Source: Thermodesulfobacteriota bacterium
Lineage (GTDB): Bacteria; Desulfobacterota; Desulfobaccia; Desulfobaccales; 0-14-0-80-60-11
Direction of reading: 5' to 3'
Length of the DNA: 64,000 bases
Assembly: GCA_040757175.1 (NCBI GenBank)
Contig: JBFLXM010000080.1
Span: 213-64,212, forward strand
Below are positions 1 through 64,000 of this stretch, piece by piece (positions within the stretch are counted from its first letter, which is position 1; each line of letters starts with the position of its first letter). The notes under the pieces were generated by a model. That model saw nothing but the letters and a program-made list of their open reading frames with translations, made no database searches and was not told where the DNA came from. Position numbers and translations under genes: made by a program.

Positions 1-79
1 TTCGCAGAGGTCTCGACTTGGTATTAGTCGCCCCGGCTCAAGACCGGGCCACCCGATAACTGGTATGGAAATAACCTGG

Positions 80-176
80 GAAGATTAAAGGAAGATTAAT
101 CGAAGATTAAGATGTTCTAATTTTTGAAAAAAACTTAAACATCCGGCGTCTTGCTTTGCGCCTTTGCGCCTTTGCG
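80..176. repeat. Two short-tandem-repeat blocks just downstream of the histidine-kinase stop: (GAAGATTAA+2 nt)x3 at 80-110 and (CTTTGCGC)x3 at 154-176
   Basis: Read directly: gaagattaa at 80, 91, 102 (period 11); ctttgcgc at 154, 162, 170 (period 8); non-coding. Confidence 0.8.
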
Positions 177-182
177 TGAAAC

Positions 183-1616
183 CTATCTTTTCGGCACCGG
201 AGGAATTGGGGCGGGGCAATCTGCGGGCAGGGAAACCGTGAAGGTGCTGCCCCGGCCCGGGGTGCTTTCCACTTCTATGCGGCCCCCATGGGCCACAGCC
301 AGGGATTGGGCGATGCTCAGCCCCAGACCGGCCCCGCCGCCGCTCTGGGTCCTGGCCCCGGCGGCCCGGTAAAACCGGTGGAAGATCTGCTTCTGCTCCT
401 CCTGGCTCAAACCCATGCCGGTGTCCGAGACCGCCAAATGGGCCGATTGGCCGTCACCGCGCAGGGAGAGGGTGACCCGGCCGCCCGGGGGGGTGTATTT
501 AATGGCGTTGTCGATCAGGTTCAACAGCAGCCTCTGGAAGTGCTCCCGGTCCCCCTGGATGACGGCAGGCTCCACCTTATCATAATCAAGGCTGACCCCG
601 TGGTTCTCCGCCAATAGCCGCATCTGCGCGGCCACCTCTTTAAGGAGTTCGTGCAACTCCAAGGGCTGTAAATCCAGCCGCAATACCCCCCGGTCCGCCC
701 GGGCCAGCAACAGGAGGCCGGCCACCAGGGCACTGATTCTATCGATCTCCTCCAGGCTGCTCAGGAGAACTTTCTTGTACTCCTCCGGACTGCGGGGGGA
801 GCGCAGGGCCACTTCCATTTCGCCCTTCAAGATGGTGAGGGGGGTTTGCAGTTCATGGGCCGCATCCGCGCTGAACCGGCGGATCTGGCCCAAGAAGTCA
901 TCCAGCCGGCCCAGCATGTCGTTCAGGGTCTGGGCCAGCCGGTCCAATTCATCCCCGGTGCCCGTCTCCTGGACCCGGCCCGCCAGATTCTCCCCGCTGA
1001 TGCGGCGGGCCGCCTGGGTCATCTCATCCACGGGTTTAAGGGCCCGCCGGGCCAAAACCCAGCCGCCCACGGACGCCAACAGCAACCCGAGAGGCAGAAG
1101 CGCGCCCATAATCAAGAGAAAGCGACGCCGGGTTTGGTACAAACTTTCCAGGGAGATGCCCACCTGCACCAGGTTGATCACCCGTCCGGCCTTAATCACC
1201 GGCATGGTCAGGACCCGGAAGGGGTAGGGGCCGGCGCCCTCCAGGGTCTCGAAGGTGGATACCCCCCGCAGGGCCTGCTCCAGGGTTTGGGGGCTGAGGG
1301 GGAGTTGGGCCGGGGAGCCGGGCCGGGATAAATCCCGCCGGCCCCGGGTGTCAAACAACTCCAGGGAAGGATTTAGCGGCGAGAAGCCGAAGAAGTGGCG
1401 AAAAAGCTCATCCACCCCCCGGGGCAAGAAGGCGCGGCCCTCGGCCCGGGCCTGCTCCGCCGACATCTTGGCCACCCCCTCCAAAGCCGCGTCCAAGTCG
1501 TGGGAGAGGCTGTAGGTTAAAAGACCATAGGCCGCCCCCCCCAAGACCAGGAGGATGACACAGAGAATGCCGGTGTACCAGCAAGTGAGGCGCGCCCCGA
1601 TGGACCTGATGCCCAT
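183..1616 (-). CDS. Heavy-metal-type (CusS/CopS-like) sensor histidine kinase
   Basis: 477-aa ORF; two TM segments plus HAMP; H-box 'AAHELQTPLT'; N-box 'LIDNAIKYT'; G-boxes 'DTGMGL' and 'GAGLGLSIA'; starts 4 nt after the response-regulator stop. Confidence 0.85.
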   Translation of the reverse strand: MGIRSIGARLTCWYTGILCVILLVLGGAAYGLLTYSLSHDLDAALEGVAKMSAEQARAEGRAFLPRGVDELFRHFFGFSPLNPSLELFDTRGRRDLSRPGSPAQLPLSPQTLEQALRGVSTFETLEGAGPYPFRVLTMPVIKAGRVINLVQVGISLESLYQTRRRFLLIMGALLPLGLLLASVGGWVLARRALKPVDEMTQAARRISGENLAGRVQETGTGDELDRLAQTLNDMLGRLDDFLGQIRRFSADAAHELQTPLTILKGEMEVALRSPRSPEEYKKVLLSSLEEIDRISALVAGLLLLARADRGVLRLDLQPLELHELLKEVAAQMRLLAENHGVSLDYDKVEPAVIQGDREHFQRLLLNLIDNAIKYTPPGGRVTLSLRGDGQSAHLAVSDTGMGLSQEEQKQIFHRFYRAAGARTQSGGGAGLGLSIAQSLAVAHGGRIEVESTPGRGSTFTVSLPADCPAPIPPVPKR

Positions 1617-1619
1617 GGG

Positions 1620-2291
1620 CTAGTCCCCTTGCAGCACGTAACCCACGCCCCGCACCGTCCGGAGCAATTTCCGCTCCCGGCCGGCGTCGATCTTCTTTCG
1701 CAGGTAGTTGACGTAAACGTCGATGATATTACTCATGGGATCGAAATCATAATCCCAGACATGTTCCCCGATCATGGTCCTGGTGAGCACCCGCCCGGGG
1801 TGGCGCATGAAGTAGTCCAGGAGGGCGAACTCCTTGGTGGACAGGTCTATTTTCTCGGGGCCCCTGGAGACCAGCCGCCGCGCGGGATCCAGGGTGAGGT
1901 CCGCCACCTGGAGCAGCGGCGACGCGGCCTCAACCCGCCTTCTCAACAAAGCCCTGATCCGGGCCAGGAGTTCCTGAAAGGAAAAGGGCTTGGTCAGGTA
2001 GTCGTCCGCGCCGGTATCCAAACCCAGCACCTTATCTTCGATGGCAGCCCGCACGGTGAGGAGCAGTACCGGGGTTTTACCCCGGTGTTGGCGGAACTCC
2101 CGGAGAACCCTGAGGCCGTCCATCTGCGGCAGGTTGAGGTCCAGGATGATCAGATCATAGACCCCATCCAGGGCCCGCAACAGGCCCTCCCGGCCGTCAA
2201 AGGCCACATCGATGGCATACCCCTCTTCCTCCAGCCCCTTCTTGATAAAGCCGGCCACTTTTTTCTCGTCTTCCACCACGAGAATGCGCAT
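1620..2291 (-). CDS. OmpR/CusR-family DNA-binding response regulator
   Basis: 223 aa; receiver 'MRILVVEDE...DLIILDLNLP'; winged-helix C-terminus 'LSTKEFALLDYF...RTVRGVGYVL'. Confidence 0.9.
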   Translation of the reverse strand: MRILVVEDEKKVAGFIKKGLEEEGYAIDVAFDGREGLLRALDGVYDLIILDLNLPQMDGLRVLREFRQHRGKTPVLLLTVRAAIEDKVLGLDTGADDYLTKPFSFQELLARIRALLRRRVEAASPLLQVADLTLDPARRLVSRGPEKIDLSTKEFALLDYFMRHPGRVLTRTMIGEHVWDYDFDPMSNIIDVYVNYLRKKIDAGRERKLLRTVRGVGYVLQGD

Positions 2292-2347
2292 CAGATGCGT
2301 CTCCCGGCAAGGGAACAGGAGATTAAGGGACGCCCCGGCAGTCCCGG

Positions 2348-4861
2348 CTAACGCCGCCTGCCCCCACCGCCACCGCCCCCACCGCCACCGCCCCGGCCGC
2401 CGCCGCCACCGCCCCGGGCGCCGCCACCACCCCCACCGGAGGGTCGGCTGACGCTGCCGCTGGGCCGGCCGCCGCCGCTGGGACGGGAGAAACTATGACT
2501 GGGCCGGGAGGCCGCGCTGGCCCGCTGGAAGTTCTGGGTGCGCATATCGCCTCGCTGCCGGGCCGCGAAGTCCCGATTCATTTGATTTCTGTTGAAGCTG
2601 GGCTGGGAGGCCGCGGCCGGGCGAGCCGAGGGGGTTGGCCGGGTGCTGGCCCCTGGCCGGGTTGCCGAAGCCGTCGCGGGTTGCCATTGGCCGCCCTGGC
2701 GCTGCTGGTAGTTGCCCTGGTGGTCCCGCTTGTAGACATTGCCGCTGCGGTCGGCCAGGACGTTATTCTTGCCCCCAGCGGGCCGCACTTGCGGTTGGGA
2801 TGGCCGGGGCTTGGCCGCCTGGGCCGGCCTGGTTGCGGGTCTGGATCCGCCCGCCTGGGAGGGTCCTCCCGGCCGGGCGCTGGGACGCTCTCCCGGGCCC
2901 TGACCGGGACGACTGGGACCGGCTCCGCTTCCCGGTCGGGCGCCAGGTTGGCCGGGCCGGGAAGCCAGCCGGTTCTCGTTCCCCGGGCGGTTATAGAGAT
3001 TGTTATGGGGACTGACCACCGGGTGGTGGATGGGCCGGCCGTTGGGACGATGATCCGGGCGCCGGTTGATCACGTTATTATGGATATTATTGATGTTGAC
3101 GTTGTTGTAGCCTCCGGCTCCCCACCAGCCGCCGCCGCCATAATAAGGCCCATGGCCCCACCAGGGGCTGGTGACCGCGCCCACGGCCATGCCCGCGGCA
3201 AAGCCCATCAGCCCGGGGACGAGCCAACTGGCCGGATTGTAATACGGGGTCTGATACCCCCAGGTCCCGGCGTAGGGGTTATAAGCCGCGGCGTAACCAT
3301 AAGTGGCCGGGGGCGGAATATAGGCCTCCGGGCTGGAATATCCCGCATAGCTGTAGCCGGTGCCATAGGCCACCGTGCCGTTGTCCACGTAGGAGCCGGT
3401 GTAGCCCGGGGTATAGCCCACGGTGACCGTGTCCTCCGTGGAATCATAGACCTTGACGTACTTGGCGTTGTAGCGGGGGTTGCTGGGGGGAATCTTGTTT
3501 ACTTCGGTGGGAGGATTCGCCGACACGGTCCAGGGGCCGTTGGGAGAATCGGCTTCGTACCATACCCCCTGGTCCACCGCGTAGTATTTGGTCCCTTCCT
3601 TGAAAACCGCGGCGCCGGTGTTTACCGCGTACTCCAGGTTGGTGTCGGCAATTTTCTCAAACTGGGGCTCCCCGGCGTATTCCACTTTGGTGGTGGCCTT
3701 TTTCCGGTCGATGACCGCGGTCTGGGGAATGGAGTTCTCCAGGACCGCCTCCTTGGCCTGGGGGGTGCCGGCGACGCTCACCAGGACCAAGCCCTTCACC
3801 GAGTTTTCCGGGATCTTGGCAAAGTCGGGGGGGAGTTGGGCCGGGGCCGCGTAGGTCCAGGGGCCCTCGGCCAGGGACTTGGTCTTGAACCAGCGGCCGG
3901 AAATAAGGGCATAATAATCCTGGGACGCGGTGTCCATGAAGATATTGCTCTCAGTATTGCTCAGGTACAGAAGGTTCGTGTCTTTAATGGGGGTGTATTG
4001 GGGCTCCCCAGCGGTGGCCAGAAGCTCCGCCGGCACGGTGCTGACGATGATCTCCGGCATCTTCCCCGCCTTGGCTTCCACTTTTTTCGGGGCGCCCTGG
4101 CCCGGGGCGGCTTTCTGAGCTGCCGCTTCCAAGGTTCTGATGGCCTCCGGGATCTGGTCCACGTCTCTCCAAGGACCCTGGAGATCCCCCGCGGCCAGCC
4201 AGGCTTCCCCACCCTTCAGGTAATAGGTCTTGGCCCCGGTATCATAAAGCATAAGGAAAGGCGTGTTCGCCACCCGCATGAGGGAGGATTTGGGCAGGGG
4301 GAGCAGCTTGGGGTCCCCGTCCAGGGGGACCAGCACTGCGGGATGGCTAACGAAGATGATCCGGGGAGGATCGTTGTTCAGACCCCGGTCTCCGGCCTGT
4401 TCCTTCTCCACCACCTCCAGGGCGGCCAGGAGCCGGTCCAGGGAGATGGGGAGGCTCAAATCCGCCATCTCGGTGTTCAGAAAGGTCTTCAATTTCTCCA
4501 CCTGCTCCGGCTTGGCGTCGGGAAACTTGGCCTCCGTGACCTTGACCTGGTCAATGGTGGCCATGCGGGTGTCCCGGTCGGTGAGGACCCGGCCCGAAAG
4601 CCAGACGGCCCCGAACAGCGGGGCCTTCATGCCCTTGGTCTGCACCGACACCGCGGCCCGGGCCGTGAGCTTGTCGTCCTTGAAGTCCTCCAATTGCGGC
4701 TGGTACATGACCACCGCGCCTTTGGGGTGTTGGAAACGCTTGGGCCATTTATCCTGGGCCGCCAGGACCGGCCGGCCCCCGGCCAGGACCAGGGCCAGAA
4801 CCGGCAGGATGGCCATTCCCATAAGCTTCCAGACCGAACGCTTTCTGTTCATGGCTGACAA
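2348..4861 (-). CDS. Secreted repeat protein of unknown function, with a Tyr/Gly-rich segment, one hydrophobic helix and a long Arg/Pro/Gly/Ser-rich tail ending in poly-Gly-RRR
   Basis: 837-aa ORF; signal peptide 'ILPVLALVLAGGRPVLA'; three YY..GxW..GPW..IP motif copies; tail '...SRPSGGGGGGARGGGGGGRGGGGGGGGGGGRRR'; same strand and 56 nt upstream of the RR gene. Confidence 0.75.
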   Translation of the reverse strand: MSAMNRKRSVWKLMGMAILPVLALVLAGGRPVLAAQDKWPKRFQHPKGAVVMYQPQLEDFKDDKLTARAAVSVQTKGMKAPLFGAVWLSGRVLTDRDTRMATIDQVKVTEAKFPDAKPEQVEKLKTFLNTEMADLSLPISLDRLLAALEVVEKEQAGDRGLNNDPPRIIFVSHPAVLVPLDGDPKLLPLPKSSLMRVANTPFLMLYDTGAKTYYLKGGEAWLAAGDLQGPWRDVDQIPEAIRTLEAAAQKAAPGQGAPKKVEAKAGKMPEIIVSTVPAELLATAGEPQYTPIKDTNLLYLSNTESNIFMDTASQDYYALISGRWFKTKSLAEGPWTYAAPAQLPPDFAKIPENSVKGLVLVSVAGTPQAKEAVLENSIPQTAVIDRKKATTKVEYAGEPQFEKIADTNLEYAVNTGAAVFKEGTKYYAVDQGVWYEADSPNGPWTVSANPPTEVNKIPPSNPRYNAKYVKVYDSTEDTVTVGYTPGYTGSYVDNGTVAYGTGYSYAGYSSPEAYIPPPATYGYAAAYNPYAGTWGYQTPYYNPASWLVPGLMGFAAGMAVGAVTSPWWGHGPYYGGGGWWGAGGYNNVNINNIHNNVINRRPDHRPNGRPIHHPVVSPHNNLYNRPGNENRLASRPGQPGARPGSGAGPSRPGQGPGERPSARPGGPSQAGGSRPATRPAQAAKPRPSQPQVRPAGGKNNVLADRSGNVYKRDHQGNYQQRQGGQWQPATASATRPGASTRPTPSARPAAASQPSFNRNQMNRDFAARQRGDMRTQNFQRASAASRPSHSFSRPSGGGRPSGSVSRPSGGGGGGARGGGGGGRGGGGGGGGGGGRRR

Positions 4862-4905
4862 CTCCTTAAGGGGACTTAAACTCTTTCATAATCACTCAGG
4901 GGCCA

Positions 4906-6183
4906 TTAATCCATCATGCCGATGCGCCGGTCCACCTGCTCCGTCACTTTGATCCCCTGGGCCTCAAGCTGGCGGCGGGCCAGGGGCGAAACCGCGCCCG
5001 TCACCCAGAGCTCAATCCTGGCCGGGCCGGCCCCCTGGCGGCGGGCCAAGGTCTTCTTCACCACCCCCTCGGCCCGCACGGTCCAGACCCCGTAGTCCAG
5101 GGGGAAGGGAATAAACACCGTGCCATCGGCCGTCCGGGCCAGGATGATCCCCGGCGCGGTGATGTCCCGGATGGGGGAGACCGTTTGCTGATAGGCCGCC
5201 AGGAGTTCGGCCATATTTTGCATAAAGTTGGCCGTGCCCTCGTCATGGGCCTGCAAGGCAAAATTGATAAACGCCTCCCGGCCCCGGGCCCCGGACAACT
5301 TTTCCAAGCTGGCCACGATCACGGTCTTATGGCGCGGGCTGAGCTGGGTGTGATTGAGGAATCTCTCCGTCAGGCTCCGGTCCACCCCCATGGCCTGGAG
5401 CTTGCGTTCATTGAGGTTGCGGAGGGAGCTGGGCGATTCATCCCGGAGCAGCCGGTTGACTTCCCCCGCGGTTTGGGACATCCGGCTGAGACCCACCACG
5501 GTCCCGCCGCCATAGGGGATAGCCGCGGAGAGACCCAGGGACCCCAGGGCCTGGGCCTTGCTCAGGCCGTCCAGTTCATTTTGCAGCACCCGGTTGCTGG
5601 AGTAGACGTCCACCCCCAGGTCATAGGCGATCTTCCGCTTGGCGTCGGAGACGTTCAAAAGCTGTTGGCGCACGCTGTCCCGCCGGGGCTCCCGGGGTTT
5701 CTGCAGGCCCGTGGCGATGTTGTCGAACAGCTTGGCCACCCCCTGGGGAACGCTGGCCAGGGTGGCGCCGGGATCATCAATGAGTTGGGCCCCAAACTCC
5801 AGGGTTTCCTGGGCCTTGCCCCTCACCCCTTCCACGAAGGCCTCGCCCTTACTCGTTTTTTTCAGCGCGGCAATAGCCTGAATTTCCTTGATGAGCTTGC
5901 GCAGGCCGTACTCGCCGGTGACCGTGAAGGTCCCGTAATCCGAATTGACCGTGAAGCGGAGCATGTAGCCGTCCGCGGCCACCCGGTCCTGCACCCGGAA
6001 GTGGGGGCCGGACCTCAGGTTAGAGGGCAACACTTCGGAGGCCCGCTTGGCGCTGGGCGCCTCGTACTTGGCCGCCGCCAGGGCCATCCCGGTGGAGACG
6101 ATTAATGCCAAGAGTATGGAGGTCAATACACCCGGGAAAAGGCCCTTTGCCGTTTTCCCTATCCCTTGAAACCAGTTCTTCAT
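4906..6183 (-). CDS. Hypothetical N-terminally membrane-anchored protein (function unknown)
   Basis: 425-aa ORF; single N-terminal hydrophobic helix 'VLTSILLALIVSTGMALAAA'; 44 nt upstream of the 837-aa gene on the same strand; high third-position GC. Confidence 0.7.
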   Translation of the reverse strand: MKNWFQGIGKTAKGLFPGVLTSILLALIVSTGMALAAAKYEAPSAKRASEVLPSNLRSGPHFRVQDRVAADGYMLRFTVNSDYGTFTVTGEYGLRKLIKEIQAIAALKKTSKGEAFVEGVRGKAQETLEFGAQLIDDPGATLASVPQGVAKLFDNIATGLQKPREPRRDSVRQQLLNVSDAKRKIAYDLGVDVYSSNRVLQNELDGLSKAQALGSLGLSAAIPYGGGTVVGLSRMSQTAGEVNRLLRDESPSSLRNLNERKLQAMGVDRSLTERFLNHTQLSPRHKTVIVASLEKLSGARGREAFINFALQAHDEGTANFMQNMAELLAAYQQTVSPIRDITAPGIILARTADGTVFIPFPLDYGVWTVRAEGVVKKTLARRQGAGPARIELWVTGAVSPLARRQLEAQGIKVTEQVDRRIGMMD

Positions 6184-6682
6184 CTGCTTTTCCCCTGTTA
6201 TCTGAGATTTTTATAGTTATCGGGGCAAACCGACCAGGATGACGGCCCTGGGCCACCCGCAATCTTCCCCGGCAGCTTTGAAGCCCACGGATATTCCCCT
6301 TCTCTGGATATACTGTCTGGGTAAGAGTAAAGTATAAAACGAGAACTAAAGTTTATAATAAATGTCTTACAGAAACTATCGAAAAGCTTGGCGCATCAAT
6401 GTTGCCTTGCCCCTCCCGGCAGGTATTCTCCGGGGACAATAATTTCCCTATCTGCTCTAGATAGGGGAAGTTTTCATGGTTTTAATAAGTTCTCCAGCCT
6501 GGCAGATCCCCGCAGATGGGATATCCTGGCGCAACACCGGGCCCCATCTCCTCTCCGGAGTTCCCCTATGCTCCGCGGTGGGGCAAACCGCTTACTCCTC
6601 AAGTCCCGAAACCCGTTAATCCCACATAACTTCAGGATCAGCCTCCAGGGGCAGGTCAATTATGGGGGGCATATTTGCGCCA

Positions 6683-7492
6683 TCACTTCTCCATCAGGCG
6701 GTCCAGCAGTTGCTCCACCAGAAAGAGCAGGGATTCCAGGTCCAGGAAGCCGCCCACGGTGGAGTCGAAGAGGAAGTGGGCCTGGGCCTGGAAGTCTTCT
6801 TCCGGCTCCGCATCCCAAAAGAGCAGGAGCACCGGCACCCGGGGCAACGGCCAAAAGACCCCCTGAAAATCCGCGTTTTCCGAAGCCTGGGCCGGCTGCG
6901 CGCCCAGGGCCGCGGCTTGGCTCTGCAGTTGGCCCAGGTGGCCGGCAAAATGTGCGGCCAACTCCTTCTCCAGACGGGCCAGGGTCTTGGCCTTGGAAAC
7001 GGAGTTAGGCAGGCTCTGGTAAGTGATCCAGGTGCCCGTGGGCAAAGCCTTACCCCGGGAGGCGATAAAATTGTAAAGCAAGATGGCATCCCAGGGATTC
7101 GGCGCGGCGCCGGGGGGGTAACGCACCTCGTCCGGGAAGACCAGGAGTTCTTGGCCGAAATAGGAAAACTTGAGGTACGGCCGCCCCTCCTCCTCCCCGT
7201 AGACCGCGCCCAATCCCGGGGCCAGGTCCCGGAAATGGAGAGGCGCGATCTTGGCGTGCATCACCTCCAGGGAAATGGCCAGGGATTCCCGGCGGCGCCC
7301 TTCGCCCTTCTCCTGCTGGCGGCCGATGGCCTCGGCCAGCTCTTGCGCGGCCGGGGGCAAATGGGGGCACCGGGACAGATCTTCCCCTTCCTTAATCACC
7401 CGGGTGGCAAAGGCCAGGCAGGTGGACTGCCCACAATCACCGCAGTTGGTGCGGGGCAGCGCCTTTAGCAATTCCAGTACGGTAAGGGCCAT
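6683..7492 (-). CDS. Putative Fe-S cluster domain protein (RnfB/corrinoid Fe-S protein-type N-terminal motif) with DUF3786-like remainder
   Basis: 269 aa; N-terminus 'LELLKALPRTNCGDCGQSTCLAFATRV...RCPHL' matches the putative Fe-S cluster motif. Confidence 0.65.
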   Translation of the reverse strand: MALTVLELLKALPRTNCGDCGQSTCLAFATRVIKEGEDLSRCPHLPPAAQELAEAIGRQQEKGEGRRRESLAISLEVMHAKIAPLHFRDLAPGLGAVYGEEEGRPYLKFSYFGQELLVFPDEVRYPPGAAPNPWDAILLYNFIASRGKALPTGTWITYQSLPNSVSKAKTLARLEKELAAHFAGHLGQLQSQAAALGAQPAQASENADFQGVFWPLPRVPVLLLFWDAEPEEDFQAQAHFLFDSTVGGFLDLESLLFLVEQLLDRLMEK

Positions 7493-7624
7493 AATCCTCT
7501 CTCGGCTAATAGAGCCAATTTCAACTCAGGCATCTCCTCTGCAAAAAATAGATTTTTAATTGCCTTTGGCAAGCTCCATCCCCAGATTTTTTAACCAAGC
7601 CATCAGCACACAGGCCCATAAAGT

Positions 7625-7669
7625 AATCAGAGATCCTGGCTAAGCTGTACGCCGCCAGGATCTCTGATT
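7625..7669. other. Perfect 16-bp stem / 13-nt loop hairpin between the multicopper oxidase and the Fe-S protein gene
   Basis: aatcagagatcctggc (7625-7640) pairs with gccaggatctctgatt (7654-7669); no flanking U-tract on either strand. Confidence 0.7.
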
Positions 7670-7761
7670 GTTACACCTATTGGGGCCGATCACCGGGGTT
7701 GGTTCCCTGGAAAACTTGCCCAAGTTTCAATCCCTAATCTTTCATTTTCGCGCTCCCGCCA

Positions 7762-10695
7762 TCAATTATTAATCAAGAGTACATCTAAAGTTCCAACATC
7801 CACAACTCCCCTTACCATCAGGGGCCGCATCATGTCATTCTCTTCGTGCCCCAGGATGTGGCAGTGCCACACGTACTCATGGCCGAAGTCGGTCGTGACG
7901 TTAACCGTAGGAGTTGTGGTAATGGGTTGTCCGGTTTTGGGGTTGATGTTGGTGAAACCCTCTGTGGAACCCAACGGCCGCGAGGGATTAAGAGGCCGAC
8001 GGCTGCGCGGGACTCCAAAGGGAAGGGTAGGCAAATCGGCCTTCTGGGCGATAAAGATGGATTCCAACGGGTTCATCCGGATGGTTTCCTTCCAGCCCCT
8101 CTCATAGGGCTCCGGGGGTTTGATCACCCCGTCCCAGCCAACCCGGTTGATAATCTGGGCATTGTTCAGATGGAGGTGAACGGGATGGGTGTCCACGCCA
8201 TTATGGGTAATCTTCCAAAGCTGGATCTCGCCTCTGAAAAATTTCTCTACGGGCGGATCGATGTAAGTGAAACCGATGCCGTTTGATCTGGCCGGATTCG
8301 CGGTGGGATCGAAGATTTCATAACCCAGGGTGGCATTCATCCGGCCATATGGCTCAAAAAGCTCAACTATGGCCTTCTGCCCCGCTTCCAGAGTTTTCGG
8401 CAAGGTGGTACCAAGCGGGAGGTAGGTTAGGGAAGTGTCATTGATATGAGCATGATAATCGACGGGGGAACTATAAGCCCCCGGATAATAGGTTTGCGGC
8501 ACGATGGGCGGTGGCTGGGACAGCACGTAAGCGTTGGGCAAGGCTGCTTCCAACGCAGCCAGATTATAGGGGGAGGCAGGAGTTCCATTTACCCGGAATT
8601 GCATGATGGTCCGGGTGTTGGGGCCGATCCCCACCTGGGTCTGGGGGGCGCCGCCCGTATCGGTCAGATCCGGGTTGCCCGTGTAGTAGTCGTAGCGGGG
8701 TTGGAAGCCCGGCACGGGCGCGGGGGCGTCGTTATAGAGAATAACGTTGGTGCCCGGCGCCACCCCGGAGAAGTCGACGATGACGTCGGCTCGCTCCGCA
8801 GGTCCCAAAAAGACCGTTACGCCTTTAATGGTGGGGTCTACTCCCTCTAAGTTCTGAACGTTCCCAAAGGTGGCGCTGCCCCGGTCATAGTCATAGTTAA
8901 CCGGCTGGTTTTCCCGCACCGTCACCGCCGGCAGGATGCCGCCTTCAGTGCCGATCTGGACAAAATTGGGTCCCCTGGTGGCCGGGTCCGGCACGCCGCC
9001 ATCCCTGCCGTCCTTCGGCCAAGTGGGAGGATAGCTCCCATTCGGGACCGCCTGAACCATACTGACTTCCGTAGTGGCGCCAATGGTGACGGTGGGAGCG
9101 GAGGTATAACCGCTGCCGGGGTTGGTAATGGTGATAGCGGTAACCTGCCCCCCTGAAATCGTGGCGTAAGCCATGGCCCCGAAACCGCCGCCGCCGGTGA
9201 TGTTGATCCCGGGAGGCCGGACAAAACGGGTGCCGCCGTTGGTAACCGTGATCGCCGAGAGATTTCCAGTCGGATTAACGGTGGCCGTGGCCGTAGCCCC
9301 GGAGCCGCCGCCCGAGGCGTCCAAATACATCTGCAGATTAACAAAGCGGTCGTTACAGGCATTGAGGATCCGGAACCGGTAGGCCTTGGGTTCCACGTTC
9401 AGGTGAGGGTAAACGGTGCCGTTGACCATCATGACGTCCATGAAGGATTCGGGCACGACGCTGGTGGGGTAATTCTGGGGGTTGTTCACGTCCGTCCCCG
9501 GCAGCGGTAAAGCGGCCTTCATCTGCGGAGCCTCTTCCAACGGAGCCAAGATGTTGGGCTGCACCCAGGGGCCAAAGTCCCAGCGGCCGTAGGCGTTCAT
9601 CCCGGAGGGGTCAGTCAGGCTCTGGTTCGGCTCATAGATGTGGGGGAAATAGAGATCGCCATACGTCCCCCAGGCTAAATTCCACTTGGTATCCTGGACG
9701 GTGGCCACGTCAAGGGGTACGAAGCTTTTATCCTGAATGATTAAAGGAATGCCCCATTTGTAAACCCCGCCGCCCTGATCAGGAATGATCTTGGCGAGAC
9801 CCGGATTGACGCCCGTATTATTGGTGCCGTCGATCAAATCATCCTCCACCGGGTCGTGGAGCAGGTAGCCCGCGGCCACGCCGGCATAGACCCCGAGGCG
9901 GGTGATCGCCAAGGCGTGCTCGTGGTAAAACATCAAGCGGCCGCTCTGTTGGTTCGTATAATAATAGGTCGCGCTCCCCGCACCAGGATTCGGCATGTCG
10001 GGGACCTGTTTAAAACTCGCGCCTGTGAGATAGGAGCTTGTTTCTCCCGCGGGGGTAAACCATTGGTGCGGCGTCCCATCACTGATCCAGGGAGTAAACG
10101 CGCCATGGAGATGGTTGGAGTGGCGGTTCTCGGTGTAATAACCTGCCGAGGGGCCAAGGGGCCCCTCCCCGGCCCCCAGGAGGGTGATGTCCACCGGGAG
10201 GGGGAGTTTGCCCGCAGCGCCAACACCCAGTTGGTTGGTGAGCTTGATCCGCACCGGCCGGTCGCGTTCGGCCACGATCACGGGTCCCAGATATTGCGGG
10301 TCCGCTGCCGCACCGGTGCCGAGGTCCACATAACCCCGGAATTGGGAGGCTTTGGGCAGGTCAGTATGCACCTTTTTCGTGTAACCAGTTATGCCGAGTT
10401 GGTAATAATCGCTACCCGGGTACGTGGTTGTATCCTTGACGGCAATGGGGATATATTGCCCCAGGTTGTTGGCGCCGGTTACGCCGCCATCTGCGGATAA
10501 ACCAGGCAGGGAGTCGACAAACTTCCGCAGTGCCGTTCCGGTGTTGCTGCCGAGTGGGCTGATGCCCGAGGGGCTATTGGCATAAAAAGTCGCTCCTGCC
10601 GGGCCGGTATTTGCGAAGGCCGGGTTGCCCCCCCATGGCAGTACAGCTACCATCAATGCCAACCCCATAACCAATAAAAATCTAGGCTTTCTCAT
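7762..10695 (-). CDS. Large multicopper oxidase (977 aa) with an internal tandem-repeat insert
   Basis: Cu-ligand motifs 'HSNHLHG', 'MFYHEHA', 'HPVHLHL', 'HCHILGHEENDMM'. Start moved to ATG 10695 ('MRKPRFLLVMGLALM', signal peptide), which is preceded by GGGAGGGG. The ORF track extends to 10746. Confidence 0.85.
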   Translation of the reverse strand: MRKPRFLLVMGLALMVAVLPWGGNPAFANTGPAGATFYANSPSGISPLGSNTGTALRKFVDSLPGLSADGGVTGANNLGQYIPIAVKDTTTYPGSDYYQLGITGYTKKVHTDLPKASQFRGYVDLGTGAAADPQYLGPVIVAERDRPVRIKLTNQLGVGAAGKLPLPVDITLLGAGEGPLGPSAGYYTENRHSNHLHGAFTPWISDGTPHQWFTPAGETSSYLTGASFKQVPDMPNPGAGSATYYYTNQQSGRLMFYHEHALAITRLGVYAGVAAGYLLHDPVEDDLIDGTNNTGVNPGLAKIIPDQGGGVYKWGIPLIIQDKSFVPLDVATVQDTKWNLAWGTYGDLYFPHIYEPNQSLTDPSGMNAYGRWDFGPWVQPNILAPLEEAPQMKAALPLPGTDVNNPQNYPTSVVPESFMDVMMVNGTVYPHLNVEPKAYRFRILNACNDRFVNLQMYLDASGGGSGATATATVNPTGNLSAITVTNGGTRFVRPPGINITGGGGFGAMAYATISGGQVTAITITNPGSGYTSAPTVTIGATTEVSMVQAVPNGSYPPTWPKDGRDGGVPDPATRGPNFVQIGTEGGILPAVTVRENQPVNYDYDRGSATFGNVQNLEGVDPTIKGVTVFLGPAERADVIVDFSGVAPGTNVILYNDAPAPVPGFQPRYDYYTGNPDLTDTGGAPQTQVGIGPNTRTIMQFRVNGTPASPYNLAALEAALPNAYVLSQPPPIVPQTYYPGAYSSPVDYHAHINDTSLTYLPLGTTLPKTLEAGQKAIVELFEPYGRMNATLGYEIFDPTANPARSNGIGFTYIDPPVEKFFRGEIQLWKITHNGVDTHPVHLHLNNAQIINRVGWDGVIKPPEPYERGWKETIRMNPLESIFIAQKADLPTLPFGVPRSRRPLNPSRPLGSTEGFTNINPKTGQPITTTPTVNVTTDFGHEYVWHCHILGHEENDMMRPLMVRGVVDVGTLDVLLINN

Positions 10696-10968
10696 TTTAT
10701 TCCCCTCCCTGAGGTCCGGGTAAATTATCCGCTTTGCGGCCACCACCGCAGTAAATGCCTTACCGAAACCTAATCTCCGCCTAGCCCATGTCCTTAAACG
10801 CCCAGACTCAAAGACTCAGGCAGCTTGGTCACCAACCAGCAGGAAGACCCGCAAAGGTCTCGATATGCCCTCACGCCCCTACTGATCCCCAGCAAATTTC
10901 TTCAAGTGGTAACTAAGGTAAAAGGTTCTGGGGGCAGAGGCAATTGGCGAAAACCCCTATTTATTACT

Positions 10969-10984
10969 AGGCAAAAATGCCTAT
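10969..10984. promoter_or_regulatory. Palindrome TAGGCA-AAAA-TGCCTA in the spacer upstream of the multicopper oxidase
   Basis: Read directly. Shares the word AAAAT(A/G)CCTATTT with the two direct repeats at 11720 and 11744. Confidence 0.3.
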
Positions 10985-11074
10985 TTTACCGGTTCGGTCC
11001 CGGCGCCTCGCCATGCCCCATTACCCTGAAAAACAAAACGAGTCGATCCCGGCACTATCCGGAATAACCCGGCA

Positions 11075-11515
11075 TTATCTGAGGTATGCCTCATTTGCTT
11101 CCCACGCCTTCCTCAAATCCGCCATGGCCTTATCCAGATCGGCTTTCTGCTGGCCCCAGGCCTTCTCGGAGGCCTTTTGCAGGGCGGTTAATTGGTTCCC
11201 GGCCGCGGTTTTTTGCATCTGCAGTCTGTTCGCCGACTGGATAAGCAGGCGTTTCATCTGCGGCGACCCGGTGGTGGCTTTAACTCTTAAGTCAGCAATT
11301 TTTTGCTGGATTGCCTCCAATTCCTGGGCCGTATTTTTCTCGTAGGACTGCCTTTCCGCGGGGGTGAAGCTTTTTGCCGTCCCCGCCGGTTCGCCCTTTA
11401 CTTCCGGGCTCTGGGACCGGGTGGCCGGCGGCTTATCTTTTTGCTGCTGCGCACTCCCGTAACCCGGAGCGATTGCCAGCAGCACGGCCATGAACATTAT
11501 TCCAAGCCATTGCAT
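11075..11515 (-). CDS. Periplasmic helical protein with an LTXXQ-type motif (Spy/CpxP/ZraP-like)
   Basis: 146 aa; signal peptide 'MFMAVLLAIAPGYGSA'; 'LTALQ' and 'FTPAERQ' motifs; Lys/Gln/Ala-rich helical sequence. Confidence 0.55.
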   Translation of the reverse strand: MQWLGIMFMAVLLAIAPGYGSAQQQKDKPPATRSQSPEVKGEPAGTAKSFTPAERQSYEKNTAQELEAIQQKIADLRVKATTGSPQMKRLLIQSANRLQMQKTAAGNQLTALQKASEKAWGQQKADLDKAMADLRKAWEANEAYLR

Positions 11516-11719
11516 CCGCGACGTTCTCCTTAATTAGGCCGTGCCAGAAAATCTGACCCCTGCCTTGATTAACTCTCCATCATCCTATTCGACGGATCGC
11601 CTTAAAAAAGTTTACCATTTTTACCCATCTGGGATATCAAAGAAGACTCTATTCTGACCATATAAAAATATGGATATGTACTTAGTAGGTTAAAGCAAAA
11701 AGCCGAAAAAGCTATCGGT

Positions 11720-11755
11720 GAAAATACCTATAATAAAATAGGCGAAAATACCTAT
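11720..11755. promoter_or_regulatory. Direct repeat GAAAATACCTAT x2 (24-nt spacing) in the divergent spacer
   Basis: gaaaatacctat at 11720-11731 and 11744-11755; lies between the minus-strand LTXXQ/MCO genes and the plus-strand NosL operon. Confidence 0.3.
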
Positions 11756-11880
11756 TTGTCTTAACCTGGCCCCACAGGCTCATACCTTTCTCCCTAAAGA
11801 ACCGGTTTTCCCGCCTTGATTTCTTCCATAAAAAACCTATGTTCTTAAACGTGTCGGCAGCAAAATTGGCTGCGGGCAGG

Positions 11881-11986
11881 TTATACCCTGTTCGCTTAGA
11901 AATGAAACAAACTAACACGCTTACATATTGACATCACTCGTAGGGGCGGGGTTGAAACCCGCCCCTACAATGCGAACATGGTATTA
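11881..11986. mobile_element. MITE-like 106-bp element, copy A
   Basis: Terminal inverted repeat ttataccCtgttcgc...gcgaacatggtatta; internal hairpin gtaggggcggggttgaaacccgcccctac; about 92% identical to 33119-33224. Confidence 0.55.
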
Positions 11987-12116
11987 CAGGCTTAATTTAT
12001 CCTGGTAAAATAATTGCCGTTTTCCAGTTCACCGGGGTAAACCAACGGCAAATCTGGCTCAACCTTTAGGGAGAACCGGTGATGGGGAAAAAAATCCACG
12101 ACCTCAGGAGGAAGCA

Positions 12117-12647
12117 ATGAAAAAGAGGATTTTGTGCGGGGTGCTGGCGGCGTTATTCTTATTAACCGGGGTAGTAGTTTATGCCGAAACCATGCCGGAT
12201 ATTCAAGCGCATAAGAACTGTAAATATTGTGGCATGGACCGGGAAAAATTTGGGCACAGCCGGATGCTGACGGAGTATGCCGATGGTTCCAGCTTTGGTT
12301 CATGCAGCATCCACTGCACGGCCATCGATCTGGCCCAAACCCTTGATAAGCAGCCGCAAGCCTTCCTGGTGGGGGATTACAATAAGAAGAATCTGATCGA
12401 TGCCGAAAAAGCCTACTGGGTCATCGGCGGCAACAAACCGGGGGTCATGACCAAAACGGCTAAATGGGCCTTTGCCGACAAGAAGGACGCCGAGGCCTTT
12501 ATTAAGGAAAATGGCGGCAAACTCGCCAATTTTGAAGACGCCATGAAGGCTGCTTACGAGGATATGTATAACGATACCAAGATGATCCGGGAAAAGCGGG
12601 CCAAAATGAAGCAGATGAAGCAGATGCACCATGAGGAAAAGAAGTAG
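12117..12647 (+). CDS. NosL-like copper chaperone family protein with a Met/His/Lys-rich C-terminus
   Basis: 176 aa; signal peptide; 'CKYCGMDREKF...SCSIHC'; tail 'KMKQMKQMHHEEKK'; strong RBS AGGAGGAAG before the ATG. Confidence 0.7.
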   Translation: MKKRILCGVLAALFLLTGVVVYAETMPDIQAHKNCKYCGMDREKFGHSRMLTEYADGSSFGSCSIHCTAIDLAQTLDKQPQAFLVGDYNKKNLIDAEKAYWVIGGNKPGVMTKTAKWAFADKKDAEAFIKENGGKLANFEDAMKAAYEDMYNDTKMIREKRAKMKQMKQMHHEEKK

Positions 12648-12745
12648 ATAGGTGGGAAACGGGCCGGTGCGAAACCGCAATTTCCCTGGAAATTTCCCAC
12701 TGGCCCTATCTCTGTATAAGGCGCGCTCGACGCCAGGGAGTGCTG

Positions 12746-13231
12746 ATGAAATCCTTTAAATTCTTTATTATCTTTAGTTTCCTGGTCTTATGCATAACCG
12801 GTCTCCTCTGGGGCGCAGAGGAGATAAAGCCCGCCAAGATTACCCAGGCGGATAAGTGCCCGGTTTGCGGCATGTTTGTGGCCAAATATCCTGATTTTGT
12901 GGCGCAGATCGTCTTTAAAGATGGCGCCAACGCCTTTTTTGATGGCGTTAAGGACATGATGAAGTATTACTTCAACCTGCCTAAATATAATCCCGGGAAA
13001 ACCCATAATGATATCGCCCTCATCTTGGTGACGGATTATTATAGTATGAAGCTGGTAAACGGCCTCCAGGCCCATTATGTCATCGGCAGCGACATTTACG
13101 GACCCATGGGCAAAGAGCTGATCCCTTTTCAAGATGCAGCCGCGGCCAAGGACTTTAACCTCGATCATAAGGGCAAGGAAATTTTGCAATTTAACAATAT
13201 AACCCCGGACATCATTAAGACCCTGAATTAA
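12746..13231 (+). CDS. NosL family protein
   Basis: 'DKCPVCGMFVAKYPDFVAQIVFKDG...FFDGVKDMMKYY'. ATG 12746 is preferred because AGGGAG lies 5 nt upstream; the ORF track starts at GTG 12740. Confidence 0.8.
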   Translation: MKSFKFFIIFSFLVLCITGLLWGAEEIKPAKITQADKCPVCGMFVAKYPDFVAQIVFKDGANAFFDGVKDMMKYYFNLPKYNPGKTHNDIALILVTDYYSMKLVNGLQAHYVIGSDIYGPMGKELIPFQDAAAAKDFNLDHKGKEILQFNNITPDIIKTLN

Positions 13232-13313
13232 TCAGGCTAACCCTTAGGGGTGGCAGCACTAAACCTGTTTGGCGGCGATCAGCCAGGTATTTGGCAATTA
13301 GCGGGATAAGGCC

Positions 13314-13613
13314 TTGCGAAAATCAGACGGATTCTTGCTCTTTATTGGGGCTTCCCTGGTGCTGCTGGCGTTCATCCTCATACAGGCGGGATACGTAGCC
13401 CAAGGCGACTTTGCCTTGCTCCGGCAAAAGGCCCAGGTGGTCAAGAACCTGGGGCTCACCGACCTCTGCCTGTCCACGGAAGCCCGATATACCCGGCACC
13501 CCTCCCAGGCTGATGGGCACACCGCGCGGCAAAGTCATCCCCTGGCCCTGGACCATTTCCCCAGCGGCTCGATTATCGGTCCTCCGGAAATCCTCCAGAA
13601 GCTCCATGATTAA
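13314..13613 (+). CDS. Small single-pass membrane protein (function unknown)
   Basis: 99-aa ORF with a TTG start; TM 'FLLFIGASLVLLAFILI'; high GC3; stop overlaps the permease ATG by 8 nt (ATGATTAA). Confidence 0.5.
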   Translation: MRKSDGFLLFIGASLVLLAFILIQAGYVAQGDFALLRQKAQVVKNLGLTDLCLSTEARYTRHPSQADGHTARQSHPLALDHFPSGSIIGPPEILQKLHD

Positions 13614-14742
13614 AGCCATCGACAAGCAGCGGTATATTCTGGACTTTACCCTTTCCTCCCTGTGGCGGCGCAAGGGCAAGAATCTGGCCTTGGTGCTGGT
13701 CTATACCCTGGTGGTCTTTATCCTGGGATCGGTCATGTTCTTTACCCAGGCCTTGAAAAACGAAGCGGCCGTGGTCTTAAGGGGGTCCCCGGAAATCATT
13801 GTCCAAAAGATAGTGGCCGGCAGACACGATCTCATCCCCGTGTCCTATGGCTCCCGGATCGGCAAAATCCGGGGGGTCAACGCGGTTAAGGCTCGTTTCT
13901 GGGGGTATTATTATGATCCGGTGGCCAAGGCCAATTATACCTTGATGGTGCCGGAGGATCTGCCTCTGAAAGATCAGGAGATCGTGGTGGGGGCCGGCAT
14001 TTCCCGGGTGCGCCGGGTCTTTCGAGGCAACAGCATCGTCTTCCGGACCTATGACGGCAAGCCCGCCACTTTTTTCCTTAAGGGAATTCTCAGCCCGGAA
14101 TCGGAATTACTGTCCTCTGACTTGATATTGATTTCCGCCCCGGGGTTCGCCTCCCTTTTCGGCATCCCTCCGGACCGGGCCACGGATTTGACCGTGCAAG
14201 TGGCAAACAAGAAAGAAATTCCCACCATTGCCGCCAAAATCGTCGACGCCCTGCCTGATACCCGGGCCATTACCCGGGAGGAAATCTTAAGGACTTATGA
14301 TGCGGTCTTCGATTGGCGGGGGGGCATCATGATCGCCATTCTTGCCGGCGCGGTCCTGGCCTTTCTGATCTTTGCCTGGGATAAAGCCGCGGGGTTGAGC
14401 GCCGAAGAGAAGCGGGAGATCGGCATCCTCAAGGCCATCGGCTGGGAAACCGCTGATGTCCTGCAGATGAAATTCTGGGAAGGCCTGGTGATCTCCCTGT
14501 CATCCTTCTTTCTGGGAATCATCTTGGCGTATTTCCACATCTTTTACGCCTCAGCCACCCTTTTCGAACCGGTGCTCAAAGGCTGGTCCGTTCTCTATCC
14601 GCATTTTAACCTGACCCCCTTTATCAGTGGCTATCAAATCGCCATCCTCTTCTTTATTACGGTTATTCCCTATACCGTGGCCACCATTATCCCCTCTTGG
14701 CGGGCGGCCACCATCGATCCCGATGCGGTTATGAGAACCTGA
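13606..14742 (+). CDS. ABC transporter permease, FtsX/MacB-like
   Basis: Start set at 'MIKAIDKQRYILDFTLSSLWRRKGKNL'; TM1, extracytoplasmic domain, then three C-terminal TMs ('EIGILKAIGW' FtsX signature). Confidence 0.85.
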   Translation: MIKAIDKQRYILDFTLSSLWRRKGKNLALVLVYTLVVFILGSVMFFTQALKNEAAVVLRGSPEIIVQKIVAGRHDLIPVSYGSRIGKIRGVNAVKARFWGYYYDPVAKANYTLMVPEDLPLKDQEIVVGAGISRVRRVFRGNSIVFRTYDGKPATFFLKGILSPESELLSSDLILISAPGFASLFGIPPDRATDLTVQVANKKEIPTIAAKIVDALPDTRAITREEILRTYDAVFDWRGGIMIAILAGAVLAFLIFAWDKAAGLSAEEKREIGILKAIGWETADVLQMKFWEGLVISLSSFFLGIILAYFHIFYASATLFEPVLKGWSVLYPHFNLTPFISGYQIAILFFITVIPYTVATIIPSWRAATIDPDAVMRT

Positions 14743-14749
14743 GGCCCTA

Positions 14750-15433
14750 ATGATCGAACTGCAGCACCTCAGAAAGGTTTTCAATGCGGGCTGGCCCAAT
14801 GAATATGTGGCCATTCACGACTTGAACCTGGAGATCGCCGCGCACCAGGTGACGGTGCTCACCGGCCCCAGCGGCTCGGGCAAGACCACCGTGTTGAGCC
14901 TTCTGGGCTGCATGGCCAGGCCCACGGCCGGCCGCATTATGCTCGGGGAGCGGGAAATTACCAGCCTGCCAGAGCGTTTTCTCACCCAAATCCGGCGCAC
15001 CACCTTTGGCTTCATCTTTCAGCAATTTAATCTGATCAGGGGCATCACCGTCCTGGAGAACGTCATGCTGCCGGCCTATCCCTTGGGTGAGCCGTTGGGG
15101 GGTCTGAAGAAGCGGGCTCTGAACCTGCTGGACCTGTTAAACCTGGCGTCCAAGGCGGCCGCCAAAGTGGAATGGCTTTCCGGGGGCGAAGCCCAGCGCA
15201 CCGCCATCGCCCGGGCCCTGGTGAACAATCCTGGGGTGATTATCGCCGACGAACCCACGGCCCACCTGGATACCGGGTTGTCCCGGGAGTTTCTGGACAT
15301 TATGCGCGATTTTAAAGGCCAGGGGAAAACCATCCTGATTGCCAGCCACGACCCCATGGTCCACGACTCCGAGATCGTGGACCGCGTGGTGCGGATGCGG
15401 GACGGCCGCATCATCGATGCCGGAGTATTCTGA
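14750..15433 (+). CDS. ABC transporter ATP-binding protein (MacB/LolD-like)
   Basis: Walker A 'GPSGSGKTT'; signature 'LSGGEAQR'; Walker B 'VIIADEPT'; H-loop 'ILIASHD'. Confidence 0.9.
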   Translation: MIELQHLRKVFNAGWPNEYVAIHDLNLEIAAHQVTVLTGPSGSGKTTVLSLLGCMARPTAGRIMLGEREITSLPERFLTQIRRTTFGFIFQQFNLIRGITVLENVMLPAYPLGEPLGGLKKRALNLLDLLNLASKAAAKVEWLSGGEAQRTAIARALVNNPGVIIADEPTAHLDTGLSREFLDIMRDFKGQGKTILIASHDPMVHDSEIVDRVVRMRDGRIIDAGVF

Positions 15434-16426
15434 GTGTTTTTTAAACCGGGAATTATTGCCCTCTTTCTCAGTTCCTTCCTGATAAGCGGCATGGTGCTGT
15501 ACGCCTCTTTCTCCGGCGCGCTGATTTTAAGGTATTGGGATATCCACAGCGGCAGCGAAACCCAGTTGCGGCTGGAGAGAAAGACTTACCTCATATCCAC
15601 GATTCTCGGTTATGCCTTTGTTTTCCAACTGTTTTCCTTCTTCTTGTTTATTTACACCGCGGACACTCTCCATCCCTTTTTTACCGGGGCCATGTGTGCG
15701 GTGGGCTCCCTCAACGTCAATCAATGGGGCTTCCCCCTCATAATGCTCAAAATAATTACCTTTCTCCTGGCAGGACTTTGGCTCATCATCAATTTTACGG
15801 ATAACCGGGGTTACGATTATCCCCTCATCAAAGCCAAATACCTTCTCCTTCTGGCCATGGCGCCCTTGATTCTGACCGAGGCCGTAATACAAGCCAAATA
15901 TTTCCTGGGGCTTAACCCGGAGGTCATCACCTCCTGCTGCGGTTCGCTGTTTACCGCGGACACCAAGGGGGTGCCTGCCGAGATTATCTCCTTGCCGCGC
16001 CCGGTCATGGAGATCATGTTTTATGGGGCTATGATCGGGACTCTAACTTTGGGCGGGGTGTTCTATCGCACCGGAACCATGGGTTACGCGTTTGCCGCTG
16101 CAGTTTTATTGACCTTGCTGGTATCCATCGCCTCCTTCATTTCGTTTATTTCCATTTATTTTTATGAACTGCCCACCCATCATTGCCCTTTCTGCATTTT
16201 ACAGAAGGAATACGGCTATATCGGCTATTGCCTCTATCTGCTGCTTTTGGTGGGAGGTTTGGCCGGCATGGGCGCGGGCCTCCTGATGCCCTTCCGGCAG
16301 ATTCCCAGCCTAAAAGAGACGTTGCCGTCCATGCAGAGGCATCTTACCTTGACCTCGATCATCTCCTATCTGTTATTTACCGGCATCGCCACCTACCAGA
16401 TCATCTTTTCCAATCTCAAAATGTAA
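15434..16426 (+). CDS. Polytopic Cys-rich membrane protein (function unknown), last gene of the NosL/ABC operon
   Basis: 330 aa; about 8 hydrophobic helices; 'SCCGSLF' and 'HHCPFCILQ' motifs; GTG start abuts the ATPase stop. Confidence 0.65.
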   Translation: MFFKPGIIALFLSSFLISGMVLYASFSGALILRYWDIHSGSETQLRLERKTYLISTILGYAFVFQLFSFFLFIYTADTLHPFFTGAMCAVGSLNVNQWGFPLIMLKIITFLLAGLWLIINFTDNRGYDYPLIKAKYLLLLAMAPLILTEAVIQAKYFLGLNPEVITSCCGSLFTADTKGVPAEIISLPRPVMEIMFYGAMIGTLTLGGVFYRTGTMGYAFAAAVLLTLLVSIASFISFISIYFYELPTHHCPFCILQKEYGYIGYCLYLLLLVGGLAGMGAGLLMPFRQIPSLKETLPSMQRHLTLTSIISYLLFTGIATYQIIFSNLKM

Positions 16427-19400
16427 TTCCTTTTTCACCTCGAAATTCCATTTCCAGATCTCGTAAATCGCCGGGTAGACCATCAGCTCCAATAGAAAAG
16501 AGGTGAAGATGCCGCCGATCATGGGCGCGGCGATGCGTTTCATGACGTCGGCCCCGGCTCCGGTGGACCACATGATGGGAATGAGCCCGAAGAGCAGGGT
16601 GGCCGCGGTCATGAACTTGGGCCGGATCCGCTTGGCGGCCCCCTCCACGATGGCGCCGTGCAATTGGGGCAGCGTCCGCAGCCGCCCCTCCTTTTTCGCC
16701 TGGTCATAGGCCAGGTCGAGATAAAGGAGCATGAAGATACCCGTTTCCGCATCCACTCCTAGAAGCGCGATCAAACCGACCCAGACCGCGATACTCAGGT
16801 TGTAGCCCAACAGATAGAGGAACCAGACGGCCCCCACCGCGGAAAAGGGCACCGCCAGAATGATGAGCATGGTCTTGGGGATGGACCGGGTATTCATATA
16901 TAGCAGCAGGAAGATGAGAAACAGGGTCAGGGGCACCACCACCAGCAAGCGCTGCTTCACCCGCTGCGCGGCTTCGTACTGGCCGCTCCATGAGATGGCG
17001 TAACCCGGCGGCAGCTTCATCTGCTCCTGGAGCACCCGGGCCGCTTCCTCCACATAGCCGTTGACATCCCGCCCGGCGATATCGATATACACATAGCCCG
17101 TCAGGAGACCGTCTTCATTGCGGATCATGGCCGGCCCGCTCACCACCTTGATGCTGGCCAACTGCCCCAGGGGGATTTGCCGCTTGCCGTCCGCAGCCGG
17201 CACCAGAATCCGTTCCAGGGCGCTGAAATCGGACCGGAAATCCCGCTGGTAGCGCACATTCACCGTGTACCGTTCCCGCCCTTCCACGGTGGTGGTGACG
17301 TTTTCCCCGCCGATGGCATTCTGCACCACGTCCTGGACTTCATCGATGCTCAGGCCATAGCGGGCCAATTGCTGCCGATGCCACTCAAAATCGAGGAAAT
17401 AGCCGGTGCCGGTGCGTTCGGCAAAGACATTCCGGGTCCCCTTGACCCGGGGCAGCAGGGATTCGATGCGGGAGCCGATTTCTTCGATGGTTTGGACATT
17501 GTCCCCGGAGATCTTGAGGCCCACGGGGGTCCGCAAACCGGTGCTCAACATCTCGATGCGGCCCTTGATGGGCATGGTCCAGGCGTTGGCCAGCCCCGGC
17601 AGGGTCAGGGCCTCGTTCATCTGGGCGATGAGCTTTTCCTGGGTCATCCCGGCGCGCCACTGGGGTTTGGGCTTCAGGGTGATCACCGTTTCCAGCATGG
17701 ACACCGGGGCCGGGTCCGTGGAGGTCTCGGCCCGGCCGGCCTTGCCCAGGACCCGGTCCACTTCGGGAAACTGCTTGATAATGCGATCCGTGACCTGGAG
17801 CACTTTTTGGGCTTCGCCGATGGAAATTCCCGGCATGGTGGAGGGCATGTAGAGAATGGACCCCTCCTCCAGGGGCGGCATAAATTCAGACCCCAGGTGC
17901 GTATACGCGGGGATCGTCAGGAGCATCAGGACCACGGCCCCGCCGATCACCCACCACTTCCGCCGCAGCGACCAGGTGACCAACGGTTCATAAAAGCGGA
18001 TCAGACGCCGGCTGATGGGGTGCTTCTCCTCGGCATGGATGGTGCCCACCAACATGGCGTTGGTCAACCGGCATAACCAGGGCGGCCGGAAATTGAAATT
18101 CTCCATGTGGGTGAACAACAGGCGCAGGGCCGGGTCCAGGGTAATGGCCAAGACCGCGGCCACCAGCATGGACAGGTTCTTGGTGTAGGCCAGGGGCTTG
18201 AACATCCGGCCTTCCACGGACTCCAGGCTGAGAACGGGCAGGAAGGCCACCGCGATCACCAGCAAGGCAAAGAAGCTGGGCCCCGCCACCTCCTTGACCG
18301 CGGCCACCACCTCCTCCTGGTAGTCTTGCAGCCGCCCCGTCTGGTGCCACTTCTCCAGCTTCTTGTGGACCTGCTCCACCATGACGATGGCCGCGTCCAC
18401 CAAGGCCCCCACCGCGATGATGATCCCCCCCAGGGACATGATGTTGGCCGTGACCCCCATCATCCGGAAGGGAATGAAAGAAATCAGCACCGCCACCGGG
18501 ATGGTGATCACCGGGATGATGGCGCTGGGGAAGTGCCACAGAAAGATGAGGATCACCAGGGAGACGGTGAGCAGCACTTCCACCAGGGTGGACTGCATGT
18601 TGCCGATGGCCCGCTGGATCAAGTCGGAGCGGTCATAAATGGGGACAATCTTGACGCCTTGGGGCAGCCCGGGTTCAATCTCCTTGATCTTGGCCTTGAC
18701 GCGCTCAATGACGTCCAGGGCATTTTGCCCCTGGCGCATGACCACGATCCCGGACACCACCTCCCCGGTTCCGTCCAGGTCGGTGACCCCCCTGCGGTAA
18801 TCCGGCCCTTTGACGACCTGGCCGATATCCTTGACGCGAATCGGCGTACCGTCCTCACTGGCAGTCAGCACGATATTTTCAAAATCCTGGAGGGACTTGG
18901 CGTAACCCCGGCCCCGCACCATGTACTCGGTGCCGCCGAATTCCAGCAGCCGCCCGCCCACTTCCCGGTTGCCGCCTTGCACCGCCTTGGCCACCTTGCT
19001 GATGGACAGGTTGTAAGTCTGCAGCCGGTTGGGGTCCACATTGACCTGGTATTGCCGCACGAACCCGCCCACCGGCGCCACCTCCGCGACCCCGTGGACT
19101 CCCTTCAGGTAATACCGGAGATACCAATCCTGGTAGGAGCGCAACTCCTCCAGGCTGTGCTTGCCGGTGGCGTCCACCAGGGCGTACTGAAAGACCCAGC
19201 CCAGGCCGGTGGCGTCAGGACCTAATTCCGTCTTGACGCCCGAGGGCAAAAGCGGCAACACCCCGGACAAATATTCCAAGGCCCGGGACCGGGCCCAGTA
19301 AATATCGGTGCCGTCTTCGAAAATTACATAGACATAAGAATAGCCGAAATCCGAAAAGCCGCGCACGGCTTTGACCTGGGGGGCGCCCAGCATGGCGGTG

Positions 19401-19606
19401 ACAATGGGGTAGGTCACCTGGTCTTCGATGATGTCCGGGCTGCGGTCCCACCGGGAGTAGATGATCACCTGGGTGTCGGTAAGGTCCGGCACCGCGTCCA
19501 GGGGTAAATGCCGCAGGGACCACCATCCCAGCAAACAGGCCGCAGCCACGATGATAAAGACGATGACCTTGTTGTTCACCGAAAAATCGATGATCCGGTT
19601 AATCAT
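16373..19606 (-). CDS. cusA: CusA/CzcA-family heavy-metal efflux RND permease
   Basis: Start set at 'MINRIIDFSVNNKVIVF' (ATG 19606, ATGATTAA overlap with the cusB stop). 12-TM RND architecture with CusA-like sequence throughout. The ORF-track Arg-rich N-extension is discounted. Confidence 0.9.
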   Translation of the reverse strand: MINRIIDFSVNNKVIVFIIVAAACLLGWWSLRHLPLDAVPDLTDTQVIIYSRWDRSPDIIEDQVTYPIVTAMLGAPQVKAVRGFSDFGYSYVYVIFEDGTDIYWARSRALEYLSGVLPLLPSGVKTELGPDATGLGWVFQYALVDATGKHSLEELRSYQDWYLRYYLKGVHGVAEVAPVGGFVRQYQVNVDPNRLQTYNLSISKVAKAVQGGNREVGGRLLEFGGTEYMVRGRGYAKSLQDFENIVLTASEDGTPIRVKDIGQVVKGPDYRRGVTDLDGTGEVVSGIVVMRQGQNALDVIERVKAKIKEIEPGLPQGVKIVPIYDRSDLIQRAIGNMQSTLVEVLLTVSLVILIFLWHFPSAIIPVITIPVAVLISFIPFRMMGVTANIMSLGGIIIAVGALVDAAIVMVEQVHKKLEKWHQTGRLQDYQEEVVAAVKEVAGPSFFALLVIAVAFLPVLSLESVEGRMFKPLAYTKNLSMLVAAVLAITLDPALRLLFTHMENFNFRPPWLCRLTNAMLVGTIHAEEKHPISRRLIRFYEPLVTWSLRRKWWVIGGAVVLMLLTIPAYTHLGSEFMPPLEEGSILYMPSTMPGISIGEAQKVLQVTDRIIKQFPEVDRVLGKAGRAETSTDPAPVSMLETVITLKPKPQWRAGMTQEKLIAQMNEALTLPGLANAWTMPIKGRIEMLSTGLRTPVGLKISGDNVQTIEEIGSRIESLLPRVKGTRNVFAERTGTGYFLDFEWHRQQLARYGLSIDEVQDVVQNAIGGENVTTTVEGRERYTVNVRYQRDFRSDFSALERILVPAADGKRQIPLGQLASIKVVSGPAMIRNEDGLLTGYVYIDIAGRDVNGYVEEAARVLQEQMKLPPGYAISWSGQYEAAQRVKQRLLVVVPLTLFLIFLLLYMNTRSIPKTMLIILAVPFSAVGAVWFLYLLGYNLSIAVWVGLIALLGVDAETGIFMLLYLDLAYDQAKKEGRLRTLPQLHGAIVEGAAKRIRPKFMTAATLLFGLIPIMWSTGAGADVMKRIAAPMIGGIFTSFLLELMVYPAIYEIWKWNFEVKKELHFEIGKDDLVGGDAGK

Positions 19607-21836
19607 GCCGGTGACCCCCAGCGCCTTGAGAGGAGGGCGATGGCGGTGGCGCCTGGGGCGGTGACGGCGGCGGCGACGCCTCTGGCGGATGGTACGGCTC
19701 AAATTGCGGCACCTGGGCCTGCGGCGTCGGAGATGGTTGCGCAGGTGGCTGCATATGCGGCATCGGTGGAGCCGCCGGCTTAGCCTGGGATTCCTGGGGC
19801 GGACCTCCCACCAGGGACTGGCCTTTCCCCGGAGGTATCGCCCGGATGGAATCCCGCCTCAACCTCAGCAACAAATCAGGAGTCGTGGGCACCTGGGGAT
19901 ACGTGAAAGTTGATTTGGCCTCTGAACTCCCGGATAAATAATGTTGGGGGTCTTTGTCAAACCTTTGTTTGCAGCCGTCGGTGTCAAAGTAATAAAGCTT
20001 TCCCTGGTATTCGCTGGTTCTGCCCGCCTGTTTGGCCGGTCCCGTGGCCACTGGCAAGCCGCACACCGGGTCCGGCGCGGTCTTGGCCACGGCCGGCGCC
20101 GGGGAACCGCCGCTCCCTTCTTGGGCTGCCGGTTGCAGGTAACGCTCCGGATCTTTATCAAACTCCTTATTGCAGCTATAGCTGCAAAAATAATAAGTTT
20201 TTCCTTGATAGACGCTGGTTAGACCTCCGGCCTGCGCCTGGGTTTCGTCCACTTCGTGGCCGCACACCGGGTCTTTGGCCTTGCCGGCCGGTGCGCCCTG
20301 TTTCTGGACCTCGGGCGCACCGGTGGCAGTCTTCTCGCCCCCCCCTGGTTTGGCGGCGTAGCGCCCGGGGTTTTTGTCAAAATGCTCTTTGCATCCCGGG
20401 GAGCAGAAATAATAGGTCTGGTTATTATAAGTGCTCTGGAAGCCGGCGGCCTTGGCCTTGCTGGCATCCACCTTCAGGCCGCAGACGGGATCCTTGGCGA
20501 CCTCGCCGAACATGCCCGCGGCCGCCAGCTTCATGCGGCTTTCAGAGTCGATGAGGAAATTGCCGGAGACCACGATGCGCTCGCCGGGAGCCAGACCCTC
20601 GATGATTTCCGTCCGTTCTCCCAGACGCCACCCGGTCTTAACCCGGCGCGGTTCGAAAAAACCTTGGTCCCGGTCGACGAATACGGTCTTCTTGAGCCCT
20701 GAATCCATGATGGCGTCCACCGGGACGTTGACCGTGGGAGGCATATTGATGGGAAACTCCACGTCCACAAACATCCCGGGCCTGAGGGCAAATTGCGGAT
20801 TGTCCACCTCCAGGCGCACTTTGACGGTGAGGGTCGCCGGGTCGAATTGGGGCAGAATTTCGCTCACCGTCGCCATATACGTCTCGTCTTGGCCGGCGAG
20901 CGTTACCTTAACCTTTTCTCCCGGCCGGACATACTTCGCTTCATCTTTAAATAAATCCGCCAGGATCCAGACCCGGCTCAAGTCCGCCAGCCGGTATAAT
21001 TCCTCACCACTAACGAATTTTTGGCCCGGGGTGAGGTTCCGAACCAGGACAAAACTGGTAGCCGGGGCATTGATAATAATCTCTTGAGTGATTTCCTTGC
21101 TGCGGATCAGGTCCCTGATCTGCTGCATACTCATGCCCAGGTTCATCAGGTTGTATTCAGCCGCGCGTTTCTGGGCTTCCAGATAGTGCTTCTGGGACGC
21201 GGGCAATTGCTGGCCCTGCGGCAGGTTCTCGATGGCATAGACCGCATAATAGTATGTCTGTAACGCGGTAAATAAATCCTTGCTGTAATACGTAGCCAGA
21301 GGCTCATCCCTCCTGACCAGACTGCCGGTGGAGTTGTTAAATACCTTCATGATAAAACCATCGCTGAAGGCATTCACCCGGTAGATGCGAGTCTCATCAG
21401 CGGCCACCTTGCCCACGGTTCTGAGGGTATAGGTCCAGGGGGACTTGGCCACCGTGGCCACCCGCACCCCGATAATCTGCTGTTTTTCAGGAGTAACCTT
21501 AACGGAACCGGGTGACAAGGCCGAGCCGGCTGCCTGGCCCTCCTCCTCGGCGTAGACCGGCTCCATCTTCATGCCGCAGGGAGCCAACCCCGGCTCAGGA
21601 GAGGTGTGGGCCGGATTCATGGGATCCACATAGTACAAAATGCGTCGGCTCCCGGCAGACGTTTGGGGGTCGGCTTTTCTTTGCCCGTACCAGGACCCCG
21701 CCAGAAATAATACTACCAAGAGCATTAAAAGGACTGGCACATACCAATATTTCTTTAATACTGCGTACAGTTGCCTATCCTCCGTACTAAGGTTCGGTTT
21801 TTCCATGTTCTTCCCCGATTCCGCCTTTAGCGCCAC
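19599..21836 (-). CDS. cusB: CusB-like RND periplasmic adaptor with three C-terminal YHS domains and a Pro-rich tail
   Basis: TM anchor; degenerate metal-binding 'YYVDPMNPAHTS...APCGMKMEP'; MFP core; 3x 'DPVCG...YYF(C/D)S..C...FDK(N/D)P..Y'; the start could be ATG 21806. Confidence 0.85.
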   Translation of the reverse strand: MALKAESGKNMEKPNLSTEDRQLYAVLKKYWYVPVLLMLLVVLFLAGSWYGQRKADPQTSAGSRRILYYVDPMNPAHTSPEPGLAPCGMKMEPVYAEEEGQAAGSALSPGSVKVTPEKQQIIGVRVATVAKSPWTYTLRTVGKVAADETRIYRVNAFSDGFIMKVFNNSTGSLVRRDEPLATYYSKDLFTALQTYYYAVYAIENLPQGQQLPASQKHYLEAQKRAAEYNLMNLGMSMQQIRDLIRSKEITQEIIINAPATSFVLVRNLTPGQKFVSGEELYRLADLSRVWILADLFKDEAKYVRPGEKVKVTLAGQDETYMATVSEILPQFDPATLTVKVRLEVDNPQFALRPGMFVDVEFPINMPPTVNVPVDAIMDSGLKKTVFVDRDQGFFEPRRVKTGWRLGERTEIIEGLAPGERIVVSGNFLIDSESRMKLAAAGMFGEVAKDPVCGLKVDASKAKAAGFQSTYNNQTYYFCSPGCKEHFDKNPGRYAAKPGGGEKTATGAPEVQKQGAPAGKAKDPVCGHEVDETQAQAGGLTSVYQGKTYYFCSYSCNKEFDKDPERYLQPAAQEGSGGSPAPAVAKTAPDPVCGLPVATGPAKQAGRTSEYQGKLYYFDTDGCKQRFDKDPQHYLSGSSEAKSTFTYPQVPTTPDLLLRLRRDSIRAIPPGKGQSLVGGPPQESQAKPAAPPMPHMQPPAQPSPTPQAQVPQFEPYHPPEASPPPSPPQAPPPSPSSQGAGGHRHD

Positions 21837-22257
21837 AGAATTAAATTCGGCCTGACGTATTTTTTAAAATTATGTCGCCATATAAGTCTAGTCAACCCCA
21901 AGATGAATGCCTGAGACTTGCTATTTTCGGAATTTGACCCCAAAACCGCACCATCATCCACCTGCCACCCTTTCCTGACCATTTAATCCTACATAATGGG
22001 GGTGCCTGATAGCTGCCTCCAAACTTTCTGCAGAGGCATCCGGCATCCGCACCAGCCGAATCCGGCCACTCAGTTGGGATAGTCTTCCACAGCCCCAAAT
22101 TCTACCTCTTGGTGCTACTGGAGTTAATTCAATACCACCATAGTATAGATTGGTTGGGCTTTCGATTGGACCCGGGATTAGCGAAATTTTTGTCAGGGCG
22201 GCCTGAAATCGGGGAAAAATTGATTTTTAATACCATCTTATGCTATAAATATAATTT

Positions 22258-22785
22258 ATGGCTTTATCTCAAAGGAGTTATCTAGTGGGCACAATAAAAA
22301 TTGGCAAGCTGATTAATGCAGTCGTTTGCCTGGTTATTTTTATTTCTGTGGTGAATTGTTATGGCGCTAAGGGAAAGGCTGAGGAATTTTATGAGCAAGG
22401 GAAAAAAGATTCCGCAGTTAAAAACGCTGATAGCGCAATTTTTAATTATAGCAAAGCTATTAAAATCAATCCCAAATTCGCGAAAGCTTATAACAATCGA
22501 GGGGTTGCCTATATTTGGAAAAGACAGTATTACCTCGCGATCGCAGATTTCGATAAGGCTATTAAATTGGACCCTAAAGACGGTAAGGCTTACAACAACC
22601 GGGCAATCGTGTATTCGTATTTAGGGGAAATTAATAAAGCGCGCCAGGATCTTCTTAAGGCCAAAAGTCTCGGCATTGAGGTTAATCCGGATTTTTTAAA
22701 ATATCTCGAGACACTCCCCTCTATCCCTGAACCAATATTTCATAAGCCGGCTCCACACCCCTCCAAAGCCCCCCAGCAGAAATGA
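22258..22785 (+). CDS. TPR-repeat protein (visibly AT-richer than its neighbours)
   Basis: 175 aa; repeated 'A..YN.RG.AY....Y..AI.DF.KAI.L(D/N)P' TPR units. Confidence 0.7.
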   Translation: MALSQRSYLVGTIKIGKLINAVVCLVIFISVVNCYGAKGKAEEFYEQGKKDSAVKNADSAIFNYSKAIKINPKFAKAYNNRGVAYIWKRQYYLAIADFDKAIKLDPKDGKAYNNRAIVYSYLGEINKARQDLLKAKSLGIEVNPDFLKYLETLPSIPEPIFHKPAPHPSKAPQQK

Positions 22786-22949
22786 TGGCCGCCATCTCCT
22801 CAAGACCTCCGGGCGAAACTTCCCTTTATCCCCCATTGGCGGCAATTCGCCAGGGACCGGCGCAAACAGTTAGTCCCCCTAACGACCATGCGTAACCAGC
22901 AGCCCGCACAATATCTTCCTTTTCATGGCGACCTCCTTGTGCCTGGCGG

Positions 22950-23447
22950 TTAATTTCTAGCACCCTTTTTGTCTCCGGGCAATGGCCCCTTACCGGGACC
23001 GCCTGCCCCTGGTGGCGGGGAGAACAGGGCTTCCAGGGCCTTTCTATCCATCTTGATCCCCAGACTTTCCGCTTTGTTGATATCTTTTTCGGCCTGGTCC
23101 CGTTTCCCTTGGTACCATAAGGTCACCGCGCGATTGTTATAGGCCTTCCCAAAATTGGGGTCGATCTTGATGGCCCGGCTGAAGTCGTCGACGGCTTTAT
23201 CGAGTTCCCCCTTCTGGCAGTAGGCAATGCCCCGATTATTAAAAGCTGTAGCGGATTGGGGATTCAGTTTAATGGCGGCCGTGAAGGCGTCGATGGCCTG
23301 GATATGTTTTCCGGCCTTTAAGAGCTCCTTTCCCTGGGTAATGTAGTCCTCGGCCTTCTTCCCGGCGCCGCAAGCCGAGAAAGATACACCAAGCAGCAAT
23401 ATGCCCGCCACCAGCCAGGTCATTCCCTTAATCTTGCCGGCCCCCAT
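22950..23447 (-). CDS. TPR-repeat lipoprotein-like protein
   Basis: 165 aa; 'LLLGVSFSAC' lipobox-like signal; three TPR units ('AFNNRGIAYCQKG', 'AYNNRAVTLWYQG'). Confidence 0.75.
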   Translation of the reverse strand: MGAGKIKGMTWLVAGILLLGVSFSACGAGKKAEDYITQGKELLKAGKHIQAIDAFTAAIKLNPQSATAFNNRGIAYCQKGELDKAVDDFSRAIKIDPNFGKAYNNRAVTLWYQGKRDQAEKDINKAESLGIKMDRKALEALFSPPPGAGGPGKGPLPGDKKGARN

Positions 23448-23562
23448 TTCTCCCTCCTCGGTTTTTTCTCTTTGGACCTGACCCTATGGTTATTCTGCCA
23501 GACCCAGGTTGATAAGAATTTAACTATTCTTATAGTTGCGGTTCTGCCGGGGGGATCGCGGC

Positions 23563-23919
23563 TTAAAAGGTGAATACCTTTGCTTGTTCGGCAAGGTCTA
23601 TTAAGGTTACCCCGGTGCCGATCTTCGCCCCGGGGGGCAGGTCGTCTTCTCCCACCATCCTGGTCTCGGCGCAGGGTTTGCAGACCAGGATGCTAGCGCC
23701 GTGGTCCACCAGGAACCTCCAGTAGGTGATGAGGTCGTCGCCGGTGGGCGCCTTAACCCGCTCCGCCAGGGCCAGGTTGGTGAAATACGCGGCGTCATCC
23801 ACCAGGAAGACCGTCACCTCGTGCCCCTTTTCTCTGGCAATCTTGGCGAACTGAAAACACCTCACCGCCCGGGTGGGATCCTCCGGACCCCGGGTTAATA
23901 CGAATAAGAATTTACTCAT
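23563..23919 (-). CDS. DsrE/DsrF-like family protein
   Basis: 118 aa; 'KFLFVLTRGPED...VTVFLVDDAAY...LVCKPC'. Confidence 0.7.
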   Translation of the reverse strand: MSKFLFVLTRGPEDPTRAVRCFQFAKIAREKGHEVTVFLVDDAAYFTNLALAERVKAPTGDDLITYWRFLVDHGASILVCKPCAETRMVGEDDLPPGAKIGTGVTLIDLAEQAKVFTF

Positions 23920-24095
23920 CTGCTCCTCCTGAAAATTGTCCTGGATTTATTAATGGGGGAGAGTATAGCGCGGTTGCATCAAAAATTAAAGGGCCGGGCC
24001 AGGTTCCCTGGGGGAATATCCTTTCCCCCAGGCAGGAAAAAAAGATGTTTGCTGGCGAATTGAGATTATATAAGGGGTTCCCGCCTGAACCTTTA

Positions 24096-27000
24096 TTATT
24101 CAGCGGCTGGTGATCGGCCCGTTTTCCGGCCGGCCTGGAGGTAAAAGATCACCGGCACCACCACCAGGGAAAAGAGCGTGGACGCGAACAGGCCGAAGAT
24201 GAAGGACCAGGCCAGGCCCGAGAAGATGGGGTCCAGGGTGATGACCCAGGAGCCGAACATGGCCGCCAGCGCGGTGAGGAGGATGGGCCGGAAACGCACC
24301 GCGCCGGAGCGCAGCACCGCGTCTTCCAGAGCATAGCCCCGCTCCAGATGGTGGTGGATGAAGTCGATGAGGATGATGGAGTTGCGGACCACGATGCCCG
24401 CCAGGGCGATCATGCCGATCATGGCGGTGGCCGTGAAATAGATGGGGTTGGCGAAACCCGCCACCGGCCGGGTAAAGAGGAGATTCAGCAGGGCGAAGCC
24501 GGGCATCACCCCGATCATGGTCAGGGGGATGGCCACCATGATCACCAGGGGCATGGTAAAGGACGCGGTCTGGAGCACCAGGAGGATGTAGATGCCGATG
24601 AGCGCGCCCGCGAACGCGATCCCCAGGTCCCGGAAGACCTCCACCGTCACCTTCCACTCCCCCTCCCCCCCATAATTCACCCGGAAGCCGGGTGGCGGCG
24701 GCTCCCGTTTGCTGTCGGCCATGAGGTCCAGGACCGCGTTCACCGGGGAGAGGCCCGCGGTGTCCCCGGTGACCAACACCAGTCTCTCCAGGTTTTTCCG
24801 CATGATGGGCTGGGGGGCCAGGTCTTGCTGAAAATGGCCCAGTTCCTGGAGGGGCGCGAGCTGGCCTCCGGGGGTTTTAAAATAGAGTTGCCCCAGGCTC
24901 AGGGTGGAGGAGCGCAGGGCCTGGGGCCAGCGCAGGAAGATGGGCAGGGGCTCCCGTTCCGGGTCCGCGTGCACCCGGCCCACCACCTCCCCGGCCTGGG
25001 CCACGGCCACCCCCTTGGCGATCTGGGCCTGGCTCAAACCGCTCAAGGCCGCCTTCTGCCGGTCCACCAGGAAGCGGTAGCGGGGCTGGTCCGTATTCCC
25101 GGAAGTGTCCACGTCCACCACGCCCTTGGTCTTCAGGAAAAACTCCTGCACCCGGCCCGCTTCCCGCATGATGCTGGCGTACCCGGCCCCGGGGGGGCCG
25201 TAGACCTCCCCCACCAAGGTCTGCAAATTTGGCGGCCCCGGGGGCACCTCCACGATCTTCAGCCGGACCCGGTGCTTCCGGGCAATCTCCTCCAGGGCCG
25301 GCCTCACCCTGAGGCAGATGGCATGGGAGTCCGCGACCCGCCGCTCCTTCTCCGCCAGGTTGACCCGGATCTGCCCCACCCAGGGACCCTGCATCAGGTA
25401 ATAATGGCGCACCAGGCCGTTGAAGTCCATGGGTGCGTTTACCCCTGCATAAGTCACCACATTGTCCACTTCCGCGACCGTGGAGAGATAACCCCCGAAT
25501 TCCTGGAGGGCCGCCTCGGTGCCTTCCAAAGGCGTAGCGTTGGGCAGGTCCGCGACCACTAGAAAATCGTTCTTGTTATCAAAGGGCAACATCTTCAGGG
25601 GCACCAGCCCCACCACCGGCAGAAGCACGGAAATGCAAAAAAGCCCCACCACCGTCAGGAGGAACAGGCGGCTTTTCCGGCGGCTTTCTAGAAGAGGCGT
25701 CATGATGCGGGTGTAGACGCGATAGACCCAGGTGTCTTCCAATACGAAGGTCTTTTCTTCCTTGCCGTATTCCTTTTTGAGAAAGTGATAAGTGGCCCAG
25801 GGGGTGACGGTGAAGGCAATGGCCAGGCTCATGAGCATGGCCAAAGGCACGTTCAGGGGCATGGGCCGCATATACGGCCCCATCATGCCGGTGACGAAGA
25901 ACATGGGCAGGAAGCTGATGATCACCGTGAAGGTGGCCAGGATGGTGGGGCTCCGCACTTCGTCCACGGCCACCAGGGTGGCTTCCAGGGGTGGGTGCTG
26001 GCGCAGTTGAAAGTGGCGGTGGATGTTCTCCACGTCGATGATGGGGTCGTCCACCAGGAGGCCCAGGGAGAGGATCAGGGCAAAAAGGGTCACCCGGTTG
26101 ATGGTGTAGCCGAACATCATGTTGCCCATCAGGGTGATGGCCAGGGTCAGGGGCACGGCCAGGGCGACGATGAGGGCCTCCCGCCACCCCAGGAAGAGGG
26201 TCAGCAGCACGGTGATGGAGAGCACCGCGATGAGGAGTTCCCGGATGAGTTCGTTCACCTTCTCATTGGCGGTCCGGCCGTAGTCCCGGGTGACCTTGAT
26301 ATGGATGTTCGGGGGGATGATCTCCTTTTGCAGTTCTCCTACTTTTTCCAGCAGCCCCGCGGCCACGGTCACCGCGTTGGTGCCCAGGCGCTTGGCAAAG
26401 GCCATGGTCACTGCGGCATAAAATTCTCCGCGGCTCAGGCCGGACTCCATTTCCGCCGCGGGCCCGAACGCGATGCGGCTCAGCTCCACCGGCTCTTCCG
26501 GGCCGTCGATGATTTGGGCCACGTCCCGGAGATACACCGGTTTCCCCTGGTGCAGGCCCACCAGCAGGTTGGCCACCTCCTCCGCGGACTTGAGAAAAGG
26601 CCCGGCCTCCACCAGGTATTCCTTTTCCCGGCGGGAGAAGTGGCCCGCGGGCAGATTGACGTTGCTTACTTCAATGGCCTGGGCCACCGCGGCCAGGTCC
26701 AGGCCGTGGCCCGCCAGGCGGGCCGGGTCCGCCACCACCCGCACCTGGCGCTTGCGCCCCGCGACCACGTAGGAGCGGGCCGTGTCCGGAATGTTTTGCA
26801 GGCGGTGCAGCAGTTCGTCCGCCACCCGCCTGAGTTCGTAATCATCGGCGCTATCGCTGTAGAGAGTCAGGGTGACGATGGGCACGTCGTTGATGTTCAT
26901 GGGCTTGACCACCCAGCCCGCCACCCCGGAAGGCACCTGGTCGATGTTGGACCAGACCTGGTTGTAGACCTTAAAAAGGCTGGTCTCCAGGTTTTCCCCC

Positions 27001-27326
27001 ACCCGGAACTTGGCGGTGACCACCGCAAAGCCGGAGTCGGCCCGGGCATAGAGGTCCTCCAGGCCCTCCATCTCCCAGAGCTTTTTCTCCAGGTTGATGA
27101 CCACCAGGTTTTCCACTTCCTCCGGTGACGCGCCGGGGAAGCGGATAAGGATGTCCACCATGGGCACCTTGATCTGGGGGTCTTCTTCCCGGGGAGTATA
27201 GAGCAGGGCCGCGGCCCCGGCCAGCAGGCAGACCAGGATGATGATGGTGGGGAGCTTGGACAGCAGAAAAACCTTGACCAGGCGGGCGGTGAGGCCGAGA
27301 TGGAGGTTATTGGGGGGTTGGTCCAT
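24096..27326 (-). CDS. RND efflux transporter permease (AcrB/AcrD/AcrF family)
   Basis: 1076 aa; duplicated 6-TM plus large periplasmic loop architecture; follows the MFP and TolC genes. Confidence 0.9.
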   Translation of the reverse strand: MDQPPNNLHLGLTARLVKVFLLSKLPTIIILVCLLAGAAALLYTPREEDPQIKVPMVDILIRFPGASPEEVENLVVINLEKKLWEMEGLEDLYARADSGFAVVTAKFRVGENLETSLFKVYNQVWSNIDQVPSGVAGWVVKPMNINDVPIVTLTLYSDSADDYELRRVADELLHRLQNIPDTARSYVVAGRKRQVRVVADPARLAGHGLDLAAVAQAIEVSNVNLPAGHFSRREKEYLVEAGPFLKSAEEVANLLVGLHQGKPVYLRDVAQIIDGPEEPVELSRIAFGPAAEMESGLSRGEFYAAVTMAFAKRLGTNAVTVAAGLLEKVGELQKEIIPPNIHIKVTRDYGRTANEKVNELIRELLIAVLSITVLLTLFLGWREALIVALAVPLTLAITLMGNMMFGYTINRVTLFALILSLGLLVDDPIIDVENIHRHFQLRQHPPLEATLVAVDEVRSPTILATFTVIISFLPMFFVTGMMGPYMRPMPLNVPLAMLMSLAIAFTVTPWATYHFLKKEYGKEEKTFVLEDTWVYRVYTRIMTPLLESRRKSRLFLLTVVGLFCISVLLPVVGLVPLKMLPFDNKNDFLVVADLPNATPLEGTEAALQEFGGYLSTVAEVDNVVTYAGVNAPMDFNGLVRHYYLMQGPWVGQIRVNLAEKERRVADSHAICLRVRPALEEIARKHRVRLKIVEVPPGPPNLQTLVGEVYGPPGAGYASIMREAGRVQEFFLKTKGVVDVDTSGNTDQPRYRFLVDRQKAALSGLSQAQIAKGVAVAQAGEVVGRVHADPEREPLPIFLRWPQALRSSTLSLGQLYFKTPGGQLAPLQELGHFQQDLAPQPIMRKNLERLVLVTGDTAGLSPVNAVLDLMADSKREPPPPGFRVNYGGEGEWKVTVEVFRDLGIAFAGALIGIYILLVLQTASFTMPLVIMVAIPLTMIGVMPGFALLNLLFTRPVAGFANPIYFTATAMIGMIALAGIVVRNSIILIDFIHHHLERGYALEDAVLRSGAVRFRPILLTALAAMFGSWVITLDPIFSGLAWSFIFGLFASTLFSLVVVPVIFYLQAGRKTGRSPAAE

Positions 27327-27360
27327 AGATTTAACCGGTCAGGCTAAGTACATAACTTTG

Positions 27361-27595
27361 CTTTGAAAAGTTCAAAGTTCAAGGTTCAAAGTTTTTTTCC
27401 TCGTTCCCAAGTTGCACTTGGGAACGAAAATGGAGGCCAAGCTCAGCTTGGCCACTATTGCGTTCCCAAGCACAGCTTGGGAACGAGTAAAAAACCCTCT
27501 GGTGGGGCGGGCCTCCGTGCCCGCCGAGCAACAGGCGGCCAGAGACGGCCGCCCCACCAACTTGGAACCTGGAACTTGGAACTTGGAACTATTCT
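27361..27595. repeat. Mosaic intergenic element: octamer STR block, three REP-like hairpins, a nested GC hairpin, then a second octamer STR block
   Basis: (GTTCAA(A/G)G)x3 at 27369-27392; cgttcccaag-N5-cttgggaacg at 27401-27427 and 27461-27485; ggccaagctcagcttggcc at 27435-27453; ggtggggcgg...ccgccccacc at 27501-27558; (CTTGGAAC-type octamers)x4 at 27559-27590. Confidence 0.85.
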
Positions 27596-27611
27596 AACCA
27601 AATAACGCCCT

Positions 27612-28625
27612 TTATTCAGGCAGCATTATTTTATCCCCCGCCTGCAACCCCGCCAGCACCTCCACCTGCTCCCCCACCTGCCGTCCCAGCTTCACCTGGC
27701 GCCGGGTGGAACGGCCCTCCACCACCGCCTCCACCATGCTTAGCTGCCCCACCTGGCGCACCGCGGACCTAGGGATAAGAATACCCCGGGCCGGGGCCAA
27801 ACCCAGTTCCAGGCGGGCGAACATGCCCGGCACCAGTTCCGGGTTTTGGAGCAGGGCGGTGCGCACCTTGAAGGTGCGGCTCCCCGCCTGGCTGATGGGG
27901 AAGATTTCCGTCAGGGGCAGGTCCGCCTGCCATTGCAGCGCGGGCACGCTGACCCGGACCGTTTCCCCCAACTTGACCTGTTGCCGGTAACTGTCGTTGA
28001 CCTCCCCTTCGATCTGGAGCTTGCCGGGGTTATAGAGAATTACCAAAGGCTGGCCCGGCTGGGCCAGGTCTCCCACCGCGGTTTTGCGCTCCGCCACCAC
28101 CCCGGCCTCCGGGGCCTTCACCAGGGTATAGCCGCTCATGGTGGCGGCTTCCGCCGCCTGGGCCCGGGCTGTCTGGTAGCGGGCCTCCATGGCCCCGAAC
28201 TCCTGGGGGCTGACGGCCTCTTCCTTCAGGAGGCGCTGGTAGCGCTGATAGTCGGCCCCGGCCTGTTTAAGCTGCGCCTGGGCCTGGTTCAGCCGGGCCT
28301 GGTATTCCGCCGCGGCCAGGCCCACCAGGGGGTCGCCGGCCTTAACCCGGGAGCCCGCGTCCACCCAAACCTTGGCCACCCGCCCGGGGACCTGGGAGGA
28401 GACCTGGGCCAGACTGGCGGACATGACACTCCCCAGGACGGTGAGTTCCTGGGGGATGGCCGCTTCCTGGACGGTTATCACCCGGCCTGGAGTAGGCGGG
28501 GTCTTCAAAGCTAACGTGCCCGGCGTGATCTTGCCGAAATGCAGCAGCCCGGCCAGCCAGAGCATGAAGACCAGTACCCCGAGCACCAAAACTGCAAATC
28601 CGTAGAGTTTCTTTTTGGCCATCAT
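27612..28625 (-). CDS. Efflux RND periplasmic adaptor (MFP/HlyD family)
   Basis: 337 aa; N-terminal anchor; lipoyl/barrel motifs; coiled-coil 'ARLNQAQAQLKQAGADYQRYQRL'. Confidence 0.9.
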   Translation of the reverse strand: MMAKKKLYGFAVLVLGVLVFMLWLAGLLHFGKITPGTLALKTPPTPGRVITVQEAAIPQELTVLGSVMSASLAQVSSQVPGRVAKVWVDAGSRVKAGDPLVGLAAAEYQARLNQAQAQLKQAGADYQRYQRLLKEEAVSPQEFGAMEARYQTARAQAAEAATMSGYTLVKAPEAGVVAERKTAVGDLAQPGQPLVILYNPGKLQIEGEVNDSYRQQVKLGETVRVSVPALQWQADLPLTEIFPISQAGSRTFKVRTALLQNPELVPGMFARLELGLAPARGILIPRSAVRQVGQLSMVEAVVEGRSTRRQVKLGRQVGEQVEVLAGLQAGDKIMLPE

Positions 28626-28649
28626 AAGGGCGGAACCAACCCTAATGTA

Positions 28650-28726
28650 GTTTTCCGTTTTCCGTTTTCCGTAAAAGATTAAGAAAAACCTGCCACTTTC
28701 TTAAAGCTGATAGCTGATAGCTGACC
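28650..28726. repeat. Heptamer STR blocks (GTTTTCC)x3 and (GCTGATA)x3 in the TolC-MFP spacer
   Basis: gttttcc at 28650, 28657, 28664; gctgata/gctgacc at 28706, 28713, 28720, ending 1 nt before the TolC stop codon. Confidence 0.85.
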
Positions 28727-28727
28727 G

Positions 28728-30089
28728 CTATTTTTTCTTTTCCTCCGCCACCGGGCCGGAGATAGTGCCCAGGGCCAGGTCCAGGCCGGCCTGGGCCAGG
28801 TAGGTGTCGAACAGGGCCGTTACCTGCCCCAACTCCGCGTTTTTCAAGGCGTCTTCCGCGGTCAGGAGGTCCACCAGGATGGTGAGGCCCTCCTCATAGC
28901 GCAGGCGGATGAGGCGCAGGCTCTCCCGGGCGTGGGCGACCGCGGCCCGGGCCACCTGCAGGCGTTCATGGGCCGTCTTCAGGTTGAGGATGGACTCCGT
29001 CACCTGGTGCCGCACCCGGTCCTCCAACTCCCGCTTGAACTCCCGGGCCTGGGTCTCTTTGGCCCGGGTCTCCCGGACCCGGGCCAGGTCGGCCAGGCCG
29101 TTGAAGAGGTTGAGGTTGAGGAGGGCCATGACCGTGTAGCTGTCCGCGCTGCTGCCGAAGAGGCGGCGCTGGTCCACGTCGTATTCCGCCACCACCTTTA
29201 ACCGGGGGAGATAATTGAGGCGCGCCTTCTGGTATTCCTGTTGGGCCACCCGGGCCGCCAGCTCCAGGCGCTTCAGGTCCGGCCGCTTCTCCTGGGCCTT
29301 TTGCTGCAGGTCCGCGAGCTGCGGGGGCAGGGGCGCTGGTTCCCGGGGGGCCGGGGCCAGGTCCCGGTTACCCTCCCCGGGCCGGCCCAGCACCGTGCCC
29401 AGGGCGCTCTGGGCGATCTGCACCTGGCTGGCCGCGCTCAATTCTTCCTGGGTGAGGCGGGCCAGTTGCACCTCCGCGGAAAGGACGTCGGCCTTGATCA
29501 CCGAACCATCCCGGAAGCGGGCCTGGGCGATCTTCAGATGCCGGGCCGCGGTCTCCTTGGCCTGCCGTCTCACCCTAAAGCTCTCCCGGGCCAGTTGCAG
29601 GCCGAAATAGGCCTGGGTCACCTGGAAGAGCACCTGTTGGCGGACGCTGAGGACATAGGCCCCGGCCATCTCCTGGCCCAGGCGGGCCTGCCGGTACCCC
29701 AGATAGGCCTCCCCCGCCTGAAACAGGGGCTGGAACATGGACACCCCGGCCCGAAAATTACCGAAGGGCTTGGGGTTATTCAGATTATTGATGAGGAAAT
29801 CCTGCTGGGTAAAAACCCGCTGGTTCAACTTGCTCATGAACACCTGGGTGGGACTGTCGGAAAAGGTGTAGCCTTCGGTAAAGTTGACCTGGGGCAGAAA
29901 CCGGGCCCGGGCCTTGGCCAGGTCGGCCTCCGCGGTTTCCACCGACATGCCCGCGGCCTGAAGCCCCGGGTTGTGCTTCAGGGCCAGGAGCATGGCCTCC
30001 CCCAGGGTCAGGGACGGGGACGCGGCCGGGGCCATGCCCGTCCCCCAGCAGAAGAAAACTACTATGCAGATGGCGGCTAATTGGCGCAT
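28728..30089 (-). CDS. TolC-family outer membrane efflux protein
   Basis: 453 aa; signal peptide; two OEP repeats with typical coiled-coil heptads. Confidence 0.9.
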   Translation of the reverse strand: MRQLAAICIVVFFCWGTGMAPAASPSLTLGEAMLLALKHNPGLQAAGMSVETAEADLAKARARFLPQVNFTEGYTFSDSPTQVFMSKLNQRVFTQQDFLINNLNNPKPFGNFRAGVSMFQPLFQAGEAYLGYRQARLGQEMAGAYVLSVRQQVLFQVTQAYFGLQLARESFRVRRQAKETAARHLKIAQARFRDGSVIKADVLSAEVQLARLTQEELSAASQVQIAQSALGTVLGRPGEGNRDLAPAPREPAPLPPQLADLQQKAQEKRPDLKRLELAARVAQQEYQKARLNYLPRLKVVAEYDVDQRRLFGSSADSYTVMALLNLNLFNGLADLARVRETRAKETQAREFKRELEDRVRHQVTESILNLKTAHERLQVARAAVAHARESLRLIRLRYEEGLTILVDLLTAEDALKNAELGQVTALFDTYLAQAGLDLALGTISGPVAEEKKK

Positions 30090-30517
30090 AAAACCGCGGC
30101 CCCGGAGATTTTCCCTAAGATTTATTCACCATAGATTAAAACTTTAAACCCAAATGTCCAGTCCAAAGAGACGTAACCTGAGTTCTCTTTGGCTTTGTAA
30201 TGCCGCGGGGACGGCCCTGGTTTCTTAAGTCTGTGGCCTGCCTGTCTTTTTCACCCTAGTAATGCCACCAGTTTTTGCCCCAGCAATTTAATTTTTATAT
30301 TTTTATTAAAGAAATTTCGTTTATATTTGGTGGGATAGCTATTTTTGCACTCTCTTTTCTTCTCCCTCTATGAAATTCAACGGAAATGCCAGAAAAAAGG
30401 AGATTGGCAGCAGACCCGGAGAATTCCTGAAACTTCCCAAACCCCGGCCACTTATGGTTATGAACCTGAAATCATTAAATTATTGCTTCTGCCTGTAAAC
30501 CCAAGCCAGCACTAGCC

Positions 30518-31210
30518 TTGAAGGGCTCCGGCCAAGTGCCTGGAGGAAGGGTGAGTAATCTCAATCTGGCTTCACTCCCTTTGACCTGGAAGCTACCTAA
30601 AATTAATATGCCACTTCAGAATGCAAACCCCGCCATTTATTTCCATCCCCTGCGCAAAATCAGCGGACTTAGCCCTTGCAAGGACCATGGCAGGGCTGAC
30701 GGCGGCGCCTTAACATCCAGGGACGGTAAAAACCTACGGAGAGCTGACGTGGCTGCGGAGCGTTCCTTTGGGTCCTCTGATGCCAAAGGGCATTTGAGGG
30801 TTACCGGCAAGAAGGCCAAGACTGTTCTATCCCGCAAGTTCAGGGAGCACATTCTCATTATTGATGATGAGAAGAGGATGGTCCAAAACGGGCGGGAAGT
30901 CTTGGAAAACCTGGGCTATCGGGTCACCGGCCACACTTCCAGCAGGGAAGCCTTGGAAATGGTGCGGCGGCAACCCGGGAAATTCGACCTGGTTATCACT
31001 GATTTTATCATGCCGCAAATGAACGGCATCGAACTGGCCCAGGAATTGAGCCGATTGCGGCCGGATATGCCCATCATCCTTTATACGGCCATCAGTAAGG
31101 CGGTGTCCGCGGAAAAAGCCAAGCTCTTGGGAATTAAAGACTATTTGCTGAAACCCGTCACCGCCGGGGAATTGGGGCGGGCTATCCGCCGGGTGTTGGA
31201 TTCCAGATAG
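30518..31210 (+). CDS. CheY-like receiver-domain response regulator (start uncertain; possibly TTG 30794)
   Basis: C-terminal 125 aa 'HILIIDDE...DLVITDFIMPQMNG...LLKP' form a complete REC domain; the N-terminal ~95 aa of the ORF have no recognisable features. Confidence 0.6.
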   Translation: MKGSGQVPGGRVSNLNLASLPLTWKLPKINMPLQNANPAIYFHPLRKISGLSPCKDHGRADGGALTSRDGKNLRRADVAAERSFGSSDAKGHLRVTGKKAKTVLSRKFREHILIIDDEKRMVQNGREVLENLGYRVTGHTSSREALEMVRRQPGKFDLVITDFIMPQMNGIELAQELSRLRPDMPIILYTAISKAVSAEKAKLLGIKDYLLKPVTAGELGRAIRRVLDSR

Positions 31211-31393
31211 CTGGGAGGGGGTACTGATAGGCCGATAACCCAAGGGAGAGTAGGCCGTTTCTCTGCGGGGGGAGCAAAAGATTTAACGAATTGCTAATTA
31301 AAGATTAATGCTATCCCCGGAGGCGCCCGATAACTATCATAAGTTTCATGACCCCTCCAAGAAGGCCTGGGTTTCTCCGGAAACCCGGGCCGT

Positions 31394-31588
31394 TTATTTT
31401 TTGGCCCACATGAGCATCAGCCCCACCAGGATGAGACCGTAAGCCACCCCGTGCATCCAGCGCTGCTCCCGGAAAAATTTGGGGGTGGACGCTTGCCCCG
31501 ATTTCCGGGCCTGCTGGCGGCGCATGCCGGTCAACAGGAGGACCACCATGCCCACCAGGGCCAAGATCTGTCCTAATTCCACACCCAC
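31394..31588 (-). CDS. Possible small two-TM membrane protein
   Basis: 64-aa ORF with two hydrophobic helices separated by 'RRQQARKSGQ'; no homology recognised. Confidence 0.35.
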   Translation of the reverse strand: MGVELGQILALVGMVVLLLTGMRRQQARKSGQASTPKFFREQRWMHGVAYGLILVGLMLMWAKK

Positions 31589-31654
31589 TGGCGAATGATT
31601 CTCCCCTATTTACGGCTGATTTAATACCAGGTCGCGGCCAAACGTATATATTTT

Positions 31655-31713
31655 CGTAGGGGCGAATCTTGTATTCGCCCGGAGTGTGGGGGAACACAAG
31701 GTTCGCCCCTACA
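31655..31713. repeat. REP-like 59-bp palindromic element (GTAGGGGCGAA...TTCGCCCCTAC family), copy 1
   Basis: cgtaggggcgaatcttgtattcgccc...gaacacaaggttcgcccctacag; same architecture and orientation as 47506-47564. Confidence 0.8.
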
Positions 31714-31789
31714 GTTTAATGCCTTTTGATTGCGAATATGGCATTAAAAGCAGGATAGATCGACGCCCTTCAGGCCGGTTCCTGAAAGA

Positions 31790-31881
31790 CTGGCGGAGAG
31801 AGAGGGATTCGAACCCTCGGTGGAAGTTTCCCCCCACACTCGCTTAGCAGGCGAGCACCTTCGGCCTCTCGGTCATCTCTC
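31790..31881 (-). tRNA. tRNA-Ser(GCT)
   Basis: Reverse complement GGAGAGATGACCGAGAGGCCGAAGGTGCTCGCCTGCTAAGCGAG...long variable arm...GGTTCGAATCCCTCTCTCTCCGCCA; anticodon loop CTGCTAA; CCA encoded. Confidence 0.9.
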
Positions 31882-32027
31882 CGCTGGGCTTAAAAGAGCT
31901 TTGGATCAACTCCCCCGCGGCAGTAGTTTAAACTCTCCGGCCCGGCTCTGCAAGTACTTAGGGGCCAGTAGCGTTACATAAAAAAGGCCTTCCTTTGCAG
32001 AAAAGCCTCTAATTACTTGAACATACC

Positions 32028-32114
32028 TGGCGGAGGGAGAGAGATTCGAACTCCCGGACCTCATCGGTCTGCGGTTTTCAAGACCGCCGCCTTAAACCAC
32101 TCGGCCATCCCTCC
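32028..32114 (-). tRNA. tRNA-Ser(TGA)
   Basis: Reverse complement GGAGGGATGGCCGAGTGGTTTAAGGCGGCGGTCTTGAAAACCGC...GGAGTTCGAATCTCTCTCCCTCCGCCA; anticodon loop CTTGAAA; closely parallels E. coli serT. Confidence 0.9.
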
Positions 32115-32147
32115 GCGCTTCATTTTTAGCATCGGGGCCGGTGGCTG

Positions 32148-32945
32148 TCAATCTTGGGCCCCTAAGGCTTTCTTCAAGGTCTCCTTGAACTCCTGCACCT
32201 CCTCCTGGACTCCCGCCAGGATCTCCTTATAGCGGTAAAAGTCCAGGACCCGGATATTGGTCAACGCGGGTTTGACATAGATGGTAGGCGGCGAAAGCCT
32301 CTTTTTGGCGGCCACGATGGAGGCCTGCATAATCTGGAAGGTGGAAAGGATGCTTTCCACCATATTGGGAACCGGGTTCTGGGGGGCATAAGTCTTCTCC
32401 CCGGAAGCATCGAGGGCGATGGTCAGATCGCACTCCTGGCGGATGATATCATAAGGCAGGGGATTCACCGCGCCGCCGTCGATGAGCACCTTGCCGTCCC
32501 ACCGCACCGGTTCGAACAGCGCGGGCATGGCCATGGAAGCCCGGATGGCGGTGATCAGGCTGCCGCTGCTGAATACCACTTCCTGGCGGTTCCAGAAATC
32601 CGTGGCCACCACCTTCAAGGGGATCTCCATCTCTTCGAAGGTCCGGGCCGGAATCTCCCGGGAGAGAAACTCTTCCACGCCTTTGCCCTTGTAAATCGCG
32701 GAATTGCTGAGAATGGAGAAATCCAGGACCATCTTGTAGAGGTCCTTGAAGCCCAGGTCCTTGACCAGTTGCTCCAATTGCCTCCCGGAGACCCCCGCGG
32801 CATAAAACCCGCCGATGATGGCGCCGATGCTGGTGCCGGCGATGACCGCGGGCCGCACCCCCAGTTCATCCAGGGCCTGGAGAAAGGCGATATAGCTGAG
32901 TCCCTTGGCGCCGCCGCCGCCCAACGCCAGCCCTACCCTTGTCAT
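32148..32945 (-). CDS. Patatin-like phospholipase
   Basis: 'GGGAKG' oxyanion motif, 'GTSIG' (GxSxG) and 'DGG' catalytic Asp motif. Confidence 0.85.
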   Translation of the reverse strand: MTRVGLALGGGGAKGLSYIAFLQALDELGVRPAVIAGTSIGAIIGGFYAAGVSGRQLEQLVKDLGFKDLYKMVLDFSILSNSAIYKGKGVEEFLSREIPARTFEEMEIPLKVVATDFWNRQEVVFSSGSLITAIRASMAMPALFEPVRWDGKVLIDGGAVNPLPYDIIRQECDLTIALDASGEKTYAPQNPVPNMVESILSTFQIMQASIVAAKKRLSPPTIYVKPALTNIRVLDFYRYKEILAGVQEEVQEFKETLKKALGAQD

Positions 32946-33008
32946 AATCTCCCCGAACCTCCAGACAAGTTTAGAAGCTATGGTAAAACCTCGATTTAAA
33001 AATAAATT

Positions 33009-33078
33009 GTCATTCTGAGCGAAGCGAAGAATCTTGTCTTTTCAGATACCTAGACCCTTCGCTGCGCTCAGGGTGACA
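33009..33078. repeat. 70-bp inverted-repeat element (TGTCATTCTGAGCGAAGCGAAG ... CTTCGCTGCGCTCAGGGTGACA)
   Basis: 22-bp imperfect terminal inverted repeats (19/22) read directly; non-coding. Confidence 0.7.
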
Positions 33079-33118
33079 GAACAAAGGGTTTGGCAACAGC
33101 TTCCAGCAATTAACAGAG

Positions 33119-33224
33119 TTATACCATGTTCGCTTTGAAATGAAACAAACTAACGTGCTAACATATTGATATCACTCGTAGGGGCGGGTTTAAAACCCGC
33201 CCCTACAATGCGAACATGGTATTA
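33119..33224. mobile_element. MITE-like 106-bp element, copy B
   Basis: Perfect 13-bp TIR ataccatgttcgc/gcgaacatggtat; internal hairpin gtaggggcgggtttaaaacccgcccctac; about 92% identical to 11881-11986, same orientation. Confidence 0.55.
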
Positions 33225-33326
33225 TCTGTCAGAAAAACTACATTCCGTTAATTCGGATAATTCAATATAATATTAGCAGGAACATTCCCCGCTGAGAATC
33301 GGTTCTAGGAGCACTTCCCGAAAATT

Positions 33327-34310
33327 ATGAGCAAACATATACGCGGCCTGGGTCTCTTTTCCGGGGGGCTGGACAGCATGTTGGCGGCCACGGTCCTCCG
33401 GGCCCAGGGTCTGGACGTCACCGGCATTTTTTTCGTTACCCCCTTCTTTGGTCCGGACCGGGCCCGGCAGTCCGCGGCCCACCTGCAGCTTCCTCTGCTG
33501 GTAGTGGATATCACAGACAAATTCTTTCCCCTGATCTACGCCCCGCCCCACGGCTTCGGCCGGGGCCACAACCCTTGCATCGACTGCCATCTGCTGATGC
33601 TCCGGGAAGCCGCGGCTCTGATGGAGCCCGAGGGTTTCCATTTCCTGTTCACCGGCGAGGTCCTGGGCCAGCGGCCCATGAGCCAGCACCGGAATTCCTT
33701 GAACCTCATCGCCCGGCAATCCGGGGTCCAGGAGTTGCTGCTGCGGCCCTTGAGCGCCAAACTGCTGGCCCCTACCCGTCCGGAACTCCTGGGCTGGGTG
33801 GACCGGGAAAGGCTGCTGGACTTGAACGGCCGCAGCCGCAAGCCGCAGATAGCCCTGGCCGCGGCGTACGGCATTACCAATTATCCCGCGCCCGCGGGGG
33901 GGTGCCTCCTCACCGATCCGGGCTACGCCGCCCGTCTCCAGGAGACTCTGCGCCATCAAGGGGAGGTGTCCCGCCGGGACCTGGAATTACTGAAATGGGG
34001 GCGGCACTTTCGCCTGCCCGGAGGGGCCAAGGCCGTGGTGGGGCGCACGCAGCGGGATAATGAGGCCATGGAGAAACTGATCGAGCCCGGTGACAGGGTT
34101 CTCAAGGTCAGGGGCTATCCCGGCCCCCTGGTCCTGGTGACCGGCCAGACCCCGGCTGCCGATTTGGAGGTGGCCGCGGGCCTGGCCGCGGCTTACAGCG
34201 ACGCGCGTGCAGAAACCCCGGTGGACGTAACTGTCCAGGCCGGGGCGGAGACCGGCCTCATCCATCTGACCACCGCGCCCAAGGCGCGGTTTAAGGAGTG
34301 GCTGGTCTAA
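33327..34310 (+). CDS. PP-loop ATP pyrophosphatase, ThiI/MnmA-related (tRNA thiolation-type enzyme)
   Basis: 327 aa; PP-loop 'LFSGGLDS'; 'NPCIDCH' Cys motif. Confidence 0.7.
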   Translation: MSKHIRGLGLFSGGLDSMLAATVLRAQGLDVTGIFFVTPFFGPDRARQSAAHLQLPLLVVDITDKFFPLIYAPPHGFGRGHNPCIDCHLLMLREAAALMEPEGFHFLFTGEVLGQRPMSQHRNSLNLIARQSGVQELLLRPLSAKLLAPTRPELLGWVDRERLLDLNGRSRKPQIALAAAYGITNYPAPAGGCLLTDPGYAARLQETLRHQGEVSRRDLELLKWGRHFRLPGGAKAVVGRTQRDNEAMEKLIEPGDRVLKVRGYPGPLVLVTGQTPAADLEVAAGLAAAYSDARAETPVDVTVQAGAETGLIHLTTAPKARFKEWLV

Positions 34311-34313
34311 AGA

Positions 34314-34464
34314 GTTCAAGGTTCAAAGTTCAAAGTTCAAAGTTACATATACTGCTCTTGACGGTTGGTCATGATTCATGGGTTAAGCCGCTAAGCTAAG
34401 GTACTGTTGAACCATGCCCCCGCCTACACTAACCTTGAACCTTGAACTTTGAACTTTAAACTTT
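34314..34464. repeat. Inverted octamer-repeat arms (GTTCAAAG)x4 / (CTTTGAAC)x4 enclosing an ~86-nt core
   Basis: Left arm 34314-34344, right arm 34431-34464 (reverse complement); the right arm overlaps the last codons and stop of mpl. Confidence 0.85.
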
Positions 34465-35874
34465 CTCCCCACCCAAAGCCTCGCACAACCGCGGCAACAG
34501 GTGGTCGAAGTCGCCGTTGGACATGATCAGGGCCACGTCTCCGGGCCGCAATTTTGCCAACAACCCCTCCAGCAGTTGATCGGTATCCGGAAAGTAGAGA
34601 GCCTCCTGGCCCTGGGCCGTGAGGTCGGCGATGAGTTGCCGGGAGGAGAATTGCTCCTCCGGTTCCACCTTCCACAGATCCGGGGGCTCCCGCACCATGA
34701 TCAGGTCCGCGTCTTTAAAGGCCCGGGCGTAGGGCTCCTGGAAGACCCGGCGCCGGGAGGTGTTGGTGCGGGGCTCAAAGACCGCCACCAGGCGCCGGTC
34801 CGGATAGCCCTGGCGCACCGCCTCCAGGGTGGCGGCTACCGCGGTGGGATGGTGGGCAAAGTCCTCCAACACCAGTACGCCCCGGTGTTCCCCCGCGGCC
34901 TCCAGGCGGCGCTTCACCCCCCGGAAGCCCGCCAGGGTTTTTTGTAAGCGCTGCGGATTCTCCCCCAACTCAGCCAATGTGGCCACCGCGGCCAGGGAGT
35001 TCAAGACGTTGTGGGTGCCCAGGAGGGGGGTGAAAAACCTGCCCCACCTCCTCCCGTCCCGCCAGACGGTGAAATCCATGCCCCCGGAGGCAGGCTCAAT
35101 CTCCACGGCCCGCCAGGTGGCGGCCTCCTGCAGGCCGTAAAAAGCTACTGCCGCCGCCGCCCCCCGGCAGACCTGCCGCACCAGGGCCGCGTCCCCCCAG
35201 GCCAGCAGGGTGCCGCCCTCCCCAACCTGCTGCACGAACCCCTGGAAGGCCTGGATTATCCGGTCCAGGTCGGGGTAGATGTCCGCGTGGTCGTACTCAA
35301 TGGAGGTGAGGACCGCCAGATGGGGCCGGAAGTGCAGAAACTTGGGGCGCTTATCAAAGAACGCGGTGTCGTATTCATCCCCTTCCAGGACCACATAGTC
35401 CCCCTGGCCGGTGCGGTAATTGGCGTGGAAATTACGGGCGATCCCCCCCACCATGAATCCCGGGTCCCGGCCCGCGGCCTGGAGCAGCCAGGCAATGAGC
35501 GCGGTGGTGGTGCTCTTGCCGTGGGTGCCGGCCACCACGATGCTCCGCCGCTCCCCTACCAGGAAGCGGTTCAGGGCCTCGGGCAGGGACAGCCGGGGGA
35601 GATTGCGGGCCAGGACCGCCTGGGCCTCGGGGTTCTCCCGGCGGATGACGTTCCCCACCACCACCAGGTCCGGCGCGGGCTCCAGGTTCTCCGGCTGATA
35701 GCCGTTCAGCACCTTGATCCCCAGCCCCTCCAGGAAGGTGCTCATGGGGGGATAGGCATGCTCGTCGGAGCCGGTGACCCAAAAACCCTGCTCCTTCAGG
35801 ATGCCCGCCAGCGCGGCCATGCCCGTGCCGCAGATGCCCAGGAGGTGGATGTGTTTATATTTATTATTCTTCAT
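34456..35874 (-). CDS. mpl: UDP-N-acetylmuramate:L-alanyl-gamma-D-glutamyl-meso-diaminopimelate ligase
   Basis: 472 aa; 'HLLGICGTGMAALAGIL...GSDEHAYPPMSTFLE...AGTHGKSTT' is collinear with E. coli Mpl. Confidence 0.85.
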   Translation of the reverse strand: MKNNKYKHIHLLGICGTGMAALAGILKEQGFWVTGSDEHAYPPMSTFLEGLGIKVLNGYQPENLEPAPDLVVVGNVIRRENPEAQAVLARNLPRLSLPEALNRFLVGERRSIVVAGTHGKSTTTALIAWLLQAAGRDPGFMVGGIARNFHANYRTGQGDYVVLEGDEYDTAFFDKRPKFLHFRPHLAVLTSIEYDHADIYPDLDRIIQAFQGFVQQVGEGGTLLAWGDAALVRQVCRGAAAAVAFYGLQEAATWRAVEIEPASGGMDFTVWRDGRRWGRFFTPLLGTHNVLNSLAAVATLAELGENPQRLQKTLAGFRGVKRRLEAAGEHRGVLVLEDFAHHPTAVAATLEAVRQGYPDRRLVAVFEPRTNTSRRRVFQEPYARAFKDADLIMVREPPDLWKVEPEEQFSSRQLIADLTAQGQEALYFPDTDQLLEGLLAKLRPGDVALIMSNGDFDHLLPRLCEALGGEKV

Positions 35875-37535
35875 TTTGTTTGAATTAAGTTAATAACTTC
35901 GTTTATAAATTTTTTAGAAAAATTTAAATCATCGTATGATATCCCTTTATTAACTATGGCATTACATTTATTTTTCATCTCACCAATATCATCTTTCGCT
36001 ATTTTACAGATACCTTCTTGAGTCCATGCAATCTGGGCACCCAATTGTTCAGCCTCTAATATTATTCTATCTGAGAAAAACCGTTCAATTCCTTTAAACG
36101 ATTTGTCAAGTTTTGGATTGCATCCCTCTTCATTCCAAATCAATACTTTTATAGGGTCCGCAGAAACAAAATATTTTTCAATTTCCGTTTTTTTCCCTTT
36201 CGCATCAGAATCAAATATCACTATTAATGGTGCATTTTTTGGCCGCGCTTTAATAGTAGTCTTATGTGCTTTTACGTATTTTACAATCTCGTCCTTTCCT
36301 CCAGTAATATCTCCGGCCTCAAGGATTCCAAGATATGAGATTCTAATATTCAGATTAGGTCTTATTAGTTTTACAGCTTGGTTCATAAAATCATAGTCAT
36401 ATTTACCTTCTACCAAAATAACTGGGTCAAGTGGAAAATAGAGTATTGGATGTACCCACCTTGAGACGCCTGTAGATGCAAGTTTCTGTAAAGCTGCTGT
36501 TTTATCACTACCTAGTTCAACCTGCGTACCATCAGCCTTTTTGGTTACAATTCCAATAGCATTTGCATATTGAATCATAAGATCAGAGTGAGTTGTGGCT
36601 ATTATCTGCAAACGACTGTCTTTCTCATTAGATATCTCAGATAAATATGATGCAACATGAGCTTCTAGGTCAGCATGTAATGAGGATTCTGGCTCCTCAA
36701 CCGCCCATATTGCAGCTTGACGCCACCCAAACTGTTGGAAATAATCCCGATCAATTAATGAAAGCGTATTAAACATCAATAAGCTTTGAATTCCAGAACC
36801 TTGTAATGTGTCGTCAAGCTCAACTTTATTCTCTAAAATACGATAGCCTAATGCAAATATCATCTCGGCCCATGAATCTGGGGTTTTTAGACGAACCTCA
36901 GCTTCAGGAAAAGATTTTACAAAGTCATTTGTCATTTTCCTTATCAATTTCGAGGAAGAATCCCTAATTGCCTCGAATAGTTCTTTTCTTTGAGCCTCTT
37001 TTTTCCCAAAACGCCTTACCAATGCATTGCGTAAAGCTGCATGCTCTTCTTTTATTAAATCAAGAGGCAAAACACGATTGGGGATATACCTAAACGATAT
37101 CATAGAAAGGAACTGGTCAATTGCTTCAATTGTCTTAGTGTCAATTTGTTCGGTTTGGTCATTTATATAATAATTAGGATCATAATTAAGACGTTCCCAC
37201 TCTTTAGTAATTTTAATCTCATTTCCACCAAATAATGCTTTAACATTCTCAAGTCCTTTCCTGAACCGGAAATTTGGTGGGATCGTAAATGTTATTGAAA
37301 TTCTTATTTTCTTTTTTTTACTGTATTTTTTCTCTGAAATATAAAAATCATCATCAACATATATCCACGATTCGGGATCGGTATAACCTGTAAAAAATGC
37401 GTTTAATGCTCTGAGAATATTTGACTTTCCTGAATTATTTAATCCAGCTAATACGGTAAAATCATTTATATCTTTTAATTCTATGTCCTTAATTGAGCGA
37501 AACCTAGATATCTTAATTCTGGAAATAAGCCTCAT
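35871..37535 (-). CDS. OLD-family nuclease (ABC-type ATPase plus TOPRIM), single-gene class
   Basis: 554 aa; Walker A 'GLNNSGKSN'; signature-like 'LQGSGIQSL'; Walker B 'IWAVEEPESSLH'; 'IIATTHS'; TOPRIM 'VILVEGKYD' and 'VIFDSDAKG'; strongly AT-rich relative to its flanks. Confidence 0.8.
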   Translation of the reverse strand: MRLISRIKISRFRSIKDIELKDINDFTVLAGLNNSGKSNILRALNAFFTGYTDPESWIYVDDDFYISEKKYSKKKKIRISITFTIPPNFRFRKGLENVKALFGGNEIKITKEWERLNYDPNYYINDQTEQIDTKTIEAIDQFLSMISFRYIPNRVLPLDLIKEEHAALRNALVRRFGKKEAQRKELFEAIRDSSSKLIRKMTNDFVKSFPEAEVRLKTPDSWAEMIFALGYRILENKVELDDTLQGSGIQSLLMFNTLSLIDRDYFQQFGWRQAAIWAVEEPESSLHADLEAHVASYLSEISNEKDSRLQIIATTHSDLMIQYANAIGIVTKKADGTQVELGSDKTAALQKLASTGVSRWVHPILYFPLDPVILVEGKYDYDFMNQAVKLIRPNLNIRISYLGILEAGDITGGKDEIVKYVKAHKTTIKARPKNAPLIVIFDSDAKGKKTEIEKYFVSADPIKVLIWNEEGCNPKLDKSFKGIERFFSDRIILEAEQLGAQIAWTQEGICKIAKDDIGEMKNKCNAIVNKGISYDDLNFSKKFINEVINLIQTK

Positions 37536-37571
37536 TTTTCTTTCCTTTCATAATATAAAAAAACATAAAAA

Positions 37572-38699
37572 TCATTGTCTAAACCTAATGCCAAATCCCA
37601 GAGCCTTCGACGCCGCTTCGTGGAACCGGGGCCTAAAGCTCTGGATTTTGCTCTTGTCGTCCCGGCCCAGATGTACTCTGTTAGTGAGCAAGATTACCAT
37701 CTGCCCCGATTCCAGGTCCAGCCAAAAAGAGGCGCCGGTAAAACCCAGGTGGCCCACACTCCGGGGGGAGAAGTAACGGCCCGGGCTGCTTTGGGAGTGA
37801 TTGGGGCCGGGCGTGTCAAACCCCAAAGTGCGGCTGCCGCCGGGGACGGGGGTAAGGAAGAGACGCACCATTGCCGGAGAGAAAGGCCCGGTTTCCTCCC
37901 CCAGATAAGCCCGGTAAAGCGCGGCCAAAAGTTGCCACACCTCCCCGGCGGCGCCGAAGAGTCCGGCGTGCCCGGCCACTCCCCCCCCGGCCCAGGCGTT
38001 TTCGTCGTGAACTTCCCCAAAGATATTACGGCCAGGGATGAGGCCCTCTTCGCTGGCCGCAAAGGTTAAAGAGTCGCCTCCGGGCTGCTGGCGAGGGCAA
38101 AAACCCAGGAGCGGCAGCCCCAGGGGCCGGTAAATTTCCCGGCGGCAGAAGGAATCCAAATCAAGGCCCGCCGCGGTCTTCACCACGGCCTGGAGGAGCA
38201 TATAGCCCAGATCGCTGTACAGGGTTTGGGCGCCGGCAGGATACTCCAAAGGCTCGACCGCAGCCAACCGGGCAGCCAGACCGGGACGGTCAGGCTGAGG
38301 CGCGGCCAGGATCTGCTCATAAAAGGGCCGCCAGGCCGGCAGCCCGGCCTGATGGGCCAGGAGGCTGCGGAGGCTGAGGCCGCGCTTGTCCGGGGGCAGC
38401 CATTCCTCCTGGAGGACCTCCCCCAGGGTGGTCTCCGGGGTGAACTTCCCCCGGGCCGTCAAAAGCATCAGGGCCAGGGCCGTGGCCAGGGGTTTGGTGA
38501 GGGAAGCCAGGTCGAAGACCGTGGCCAGGGTGGCGGCCGCAGCCTCCGGGTCCAGGGAGACCCGGCCCGCTGCGGCCTCCCAGAGCTTCTCTCTCCCCAA
38601 GCCCACTACGGCCGTGGCCGCGGTATAGACGCCTTGTTGAAAACCTTCTTCCAGAAGGCGATTAAGAGGAGACCAGAGGCCAGACGCATTATCGCTCAT
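37572..38699 (-). CDS. Serine hydrolase of the beta-lactamase/PBP4* family
   Basis: 'SLTKPLAT' (SxxK) and 'YSDLGY' motifs. Start set at 'MSDNASGLW' (ATG 38699); the ORF-track extension runs into the repeat arm. Confidence 0.8.
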   Translation of the reverse strand: MSDNASGLWSPLNRLLEEGFQQGVYTAATAVVGLGREKLWEAAAGRVSLDPEAAAATLATVFDLASLTKPLATALALMLLTARGKFTPETTLGEVLQEEWLPPDKRGLSLRSLLAHQAGLPAWRPFYEQILAAPQPDRPGLAARLAAVEPLEYPAGAQTLYSDLGYMLLQAVVKTAAGLDLDSFCRREIYRPLGLPLLGFCPRQQPGGDSLTFAASEEGLIPGRNIFGEVHDENAWAGGGVAGHAGLFGAAGEVWQLLAALYRAYLGEETGPFSPAMVRLFLTPVPGGSRTLGFDTPGPNHSQSSPGRYFSPRSVGHLGFTGASFWLDLESGQMVILLTNRVHLGRDDKSKIQSFRPRFHEAASKALGFGIRFRQ

Positions 38700-38713
38700 G
38701 GCTGACCAAAGAA

Positions 38714-38847
38714 TTAACCACCAAGACACCAAGAACACCAAGATTCACCAAGATTCACCAAGGAATAATTATGAGCGTCCTGGCTTTCCAGGACGCTCAT
38801 AAAATTTTTCTTTGTGCTCCTTGGTGTCTTGGTGTCTTGGTGGTTAA
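38714..38847. repeat. Perfect 21-bp inverted arms built from CACCAAGA octamers
   Basis: ttaaccaccaagacaccaaga (38714-38734) is the exact reverse complement of tcttggtgtcttggtggttaa (38827-38847); the left block continues as (CACCAAGA-like)x5 to 38763. Confidence 0.9.
38769..38812. terminator. Rho-independent-type hairpin (15-bp perfect stem, CTTT loop) downstream of ddl
   Basis: ttatgagcgtcctgg-cttt-ccaggacgctcataa at 38769-38802; T-rich run aatttttcttt on the plus strand and ttattcc on the minus strand. Confidence 0.6.
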
Positions 38848-38874
38848 TGTATTTCCTCAACCCCTCTGGCGTTC

Positions 38875-39807
38875 TCAAGGCTTTTCCAGCGCCAATTCAA
38901 TCAGGCGGTCCAACAATTCCGGAAACTCGATGCCCGCGGCCTGGGCCCCCTGGGGAAAGAGGCTGGTGGCGGTCATGCCCGGAATGGTGTTGGTCTCCAA
39001 GACATAGACCTGCCCGTCGCGGATTCTCATGTCCGTGCGGCTGTAGCCCCGGCAGCCCAGGGCCTGGTGGGCGGTGACGGCGCATTTTTGCGCGGCCGCG
39101 GTGAGTTCCGGGTCCAGGCGGGCCGGGCAGATCTCCGTGGTGGCTCCGGGCAGGTATTTGGCCTCATAGGAGAAAAACGTGTACGAAGCGGAGGGCAAAA
39201 TCTCCACCAGGGGCAGGGCCTGGAGTTGGGCGTTGCCCAGGACCCCCCCGGTCACTTCCGTGCCGTCGATGAATTCCTCCACCAGCACCCGGTAATCGTA
39301 TTTAAAGGCCGCAGCCAGGCCCTCTGCCAATTCCTTTGGGCTCCGGGCGATGGTAATACCTATGCTGGAGCCTTCATTCACGGGCTTGATGACCGCGGGC
39401 AGCCCCAGGGTTTCCTCGATCTCCCGGGGGCTGGGGGCCTTATTCTGGGTGAAAACCAGGGCGTGGGGCACCCTGAGGCCCGCCTGGAGATAGAGGATTT
39501 TGCTCAGTTCCTTGTTCATTCCCAAGGCTGAACCCAGGACCCCCGACCCCTGGTAGGGGACTTCCAGGAGGTCCAACATCCCCTGAAGGGTGCCGTCTTC
39601 TCCCCCCCGGCCATGCATGATGATCAGGGCCACATCCAGTTCCGGCGCGTCCCGCACCAGGCGCTCCAGATCATTTAAGGGGTCGTAGCGCCGGATGTCG
39701 TATTTATCTTTGTTCAGGGCCTGATAGACCTGCTCGCCGCTCTTCAAGGAGACTTCCCGCTCCGCGGATTTGCCCCCGGCAATGAGGGCCACGCGCATCT
39801 TTTTCAT
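38875..39807 (-). CDS. ddl: D-alanine--D-alanine ligase
   Basis: 310 aa; 'GGKSAEREVSL', 'HGRGGEDGTLQG', 'EIN/LETNTIPGMT' Ddl signatures. Confidence 0.9.
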   Translation of the reverse strand: MKKMRVALIAGGKSAEREVSLKSGEQVYQALNKDKYDIRRYDPLNDLERLVRDAPELDVALIIMHGRGGEDGTLQGMLDLLEVPYQGSGVLGSALGMNKELSKILYLQAGLRVPHALVFTQNKAPSPREIEETLGLPAVIKPVNEGSSIGITIARSPKELAEGLAAAFKYDYRVLVEEFIDGTEVTGGVLGNAQLQALPLVEILPSASYTFFSYEAKYLPGATTEICPARLDPELTAAAQKCAVTAHQALGCRGYSRTDMRIRDGQVYVLETNTIPGMTATSLFPQGAQAAGIEFPELLDRLIELALEKP

Positions 39808-40406
39808 TGATCCCTCCGAAGGTTAAGTTGCAGGAGATCCACTGGGTTTAGATCAAGGGGGTTGAATATCTTGTCCTCCAGGACTTGGAACTTGGTCTCC
39901 AGGGCCGCCAGCCGCGCCCGGGCCTCCGGGGTGCGCCCATAGCGCTCCATGATGTCGGCAAAGCGCTGGGAGAGCGACACCACCCGGGTATGGAGCACCC
40001 GCTTGTCCGCGTAATTGACTATCTCCGCTTCCCCGGGGGGCTGTGGGGAGGCGGGGTCCGCGGCCAGATAGACGTGTTCCTTGACGATCCGGGCCACTTC
40101 CGGATAGCCCATCTCCATCAGCACGGCTGCGCCCCACTCCGCGTGTTTCTGCCCATTTTGCAAACAAGGGGTCTTTCCCAGGTCGTGGAGCAGGGCCCCG
40201 GCTTCGATCAGGGGCAGGTGCAAAGGCAGACCGGCCGCGGCCAGGGCCTCCCCCAAAAAGAGAGCCACCTGGGTCACCCGGAAACTGTGCTCCCGGATAT
40301 TAGGCAACATGCCGTGGGCGTCCCACAGGGCCAGGCATTGGCCCCGTGAGGGCAAAACCAGACCACCAGGTTCTGTTGCAGAGAAAAAAATAGTGTCATG
40401 TTTCAT
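39804..40406 (-). CDS. HD-domain (HDIG-type) phosphohydrolase
   Basis: 200 aa; 'REHSFRV...LLHDLGK'; 4-nt overlap with the ddl start. Confidence 0.8.
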   Translation of the reverse strand: MKHDTIFFSATEPGGLVLPSRGQCLALWDAHGMLPNIREHSFRVTQVALFLGEALAAAGLPLHLPLIEAGALLHDLGKTPCLQNGQKHAEWGAAVLMEMGYPEVARIVKEHVYLAADPASPQPPGEAEIVNYADKRVLHTRVVSLSQRFADIMERYGRTPEARARLAALETKFQVLEDKIFNPLDLNPVDLLQLNLRRDQ

Positions 40407-40539
40407 AAATCGTATTACAATTATTCTTTCCGCAGTAATTAGTAATGATAATTTACGTCTATATTATTTTAAGACAATTATACAACTTACAACAAAATTA
40501 ATTATAATCGCTTAAATCAATCCCACCAACTTTAACTAT

Positions 40540-41118
40540 TTAGTCTGCATCAGCATCAACTCCTATAATTAAAACCGGGATGTCAATATCAGCAACACCC
40601 CTTTTTTCCAAGTCCCAAATAAACTGTTCAAAATAAGATACTCCAGTTGACATTTCATCGGCAAATTGTTTTATAGGAACTATCTCAATACCAGTATCTA
40701 TAAAACTCATTTTGTTAAAAATGGTCATCTTTGCGCATACGTTATAAACCATAAAAGCATATTTGCCAAATTGCACTTCAATGCCTAACTTCTCTTTTAC
40801 AAAATCCATTTCTCTAAATGCACCTTTATTTAAATCTTTAGGTATATAATCTTCTGAGTAATAGTGAGTAGGATAATTGCATTTAACCTTTATATTTTTC
40901 CAGTTAAGCTCATAGAATAATTTCTTAAATGCATTATTTAAAGCTATTGGACTGAATAACATTCTCCCAGGCATGGTTTTCTCTTTACTTTTTTTGGTCT
41001 TGCATTTTTTGGACTTTACTAAACTAATTACTTTTTCCACTTCCTTCAAAAGATGCGAATATTTATTTTGAACAACTTCGGCCCCGTTGTTAAATGAATA
41101 CCTGCCAGCAATTATCAT
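40540..41118 (-). CDS. Type II restriction endonuclease, BglII/BstYI-like
   Basis: 192 aa, AT-rich; 'EMDFVKEKLGIEVQFGK' gives Asp-X8-Glu-Val-Gln, the spacing of the BglII catalytic residues; 4-nt overlap with the upstream methyltransferase. Confidence 0.6.
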   Translation of the reverse strand: MIIAGRYSFNNGAEVVQNKYSHLLKEVEKVISLVKSKKCKTKKSKEKTMPGRMLFSPIALNNAFKKLFYELNWKNIKVKCNYPTHYYSEDYIPKDLNKGAFREMDFVKEKLGIEVQFGKYAFMVYNVCAKMTIFNKMSFIDTGIEIVPIKQFADEMSTGVSYFEQFIWDLEKRGVADIDIPVLIIGVDADAD

Positions 41119-42068
41119 TTATTTTCCTTGGTTTTCCATTCTTCGGGAATTTGAGAAACCTTTTCCCGACCAGTTGGCATAAAAATTTCCTTACCTAATG
41201 GTCTAATTCTCAGCTTGCATTGATAGAAATCATTTATTCTTTGCTTGGCTATTTCAATATATTCTTTTTCCTTATCACACCCGACAACCTTGCGGCCATG
41301 CTTTAGTCCTGCTATTAGAGCGGAACCCACCCCGCAATAGGGATCAATCACATAATCGCTCTCATCAGTCAAGGCCAACACGCAGCGTTCAACAAGCTCA
41401 ACCGGGAATTGGCAAGGATGAATCGTTTTTTCGGGATGGTTTGATTTTACATTCGGAATGTTCCAAAATTCGTTATCCCAATCCCTTTTCAGGATTTCCC
41501 AGATATCGGAAGGGTTTTTTCCGAGAGGATTGCCAGAGGGTTTCCCAATATTCGGTCCTTTGTAATGTCTCTTGCCCGGATATTTCCCTGGTATCCGCAC
41601 AGCATCGAGGTTGAATTTATATTTATCCTCTTTAGTGAACCACAGGATTGTTTCATATCGGCCTGAAAAGCGTTTAGAGGCGTGCAAGCCGTGCCCAAAA
41701 TGCCAGATAATGCGATTTCTTAGGTGAAGACCTTTGTCCTTGAAAATTTTATAAAAATAGATGTCCAGAGGGTAGATTTCACCATTGTCCACATGATTTC
41801 CCACTTCCCAACAGATACTTCCGTCATCAGCCAAGATTCTCACAAGTTCATTAATCACGATTTCTTGTTCAATTAGGTATTCTTCAATACTTTTACGGGT
41901 TTCGTAACTTTTCCCGATATTGTAAGGAGGAGAGGTTATTATTAGGGTGGCCAAATTAGAGGGTAATTCCTTAAAAAATTCATAAGAGTCCCCACAGTGA
42001 AGAATTATATTGAACTGGGGATCGTATTCTTCTCTTATTGTTGGCTTAGAAAGCAGAGATAGCTGCAT
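41115..42068 (-). CDS. Beta-class N4-cytosine/N6-adenine DNA methyltransferase (cognate M subunit)
   Basis: 317 aa; motif IV 'ITSPPYNIG' precedes motif I 'VIDPYCGVGSA'; AT-rich. Confidence 0.85.
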   Translation of the reverse strand: MQLSLLSKPTIREEYDPQFNIILHCGDSYEFFKELPSNLATLIITSPPYNIGKSYETRKSIEEYLIEQEIVINELVRILADDGSICWEVGNHVDNGEIYPLDIYFYKIFKDKGLHLRNRIIWHFGHGLHASKRFSGRYETILWFTKEDKYKFNLDAVRIPGKYPGKRHYKGPNIGKPSGNPLGKNPSDIWEILKRDWDNEFWNIPNVKSNHPEKTIHPCQFPVELVERCVLALTDESDYVIDPYCGVGSALIAGLKHGRKVVGCDKEKEYIEIAKQRINDFYQCKLRIRPLGKEIFMPTGREKVSQIPEEWKTKENK

Positions 42069-42191
42069 CGTTCCTTCTTTGTGCTTTTAGATAGGGGGAT
42101 TATTAGGAGGTCATTATCATCCTTCCTGGCCCCATTTAAAGAAGGGAGGAAATTAATGACCCCTTCAGGTAACTTACCGATGGATTAGTAG

Positions 42192-42665
42192 TCATATTTT
42201 CTCCACCAACACCACCGCGTACGCGGCAATGCCCTCCCCTTTCCCGGCAAAGCCCATCTGTTCGGTGGTGGTGGCCTTCAAATTGAGGTCTTCCGGGGAA
42301 AGGCCCAGAACCGGCGCCAGGTTGGCGATCATCCCGGGGAAGTGGGGCGCCAGCCGGGGGGCTTCGGCAACGATGACCGCGTCCACGTTCACCGGCTTAA
42401 AACCTTTAGCCTTCACCACCTCCATGATTTTTACCAGGAGGATCAGGCTGGAGATATTCTTATAAGCCGGATCACTGTCCGGAAAATGGCGGCCCAGGTC
42501 CCCCGCGGCCACCGCGCCCAGCAGGGCGTCGCCGATGGCATGGGCCAGGACGTCGGCGTCGGAGTGGCCCGCCAGACCCAGATGGTAGGGGATTTCCACG
42601 CCTCCCAGGATCAGGGGGCGTCCGGCCGCCAGGCGGTGGGCGTCATAGCCCAGGCCGACCCTCAT
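42192..42665 (-). CDS. ispF: 2-C-methyl-D-erythritol 2,4-cyclodiphosphate synthase
   Basis: 157 aa; 'RVGLGYDAHRL...GHSDADVLAHA' canonical IspF. Confidence 0.95.
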   Translation of the reverse strand: MRVGLGYDAHRLAAGRPLILGGVEIPYHLGLAGHSDADVLAHAIGDALLGAVAAGDLGRHFPDSDPAYKNISSLILLVKIMEVVKAKGFKPVNVDAVIVAEAPRLAPHFPGMIANLAPVLGLSPEDLNLKATTTEQMGFAGKGEGIAAYAVVLVEKI

Positions 42666-43369
42666 GTCTCCCGGCTCCGGAGCCAGGGAAGGAGAGCCTC
42701 CGCCATTTGCAGATCTTCCGGGGTGGTGATCTTCAGGTTGCGGAGATCGCCTGGAATGACCGCCACCTGGTGCCCCATCTCCTCCAGCAGGGAGGCCTCA
42801 TCAGTGCCGTAAAAGTTGCGGCTGTAGGCCTCGATAAAGGCCCGCCAGAGCAAATCGAGTTGAAAACCCTGGGGGGTCTGAATCTGCCAGATGTCCTTGC
42901 GGTCCAGGGTGTGGATCACCTTCCCCTGGGGGTTGACCCTTTTCAGAGTGTCCTGGGCCGGCACCCCCAGGATAGCCCCGCCGTGGCTGCGCGCACCCTT
43001 GATGACCCGGCGGATCTGCTCCGGATGCACGAAGGGGCGCACCCCGTCGTGGACCAGGATAATATCCAGGCCATCTTCCTGTTTCAGGGCCTTCAAGGCG
43101 TGGTAGACGCTGTCCTGCCGCTCTTTTCCCCCCGGCACCAGGCGGAGCACCTTTTTGAACCCGTACCGGGCGATCACCTCTTCCCGGCAATATTCCAGGT
43201 CATCGGGGTGGGCCACCACCGTGACTTCCTGGACTTCCCGCACGTTTTCAAAAACCTCCAGGGTGTGGGCCAAAATGGGTTTACCGGCCAGCAGCAGATA
43301 AGGCTTGGCCACCTGGCTCTGCATGCGCAGGCCCACGCCCGCGGCGGCAATGATGGCGGCCACCCTCAT
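42662..43369 (-). CDS. ispD: 2-C-methyl-D-erythritol 4-phosphate cytidylyltransferase
   Basis: 235 aa; 'AIIAAAGVGLRM...KPYL'; 'VHDGVRPF'. Confidence 0.9.
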   Translation of the reverse strand: MRVAAIIAAAGVGLRMQSQVAKPYLLLAGKPILAHTLEVFENVREVQEVTVVAHPDDLEYCREEVIARYGFKKVLRLVPGGKERQDSVYHALKALKQEDGLDIILVHDGVRPFVHPEQIRRVIKGARSHGGAILGVPAQDTLKRVNPQGKVIHTLDRKDIWQIQTPQGFQLDLLWRAFIEAYSRNFYGTDEASLLEEMGHQVAVIPGDLRNLKITTPEDLQMAEALLPWLRSRET

Positions 43370-44289
43370 GGTTGAGCCTCCAGGGGCCCCTGGCAGGAAA
43401 CCCTCCCGGCCCGGCCGGGCAAGCGCCCCTGCCTGACGCCGGCCGCGGGAATCTTCTCCGGCTCCTGTAAGAGTTTCCGGGCCCAGTCCTCCAAGCGGAA
43501 GAACTCCACCCCCTGGTCCTGGCAGCGGTCCAGCAAATTCGCAAACTCCTGGCCCAAAGGCCCTCCTTCCACCTCCGCATGCACCGTCAATACCTGGGGA
43601 AGATCAGCCTTGGCCAGACGCCCCAAAACCAGGGCGGCAAAATCCTCAGGCCGGCACCCATTAAAACCCAGCAACTCATCCAGCGTGGGCAGGGTGGTGG
43701 GAATTTCCAACACGGGATTTATCTGTCCCCCAAAGCAAGGGAAATAGGGGGCATAGCCCCGGGTGTCGCTGCCGTACAAAAAACCGCCCGCGGCCAACAC
43801 GGCCCGGCTGGCCGCGCTGCACTGCCATCCCGGCGCGGCAAAGGCCCGGGCGGTATGCCCCAGAAAAGACCTGTACCTACTCTGGGCCTGGCTCAATTCC
43901 CGGGTTACCTCTTCCAGGTTCATGGACAAAAGATGATCGTGCCAATGCACGTGATCATAGCCGTGCAGCCCCACCTCATGGCCCGCCGCGGTCAAGGCCC
44001 CTAAAATCTCCCCTGCCCCCTTGCCGATCAAAGGGGCTGGCAACAGGGTACCATAGAACATGGTCCGGAGTCCATAAATCGCAGGGGCCCGGGTGCGCCA
44101 CATTTTTTCCAGAAAACCTTGCTGCCGAAAGACCCGGAAGACGGCCCGCCCGGAATTGTCCGGCCCCAGGGCCACAAAAAAGGAGGCTTTGATGCCACGC
44201 GCGGCCAATATCTCCAGAAGGGCCGGAACTCCCTGCCGAAACCCCTCCAGGGTGTCCACGTCCACTTTTAATCCCAACCGCGGCGACAC
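43366..44289 (-). CDS. arnD: 4-deoxy-4-formamido-L-arabinose-phosphoundecaprenol deformylase (polysaccharide deacetylase family)
   Basis: 307 aa; 'LGLKVDVDTLEGFRQGVPALLEIL...ASFFVALGPDN...HAEVEG' is collinear with E. coli ArnD; GTG start. Confidence 0.85.
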   Translation of the reverse strand: MSPRLGLKVDVDTLEGFRQGVPALLEILAARGIKASFFVALGPDNSGRAVFRVFRQQGFLEKMWRTRAPAIYGLRTMFYGTLLPAPLIGKGAGEILGALTAAGHEVGLHGYDHVHWHDHLLSMNLEEVTRELSQAQSRYRSFLGHTARAFAAPGWQCSAASRAVLAAGGFLYGSDTRGYAPYFPCFGGQINPVLEIPTTLPTLDELLGFNGCRPEDFAALVLGRLAKADLPQVLTVHAEVEGGPLGQEFANLLDRCQDQGVEFFRLEDWARKLLQEPEKIPAAGVRQGRLPGRAGRVSCQGPLEAQP

Positions 44290-44304
44290 ATCGACTCCAT
44301 CTAT

Positions 44305-44444
44305 CAGTAGCCAGTAGTCAGTGGTCAGTTTTCAGTTTTTGGTTTTTGGTTTTTGTGACACTGATCACTGATTACTGATCACTGATTACTGATTACTTAT
44401 CCCTAACCACTGGCCACTGACCACTGACCACTGACCACTGGCCC
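44305..44444. repeat. Array of 20 consecutive heptads in unbroken 7-nt register
   Basis: CAGTAGC CAGTAGT CAGTGGT CAGTTTT CAGTTTT TGGTTTT TGGTTTT TGTGACA CTGATCA CTGATTA CTGATCA CTGATTA CTGATTA CTTATCC CTAACCA CTGGCCA CTGACCA CTGACCA CTGACCA CTGGCCC; ends 1 nt before the stop of the upstream gene. Confidence 0.9.
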
Positions 44445-45491
44445 CTAAACCCCTCCCCCAAATTTCTCTTCCCCCCTGGCCTCTTCCAGGAAGGAATCCA
44501 GGGTAATTTTCAGGGAGGTCTTGAGGTCCGTTTTCGGCTGCCAGCCCAGGAGTTGTTTAGCTTTGGCGATGGAGGGCTTGCGGCTGGTGATGTCCTGGTA
44601 GCCCTGGCCGTAGTAGGCCTCGTGGGGGGTCTCCACAATCTCCGAGTAAACCCCGTCGCCTTTATGGTCCGGGTGTTCTTTAAAAAGGTCCCGGAGCATA
44701 TGGGCCAATTCTTTTACTGAGGCCTCGTTATCCGGGTTGCCGATGTTGAAGATCTGGCTGTCGGCCGCGCCCCCGGGATTCTCAATGATCTGCATCAGGC
44801 AGTCGATACCGTCTTCCACATAAGTGAAGCAGCGTTTCTGGAAGCCGCCGTCCACCAGGCGGATGGGACTGCGCTCCAGCAAGTTCAGGATGAATTGGGT
44901 CACCACCCGGGAGCTCCCTTCCTTGGCCGCGTAGAGGTCGTCCAGCTTGGGGCCGATCCAGTTGAAGGGGCGGATCATGGAAAACTGCAATTTCCCCTCC
45001 TGGCCGTAGGCCCAAATGACCCGGTCCAGGAGCTGCTTGGAGCAACTGTAGATCCAGCGCTGCTTGTTAATGGGGCCCAGCACCAGGGTGCTTTCATCCT
45101 CGCTGAATTCCCCGTCCGGGCACATGCCGTAGACTTCCGAAGTGGAGGGGAAGATGATCCGGGTTTGATACTGCACGCATTGGCGGACGATGCGCAGGTT
45201 CTCTTCAAAATCCAGTTCAAAGACCCGGAGGGGGTTCTTGACGTAGACCATGGGGGTGGCGATGGCCACCAGGGGCAGGGCCACGTCGCACTTCTTGATA
45301 TGGTACTCGATCCACTCCTTGTTGATGCCGATATCCCCTTCCAGGAAGTGGAAGCGGGGGTGGTCCAGGGACTCTTCCAGTTTGTTGGAGTAGAGGTCCA
45401 TGCCGAAGACTTCCCAGTCCCTGGTGTTAAGAATGCGCCGGGTGAGGGCGTTGCCGATGAAGCCGTTGACGCCTAGAATTAGAATTTTCAT
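44445..45491 (-). CDS. arnA: UDP-glucuronate oxidative decarboxylase (homolog of the ArnA C-terminal domain)
   Basis: 348 aa; '[12 protein letters not shown]...HFLEGDI...[21 protein letters not shown]...STSEVYGMC...[15 protein letters not shown]' is near-collinear with E. coli ArnA residues ~315-660. Confidence 0.9.
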
Positions 45492-45551
45492 AATTTTTTA
45501 TTATCACCTTTTCGAATTCAGAGGTCATTTTACCAGGAAAAAAGAAAAAAA

Positions 45552-45634
45552 GGGGAAGAGGGGAAAAGGGGAAAAGGGGAAATGCCAAAAATTAGCATTC
45601 TTCTTCCCCTTTTCCCCTTTTAACCTTTTCCCCC
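45552..45634. repeat. Imperfect hairpin whose arms are (GGGGAAAA)n / (TTTTCCCC)n octamer repeats
   Basis: ggggaagaggggaaaaggggaaaaggggaaatgc - caaaaatta - gcattcttcttccccttttccccttttaaccttttccccc. Confidence 0.85.
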
Positions 45635-45661
45635 ATTATTTATAGAGATCCAATTATCGAT

Positions 45662-46606
45662 TTAAGCTCCCAATTTCTCACCTACTAACTTCTCCCAGGT
45701 GGCGATGACCGGCCCCCAAAACTCCGGCTCCCCTTCCCATTGGGCTTGGGTGATGAGGAAATTGCCGTGGCCGGTGGCCACCAGGAGTCCTTCGGCGGGC
45801 AGGGAGGCCGTGATTTGGCCGGGCTCTCCCTGCTCCCCGGCCCCGGCGGCCAACACCCGGCCCCACCAGATGAAGAGCTTGCGGCCCTGGAGCATGGTGA
45901 AGGCCCCGGGGTAGGGATGGGTCACGGCCCGCACCAGATTATATATCTCCTGGGATGATTTTTGCCAGTTAATCAAGCCGTCCTGGGGGCCCCGCCCGCC
46001 GAAATATGAAGCCTGACCCTGATCCTGGGCAATCCTGGGGGCCGTCCCCTCCCGTAAGGCCGGATAAATTTCCGCCATCAAGGCCCCGGCCGCCGCGGTC
46101 ATGCGTGCGAAGAGAGTGAGAGCGCTGTCCTCCGGGGTGATGGGCACCCGCTTCTGGGCCACCATCTCCCCTTTGTCGGGTTTTTCCACCATATAATGGA
46201 GGGTCACCCCGGTTTCCGTCTCCCCGTGGACTAAAACCCAGTTCACCGGACAGCGGCCCCGGTAGCGGGGCAGCAGGCTGCCGTGGAGGTTCAGCGCGCC
46301 CAGGGGGGGCAGGTCCAACAGGGGCTTTTTCAGCATGTGCCGGTAATAGCAGGAAAACAAAAAATCCGGTTTAAGCTTCGCCATGGCCGCCACAAAGGCC
46401 GGATCATTGGGGTCCTGGGGCTGATACACCGGCAAATAATTTTTGAAAGCCAGGTCCCGCACGGAGGAGAACCAGATATTCTCCCGGGGGTCGTCGGCAT
46501 GGGTGACCACGGCCGCGATCTCGTCCCCCAAATTACGGCAATGCTCCATCAGGGCTTCGAGACAGACGCAGCCGATATTGTGGTAACCCATGAAGATGAG
46601 GCGCAT
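45662..46606 (-). CDS. arnA: UDP-4-amino-4-deoxy-L-arabinose formyltransferase (homolog of the ArnA N-terminal domain)
   Basis: Start set at '[12 protein letters not shown]' (ATG 46606). '[32 protein letters not shown]' matches E. coli ArnA '[32 protein letters not shown]'. The ORF-track N-extension lies in repeats. Confidence 0.9.
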   Translation of the reverse strand: [314 protein letters not shown]

Positions 46607-46612
46607 AAAAGA

Positions 46613-46705
46613 CGGTTTTCGGTTTTCGGTTTTCGGTTTCTGATTCTGATTCTGGTTCCCAAGCTGTGCTTGGGAACCCCTTTGGCCGCAAAGCTGAGCT
46701 TTGCG
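46613..46705. repeat. Mosaic element: (CGGTTTT)x4, (TGATTC)x2, then two REP-like hairpins
   Basis: Heptads from 46613; ggttcccaagctgtgcttgggaacc at 46654-46678; cgcaaagctgagctttgcg at 46687-46705. Confidence 0.85.
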
Positions 46706-46745
46706 AATAAGGCCAATATCAGGCGACGTATTACCCAAGTGCTCC

Positions 46746-47126
46746 TTATTGGAGAAACGCTTCGGTCTTCTTAATGAATTGTTCTGCTCTTTCCTGCAAA
46801 TCCGTCACTTCAGATTCGGATATGCCGCTCAGATATTCATAATCGCTGACCTGGCGCTTTTCAAAGGCCCGATGTAGAGACTGATGCATTTCTTTTGGCA
46901 ATAGTCCGGATTTGATAAAGTGTTCGCCAAATGCGGCGATTGCCGCCCGATGGCTCGAAAAAGTCTTTCCTTGACTGAGCAACAGGGCCTCGGCGCCATA
47001 AAACATGGCATAATAAAGGCGTGAGACGGCAGAGTCAAAATCGGCGTTTTGCCGCAAAAGTTCGGCAGATGCCAGATAACGGCGAGCCTTGGCCAGCATC
47101 TGTTTAATTTCTTCCGCCACCGTCAA
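46746..47126 (-). CDS. HEPN-domain protein (putative toxin of a HEPN/MNT pair)
   Basis: 126 aa; 'FDSAVSRLYYAMFYGAEALL...SHRAAIAAFGEHF...RQVSDYE'; 4-nt overlap with the upstream MNT gene. Confidence 0.8.
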   Translation of the reverse strand: MTVAEEIKQMLAKARRYLASAELLRQNADFDSAVSRLYYAMFYGAEALLLSQGKTFSSHRAAIAAFGEHFIKSGLLPKEMHQSLHRAFEKRQVSDYEYLSGISESEVTDLQERAEQFIKKTEAFLQ

Positions 47127-47458
47127 AGCCGTACCCCTTCCCGCCGCACGTTTTCAAAAAGGGGGCTCTTTCTCACCTCAAGCCATTCCTCCGGCACAGG
47201 ATAGGTAGCGATGAGCACGTTGTGCTCCAGGCAGATGTCAGCCACCCCATCCCCGATCCGGTCAATTTCTTGGCTTGGTTTGACCTCTCCCTCCAAGGCA
47301 ATGAGCACATCCACATCCGAGTCCGCATGAAAATCTCCCCGGGCAAAGGAACCGTACAGATAAACGCCGCGCAGTCGATCCCCATAAATCTCAGCCAAAT
47401 AATCCTGCAATTCTTTTAAGGCCTGTTGGACGGCTCCGGGAATTTGGCGGCCGGACAT
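47123..47458 (-). CDS. Minimal nucleotidyltransferase (MNT) domain protein (putative antitoxin)
   Basis: 111 aa; 'GVYLYGSFARGDFHADSDVDVLIAL' (GS-X9-11-DxD) signature. Confidence 0.85.
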   Translation of the reverse strand: MSGRQIPGAVQQALKELQDYLAEIYGDRLRGVYLYGSFARGDFHADSDVDVLIALEGEVKPSQEIDRIGDGVADICLEHNVLIATYPVPEEWLEVRKSPLFENVRREGVRL

Positions 47459-47505
47459 GGGTTACTTATCCTCTAAACCAATTCGCTCTTAAAGGGATAT
47501 TTTTT

Positions 47506-47564
47506 CGTAGGGGAGGACCTTGTGTTCGCCCCGAATGATGGGCGAACACAAGGTTCGCCCTACA
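47506..47564. repeat. REP-like 59-bp palindromic element, copy 2
   Basis: cgtaggggaggaccttgtgttcgccccgaatgatgggcgaacacaaggttcgccctacaa; compare 31655-31713. Confidence 0.8.
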
Positions 47565-47655
47565 ATTAAAACTCTTCTCAAAGACAACTCAGTTAAGAGA
47601 AAGATATTCTCTTATTAGATATACCTGCTGCACTTGAACATTCAACGGAGCAAGA

Positions 47656-48657
47656 CTACGACTCCTGGCCCCTGGCCCCTGGCCCCTGGCCTTCTCCCCC
47701 CAACTCCTGCCGGATGACAAACCGCGGCCTGCCCCGCACCTCCCGGTAGATGCGGCCCACGTACTCCCCCACCAGGGCCAGGGCAAAGGTGTTCAGCCCC
47801 ACGAAGACAAAGAGGATGGCAAAAAGGGTAAAGACCCCCTCCACTTCCGGGCCCACGAAGAGCCGGCGCAGAAAGAGAAAAGCCCCGAAGCCCAGGCCCA
47901 ACAGGGCGATGCAGATGCCCATGACTCCCACCATGTGGATGGGAAAGTTGGAGAACCCGGTCATGAAGTCCACATTGAGGCGCAGCAATTTGATGAGGCT
48001 GTATTTCGACTGGCCCCGCTCCCTCTCCGCATGGCCCACCGGGATTTCCGCCACCCGCCGGGAAAAGAGATTGGCCAGGGCCGGAATGAAGCTGGAGGTC
48101 TCATGGCACTGGTTGATGCTGTCCACCACCTCCCGGCGGTAGGCCCGGAGCATGCAGCCGTAGTCCCGGAGCTTGACCCCGGTGACCCGGGACATTACCT
48201 GGTTGATGAGGAAAGAGGGAAATTTGCGGAATAAGGAGTCTTGCCGGTTTTCCCGCCAGCCTCCCACGGTATCAAAGCCTTCCTCGATCTTGGCCACCAG
48301 CCTGGGGATCTCTTCCGGGGGGTTTTGCAGGTCCGCGTCCAGGGTGACCAGCACCTGGCCCCGGGCGGCCTGGAAACCCGCGAAAATGGCCTGGTGCTGG
48401 CCGAAGTTGCGGTGAAACTGGAGGGCCCGGATGACCTGGGGATGCTGCCGGTGGAGTTGGCTCAACAGATCCCAGGAGCGGTCAGAAGAGCCGTCATCCA
48501 CAAAGATGATCTCGTAGGGACGGTTCATGCCCCCGAGGGTGCGGACCAGGCGCTCCCCCAGTTCCTCCAGGTTTTCATCTTCGTTGTAAACGGGAATAAC
48601 GACTGATATGTAAGGTTGGGGGGACGCGAGGTTTAAGGACATGACCTGGTTAGCCAT
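47656..48657 (-). CDS. arnC: Undecaprenyl-phosphate 4-deoxy-4-formamido-L-arabinose transferase (GT2)
   Basis: 333 aa; 'ISVVIPVYNE' and 'LDADLQNPPEEIPRLVAKIEEGFD' are nearly identical to E. coli ArnC; the last ~12 codons are encoded by (CTGGCCC)x4 heptads. Confidence 0.9.
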   Translation of the reverse strand: MANQVMSLNLASPQPYISVVIPVYNEDENLEELGERLVRTLGGMNRPYEIIFVDDGSSDRSWDLLSQLHRQHPQVIRALQFHRNFGQHQAIFAGFQAARGQVLVTLDADLQNPPEEIPRLVAKIEEGFDTVGGWRENRQDSLFRKFPSFLINQVMSRVTGVKLRDYGCMLRAYRREVVDSINQCHETSSFIPALANLFSRRVAEIPVGHAERERGQSKYSLIKLLRLNVDFMTGFSNFPIHMVGVMGICIALLGLGFGAFLFLRRLFVGPEVEGVFTLFAILFVFVGLNTFALALVGEYVGRIYREVRGRPRFVIRQELGGEGQGPGARGQES

Positions 48658-49576
48658 AATTTTTACTCTCGGGGAGACTTATAAGAAACAGAGGTTCGAA
48701 TAGATATCCGGGAATATCAATAGCAGAATTTTCGGCAATGCGCCGACGGCATTCTTCAACGAATTGCTCGTGAATTTCAAATCCCGCCGCCTTGCGTCCC
48801 AGGCGACGGGCAACAACAATGGTAGTCCCGCCGCCGGCAAATGGGTCTATCACTATTCCACCCACAGGGCAGGCGATCTTAATAAAGAATTCGGCTAATC
48901 CCTCCGGCATTGCCGCGGTGTGGGCAACGCCTCGATACTGGTTGTAGGTCTGAGGAACAATCACCACATTCCCTGGATCAGCTCCTCCTCGTAGATACGT
49001 CTTCGTGCGGTCACGGCCAAAACCAGCCTCTGTATTTCGTCTGCCCAGTCTGTCCAATTTTCTCCTGGCGATCTCGGCGAAGTCCGCTTTATAAGGAACT
49101 CTGACAGCATCCAAGTCAAAATATGGTTTCAGGCCACGGGCAAAGTGATAAACATATTCAAAACTATCCTTGGTCCGTGGGCCAAACTTGCCTGGAACTG
49201 CATTTGATTTCGCCCAGATGTAAGTCTCAATCCAACGCCAACCCATCCGCTGGAGGGAAAGAACTAGCTCATAAACATATGGGTGCCTCTGCCCTTTTAG
49301 TGGACCCTGTTTTGCCACCCGATTCTTGATATTAAGGATGAGGCTCCCACTCTGACTCGCAGCGTTAAACATCTCTTGGGCAAATGGTAGGAACCACTCA
49401 ACATAATGGTCTGGGTGTATCCGGCTATATGCCCGGGCATCGGCATAAGGAGGACTCATGAAGAAAAGGTCGATGCTGCCTTGGGGAAGGAGTGGCAACA
49501 AATCCAAAGCATCGCCAAGTGTTATCCCATCATCGAGAAACTGAGCTAATGCTTGAGTGCCACCTCTGATCTGCAC
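48650..49576 (-). CDS. Orphan beta-class N4-cytosine/N6-adenine DNA methyltransferase
   Basis: Motif IV 'FFMSPPYADA' precedes motif I 'VIDPFAGGGTT'. Start proposed at GTG 49576 (GGAG upstream), because the ORF-track N-terminus runs into RNase P RNA. The stop overlaps the arnC ATG (ATGGCTAA). Confidence 0.75.
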   Translation of the reverse strand: MQIRGGTQALAQFLDDGITLGDALDLLPLLPQGSIDLFFMSPPYADARAYSRIHPDHYVEWFLPFAQEMFNAASQSGSLILNIKNRVAKQGPLKGQRHPYVYELVLSLQRMGWRWIETYIWAKSNAVPGKFGPRTKDSFEYVYHFARGLKPYFDLDAVRVPYKADFAEIARRKLDRLGRRNTEAGFGRDRTKTYLRGGADPGNVVIVPQTYNQYRGVAHTAAMPEGLAEFFIKIACPVGGIVIDPFAGGGTTIVVARRLGRKAAGFEIHEQFVEECRRRIAENSAIDIPGYLFEPLFLISLPESKNYG

Positions 49577-49652
49577 GCTGCATCTCCACAAGCTGCACGC
49601 ATGTAAGTTTATGGGGGACTGCCGCTTGTAGTGGCCGGTGGACCCAAAGAAG

Positions 49653-50021
49653 CCGCGGAGCAGGCCGTAAGCCGAGTTCTGTACCGGAAAAGCTCCGGCG
49701 ATGATCATTCCTCTGGGACCCCGGTTGCCCGGGGCCTCTAGCGGCCTACCCGGGAGCTTTGGGCGGGCCACCCTCAAGCGCTCCCCTATTTGGCCTTGCT
49801 CCGGGTGGGGTTTTCCAAGCCGGCAATGTCGCCACTGCCGCTGGTGAGCTCTTACCTCACCTTTTCACCCTTACCGTGGACGTACCACGGCGGTCTGGTC
49901 TCTGAGGCACTTTCCCTGGGGTTGCCCCCGCTGGGCGTTACCCAGCACCCTGCCCTGTGGAGCTCGGACTTTCCTCCGGCCGCCCGGAAAGCAGCCGGCG
50001 ATCATCTGGCCTACTCCGCGG
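49653..50021 (-). ncRNA. rnpB: RNase P RNA, bacterial type A
   Basis: Reverse complement contains 'GGAGGAAAGTCCGAGCTCCACAGGGCAGGGTGCTGGGTAACGCCCAG', 'GGTAAGGGTGAAAAGGTGAGGTAAGAGCTCACC', 'CCACCCGGAGCAAGGCCAAATAGGGG' and 'ACAGAACTCGGCTTA'. P1 pairs CCGCGGAGTAGGCC with GGCCTGCTCCGCGG. Ends are good to about 5 nt. Confidence 0.85.
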
Positions 50022-50085
50022 TTCCTGTGGGCATCTTTAGGGAGATTGGCCGACTCTGGGATGCGCCAATCTGCCTAAATTTATT

Positions 50086-50526
50086 TTAACTGGATTCTGA
50101 CCGGCGGTCAATGGCTTGGCGGGCCAGACGGTCGGCCTCTTGATTCCCGGCCCGGCCCAGGTGGGAGATAGCATAGGCCTCGAAGTTTTGCAACTCCTTT
50201 TTGGCCTGTTGCCAGAGGGGCAGGAGGTGGGGGCTCTTGACCCGGTAGGAGCCGGTGAGTTGCTCCACCACCAGTTGGGAATCAGCCAGGACTTGGACGC
50301 GGTGCGCGCCCTGCTCCCGGGCCAGTTGCAGTCCCAGGATCAGGGCCTGGTATTCCGCCACGTTGTTGGTGGTTTCGCCGAGATAGCGGCTCAGTTGGCC
50401 TTTGAGCGCGCCCCCGGGGTCGTAGAGAATGGCCCCGGCTCCGGCCGGGCCGGGGTTGCCCCGGGAGGCGCCGTCGCAATAAAGCCGCCAGAAGCCGGTC
50501 TCCCGGCGGCGGTAGGCGTCGGCCAC
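50086..50526 (-). CDS. Ribonuclease HI-family protein
   Basis: 146 aa; 'LYCDGASRGNPGPAGAGA...NNVAEYQAL...ADSQLVV...NQEADRLA' (DEDD residues). Confidence 0.85.
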   Translation of the reverse strand: MADAYRRRETGFWRLYCDGASRGNPGPAGAGAILYDPGGALKGQLSRYLGETTNNVAEYQALILGLQLAREQGAHRVQVLADSQLVVEQLTGSYRVKSPHLLPLWQQAKKELQNFEAYAISHLGRAGNQEADRLARQAIDRRSESS

Positions 50527-50654
50527 CTTCTGAAAGAGGTCCTGGAGCTCCTCCCTGGTGATCTGGAACTTATCCAGGACCCGGGGAATCTCCAGTCCAT
50601 GGGCCAGGGCCTCGAAGATGGCGGCCCGGGAAAGGGGGGGCCGGTCCCCCCGGC

Positions 50655-51401
50655 TCAGGAGGCACCCCGGGAGAGGTCTCCCTCCAGGGCCTCCTCCTCA
50701 TCTTGCCAGTAAAGGATGCGCTGGCAGTGGGGGCACTGGAGAATCTCCTCCCCTTTCTGCAGATCAATGAACTGCTGGGGGAGGATATTCATGTGGCAGC
50801 CGAAGCAAACCCCTTCATGCACCGGGGAGATGGCCGTGCCGTTGCGGCGCTCGCGGATGAACTCATAGCGCTTCAAGAGGGGTGCGGAGACGCCTTTGCG
50901 CAGTACCTTGCGCTGCTTCTCCAGGCCTGCGAGTTCGGCTTTCAGCTTGCCAACCTCGACCTCCACTTCCTTTCTGCGGCTCTCGACCAGCTCTCCCTGT
51001 TCCTGGAGACCCTGGTCCTGCTCGGCAATGGATCGCTTCTGGGCCTCCATCAACTCCAGCAATTCGAGCAACCGGGTCTCTTTATGATCCCGCTGGTCCT
51101 CTTTGAAGGCGATCTCCTTGAGCATGGCCTTGTATTCGATGTTGCTCTTGATTTCCATCAGGCGCTGGCGGCTGGTCTTGATGCCTTCCTCCATTTCGGC
51201 CACTTCTTTTTCCGTCTCCAGCCGCTGCTTCTGCAGACTCTCCAGTTCCTGGGCCTGGGCCTCGCGCTCAGCCTGCATCTCCTCCAGGACCGCGTTGGCC
51301 GCCTGTAGCTCTTCCGGCAGTCTTTCCAGGTCCTGGGTGACTCCCCTGATTATCTTGTCCAACTCCTGTAAATCCACCAACCACTTTAACTCCGGTAACA
51401 A
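50655..51401 (-). CDS. Coiled-coil protein with a C4 zinc ribbon (COG1579-type)
   Basis: 248 aa; long heptad coiled coil then 'CFGCHMNI...QCPHCQRILY'. Confidence 0.75.
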   Translation of the reverse strand: MLPELKWLVDLQELDKIIRGVTQDLERLPEELQAANAVLEEMQAEREAQAQELESLQKQRLETEKEVAEMEEGIKTSRQRLMEIKSNIEYKAMLKEIAFKEDQRDHKETRLLELLELMEAQKRSIAEQDQGLQEQGELVESRRKEVEVEVGKLKAELAGLEKQRKVLRKGVSAPLLKRYEFIRERRNGTAISPVHEGVCFGCHMNILPQQFIDLQKGEEILQCPHCQRILYWQDEEEALEGDLSRGAS

Positions 51402-51493
51402 AGTTTCCCCTCCATGTTCCGCGGTTTTTCTTGGATATATCCGGCTACAGGCACCGGACCCTTATCGGGCCTGAGCCTCCCGTTTACTTTCCC

Positions 51494-52609
51494 TCACAGA
51501 TAACTAAAAGGGGCCTCCTCCCGGGCCACCTCCACCCGGACCTGCAGCCCCCCGTCTTGGAAATGGCGGCGCAGTTGCCGGGCCCACTCCGGCATAAACA
51601 ATACCTCGCTGGCGAAATGCCCCACCTCCAGGACGGCAAAGCCGTCCGGGGGCCCCGGGGTGGCCTGATGGTGCCGCACTTCGCCGGTGAGATAGACCTG
51701 GGCCCCCCGCTCCCTGGCCGCGGCGATGAGGTCGCCGCCGCTGCCGCTGCACAGGGCCAGCCGTCCCACCTCTTCCGGAGGACGGCCCCAGATTCTCACC
51801 TGGCCGACCCGAAAAATTTCCTTCACCCGCCGGACCACCTGGCTGAAGGGCCGGGGCTTAGGCCAATTGCCGATACGACCCAGTCCCAAAGGCGCGCCCG
51901 GCTTTTTCACGGGATAAACGTCGTACGCCGGCTCTTCATAGGGATGCGCGGCCTTCAGGCGTGCGAGGGCGGCTTTCACGCGGCTTTCCGGCACCAGCAC
52001 CTCCAGGCGGGATTCCGCGGCCCGGGAGAGCGCGGCCACCTGTCCCAGGAAGGGCTGGGCTCCCTCTAGAGGAATATAAGTACCCTGGCCTTTGGATGCA
52101 AAGGTACAATGTGAATAACGCCCGATAACCCCCACCCGGTCATCGGCCAGGGCTTCACGCACCCGGTCCTCATAACCCACGGGCACGAACACCGTGAGCT
52201 TGTACCATTGCTCCCGGCTGGTTTCCTGGAGCACCTCCGCGTCTTTCAGTTCCAGAAGCCGGGCCAGGAAGTCGTTCACCCCCTCCGGAGCCACATCCAG
52301 ATTGGTGTGGCAGGCCGCCAGGGCCATCCCCCCCCGGATCAGGGCGGCCAGCAAGCCGCCGTGGGGACTGTCCTCCCGCACCGCGGCCAGAGGCTGGTAG
52401 ATGAGGGGATGATGGGTCAACAGCAACTGCACCCCCCGGTCTTGGGCTTCGGCCACCACCGGGGCGCTGGCTTCCAGGGCCACCAGCACCACTTCCACCG
52501 GGTTTTGGGGATGGCCCACCATCAGGCCCACCCGGTCTCCCGCCACCGCCCAACTGCAGGGCCAATGGATGTCCAACCGGTCGATGATCTCTTGCAGCAA
52601 TGTGCTCAT
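51494..52609 (-). CDS. Nif3-like dinuclear metal centre protein (GTP cyclohydrolase 1 type 2 homolog)
   Basis: 371 aa; 'DRVGLMVG...LLLTHHPLIYQPL' and 'GEVRHH'; contains the mid-protein insert typical of long NIF3 forms. Confidence 0.85.
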   Translation of the reverse strand: MSTLLQEIIDRLDIHWPCSWAVAGDRVGLMVGHPQNPVEVVLVALEASAPVVAEAQDRGVQLLLTHHPLIYQPLAAVREDSPHGGLLAALIRGGMALAACHTNLDVAPEGVNDFLARLLELKDAEVLQETSREQWYKLTVFVPVGYEDRVREALADDRVGVIGRYSHCTFASKGQGTYIPLEGAQPFLGQVAALSRAAESRLEVLVPESRVKAALARLKAAHPYEEPAYDVYPVKKPGAPLGLGRIGNWPKPRPFSQVVRRVKEIFRVGQVRIWGRPPEEVGRLALCSGSGGDLIAAARERGAQVYLTGEVRHHQATPGPPDGFAVLEVGHFASEVLFMPEWARQLRRHFQDGGLQVRVEVAREEAPFSYL

Positions 52610-52613
52610 GGGA

Positions 52614-52645
52614 CATAAAAAAGGGGTGCGCAGAGAGCACCCCTT
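52614..52645 (-). terminator. Rho-independent terminator after tRNA-Met
   Basis: Minus strand: AAGGGGTGC-tctctgc-GCACCCCTT followed by TTTTTTAT. Confidence 0.7.
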
Positions 52646-52717
52646 GGGGTTAGACCCCTATATTTGCAGAGCTTGCGTATCGTTCTCGGGAGATGTGCGA
52701 TCCTCCGGCCATCCAAG

Positions 52718-52790
52718 TGGGCCCACCTGGATTTGAACCAGGGACCGTCCGGTTATGAGCCGGTTGCTCTGACCTCTGAGCTATGGGCCC
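52718..52790 (-). tRNA. tRNA with CAT anticodon (elongator Met or lysidine-modified Ile2); CCA not encoded
   Basis: Reverse complement GGGCCCATAGCTCAGAGGTCAGAGCAACCGGCTCATAACCGGACGGTCCCTGGTTCAAATCCAGGTGGGCCCA; G1-C72 pair, so not an initiator. Confidence 0.85.
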
Positions 52791-52938
52791 GTAAGTTGTT
52801 ATCATATACCGAATTTATTTTAATTAATATCTCCCTCTAATTCAAGGGGGGTTAATAAGATGTTTCGTTTAAGTATTCCCAGGTCCCACAGACCGGCCTG
52901 GCGCATTTTGTCTGGGCGGGAGCCCTTTTGGGTTATCC

Positions 52939-54666
<1,728 letters not shown>

Positions 54667-54694
54667 CCATCTCCTCCTTTTGCTGCAGACTATA

Positions 54695-56446
54695 CTAATG
54701 TTTAAGGTCCTGCAGTTGCTGTTCGATTGCCAATTTCTGCACCTGCAAAGCCAATAGCTCCTCGCCTCCGGGAACGGCGGCGGCCTTTGCCAATTCCTCC
54801 TTGATTTGCGCCAGGGCCTTCTTAAGCCGCTGCATCTGGCGGGCCCGGCGCCATTCTTCCGCCAAAACCTCCGTGGACGGTTCCCCCTTTCCTAAAGTCA
54901 GGGCGCAGATCTGCTGCCGCAGATGCTCCTCTTCCACCCTTTGAATCAACAGGCTGTGGTCCAGCGCGCCGTCTTCCTTAAGACTTCTGATGACCAACTC
55001 CAGCAAATTCTTCAATTCCTGGTCCTGGAACTCCTGGGCCCACTCCTCCAATTCTTCCAGGGGCACGATCCCGGGGTGGTGGAGCACCCATTTGAGCAGC
55101 CTTTCCTCCGGATTGTTGAGCAGGCAACGGCCCGGGGCCAGGCGCTGGGCCGCCACCGGGGCTTGGGAGGAAAGACTCCGGCGCAGCGCAGATTCCTCCA
55201 CCCCCAGGCGCTCCCCGGTGAACCGCAGCCACAAGCCCTGCTCCACCGGGTCGCTCAGGGCCTGAAAATAAGGGCGCAGCTCCGCGGCGATGCGCACCCG
55301 GCCTTCCACCTCCAAGCCGTGGGCGGCCACCAGTTCCTCCACCAGAAAGGCGAACCAGGGTTGGGCCTTTTCCCAGGGGGACTGGAAGAGCTCCACCCCG
55401 TGTTGAAACGCGTAAGTGTCCGGGTCCAGGCCCGGGGGCAGCGGCAGCACCCGCACCGCCAGCCCTTCCGCGGCAAAAATAGGAAAAGCCCGGCGCATGG
55501 CCCGGGCTCCCGCAGCATCCCCGTCAAAGACCAATACTGCTTTGGCTACCTGGTTTTTTAGGACCCGCACCTGCTCTTTGGTGAGAGCCGTGCCCAGGGT
55601 GGCCACCACGTTGGCGATGCCGTGCACCCTGAGGGCCAACAGGTCCATGTAGCCTTCCACCACCAGCGCCACGCCGGTGAGCCGCAGGGCCTCCTGGGCC
55701 TGAGGCAGGCCGTAGAGGGTGCGGCCTTTGGAATACAAGGGACTCTCCGGGGAATTGAGGTACTTGGGCTCACCAACGCCGATGATCCGGCCCCCGAACG
55801 CGATCACCCGTTCCTGCCGGTCCAGGATGGGGAACATGAGCCGGTCCCGGAAGCGGTCGTAATACCCCCCCTGCTGCCGGGGCAGGAGCAGGCCCACCTC
55901 CTGGGCCGCGTCCAGGGAAATCCCTTTATTCTGCAAATGCTTCCGCAGCCCGTCCCATTCCTCGGGGGCATAGCCGATATGAAAGTCCCGGACTACCTCT
56001 TTGGTCAGACCCCGCTTTTGGATATACTCCCGGGCCTTCCCGCCCTTGGGCCCGGCCAGGCAGGATTGATAGAAGGCCGCGGCCTCCTTGTTGATCTCCT
56101 GCATCAGTTGCCGCTTCTTGGCCTGGCGGCCCCCTTCAGGGCCCAGGTCCTTCATGGTGATGGTGATGCCGTAGCGCCGGGCCAGCTCCTGCACCGCCTC
56201 CGGGAAAGAAAGGCGCTGGTGCTGCATCAAGAAGGAAAAAACGTTCCCCCCCGCGCCGCAGCCGAAGCAATGAAAGATGCCCTTGTCCGGGGACACCGTG
56301 AAGGAAGGCGCGGTGTCCGGGTGGAAGGGGCAGAGGCCCAGAAGGTTCTTGCCTCTCTGGGTCAACTGGACGTACTGGCCCACCACCTCTTCGATGCGGG
56401 CCGCGTCTTTGATCTCCAGGAGCTTGTCTTCGGGGATAAAAGCCAT
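54695..56446 (-). CDS. dnaG: DNA primase
   Basis: 583 aa; zinc finger '[30 protein letters not shown]'; TOPRIM '[10 protein letters not shown]' and 'VFDGDAAG'. Confidence 0.95.
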
Positions 56447-56453
56447 TTAGAGA

Positions 56454-56790
56454 CGGTTTTCTGTTTTCGGTTTTCGGTTAAAAGATTTCCAGGTAGGGCG
56501 GGCCTCTGTGCCCGCCATCCTTATGCCGGTGACCCGGGCTTTTCAGCTCCGGCGGCAGTGGGGCGGGCCGCGGCGCCTGCCATCATGGCGGCAGGGTGTC
56601 TTCTCCATCTATTCTCTATTTCGGAGAAGAGCGCCCCCCACATTAATTTGGTGTTAACCGCACATTAGTTTGATGTTTCTTCTCGTTCCCAAGTTGTACT
56701 TGGGAACGTCTTTTGTCTTGCCAAGCTGTGCTTGGCCTGCGGCGGGACGGGCCTCTGCGACCGCCGCCCTCATGGTGGGCCATGCCCACC
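56454..56790. repeat. Repeat-dense 350-bp spacer: (CGGTTTT-type heptads)x4 plus at least six GC-rich REP-like hairpins
   Basis: Heptads 56454-56481; ggcgggcctctgtgcccgcc 56497-56516; cgttcccaagttgtacttgggaacg 56684-56708; gccaagctgtgcttggc 56720-56736; gcggcgg...ccgccgc 56739-56767; ggtgggccatgcccacc 56774-56790. Confidence 0.85.
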
Positions 56791-56798
56791 CTACACTC

Positions 56799-59147
56799 CT
56801 ACTCCCTCAACTCCACCACCGTCACTCCGGGGTTGTCGTCCCCGTGCACGGCCTTCACGGCCCGGTGGCGCTTCAGGTGGTCCCAGACCGCGCGTTTAAG
56901 CCGCCCCGTGCCCACCCCGTGGATGATGTCCACCTTCTCGGTGCCGTGGAGCATGGCCTGGTCGATGAGCCGGTCCACCAGGGGCAGGGCTTCGTCCACC
57001 CGCAGGCCCACCACGTTCAGGCTGGGCAGCCACTCCGGGGGCAGATGGCGGCCCCGGGAAAACGCGCCCGCCGCCGGACCCTCCGCCTCCCCGGTCAGGG
57101 GCGTGATCTCCTCCGGGAGCACCCGGAGCTTAACCTTTCGCACCTGTACTTCCAAGCGCCCGGCCCGGCCCGGGGCGGCCAAGACCTTGCCGCTCAGGCC
57201 CAGGGCCGGCAAGAATACTTTTTGGCCCGGCCCGTATGCGGGCGCCTCTGTTTTCGCGGGCCTGGCCTTGGGTGTCAAGTCCTGGAGGAGCTTAGCCTGC
57301 TCTGCGGAAAACTCCTGGCGCAGGCGGCCCCAGGATTCCTGCCCTTCCTGCAAGCGCCGGACTATCTCCTTAAATTCGGCTTCCGCCCGGCGAATGCGTT
57401 CCTGGGCCTGGGCCTGGGCCTCCTGCCGCCAGCGTTCCTGCTCGTCTTGCAAAACCTGCAATTCTTTTTGCAGTTCCTGTCTCTCCCGCGTCAATTCCTC
57501 TTCCCGCCGGGCCAGCTTCTCCCTTTCCCAGGTCAATTGCTCCCGGGCCTCCTCCACTTCCGCCAGCAGGCGGTAGGCCCGGAGTTCCTCCTGGTCCAGG
57601 TAGCTCTCCGCCTGTTCCAGAATCTCCGAAGAAAGGCCCAGTTCCCGGGCGATCTTCAGGGCGTTGGACGCGCCCACCACCCCGTAGGCCAGGCGGTAGG
57701 TGGGTCTCCGGGTCTCTTCGTCAAAGATCACCGCCACGTTGGCAAAACCGGGCTGGCGCAAGGCAAAAGACTTGATCAGGGGAATATGGGTGGTGGCTGC
57801 GCCGTAGGCCCCCCGGCTATCAAAGGCCTGGAGCAGGGCCAGGGCCAGGGCCCCCCCTTCCGTGGGGTCGGTGGCCGTGCCCAACTCATCCAGGAGCACC
57901 AGGGGCCGGGGGGGAAGGTGGGCCAGCATCTCCAGGGCCCTTTTTAAGTGCGCGGAAAAGGTGCTCAGGTCCTGGTGCAGGTCCTGGGGGTCGCCGATGT
58001 CCGCAAAGACTTGGTCAAAGGGGTGGAACTCGCTCCCTTCCGCCACTGGGATGGGGATGCCGCTCTGGACCATGAGGGTGAGGAGCCCCAGGGTCTTCAG
58101 GGCCACGGTCTTGCCCCCGGCGTTGGCCCCGGAGATGATGAGGAAGCGTTGCTCCGGGGTGAGCTTCAGGTCAATGGGCACCACTGCCGGCTGCTGCGGA
58201 TTTTCCCAGCGCCGGTGCACCAGCAAAGGATGCCGGGCCTGGCGCAGGTCCACCCCCGGCTGCGACCGCCAGATGGGTTCCCGGGCCTTAAAATTCCGGG
58301 CAAAGCGCACCTTGGCCTGGAGCCCGTCCACTTCCGCCAGCGCGGCCAGAATCTCCCGGATTTCCTCCAGGTGGTTCCGCACCAGGTCCGTGAGCCGCCG
58401 CAGCACCGCCTCTTCCTCCCGTTTTTCCCGGTTGGCCAGGAGATTGAGCTGGTTGTTCTGCTCGACGATGGCCAGGGGTTCCAGAAAGAAAGTGGCCCGG
58501 GTCTGGGACTGGTCGTGGATGATGCCCGGAATCGCGCCCTTGTGATCGGCCTTGACGGGGATGACGTAGCGGCCGTGGCGCTGGGAGATGGTGGGGGTCT
58601 GGAGAGCGTCTTGATACTGGGCCCCGAAGAAGTTCTGCTTGATCTGCCGGTTGAGGCCCTCCCGGGTGGCGGCTATTTCCCGGCGCACCGCGGCCAACTC
58701 CGGGGAGGCCTGATCCAGGATGAAGTTGTGGGGGCTGATGCACTGCTTGATGGCCGTGCGTAAAGAAGCTAAATCATGCAGGCCGCCGGCCAGGGCGTAG
58801 AGATGGGGGTAGGCCTCTCCTTGGAAGAGGTATTGCCGGCACTGCCGGGAGAGGCGCAGGACCAGCAAGATATCGTTAAAGGCCGGGGCCGGCAGGAGGC
58901 TGCCCCGCACCAGGGCCTTGGCCAGCCAGGGGGAGAGATCGGGAAAATCGGAGAGCGGCAGCTCCCCCTCCCGGCTTTCAAGGTCTTGTAATTCGTGGAT
59001 TTCCTGGAATTTAGCCCGGATGCTCGAGAGATTGTCAACCGGCCGCAGGGACGCTAGGAAGTTCCGGCCCAGGGCGGAGGTGGCATATTCCTGCACCACC
59101 CCCAAGACCCCGGGAAATTCCAGGGCGGTCAAGGTTTGCTCCGGCAT
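56799..59147 (-). CDS. mutS2: Endonuclease MutS2 (MutS domain V ATPase plus C-terminal Smr)
   Basis: 782 aa; Walker A 'GANAGGKT'; 'DELGTATDP'; Smr 'LNVVGLRVDEAL...IIHGVGTGRLK'. Confidence 0.9.
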   Translation of the reverse strand: MPEQTLTALEFPGVLGVVQEYATSALGRNFLASLRPVDNLSSIRAKFQEIHELQDLESREGELPLSDFPDLSPWLAKALVRGSLLPAPAFNDILLVLRLSRQCRQYLFQGEAYPHLYALAGGLHDLASLRTAIKQCISPHNFILDQASPELAAVRREIAATREGLNRQIKQNFFGAQYQDALQTPTISQRHGRYVIPVKADHKGAIPGIIHDQSQTRATFFLEPLAIVEQNNQLNLLANREKREEEAVLRRLTDLVRNHLEEIREILAALAEVDGLQAKVRFARNFKAREPIWRSQPGVDLRQARHPLLVHRRWENPQQPAVVPIDLKLTPEQRFLIISGANAGGKTVALKTLGLLTLMVQSGIPIPVAEGSEFHPFDQVFADIGDPQDLHQDLSTFSAHLKRALEMLAHLPPRPLVLLDELGTATDPTEGGALALALLQAFDSRGAYGAATTHIPLIKSFALRQPGFANVAVIFDEETRRPTYRLAYGVVGASNALKIARELGLSSEILEQAESYLDQEELRAYRLLAEVEEAREQLTWEREKLARREEELTRERQELQKELQVLQDEQERWRQEAQAQAQERIRRAEAEFKEIVRRLQEGQESWGRLRQEFSAEQAKLLQDLTPKARPAKTEAPAYGPGQKVFLPALGLSGKVLAAPGRAGRLEVQVRKVKLRVLPEEITPLTGEAEGPAAGAFSRGRHLPPEWLPSLNVVGLRVDEALPLVDRLIDQAMLHGTEKVDIIHGVGTGRLKRAVWDHLKRHRAVKAVHGDDNPGVTVVELRE

Positions 59148-59181
59148 GCCCCTCCAGATGTCCTGGTAAAGGGGGGAAGGA

Positions 59182-59631
59182 TCAGGAGCCTAGACGCCGC
59201 CGCACCATCTCCTGGACCACCTTCCCGTCAGCCCGGCCTGCCAACGCGGCCATGGCGCTCTTCATTACCTTACCCAGATCTTTGGGGCTTGAAGCCCCCA
59301 CCTCCTGGATGATCCGGGACACCTCCGCCTCTACTTCCTCTGGAGAAAGTTGGGGCGGCAAAAAAGAGAGGAGGACGCTAAGCTCCTCCTCTTCTTTGTG
59401 GGCCAGGTCGGGCCGCCCGGCTTTAGTGTATTCACTGATGGCCTCCCGCCGCTGTTTGACCTGCGTGTTGATTACAGCCTGCAACTCTGCTTCGGTCACC
59501 TGGCGCTTTAGATCCACTTCCCGATGGCGGATGGCGCTTTTCAGCATCCGCAAAGTGGATAACGCCACGGCTTGTCTATCTCTGAGAGCCTCCTTGAAGG
59601 CCTGATCCAGCCGCTGAGAAAGGGAGGTCAT
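59182..59631 (-). CDS. GatB/YqeY domain-containing protein
   Basis: 149 aa; 'LKEALRDRQ...[11 protein letters not shown]' typical YqeY; 4-nt overlap with rpsU. Confidence 0.85.
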
Positions 59632-59828
59632 GAACCCTCAATCTTGCGGAGCTTTTTCAAAGCCCGTTTTTTGGCCGCCAATATTTTCTTCTTACGCTTA
59701 ATGCTGGGTTTTTCGTAATGCTCCCGTTTGCGGATTTCCGAGAGGATTCCCGCTTTTTCGCACTGTTTTTTAAAGCGTTTTAGGGCGACCTCGAAGGGCT
59801 CGTTGGGCTTCACCCTGACGCCCGGCAT
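59628..59828 (-). CDS. rpsU: 30S ribosomal protein S21
   Basis: Start set at '[42 protein letters not shown]' (ATG 59828). Confidence 0.9.
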
Positions 59829-60130
59829 GCATTTCAACCCCCTCCCTGCCGTCAAATCCCCCCTCCCGCCCGGCAGTTCCCCCCGGCAGCCTGGCCGCAG
59901 GCGGTAATGGCGGGAAGAGGTGCTATATCCTCAAACGAATATTTTTTATCACCTATTTCGAATCTGTCAAGGGGTTTTTTCTTCCGGACCCTCCCTTTCC
60001 CGGGTACCAGGGAGTATTTGTCCCCATGACCTGAATATGTTATGCTTTAACACAAAATTTCTGACCCTTTCTGGGCCCAAGGCGCCGCGGGGTTGTTAAT
60101 ACACCAGCAATTTAGTTATCTTAAATAATC

Positions 60131-60889
60131 ATGATCCCCCCAAAAAAGTTAATCATTGCGGTCCTGATCCTCCTGTTCCTGATCCCCGGTTTGAGCGCCG
60201 CGGCCGACCAGGTGGCGGAGGCCGATAGTATCCTCAAGAATCCAGCCCTGGATCTTTCTGGTGCCTTCAGGGCCCTGGATCTTTATACCCTGAACCTGGC
60301 TAAGGCCAACCCCTGCGAGGTGCCGCTGCTGATCCGCCTGACCCGCACCTGTTTCCTGATCGGCGAACTGACCGTAGCCAGCCAACGGCAGAAATATTAC
60401 GAAAAGGGCCAAACCTATGCGGAGATGCTCCTGAAGGAAGCGCCTGACCGGGTGGAGGGCCATTACTGGCTGGCCCTGCATCTTTGCGGCCTGGCGGATA
60501 CGGGTGGGGCCATGCAGGGCCAGCGGCTGCTGCCCCGCATTATGGAAGAGTTGGAGAAGGCCCGGACTATTGACGACGCCTATGAGCAGGCGGGCAGCCA
60601 CCGGGTATTAGGGCGCATCTACTTTGAGGCCCCGGCCTGGCCCTTTTCCGTGGGCGACCTCCAGAAATCCCTGCAGCACCTGACCCGGGCCGTGCGCCTG
60701 GCCCCGGAGAACAGCACCAACCATCTCTATCTGGCGGAAACCCTGATCAAACTGCAACGGCAGGCGCAGGCGCACCAGGAACTGGAGCAGGTGCTTAAGG
60801 CTCCGGAGCATGCCTTGCTGCCCCGGGGCCTGGAGGAAGACCGGCGGGAAGCCCGGCGCTTGCTAAAGGATGCCGACGCTTTAGAATAA
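60131..60889 (+). CDS. Secreted TPR-like helical-repeat protein (TatT-like)
   Basis: 252 aa; signal peptide 'LILLFLIPGLSAAA'; helical repeats 'GHYWLALHL', 'HRVLGRIYFEAP', 'NHLYLAETL'. Confidence 0.55.
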   Translation: MIPPKKLIIAVLILLFLIPGLSAAADQVAEADSILKNPALDLSGAFRALDLYTLNLAKANPCEVPLLIRLTRTCFLIGELTVASQRQKYYEKGQTYAEMLLKEAPDRVEGHYWLALHLCGLADTGGAMQGQRLLPRIMEELEKARTIDDAYEQAGSHRVLGRIYFEAPAWPFSVGDLQKSLQHLTRAVRLAPENSTNHLYLAETLIKLQRQAQAHQELEQVLKAPEHALLPRGLEEDRREARRLLKDADALE

Positions 60890-60952
60890 ATAATCTCACT
60901 CCAGGCCATTCCCAGTCCCTCCAAGGGAGGTAGGCGCCGGTCCGGAGGTTTT

Positions 60953-61891
60953 ATGGATCTTCCCAAGGTTTGCCGTCGGGTTTTCACCATGCTACTCCTG
61001 GTGTGGCTGGCCGGGTGCGTCACCGTCAAGGTGGACCTCTTTGAAGAGCAAAAGCCCCTGAAGGAAAAGGTGATCTCCGGTTACGGCCGGGACAAGGTCC
61101 TGCTGGTGGACATCTCCGGGGTGATTATGGAGACCCGCCACCGCAGTCTTTTGGGTCTGGGCGCGGTGACCACCCCCGGTTATGTCAAAGAAGTATTGGA
61201 TAAAGCAGCCAAAGATAAACGCATCAAGGCCCTGGTCCTCAAGATCAATTCCCCGGGGGGTACGGTCAGCGCCTCGGACATCATCCACCACGAGCTTCAG
61301 AATTATAAGAAGGAAACAGGCGTGCCGGTGGTGGCCTGCCTCATGGGCCTGGCCACTTCCGGGGGTTATTATCTGGCCCAGGCGGGGGACGCCATCGTCG
61401 CCCATCCCAGCGGCATCACCGGCTCCATCGGCGTGATAGCCATGAAGCTGAATATCAAGGGTTTGATGGACAAGGTGGGGGTGGACAGCGACCTGGTGAA
61501 AAGCGGCCAATGGAAGGACTTCTGGTCTCCCTTCCGGCCCGCCACCCCGGAAGAAAAGCAGATGATGCAGGAAGTGATCAACAATTACTACCAGAGCTTT
61601 GTGGACGTGGTGGCCCAGGGCCGGAAGATGAATGCCCGGGAGGTGCGGCAGGTGGCGGACGGCCGCATCTATACCGCCATCCAGGCTAAAGATCTGGGCT
61701 TGGTGGATAGTTTGGGATATCTGGATGACGCCATCAAGATCGCCCGGAAACAGGCCGGCCTGGAAGAAGCAAAAGTGGTGCGCTACCATCGCCCCGATAG
61801 CTACCGGCCCAATATCTATTCCCAGATCCCGGACTTCTCCTGGATGGTAACCCCCCAATTTCTTTACATGTGGTGGCCGGGGGAACTATGA
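60953..61891 (+). CDS. sppA: Signal peptide peptidase SppA (36K type, S49 family)
   Basis: 312 aa; 'LKINSPGGTVSASD', 'ATSGGYYLA', 'TGSIGV', 'GRIYTA..A...GLVD'. Confidence 0.85.
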   Translation: MDLPKVCRRVFTMLLLVWLAGCVTVKVDLFEEQKPLKEKVISGYGRDKVLLVDISGVIMETRHRSLLGLGAVTTPGYVKEVLDKAAKDKRIKALVLKINSPGGTVSASDIIHHELQNYKKETGVPVVACLMGLATSGGYYLAQAGDAIVAHPSGITGSIGVIAMKLNIKGLMDKVGVDSDLVKSGQWKDFWSPFRPATPEEKQMMQEVINNYYQSFVDVVAQGRKMNAREVRQVADGRIYTAIQAKDLGLVDSLGYLDDAIKIARKQAGLEEAKVVRYHRPDSYRPNIYSQIPDFSWMVTPQFLYMWWPGEL

Positions 61892-61922
61892 AGAGAATTT
61901 TTTTTAGGTATTTCCCCGCCTA

Positions 61923-61930
61923 GCCGATAA
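61923..61930 (+). promoter_or_regulatory. GCCGATAA (sigma-28/FliA -10 consensus) about 215 nt upstream of flgM
   Basis: Exact octamer read at 61923-61930; no good TAAA -35 element at the expected spacing. Confidence 0.25.
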
Positions 61931-62144
61931 GCTATTTAAGAGGCGGGAATCTGCCTGCTTTCTCACATCAAGGATGGGTGAGGAAGTCCTTTAAGTACCC
62001 GGAATCCCTTGTAATTAATGGATTTCCCGGGAGATGAGGGCTTGCCTTCCCTCTGTATTTTTTGGGTCGAGGAACCTTGCCTGAGGCAAGGGAAGGCAGG
62101 TTGACTTAACGGAATCAAGTGAATAATTTAAATCAAGGGCATTT

Positions 62145-62444
62145 ATGAAAATCACCGACATTCAAGGAACTGGCGTCAGCCAGTTACAGGGCGAACAGAC
62201 GGCGACGGTAGGGTCGCGGACAGGCAAAACTTCTACAGATAACCTGAGCGCCGGGACTGATAACATATTTGTGTCCCAGGAAGCCCGTCTGATGCAAAAG
62301 GCGGCAGAGGCCGTGGCCCAGACTCCGGAGGTGCGGCAAGACAAAGTGGACGCTTTGCAGCAGTCCGTGAATCAGGGCACCTATTCTGCCGATACACAAA
62401 AAGTGGCCAACAGTATGATCGCCAATATGCTCATGGAGCGGTAA
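62145..62444 (+). CDS. flgM: Anti-sigma-28 factor FlgM
   Basis: 99 aa; C-terminal 'VRQDKVDALQQSVNQGTYSADTQKVANSMIANML' typical of FlgM. Confidence 0.8.
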   Translation: MKITDIQGTGVSQLQGEQTATVGSRTGKTSTDNLSAGTDNIFVSQEARLMQKAAEAVAQTPEVRQDKVDALQQSVNQGTYSADTQKVANSMIANMLMER

Positions 62445-62477
62445 GACTCTAATCGAAAGAAAAAGAGGGTATTGGGG

Positions 62478-62517
62478 GAAGGGGCGCCCCGGGGGGGGGC
62501 GCCCCTTCATTTTTTTT
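62478..62517 (+). terminator. Rho-independent terminator of flgM
   Basis: gaaggggcgcccc-gggggg-ggggcgccccttc followed by attttttttc. Confidence 0.85.
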
Positions 62518-62712
62518 CGGAGGAATTCCTCCTGGGCCTTTAGTCCACCCGTAAATCATGAAAAATCGTAGGCGGGCGTCCTCGCCCGCCTCGTTAATCC
62601 GCACAAGCTGGAAAGCCTGTGCCACCACTTCTTAGATTATTTCCGAACGGTTCTTTGTGGGCGTGCTTGGCCCACCCGTAACTTATTCAAAGCTCTCATG
62701 ATTCACAGTCTT

Positions 62713-62747
62713 AACTTTGAATTTTGAACCTTGAACTTTGAACTTTG
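62713..62747. repeat. (CTTTGAAC-type octamers)x4 downstream of the cysteine desulfurase gene
   Basis: aactttgaattttgaaccttgaactttgaactttg; same word family as 27369, 34314 and 34431. Confidence 0.85.
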
Positions 62748-62783
62748 CAGGGGTGCGTGTGGCCCTGAGCCATTCCCCAAGAA

Positions 62784-63923
62784 TCACTTGCGTAGAACCC
62801 CCATCCTGTCCAACAACAGACCCGCGGCCTCCTCCACTTCCCCGGCGGTGGTGGGCCGCCCCACACTCAGGCGCACTGCCCCCCGGGCCACTTCCGGGGC
62901 CACCCCCATGGCCGCCAGCACCGGAGAGATGCTTTCCTCCCCGCTGTGGCAGGCCGCGCCCAGGGACGCGGCCAACTCCGGAATCCCCCCCAGGATGTCG
63001 CTGCCGGACACCCCCGGGAGAGAAACGTTCAGGGTGTTGGGAAGCCGTTCTCTCTCCGGGCCGTTCAGCGCCAGCCCCGGAACCCCCGCCAGTAGCCGCG
63101 CATGTAACAGGTCCCGCAGGCGCTGGAGGTGCGGGCCATCCCCGGCCAGTCGCTCCCGGGCCAGACGGCAGGCTTCTCCCAGGGCCACCAGATACGGCAC
63201 GTTTTCCGTGCCCGGCCGGCGCCCCCCTTCCTGTCCGGCCCCGTGGAGCAGGGGGCTAAATTGGCAGCCCGTCCGCACATACAAGGCCCCCACGCCTTTG
63301 GGCGCGTAAAATTTGTGGCCCGCCAGGGTGAGGAAATCCACTTGCAGCTCCCCCACCTTAACCGGGATCTTCCCCACGCTTTGGGCCGCGTCGGTGTGAA
63401 ACCAGACCCCCGCGGCCCGGGCCACGTCCCCTATCTCGCTGATAGGCTGGAGCGCGCCGGTTTCATTGTTGGCGTGCATGACGCTGATAAGAATGGTCTT
63501 GGGGGTGAGGGCCCGGCGCACCGCGTCCGGGTCCACCAGGCCCCGGGAGTCCACGGGGAGGATGGTGACCTCAAACCCCTGGCCCTGGAGGTCCCGGCAG
63601 GGGGCCAGCACCGCGGGATGCTCGATGGCGGTGGTGATGATCCGCCCCTGGCCGAAGTGGCGGGCCACCCCTTTGAGTACGGTGTTGTTGGCCTCCGTGG
63701 CCCCGCTGGTGAAGACGATCTCTGGGGGGCGGCAGGAAAGAAGAGCCGCCACCCGGCTCCGGGCCTCCGCCACCGCCTCCTTGGCCCTGAGCCCCAAAAG
63801 ATAATCGCTGCTGGGGTTGCCGAATTCCTGCTCCAGATAGGGCCGCATGGCCTGGAAGACCTCCGGCGCGATGGGGGTGGTGGCGTTGTAGTCGAGGTAG
63901 ATCATGGGATTTCTACTTTCCAT
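62784..63923 (-). CDS. Cysteine desulfurase (NifS/IscS-type class V aminotransferase)
   Basis: 379 aa; 'IYLDYNATTP', 'HANNETG', PLP-Lys 'LAGHKFYAPKGVGALY', active-site Cys 'GAACHSGE'. Confidence 0.9.
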   Translation of the reverse strand: MESRNPMIYLDYNATTPIAPEVFQAMRPYLEQEFGNPSSDYLLGLRAKEAVAEARSRVAALLSCRPPEIVFTSGATEANNTVLKGVARHFGQGRIITTAIEHPAVLAPCRDLQGQGFEVTILPVDSRGLVDPDAVRRALTPKTILISVMHANNETGALQPISEIGDVARAAGVWFHTDAAQSVGKIPVKVGELQVDFLTLAGHKFYAPKGVGALYVRTGCQFSPLLHGAGQEGGRRPGTENVPYLVALGEACRLARERLAGDGPHLQRLRDLLHARLLAGVPGLALNGPERERLPNTLNVSLPGVSGSDILGGIPELAASLGAACHSGEESISPVLAAMGVAPEVARGAVRLSVGRPTTAGEVEEAAGLLLDRMGVLRK

Positions 63924-64000
63924 ACCATTTATGATAAGGCTTTCCCTTTGTTTAAGGCAACCCTCTTGGCCAACAAGCTTTTTTTCTTTTTAGCAAATTT

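Follow-up and report, generated by a model that had tools for sequence, protein, structure and literature searches.

This study asked what the tract of consecutive heptads is that separates two lipid-A-modification genes, the arnA C-domain gene (arnA-C) and arnD, on a contig of a Thermodesulfobacteriota bacterium (JBFLXM010000080.1, assembly GCA_040757175.1), and whether it has a role in the expression of these genes. The whole stretch of DNA analysed, 64,000 nucleotides long, is called the window. An earlier sequence-only reading of this DNA had known of no described element class with such a layout, and had suggested an RNA processing or structure module, a protein-binding array or a slippage-prone spacer. 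We conclude that the tract is a large example of the known STRR or long-SSR heptamer kind and not a new element type, and the explanation we favour, at a probability of roughly 0.55, is that of a slippage-built array of STRR type acting as an intercistronic mRNA hairpin; the other options of the earlier reading are treated below as rivals.

Register, words and position of the array

The array and the genes and signals around it are located as follows.

43366..44289, minus strand: arnD-like polysaccharide deacetylase / Ara4FN deformylase gene, GTG start
44295..44298, minus strand: GGAG, the arnD Shine-Dalgarno, lying 5 nt before the GTG and immediately beyond the predicted stem
44305..44444, minus strand: compound heptanucleotide array, 20 units in about five blocks of 2-5 units, one register
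44326..44353, minus strand: A-rich block, sense (AAAACCA)x2(AAAACTG)x2
44361..44395, minus strand: central block of five TGATCA/TGATTA units, a small internal hairpin in the fold
44445..45491, minus strand: arnA C-domain-like NAD-dependent epimerase/dehydratase gene, its final codons and stop lying in weak first array units

When positions 44305-44444 were cut into 7-mers, 20 heptads in a single unbroken register were obtained, which fill the arnA-C-arnD spacer and reproduce exactly the words that had been listed from the sequence. The array matches itself at 0.77 with a lag of 7, 0.68 with a lag of 14 and 0.60 with a lag of 21, other lags giving 0.16-0.33, and Tandem Repeats Finder returned the tract as five overlapping period-7 rows. 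In sense (minus-strand) order the 5' part reads (GGGCCAG)(TGGTCAG)x3(TGGCCAG)(TGGTTAG)(GGATAAG)(TRATCAG)x5, followed in the 3' part by (TGTCACA)(AAAACCA)x2(AAAACTG)x2(ACCACTG)(ACTACTG)(GCTACTG). As described earlier, 15 nt separate the array from the arnD GTG (44289-44287), and its other end abuts the arnA-C stop (44445-44447). The register extends weakly for about two further units into the end of arnA-C (GGGGAGG, GGTTTAG), so that the TAG stop of this gene falls within a unit. The gene calls of the sequence-only reading were reasonable, with an epimerase/dehydratase of the ArnA C-domain type and a polysaccharide deacetylase of the ArnD type. The A-rich block resembles the (AAAACCG)n leaders that directly precede other start codons, both in this genome and in relatives.

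The central block had been credited with five GATC-containing units; two were found, both TGATCA, which is palindromic in itself, and the remaining three are TGATTA. With just two GATC sites in the array, the idea of a link to Dam was dropped. The tract is non-coding, as had been claimed, with TGA, TAA and TAG in its units on the sense strand and no ORF spanning it; the sole ORF touching its units, of 74 aa on the plus strand (44093-44317), clips the first two. CRISPR arrays consist of identical repeats of about 24-48 nt with unique spacers of similar length between them. Here the units are contiguous 7-mers without spacers, and the exclusion of a CRISPR array was thus upheld. The class to which the tract belongs is that of compound microsatellite-type (long SSR) arrays.

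A promoter and terminator scan of the spacer returned no promoter-like site and no terminator. An intrinsic (Rho-independent) terminator is a GC-rich stem-loop followed directly by a U-tract; here UAGAUGGAGUCGAUGUG follows the 3' arm of the predicted stem, with no T-run. We consider that arnA-C and arnD are probably co-transcribed on a polycistronic arn mRNA.

Predicted folding of the spacer RNA

The outer words of the array had been noted as reverse complements, and CAGTGGTCAG at 44319 indeed answers CTGACCACTG at 44417. Because each end of the array is an inverted copy of the other, a stem of 25 bp is predicted for the polycistronic arn mRNA, where pairing over about 17-24 nt had been suggested, with these two arms:

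44423..44448, minus strand: 5' arm of the predicted mRNA stem, UUAGGGGCCAGUGGUCAGUGGUCAGU, CAGU-type units, including the arnA-C UAG stop
44304..44329, minus strand: 3' arm of the predicted mRNA stem, ACUGACCACUGACUACUGGCUACUGA, NNACUGA-type units, ending 14 nt upstream of the arnD GUG

The predicted helix thus extends between the arnA-C stop codon and a point 14 nt short of the arnD start and leaves the GGAG ribosome-binding site of arnD unpaired; with the Shine-Dalgarno already free, a regulatory role by its unmasking is unneeded.

Folding of both strands, which the sequence-only reading had proposed, gave -66.9 kcal/mol for the sense RNA of the spacer (z -7.6; none of 200 shuffles was equally stable) and -60 kcal/mol for the antisense RNA. 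The predicted stability depends on the order of the units: permuting the 20 units gave a mean of -52.7 against the observed -68.2, and 0 of 300 permutations were equally stable. G-U pairing occurs at three stem positions and is confined to the sense RNA. Single-stranded DNA of the tract also folds strongly (-33.8 kcal/mol), as does the antisense RNA, and the structure therefore need not act at the mRNA level. The orthologs were also examined for a strand-specific (G-U) sign of selection at the RNA level: among nine heptad-bearing orthologs the sense RNA folds better than the antisense in seven, a difference that is not significant among orthologs that are not independent. An earlier and narrower extraction of the spacers had given mixed signs for sense against antisense folding. 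Rfam returned no family at the gathering threshold, and at a permissive threshold only sub-threshold chance matches to miRNA hairpin models. A duplex hairpin is the likely structure of the tract, which is not G4-prone.

Other arrays in the window

Heptad arrays are far commoner in the window than in shuffled sequence, a check that had been named earlier: 13 period-7 runs, spread over 9 sites, were counted, whereas 50 Markov shuffles gave 0.02 on average and 1 at most. The corresponding runs at periods 4-6 and 8-12 number 0-1, and the period-7 runs all lie in non-coding DNA or at gene edges. As eight further sites hold heptad arrays, the tract is not special to the arn spacer. Opposite-strand heptad pairs occur at 27364/27557 and 34310/34427, and no second CAGTGGT-type array was found in the window. 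Some of these and related arrays are listed below.

27364..27593, no strand assigned: inverted heptad pair (AAGTTCA)n ... (GGAACTT)n in the HlyD-AcrB spacer, bracketing nested hairpins
34310..34466, no strand assigned: inverted heptad pair (AGTTCAA)n ... (TTGAACT)n between convergent genes
45548..45633, minus strand: inverted octamer arrays (GGGGAAAA)n/(CCCCUUUU)n in the arnA-N to arnA-C spacer, forming an approximately 30-bp hairpin with a U-run after it
46613..46640, minus strand: (AAAACCG)4 leader array, ending 6 nt before the arnA-N formyltransferase ATG (46606)

The arnA-N leader at 46613..46640 shows no GGAG-type Shine-Dalgarno. The octamer pair at 45548..45633 resembles the arnA-C-arnD tract in architecture but has an 8-nt period.

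The same junction in related genomes

An exact-sequence look-up of the ArnA-C protein of the window returned no match and no genome of the same species was found; among relatives, the highest identities are 93-94% for ArnA-C and 89% for ArnD. The earlier reading had named conservation of the period in orthologous spacers as a check, and this was borne out by at least ten relatives (83-94% ArnA-C identity), which carry heptad arrays in the arnA-C-arnD spacer with different words and complementary arms. The arm words are TGGTCAG/CTGACCA in the window, TGATCAG/CTGATCA in L012 and L162, TGAGCAG/CTGCTCA in L082 and L161, CGAGTCC/GGACTCG in L092 and GTGGCCA/TGGCCAC in L165. Other relatives (L005, L007, L086, L090) have a plain GC hairpin at this junction, and two (L003, L091) have heptads in the spacer without a convincing stem. 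The ATGGAG-N5-GTG layout of the arnD start is also shared by several relatives (L001, L012, L162, L164).

In 89 distant loci the median distance between arnA-C and arnD is 15 nt, with 75% of the gaps no longer than 30 nt, whereas the median is 92 nt for 26 Desulfobaccales loci; this suggests that the spacer arose by expansion in situ. The 5' arms of L162 and L164, whose arnD genes share 91.7% nucleotide identity, differ by an indel of exactly 14 nt and their 3' arms by one of 7 nt, in sequence that is 91% identical apart from these. The window and L081, with flanking genes 81-88% identical, have arrays that align block by block at 76% identity, with block-wide word changes and unit-size differences. 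No copy-number variation was seen among seven contigs from different assemblies or samples, which form three groups of identical or near-identical sequence (L162/L163; L165/L166/L167; L168/L169), so that the idea of a hypermutable locus is unsupported. The suggestion of a slippage-prone spacer accordingly stands for whole-unit indels between related species and is unsupported for variation within these near-identical groups.

Beyond this junction, 64 heptad arrays were counted in 384 kb of Desulfobaccales loci, 54 of them intergenic or at ORF edges, and 58 in 1.52 Mb of other taxa; Acidobacteriota, Geobacter and related Desulfobaccales contigs also carry period-7 runs. The Desulfobaccales arrays are polar, being of CAGT type on the stop side and of ACTG type or rich in A+C on the start side, a polarity that was not reproduced in 130 loci of other taxa (A+C 0.54 vs 0.53). 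Sense-strand NNACTGA and AAAACCG arrays lie 0-25 nt upstream of the starts of several genes and in several relatives, often without a Shine-Dalgarno, and NNACTGA arrays abut the dnaG ATG in relatives.

Comparison with known heptamer repeats

That no element class of this layout had been described does not hold, for tandem heptanucleotide arrays with word variants, often as inverted hairpin-forming pairs in operons, are documented. The tract shares with long-SSR and STRR-like repeats its head-to-tail 7-nt units, the dispersal of such arrays in non-coding DNA and the gain or loss of whole units between relatives. The canonical STRR1-3 units of heterocystous cyanobacteria are CCCCAGT, TTGGTCA and CAACAGT, and Mazel et al. 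in 1990 are said to have given TTGGTCA as the STRR2 consensus. This word is absent from the array, and the nearest and dominant unit, GTGGTCA, is one base away from that consensus. The tract resembles cyanobacterial STRRs in its tandem 7-bp variant units, in the dispersed non-coding placement of such arrays, in its position between genes of an operon and in its capacity to form a hairpin (PMC2670836). For the 7-bp STRR hairpins that lie between hupS and hupL, the suggested roles are greater transcript stability or translational coupling (PMC2670836), and Calothrix heptanucleotides are cited in PMC4692102. Unlike the canonical STRR1-3, the tract uses other words and joins twenty units and about five blocks in one continuous register, and its host is not a heterocystous cyanobacterium but a member of the Desulfobaccales (Thermodesulfobacteriota) with 58% G+C. 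Limited literature searches found no earlier description of STRR-like arrays in Desulfobaccales.

TAACTGA direct repeats are known from marine Beggiatoaceae, some Cyanobacteria and Bacteroidetes (MacGregor 2015, PMC4679880). The arrays studied here are like them in having heptamers with a CTGA/ACTG core, forward and just upstream of starts, and in forming 'split' sets with related 7-mers; the sense 3' block of the tract can be read as (AAACTGA)(AAACTGA)(CCACTGA)(CTACTGG)(CTACTGA). Exact TAACTGA occurs 0 times in the window. The sense strand has AAACTGA, CCACTGA and CTACTGA as units, the opposite strand TTACTGA and TCACTGA. The TAACTGA leader repeats usually replace a recognisable ribosome-binding site (MacGregor 2015, PMC4679880), and arnA-N and dnaG agree with this feature, having a forward array just upstream of the start without such a site. 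The ACTG-type block before arnD is also in forward orientation, ending 15 nt before the GTG, but arnD has its GGAG Shine-Dalgarno; unlike the TAACTGA repeats, the block has an inverted partner that follows the stop codon of the upstream gene. For the BOGUAY genome (orange Guaymas 'Maribeggiatoa'), one inverted repeat only is reported (PMC4679880).

A parallel in arrangement is given by the Gmet_I and Gmet_H families of Geobacter metallireducens, a host then classed, like Desulfobacca, among the Deltaproteobacteria. These are multi-copy elements in which four to five heptanucleotides follow in tandem (MTYCTGA, GGGACCG); they lie between genes and in some cases within them, mostly arranged as opposite-strand pairs at variable distance, and were annotated without evidence as putative global-regulator binding sites or RNA elements (Aklujkar 2009, PMC2700814). 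The arms at 44304-44329 and 44423-44448 are likewise opposite-strand arrays flanking a spacer. Each Geobacter family, however, has one consensus word, and a 20-unit compound array is not reported there. The GGGAATC and GGGGAYT repeats of Xanthomonas and Nostoc are intergenic SSRs, over-represented relative to other unit lengths, with heterogeneous units, a modal number of about four units and some inverted pairs, and they vary in length and sequence between close species at conserved positions (Rehm 2015, PMC4692102). They are G-tract repeats studied for G-quadruplex formation, whereas the arn tract likely forms a duplex hairpin.

The tract also invites comparison with the REP/BIME intercistronic palindromes of enterobacteria, such as that of malE-malF. 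Like them, the tract would place between the cistrons of an operon a stable stem-loop that could protect the upstream mRNA from 3' exonucleases and set differential expression. REPs are conserved imperfect palindromes of about 35 nt, which number in the hundreds and are associated with RAYT transposases. The arn tract differs in lacking a conserved consensus, in being built of 7-nt tandem units and in having no second copy in the window.

Origin and possible role

We propose that the ancestral arnA-C-arnD junction may have had a stop-to-start gap of about 15 nt and that the array would have expanded at that site as whole 7-nt units were duplicated and lost through replication slippage, which we take to be the probable generator of the array. 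CAGU-type units after the stop codon and ACUG-type units before the ribosome-binding site give it its inverted ends, and the predicted stem would loop out an interior of about 90 nt. With the interior looped out, the stop codon and the arnD start would stay close and translational coupling could be kept. A stable intercistronic stem-loop could also serve as a barrier to 3' exonucleases or as a site for a double-strand RNase; any effect on mRNA stability or on coupling is putative. Most taxa have the same gene pair without the spacer, and the hairpin is thus not required for arn function.

Alternative explanations

The main rival, which we consider possible but doubtful, is that the array is a neutral or selfish by-product of slippage and of template switching at quasi-palindromes, persisting where a 7-nt step is harmless, as in non-coding DNA; the hairpin would then be a consequence of the mode of growth, with no selected role in arn expression. 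Such arrays adjoin unrelated genes (efflux pump, dnaG, mur, arn), their words and copy numbers differ freely between relatives and many taxa lack the spacer at this junction, all of which would be expected of a by-product. The identity of the window and L081 spacers, slightly under that of the flanking genes, is what weak constraint predicts, and among long SSRs heptamers rank first in abundance in many bacteria and are attributed to slippage (Mrazek 2007, as summarised in PMC4679880 and PMC4692102). Against neutrality speak the arm complementarity that is kept while the words change between species, the non-random order of the units with respect to folding, the polarity of the Desulfobaccales arrays, and the block architecture that the window and L081 retain despite 12-19% flank divergence.

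An improbable alternative is a multivalent binding array, in which each 7-nt unit would be the site of a single-stranded-RNA-binding protein (cold-shock-domain or S1-like) or of a DNA-binding global regulator, the array tuning arnD translation or transcription. The sense arrays just upstream of starts, often without a Shine-Dalgarno, agree with this idea, as do the Beggiatoaceae repeats, for which binding by S1, Csp or CsrA has been proposed (PMC4679880), the regulator-site annotation of the Geobacter pairs (PMC2700814), and the report that deletion of heptamer repeats in Nostoc affects reporter expression (bioRxiv 10.1101/2022.06.06.494920). The words, however, vary widely across loci and species, which argues against one sequence-specific binder; any such protein is hypothetical, arnD in the window has its own Shine-Dalgarno and the polarity was not reproduced in the loci of other taxa.

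A related and rather speculative proposal, which we hold to be quite unlikely, combines binding with pairing: the Desulfobaccales arrays would form a polar two-part RNA 'punctuation', with G/U-rich CAGU-type units after stops and A/C-rich ACUG- or AAAACCG-type units before starts pairing so as to loop out spacers and couple translation, possibly recognised by a conserved factor that binds single strands and has a footprint of 7 nt, and the A/C-rich start-side arrays may often stand in for a Shine-Dalgarno. If this were true, the arnA-arnD tract would be a fused stop-module and start-module, and such a factor could explain the CTGA/ACTG core common to the Beggiatoaceae, Geobacter and cyanobacterial repeats.

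That the tract is a contingency spacer, phase- or rheostat-variable, is very improbable. Frequent gain or loss of heptads would alter hairpin length or stop-to-start spacing and so switch arnD and lipid A modification within populations; whole-unit indels do separate related species, and phase variation classically targets the cell envelope, on which the arn genes act. The seven contigs, however, show no copy-number difference, the array remains alignable across species 12-19% diverged, and, because it lies between the stop codon and the Shine-Dalgarno, changes in unit number shift no reading frame or promoter spacing. Least credible of all is an inserted mobile element (MITE- or REP-like) or an assembly artefact: the spacer is an insertion relative to distant taxa and its ends are inverted repeats, but the array consists wholly of in-register 7-mers, has neither a conserved multi-copy consensus nor a second copy of its type in the window and uses different words in its orthologs, and the artefact was rejected because independent NCBI, JGI and Logan assemblies carry orthologous arrays at the same junction.

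Significance for repeat evolution and annotation

Our data extend STRR-like heptanucleotide arrays to the Desulfobaccales. One conserved junction gives a comparative series from no spacer through a plain hairpin and arms of 2-3 units to a compound array of 20 units, and this series displays the birth and growth of an array by 7-nt steps with the complementarity of its arms kept. The arn junction, together with the (AAAACCG)n and NNACTGA leaders of arnA-N and dnaG that lack a Shine-Dalgarno, provides concrete cases for a candidate role of such arrays in mRNA structure or translation initiation. For annotation, tracts of this kind are to be treated as repeats rather than as novel RNA genes or CRISPR-like loci. 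It was also observed that such arrays can distort the ends and starts of ORFs, as in the C-termini of arnA-C and a GT2 gene and in an over-extended arnA-N ORF.

Structure and predicted fold of the heptad tract

Recutting positions 44305-44444 into 7-mers, we obtained the same 20 words in one unbroken register that the sequence-only reading had listed. The self-identity of the tract was 0.77, 0.68 and 0.60 at lags 7, 14 and 21, respectively, with all other lags at 0.16-0.33, and Tandem Repeats Finder returned five overlapping rows of period 7. As had been claimed, the tract fills the whole spacer between two genes:

43366-44289, minus strand, ArnD-type polysaccharide-deacetylase gene (arnD), GTG start
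44445-45491, minus strand, ArnA C-domain-type NAD-epimerase/dehydratase gene (arnA-C)

It lies 15 nt from the arnD GTG, and its other end adjoins the arnA-C stop codon. On the sense strand the register persists weakly for two units (GGGGAGG, GGTTTAG) into the end of arnA-C, so that the TAG stop falls within a unit. The outer words are indeed reverse complements, but GATC occurs in only two of the five units for which it was described, the remaining three being TGATTA.

The sense RNA of the spacer (minus strand, 165 nt) is predicted to fold at -66.9 kcal/mol (z -7.6; equalled by none of 200 shuffles), the antisense RNA at -60.0 (z -7.4) and the sense single-stranded DNA at -33.8. The main predicted helix in the sense RNA has 25 bp, pairing UUAGGGGCCAGUGGUCAGUGGUCAGU with ACUGACCACUGACUACUGGCUACUGA; it reaches from the arnA-C stop codon to 14 nt short of the arnD GUG, and the GGAG Shine-Dalgarno (SD) sequence of arnD (44298-44295) falls directly outside it. 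Three of its base pairs are of the G-U kind in the sense RNA, where the opposite strand would have A-C mismatches. When the 20 words were rearranged at random, the folding energy averaged -52.7 (sd 4.6), and the observed -68.2 was reached in none of 300 permutations, indicating that the complementary blocks at the two ends are not placed randomly. The spacer showed no U-tract, no promoter-like site in the promoter scan and no Rfam family for its RNA.

Relation to known heptamer repeats and proposed mechanism

The earlier observation is confirmed and its interpretation partly supported; the statement that no described element class has this layout was incorrect, as heptanucleotide repeats are an established class in several bacterial groups. 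In many bacterial genomes the commonest long SSRs are heptamers, and polymerase slippage has been invoked to account for them (Mrazek 2007, cited through PMC4679880 and PMC4692102). Cyanobacterial STRRs (short tandemly repeated repetitive heptamer sequences) are 7-bp hairpin-forming repeats, found for example between hupS and hupL, with a proposed role in increased transcript stability or translational coupling (PMC2670836), and a Nostoc preprint reports that deleting heptamer repeats affects a reporter (10.1101/2022.06.06.494920). In Xanthomonas and Nostoc, about 180 G-rich heptamer arrays lie between genes; four units is the modal size, some arrays form inverted pairs, and lengths differ among close species (PMC4692102). 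The G. metallireducens genome contains repeat families in which four to five heptanucleotides (MTYCTGA and GGGACCG) stand in tandem, mostly as opposite-strand pairs, between and within genes (PMC2700814). The tract is an unusually large addition to this known kind of repeat, and no prior description of such arrays in Desulfobaccales was found in the literature searched.

Our best reading, to which we give a probability of roughly 55%, is that an STRR-type compound repeat has expanded in situ by 7-nt steps and is transcribed within the arn operon. The fold would loop out the roughly 90-nt interior, thereby keeping the arnA-C stop and the arnD SD and start about 14 nt apart, the ancestral geometry, and would supply a stable intercistronic stem-loop. 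What the analysis shows is the repeat itself, the family it belongs to, the complementary arms, the predicted stability and the whole-unit indels; from these we infer that the two genes are co-transcribed, that slippage built the array, and that it may affect transcript stability or coupling.

Other heptad arrays in the window and across taxa

The tract is not a singular object. The period scan of the whole window gave 13 period-7 runs at nine sites, all in spacers or at gene edges, against a mean of 0.02 (maximum 1) in Markov shuffles, and 0-1 runs at periods 4-6 and 8-12. Besides the tract, these include:

27364/27557 and 28645/28700, runs in the OEP-HlyD-AcrB efflux operon
34310/34427, pair between convergent genes
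46609, run upstream of the arnA-N formyltransferase gene
47658, run in the C-terminal tail of the GT2 gene
56452, run upstream of dnaG
62713, run

The 20-unit tract excepted, these arrays have 3-5 units (about 28 nt), close to the mode of four units published for Xanthomonas and G. metallireducens; this is an apparent size preference, obtained with a detection threshold biased against shorter arrays. The final codons of the GT2 (arnC-like) ORF, directly ahead of the stop, consist of a (GGGGCCA)4 array (47664-47691); here, as at the arnA-C end, a heptad array appears to have remodelled the C-terminus.

We counted 64 period-7 arrays in 384 kb of Desulfobaccales sequence, 54 of them intergenic or at ORF edges, and 58 in 1.52 Mb from other taxa, where they cluster in certain Thermoanaerobaculia and Geobacteraceae contigs and many form inverted pairs. 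Several window arrays are likewise inverted pairs folding into long stems, sometimes enclosing other hairpins. The main alternative takes the arrays for neutral by-products and their hairpin shape for a consequence of their mode of growth; it is possible, though we hold it only tentatively.

Orthologous spacers and array turnover

The closest genome contigs were Desulfobaccales/Desulfobacca MAGs (Thermodesulfobacteriota; ArnA-C identity 83-93%), with JGI metagenome contigs reaching 94%. Among 115 loci with an arnD homolog after arnA-C, the median stop-to-start distance was 15 nt for the 89 more distant ones (75% at 30 nt or less, many overlapping) and 92 nt for the 26 from Desulfobaccales. The spacer has thus expanded specifically in this lineage, and for that reason the array fills it entirely. 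Heptad arrays occupy this junction in at least ten Desulfobaccales relatives; unit words differ, and the two arms are complementary in each tabulated locus.

Arm units at the arnA-C/arnD junction (L numbers, relatives' loci; 5' arm, then 3' arm)
Window: TGGTCAG; CTGACCA
L012, L162, L164, L083, L001: TGATCAG/TAATCAG; CTGATCA/CTGATTA
L082, L161: TGAGCAG; CTGCTCA
L092: CGAGTCC; GGACTCG
L165, L168: GTGGCCA; TGGCCAC

A protein-binding array, which would serve as a series of recognition sites, is improbable beside these changing words. The relatives' arms have 2-5 units, making the 20-unit tract the largest seen. A plain GC hairpin, GTAGGGGCGGGTTTAAAACCCGCCCCTAC, occupies the junction in L005, L007, L086 and L090, and the junction heptads of L003 and L091 gave no convincing stem.

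Copy-number variation was found as whole-unit indels between relatives: the spacers of L162 and L164 (arnD 91.7% nt identity) are 91% identical apart from exactly one 14-nt and one 7-nt indel. None was seen in seven contigs from different assemblies or samples, which fall into three sets of the same or nearly the same sequence and have identical arrays. No hypermutability of the arrays is visible, and a phase-variable spacer is very unlikely. A mobile element or artefact is scarcely credible. The window and L081 (arnA-C 87.8%, arnD 80.8% nt identity) have arrays alignable over their full length at 76% identity, with a common block order of G-rich, GTRATMA, A-rich and ACTG units. Block-wide word changes between the two, such as TAATCAG (window) versus TAATAAG (L081), indicate turnover by duplication of units.

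Polarity and leader arrays

More intriguing by-products of this study are a stop-/start-side polarity, SD-less heptad leaders and an in-frame array. In Desulfobaccales loci, the sense strand of start-side arrays (those within ~30 nt of a start codon) is of the ACTG type or rich in A/C (ACTG > CAGT in 10, CAGT > ACTG in 2; mean A+C 0.66), and stop-adjacent arrays are CAGT-type (CAGT > ACTG in 12, the reverse in 2; mean A+C 0.48). Since this polarity was not reproduced in non-Desulfobaccales loci and the Desulfobaccales loci are partly orthologous, it is a lead and not a rule. The tract reads as a stop-side block joined in register to a start-side block.

Of 18 matches to arrays of the (AAAACCG)n type, 17 share the strand of the adjacent genes, and those inspected stop a few to ~25 nt before the start codon. 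Two are sense leaders in the window, and neither gene has a GGAG-type SD:

46613-46640, minus strand, (AAAACCG)4-type leader ending 6 nt before the arnA-N ATG (46606)
56452-56481, minus strand, (AAAACCG)4-type leader ending 5 nt before the dnaG ATG (56446)

Orthologous leader positions carry AAAAACG in L001, AAAACAG in L083, and NNACTGA units adjoining the ATG in L004 (824-879), L008 (696-735) and L007. These leaders resemble the TAACTGA repeats of Beggiatoaceae, which are in forward orientation and end about 1 nt before RBS-less start codons (PMC4679880).

An (AAAACCG)4 array also occurs in frame midway along a PF00144 beta-lactamase-family protein of relatives, encoding ...TTENRKPKTENRS..., and is a heptad array tolerated within coding sequence:

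L004 16937-16978, L003 8197-8237, L091 11553-11595, four copies
L087 12024-12062, L084 12141-12182, variants

Other elements of the arn region

The arnA-N to arnA-C spacer shows a tract-like design with an 8-nt unit:

45548-45582 and 45604-45633, inverted octamer pair (GGGGAAAA)n/(CCCCUUUU)n

Its predicted hairpin (about 30 bp; -58 kcal/mol, z -4.2) precedes a U-run and therefore looks like a terminator or attenuator within the arn gene string. A REP-like palindrome, GTTCCCAAG-N4-5-CTTGGGAAC (variant GGCCAAGC...GCTTGGCC), occurs in several spacers (~46655-46680, ~56690-56715 and twice within 27327-27611), and in the HlyD-AcrB spacer it is nested between heptad arms. Within the arn gene string, a HEPN/nucleotidyltransferase (MNT-type) toxin-antitoxin pair (46746-47458) separates the GT2 gene from arnA-N. 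The arn region is bordered on each side by an N6/N4 DNA methylase gene (41115-42068 and 48650-49777); the second, a mechanically called ORF, overlaps a bacterial RNase P RNA class A (49653-50017, minus strand, 323 bits), so its start is probably over-extended.
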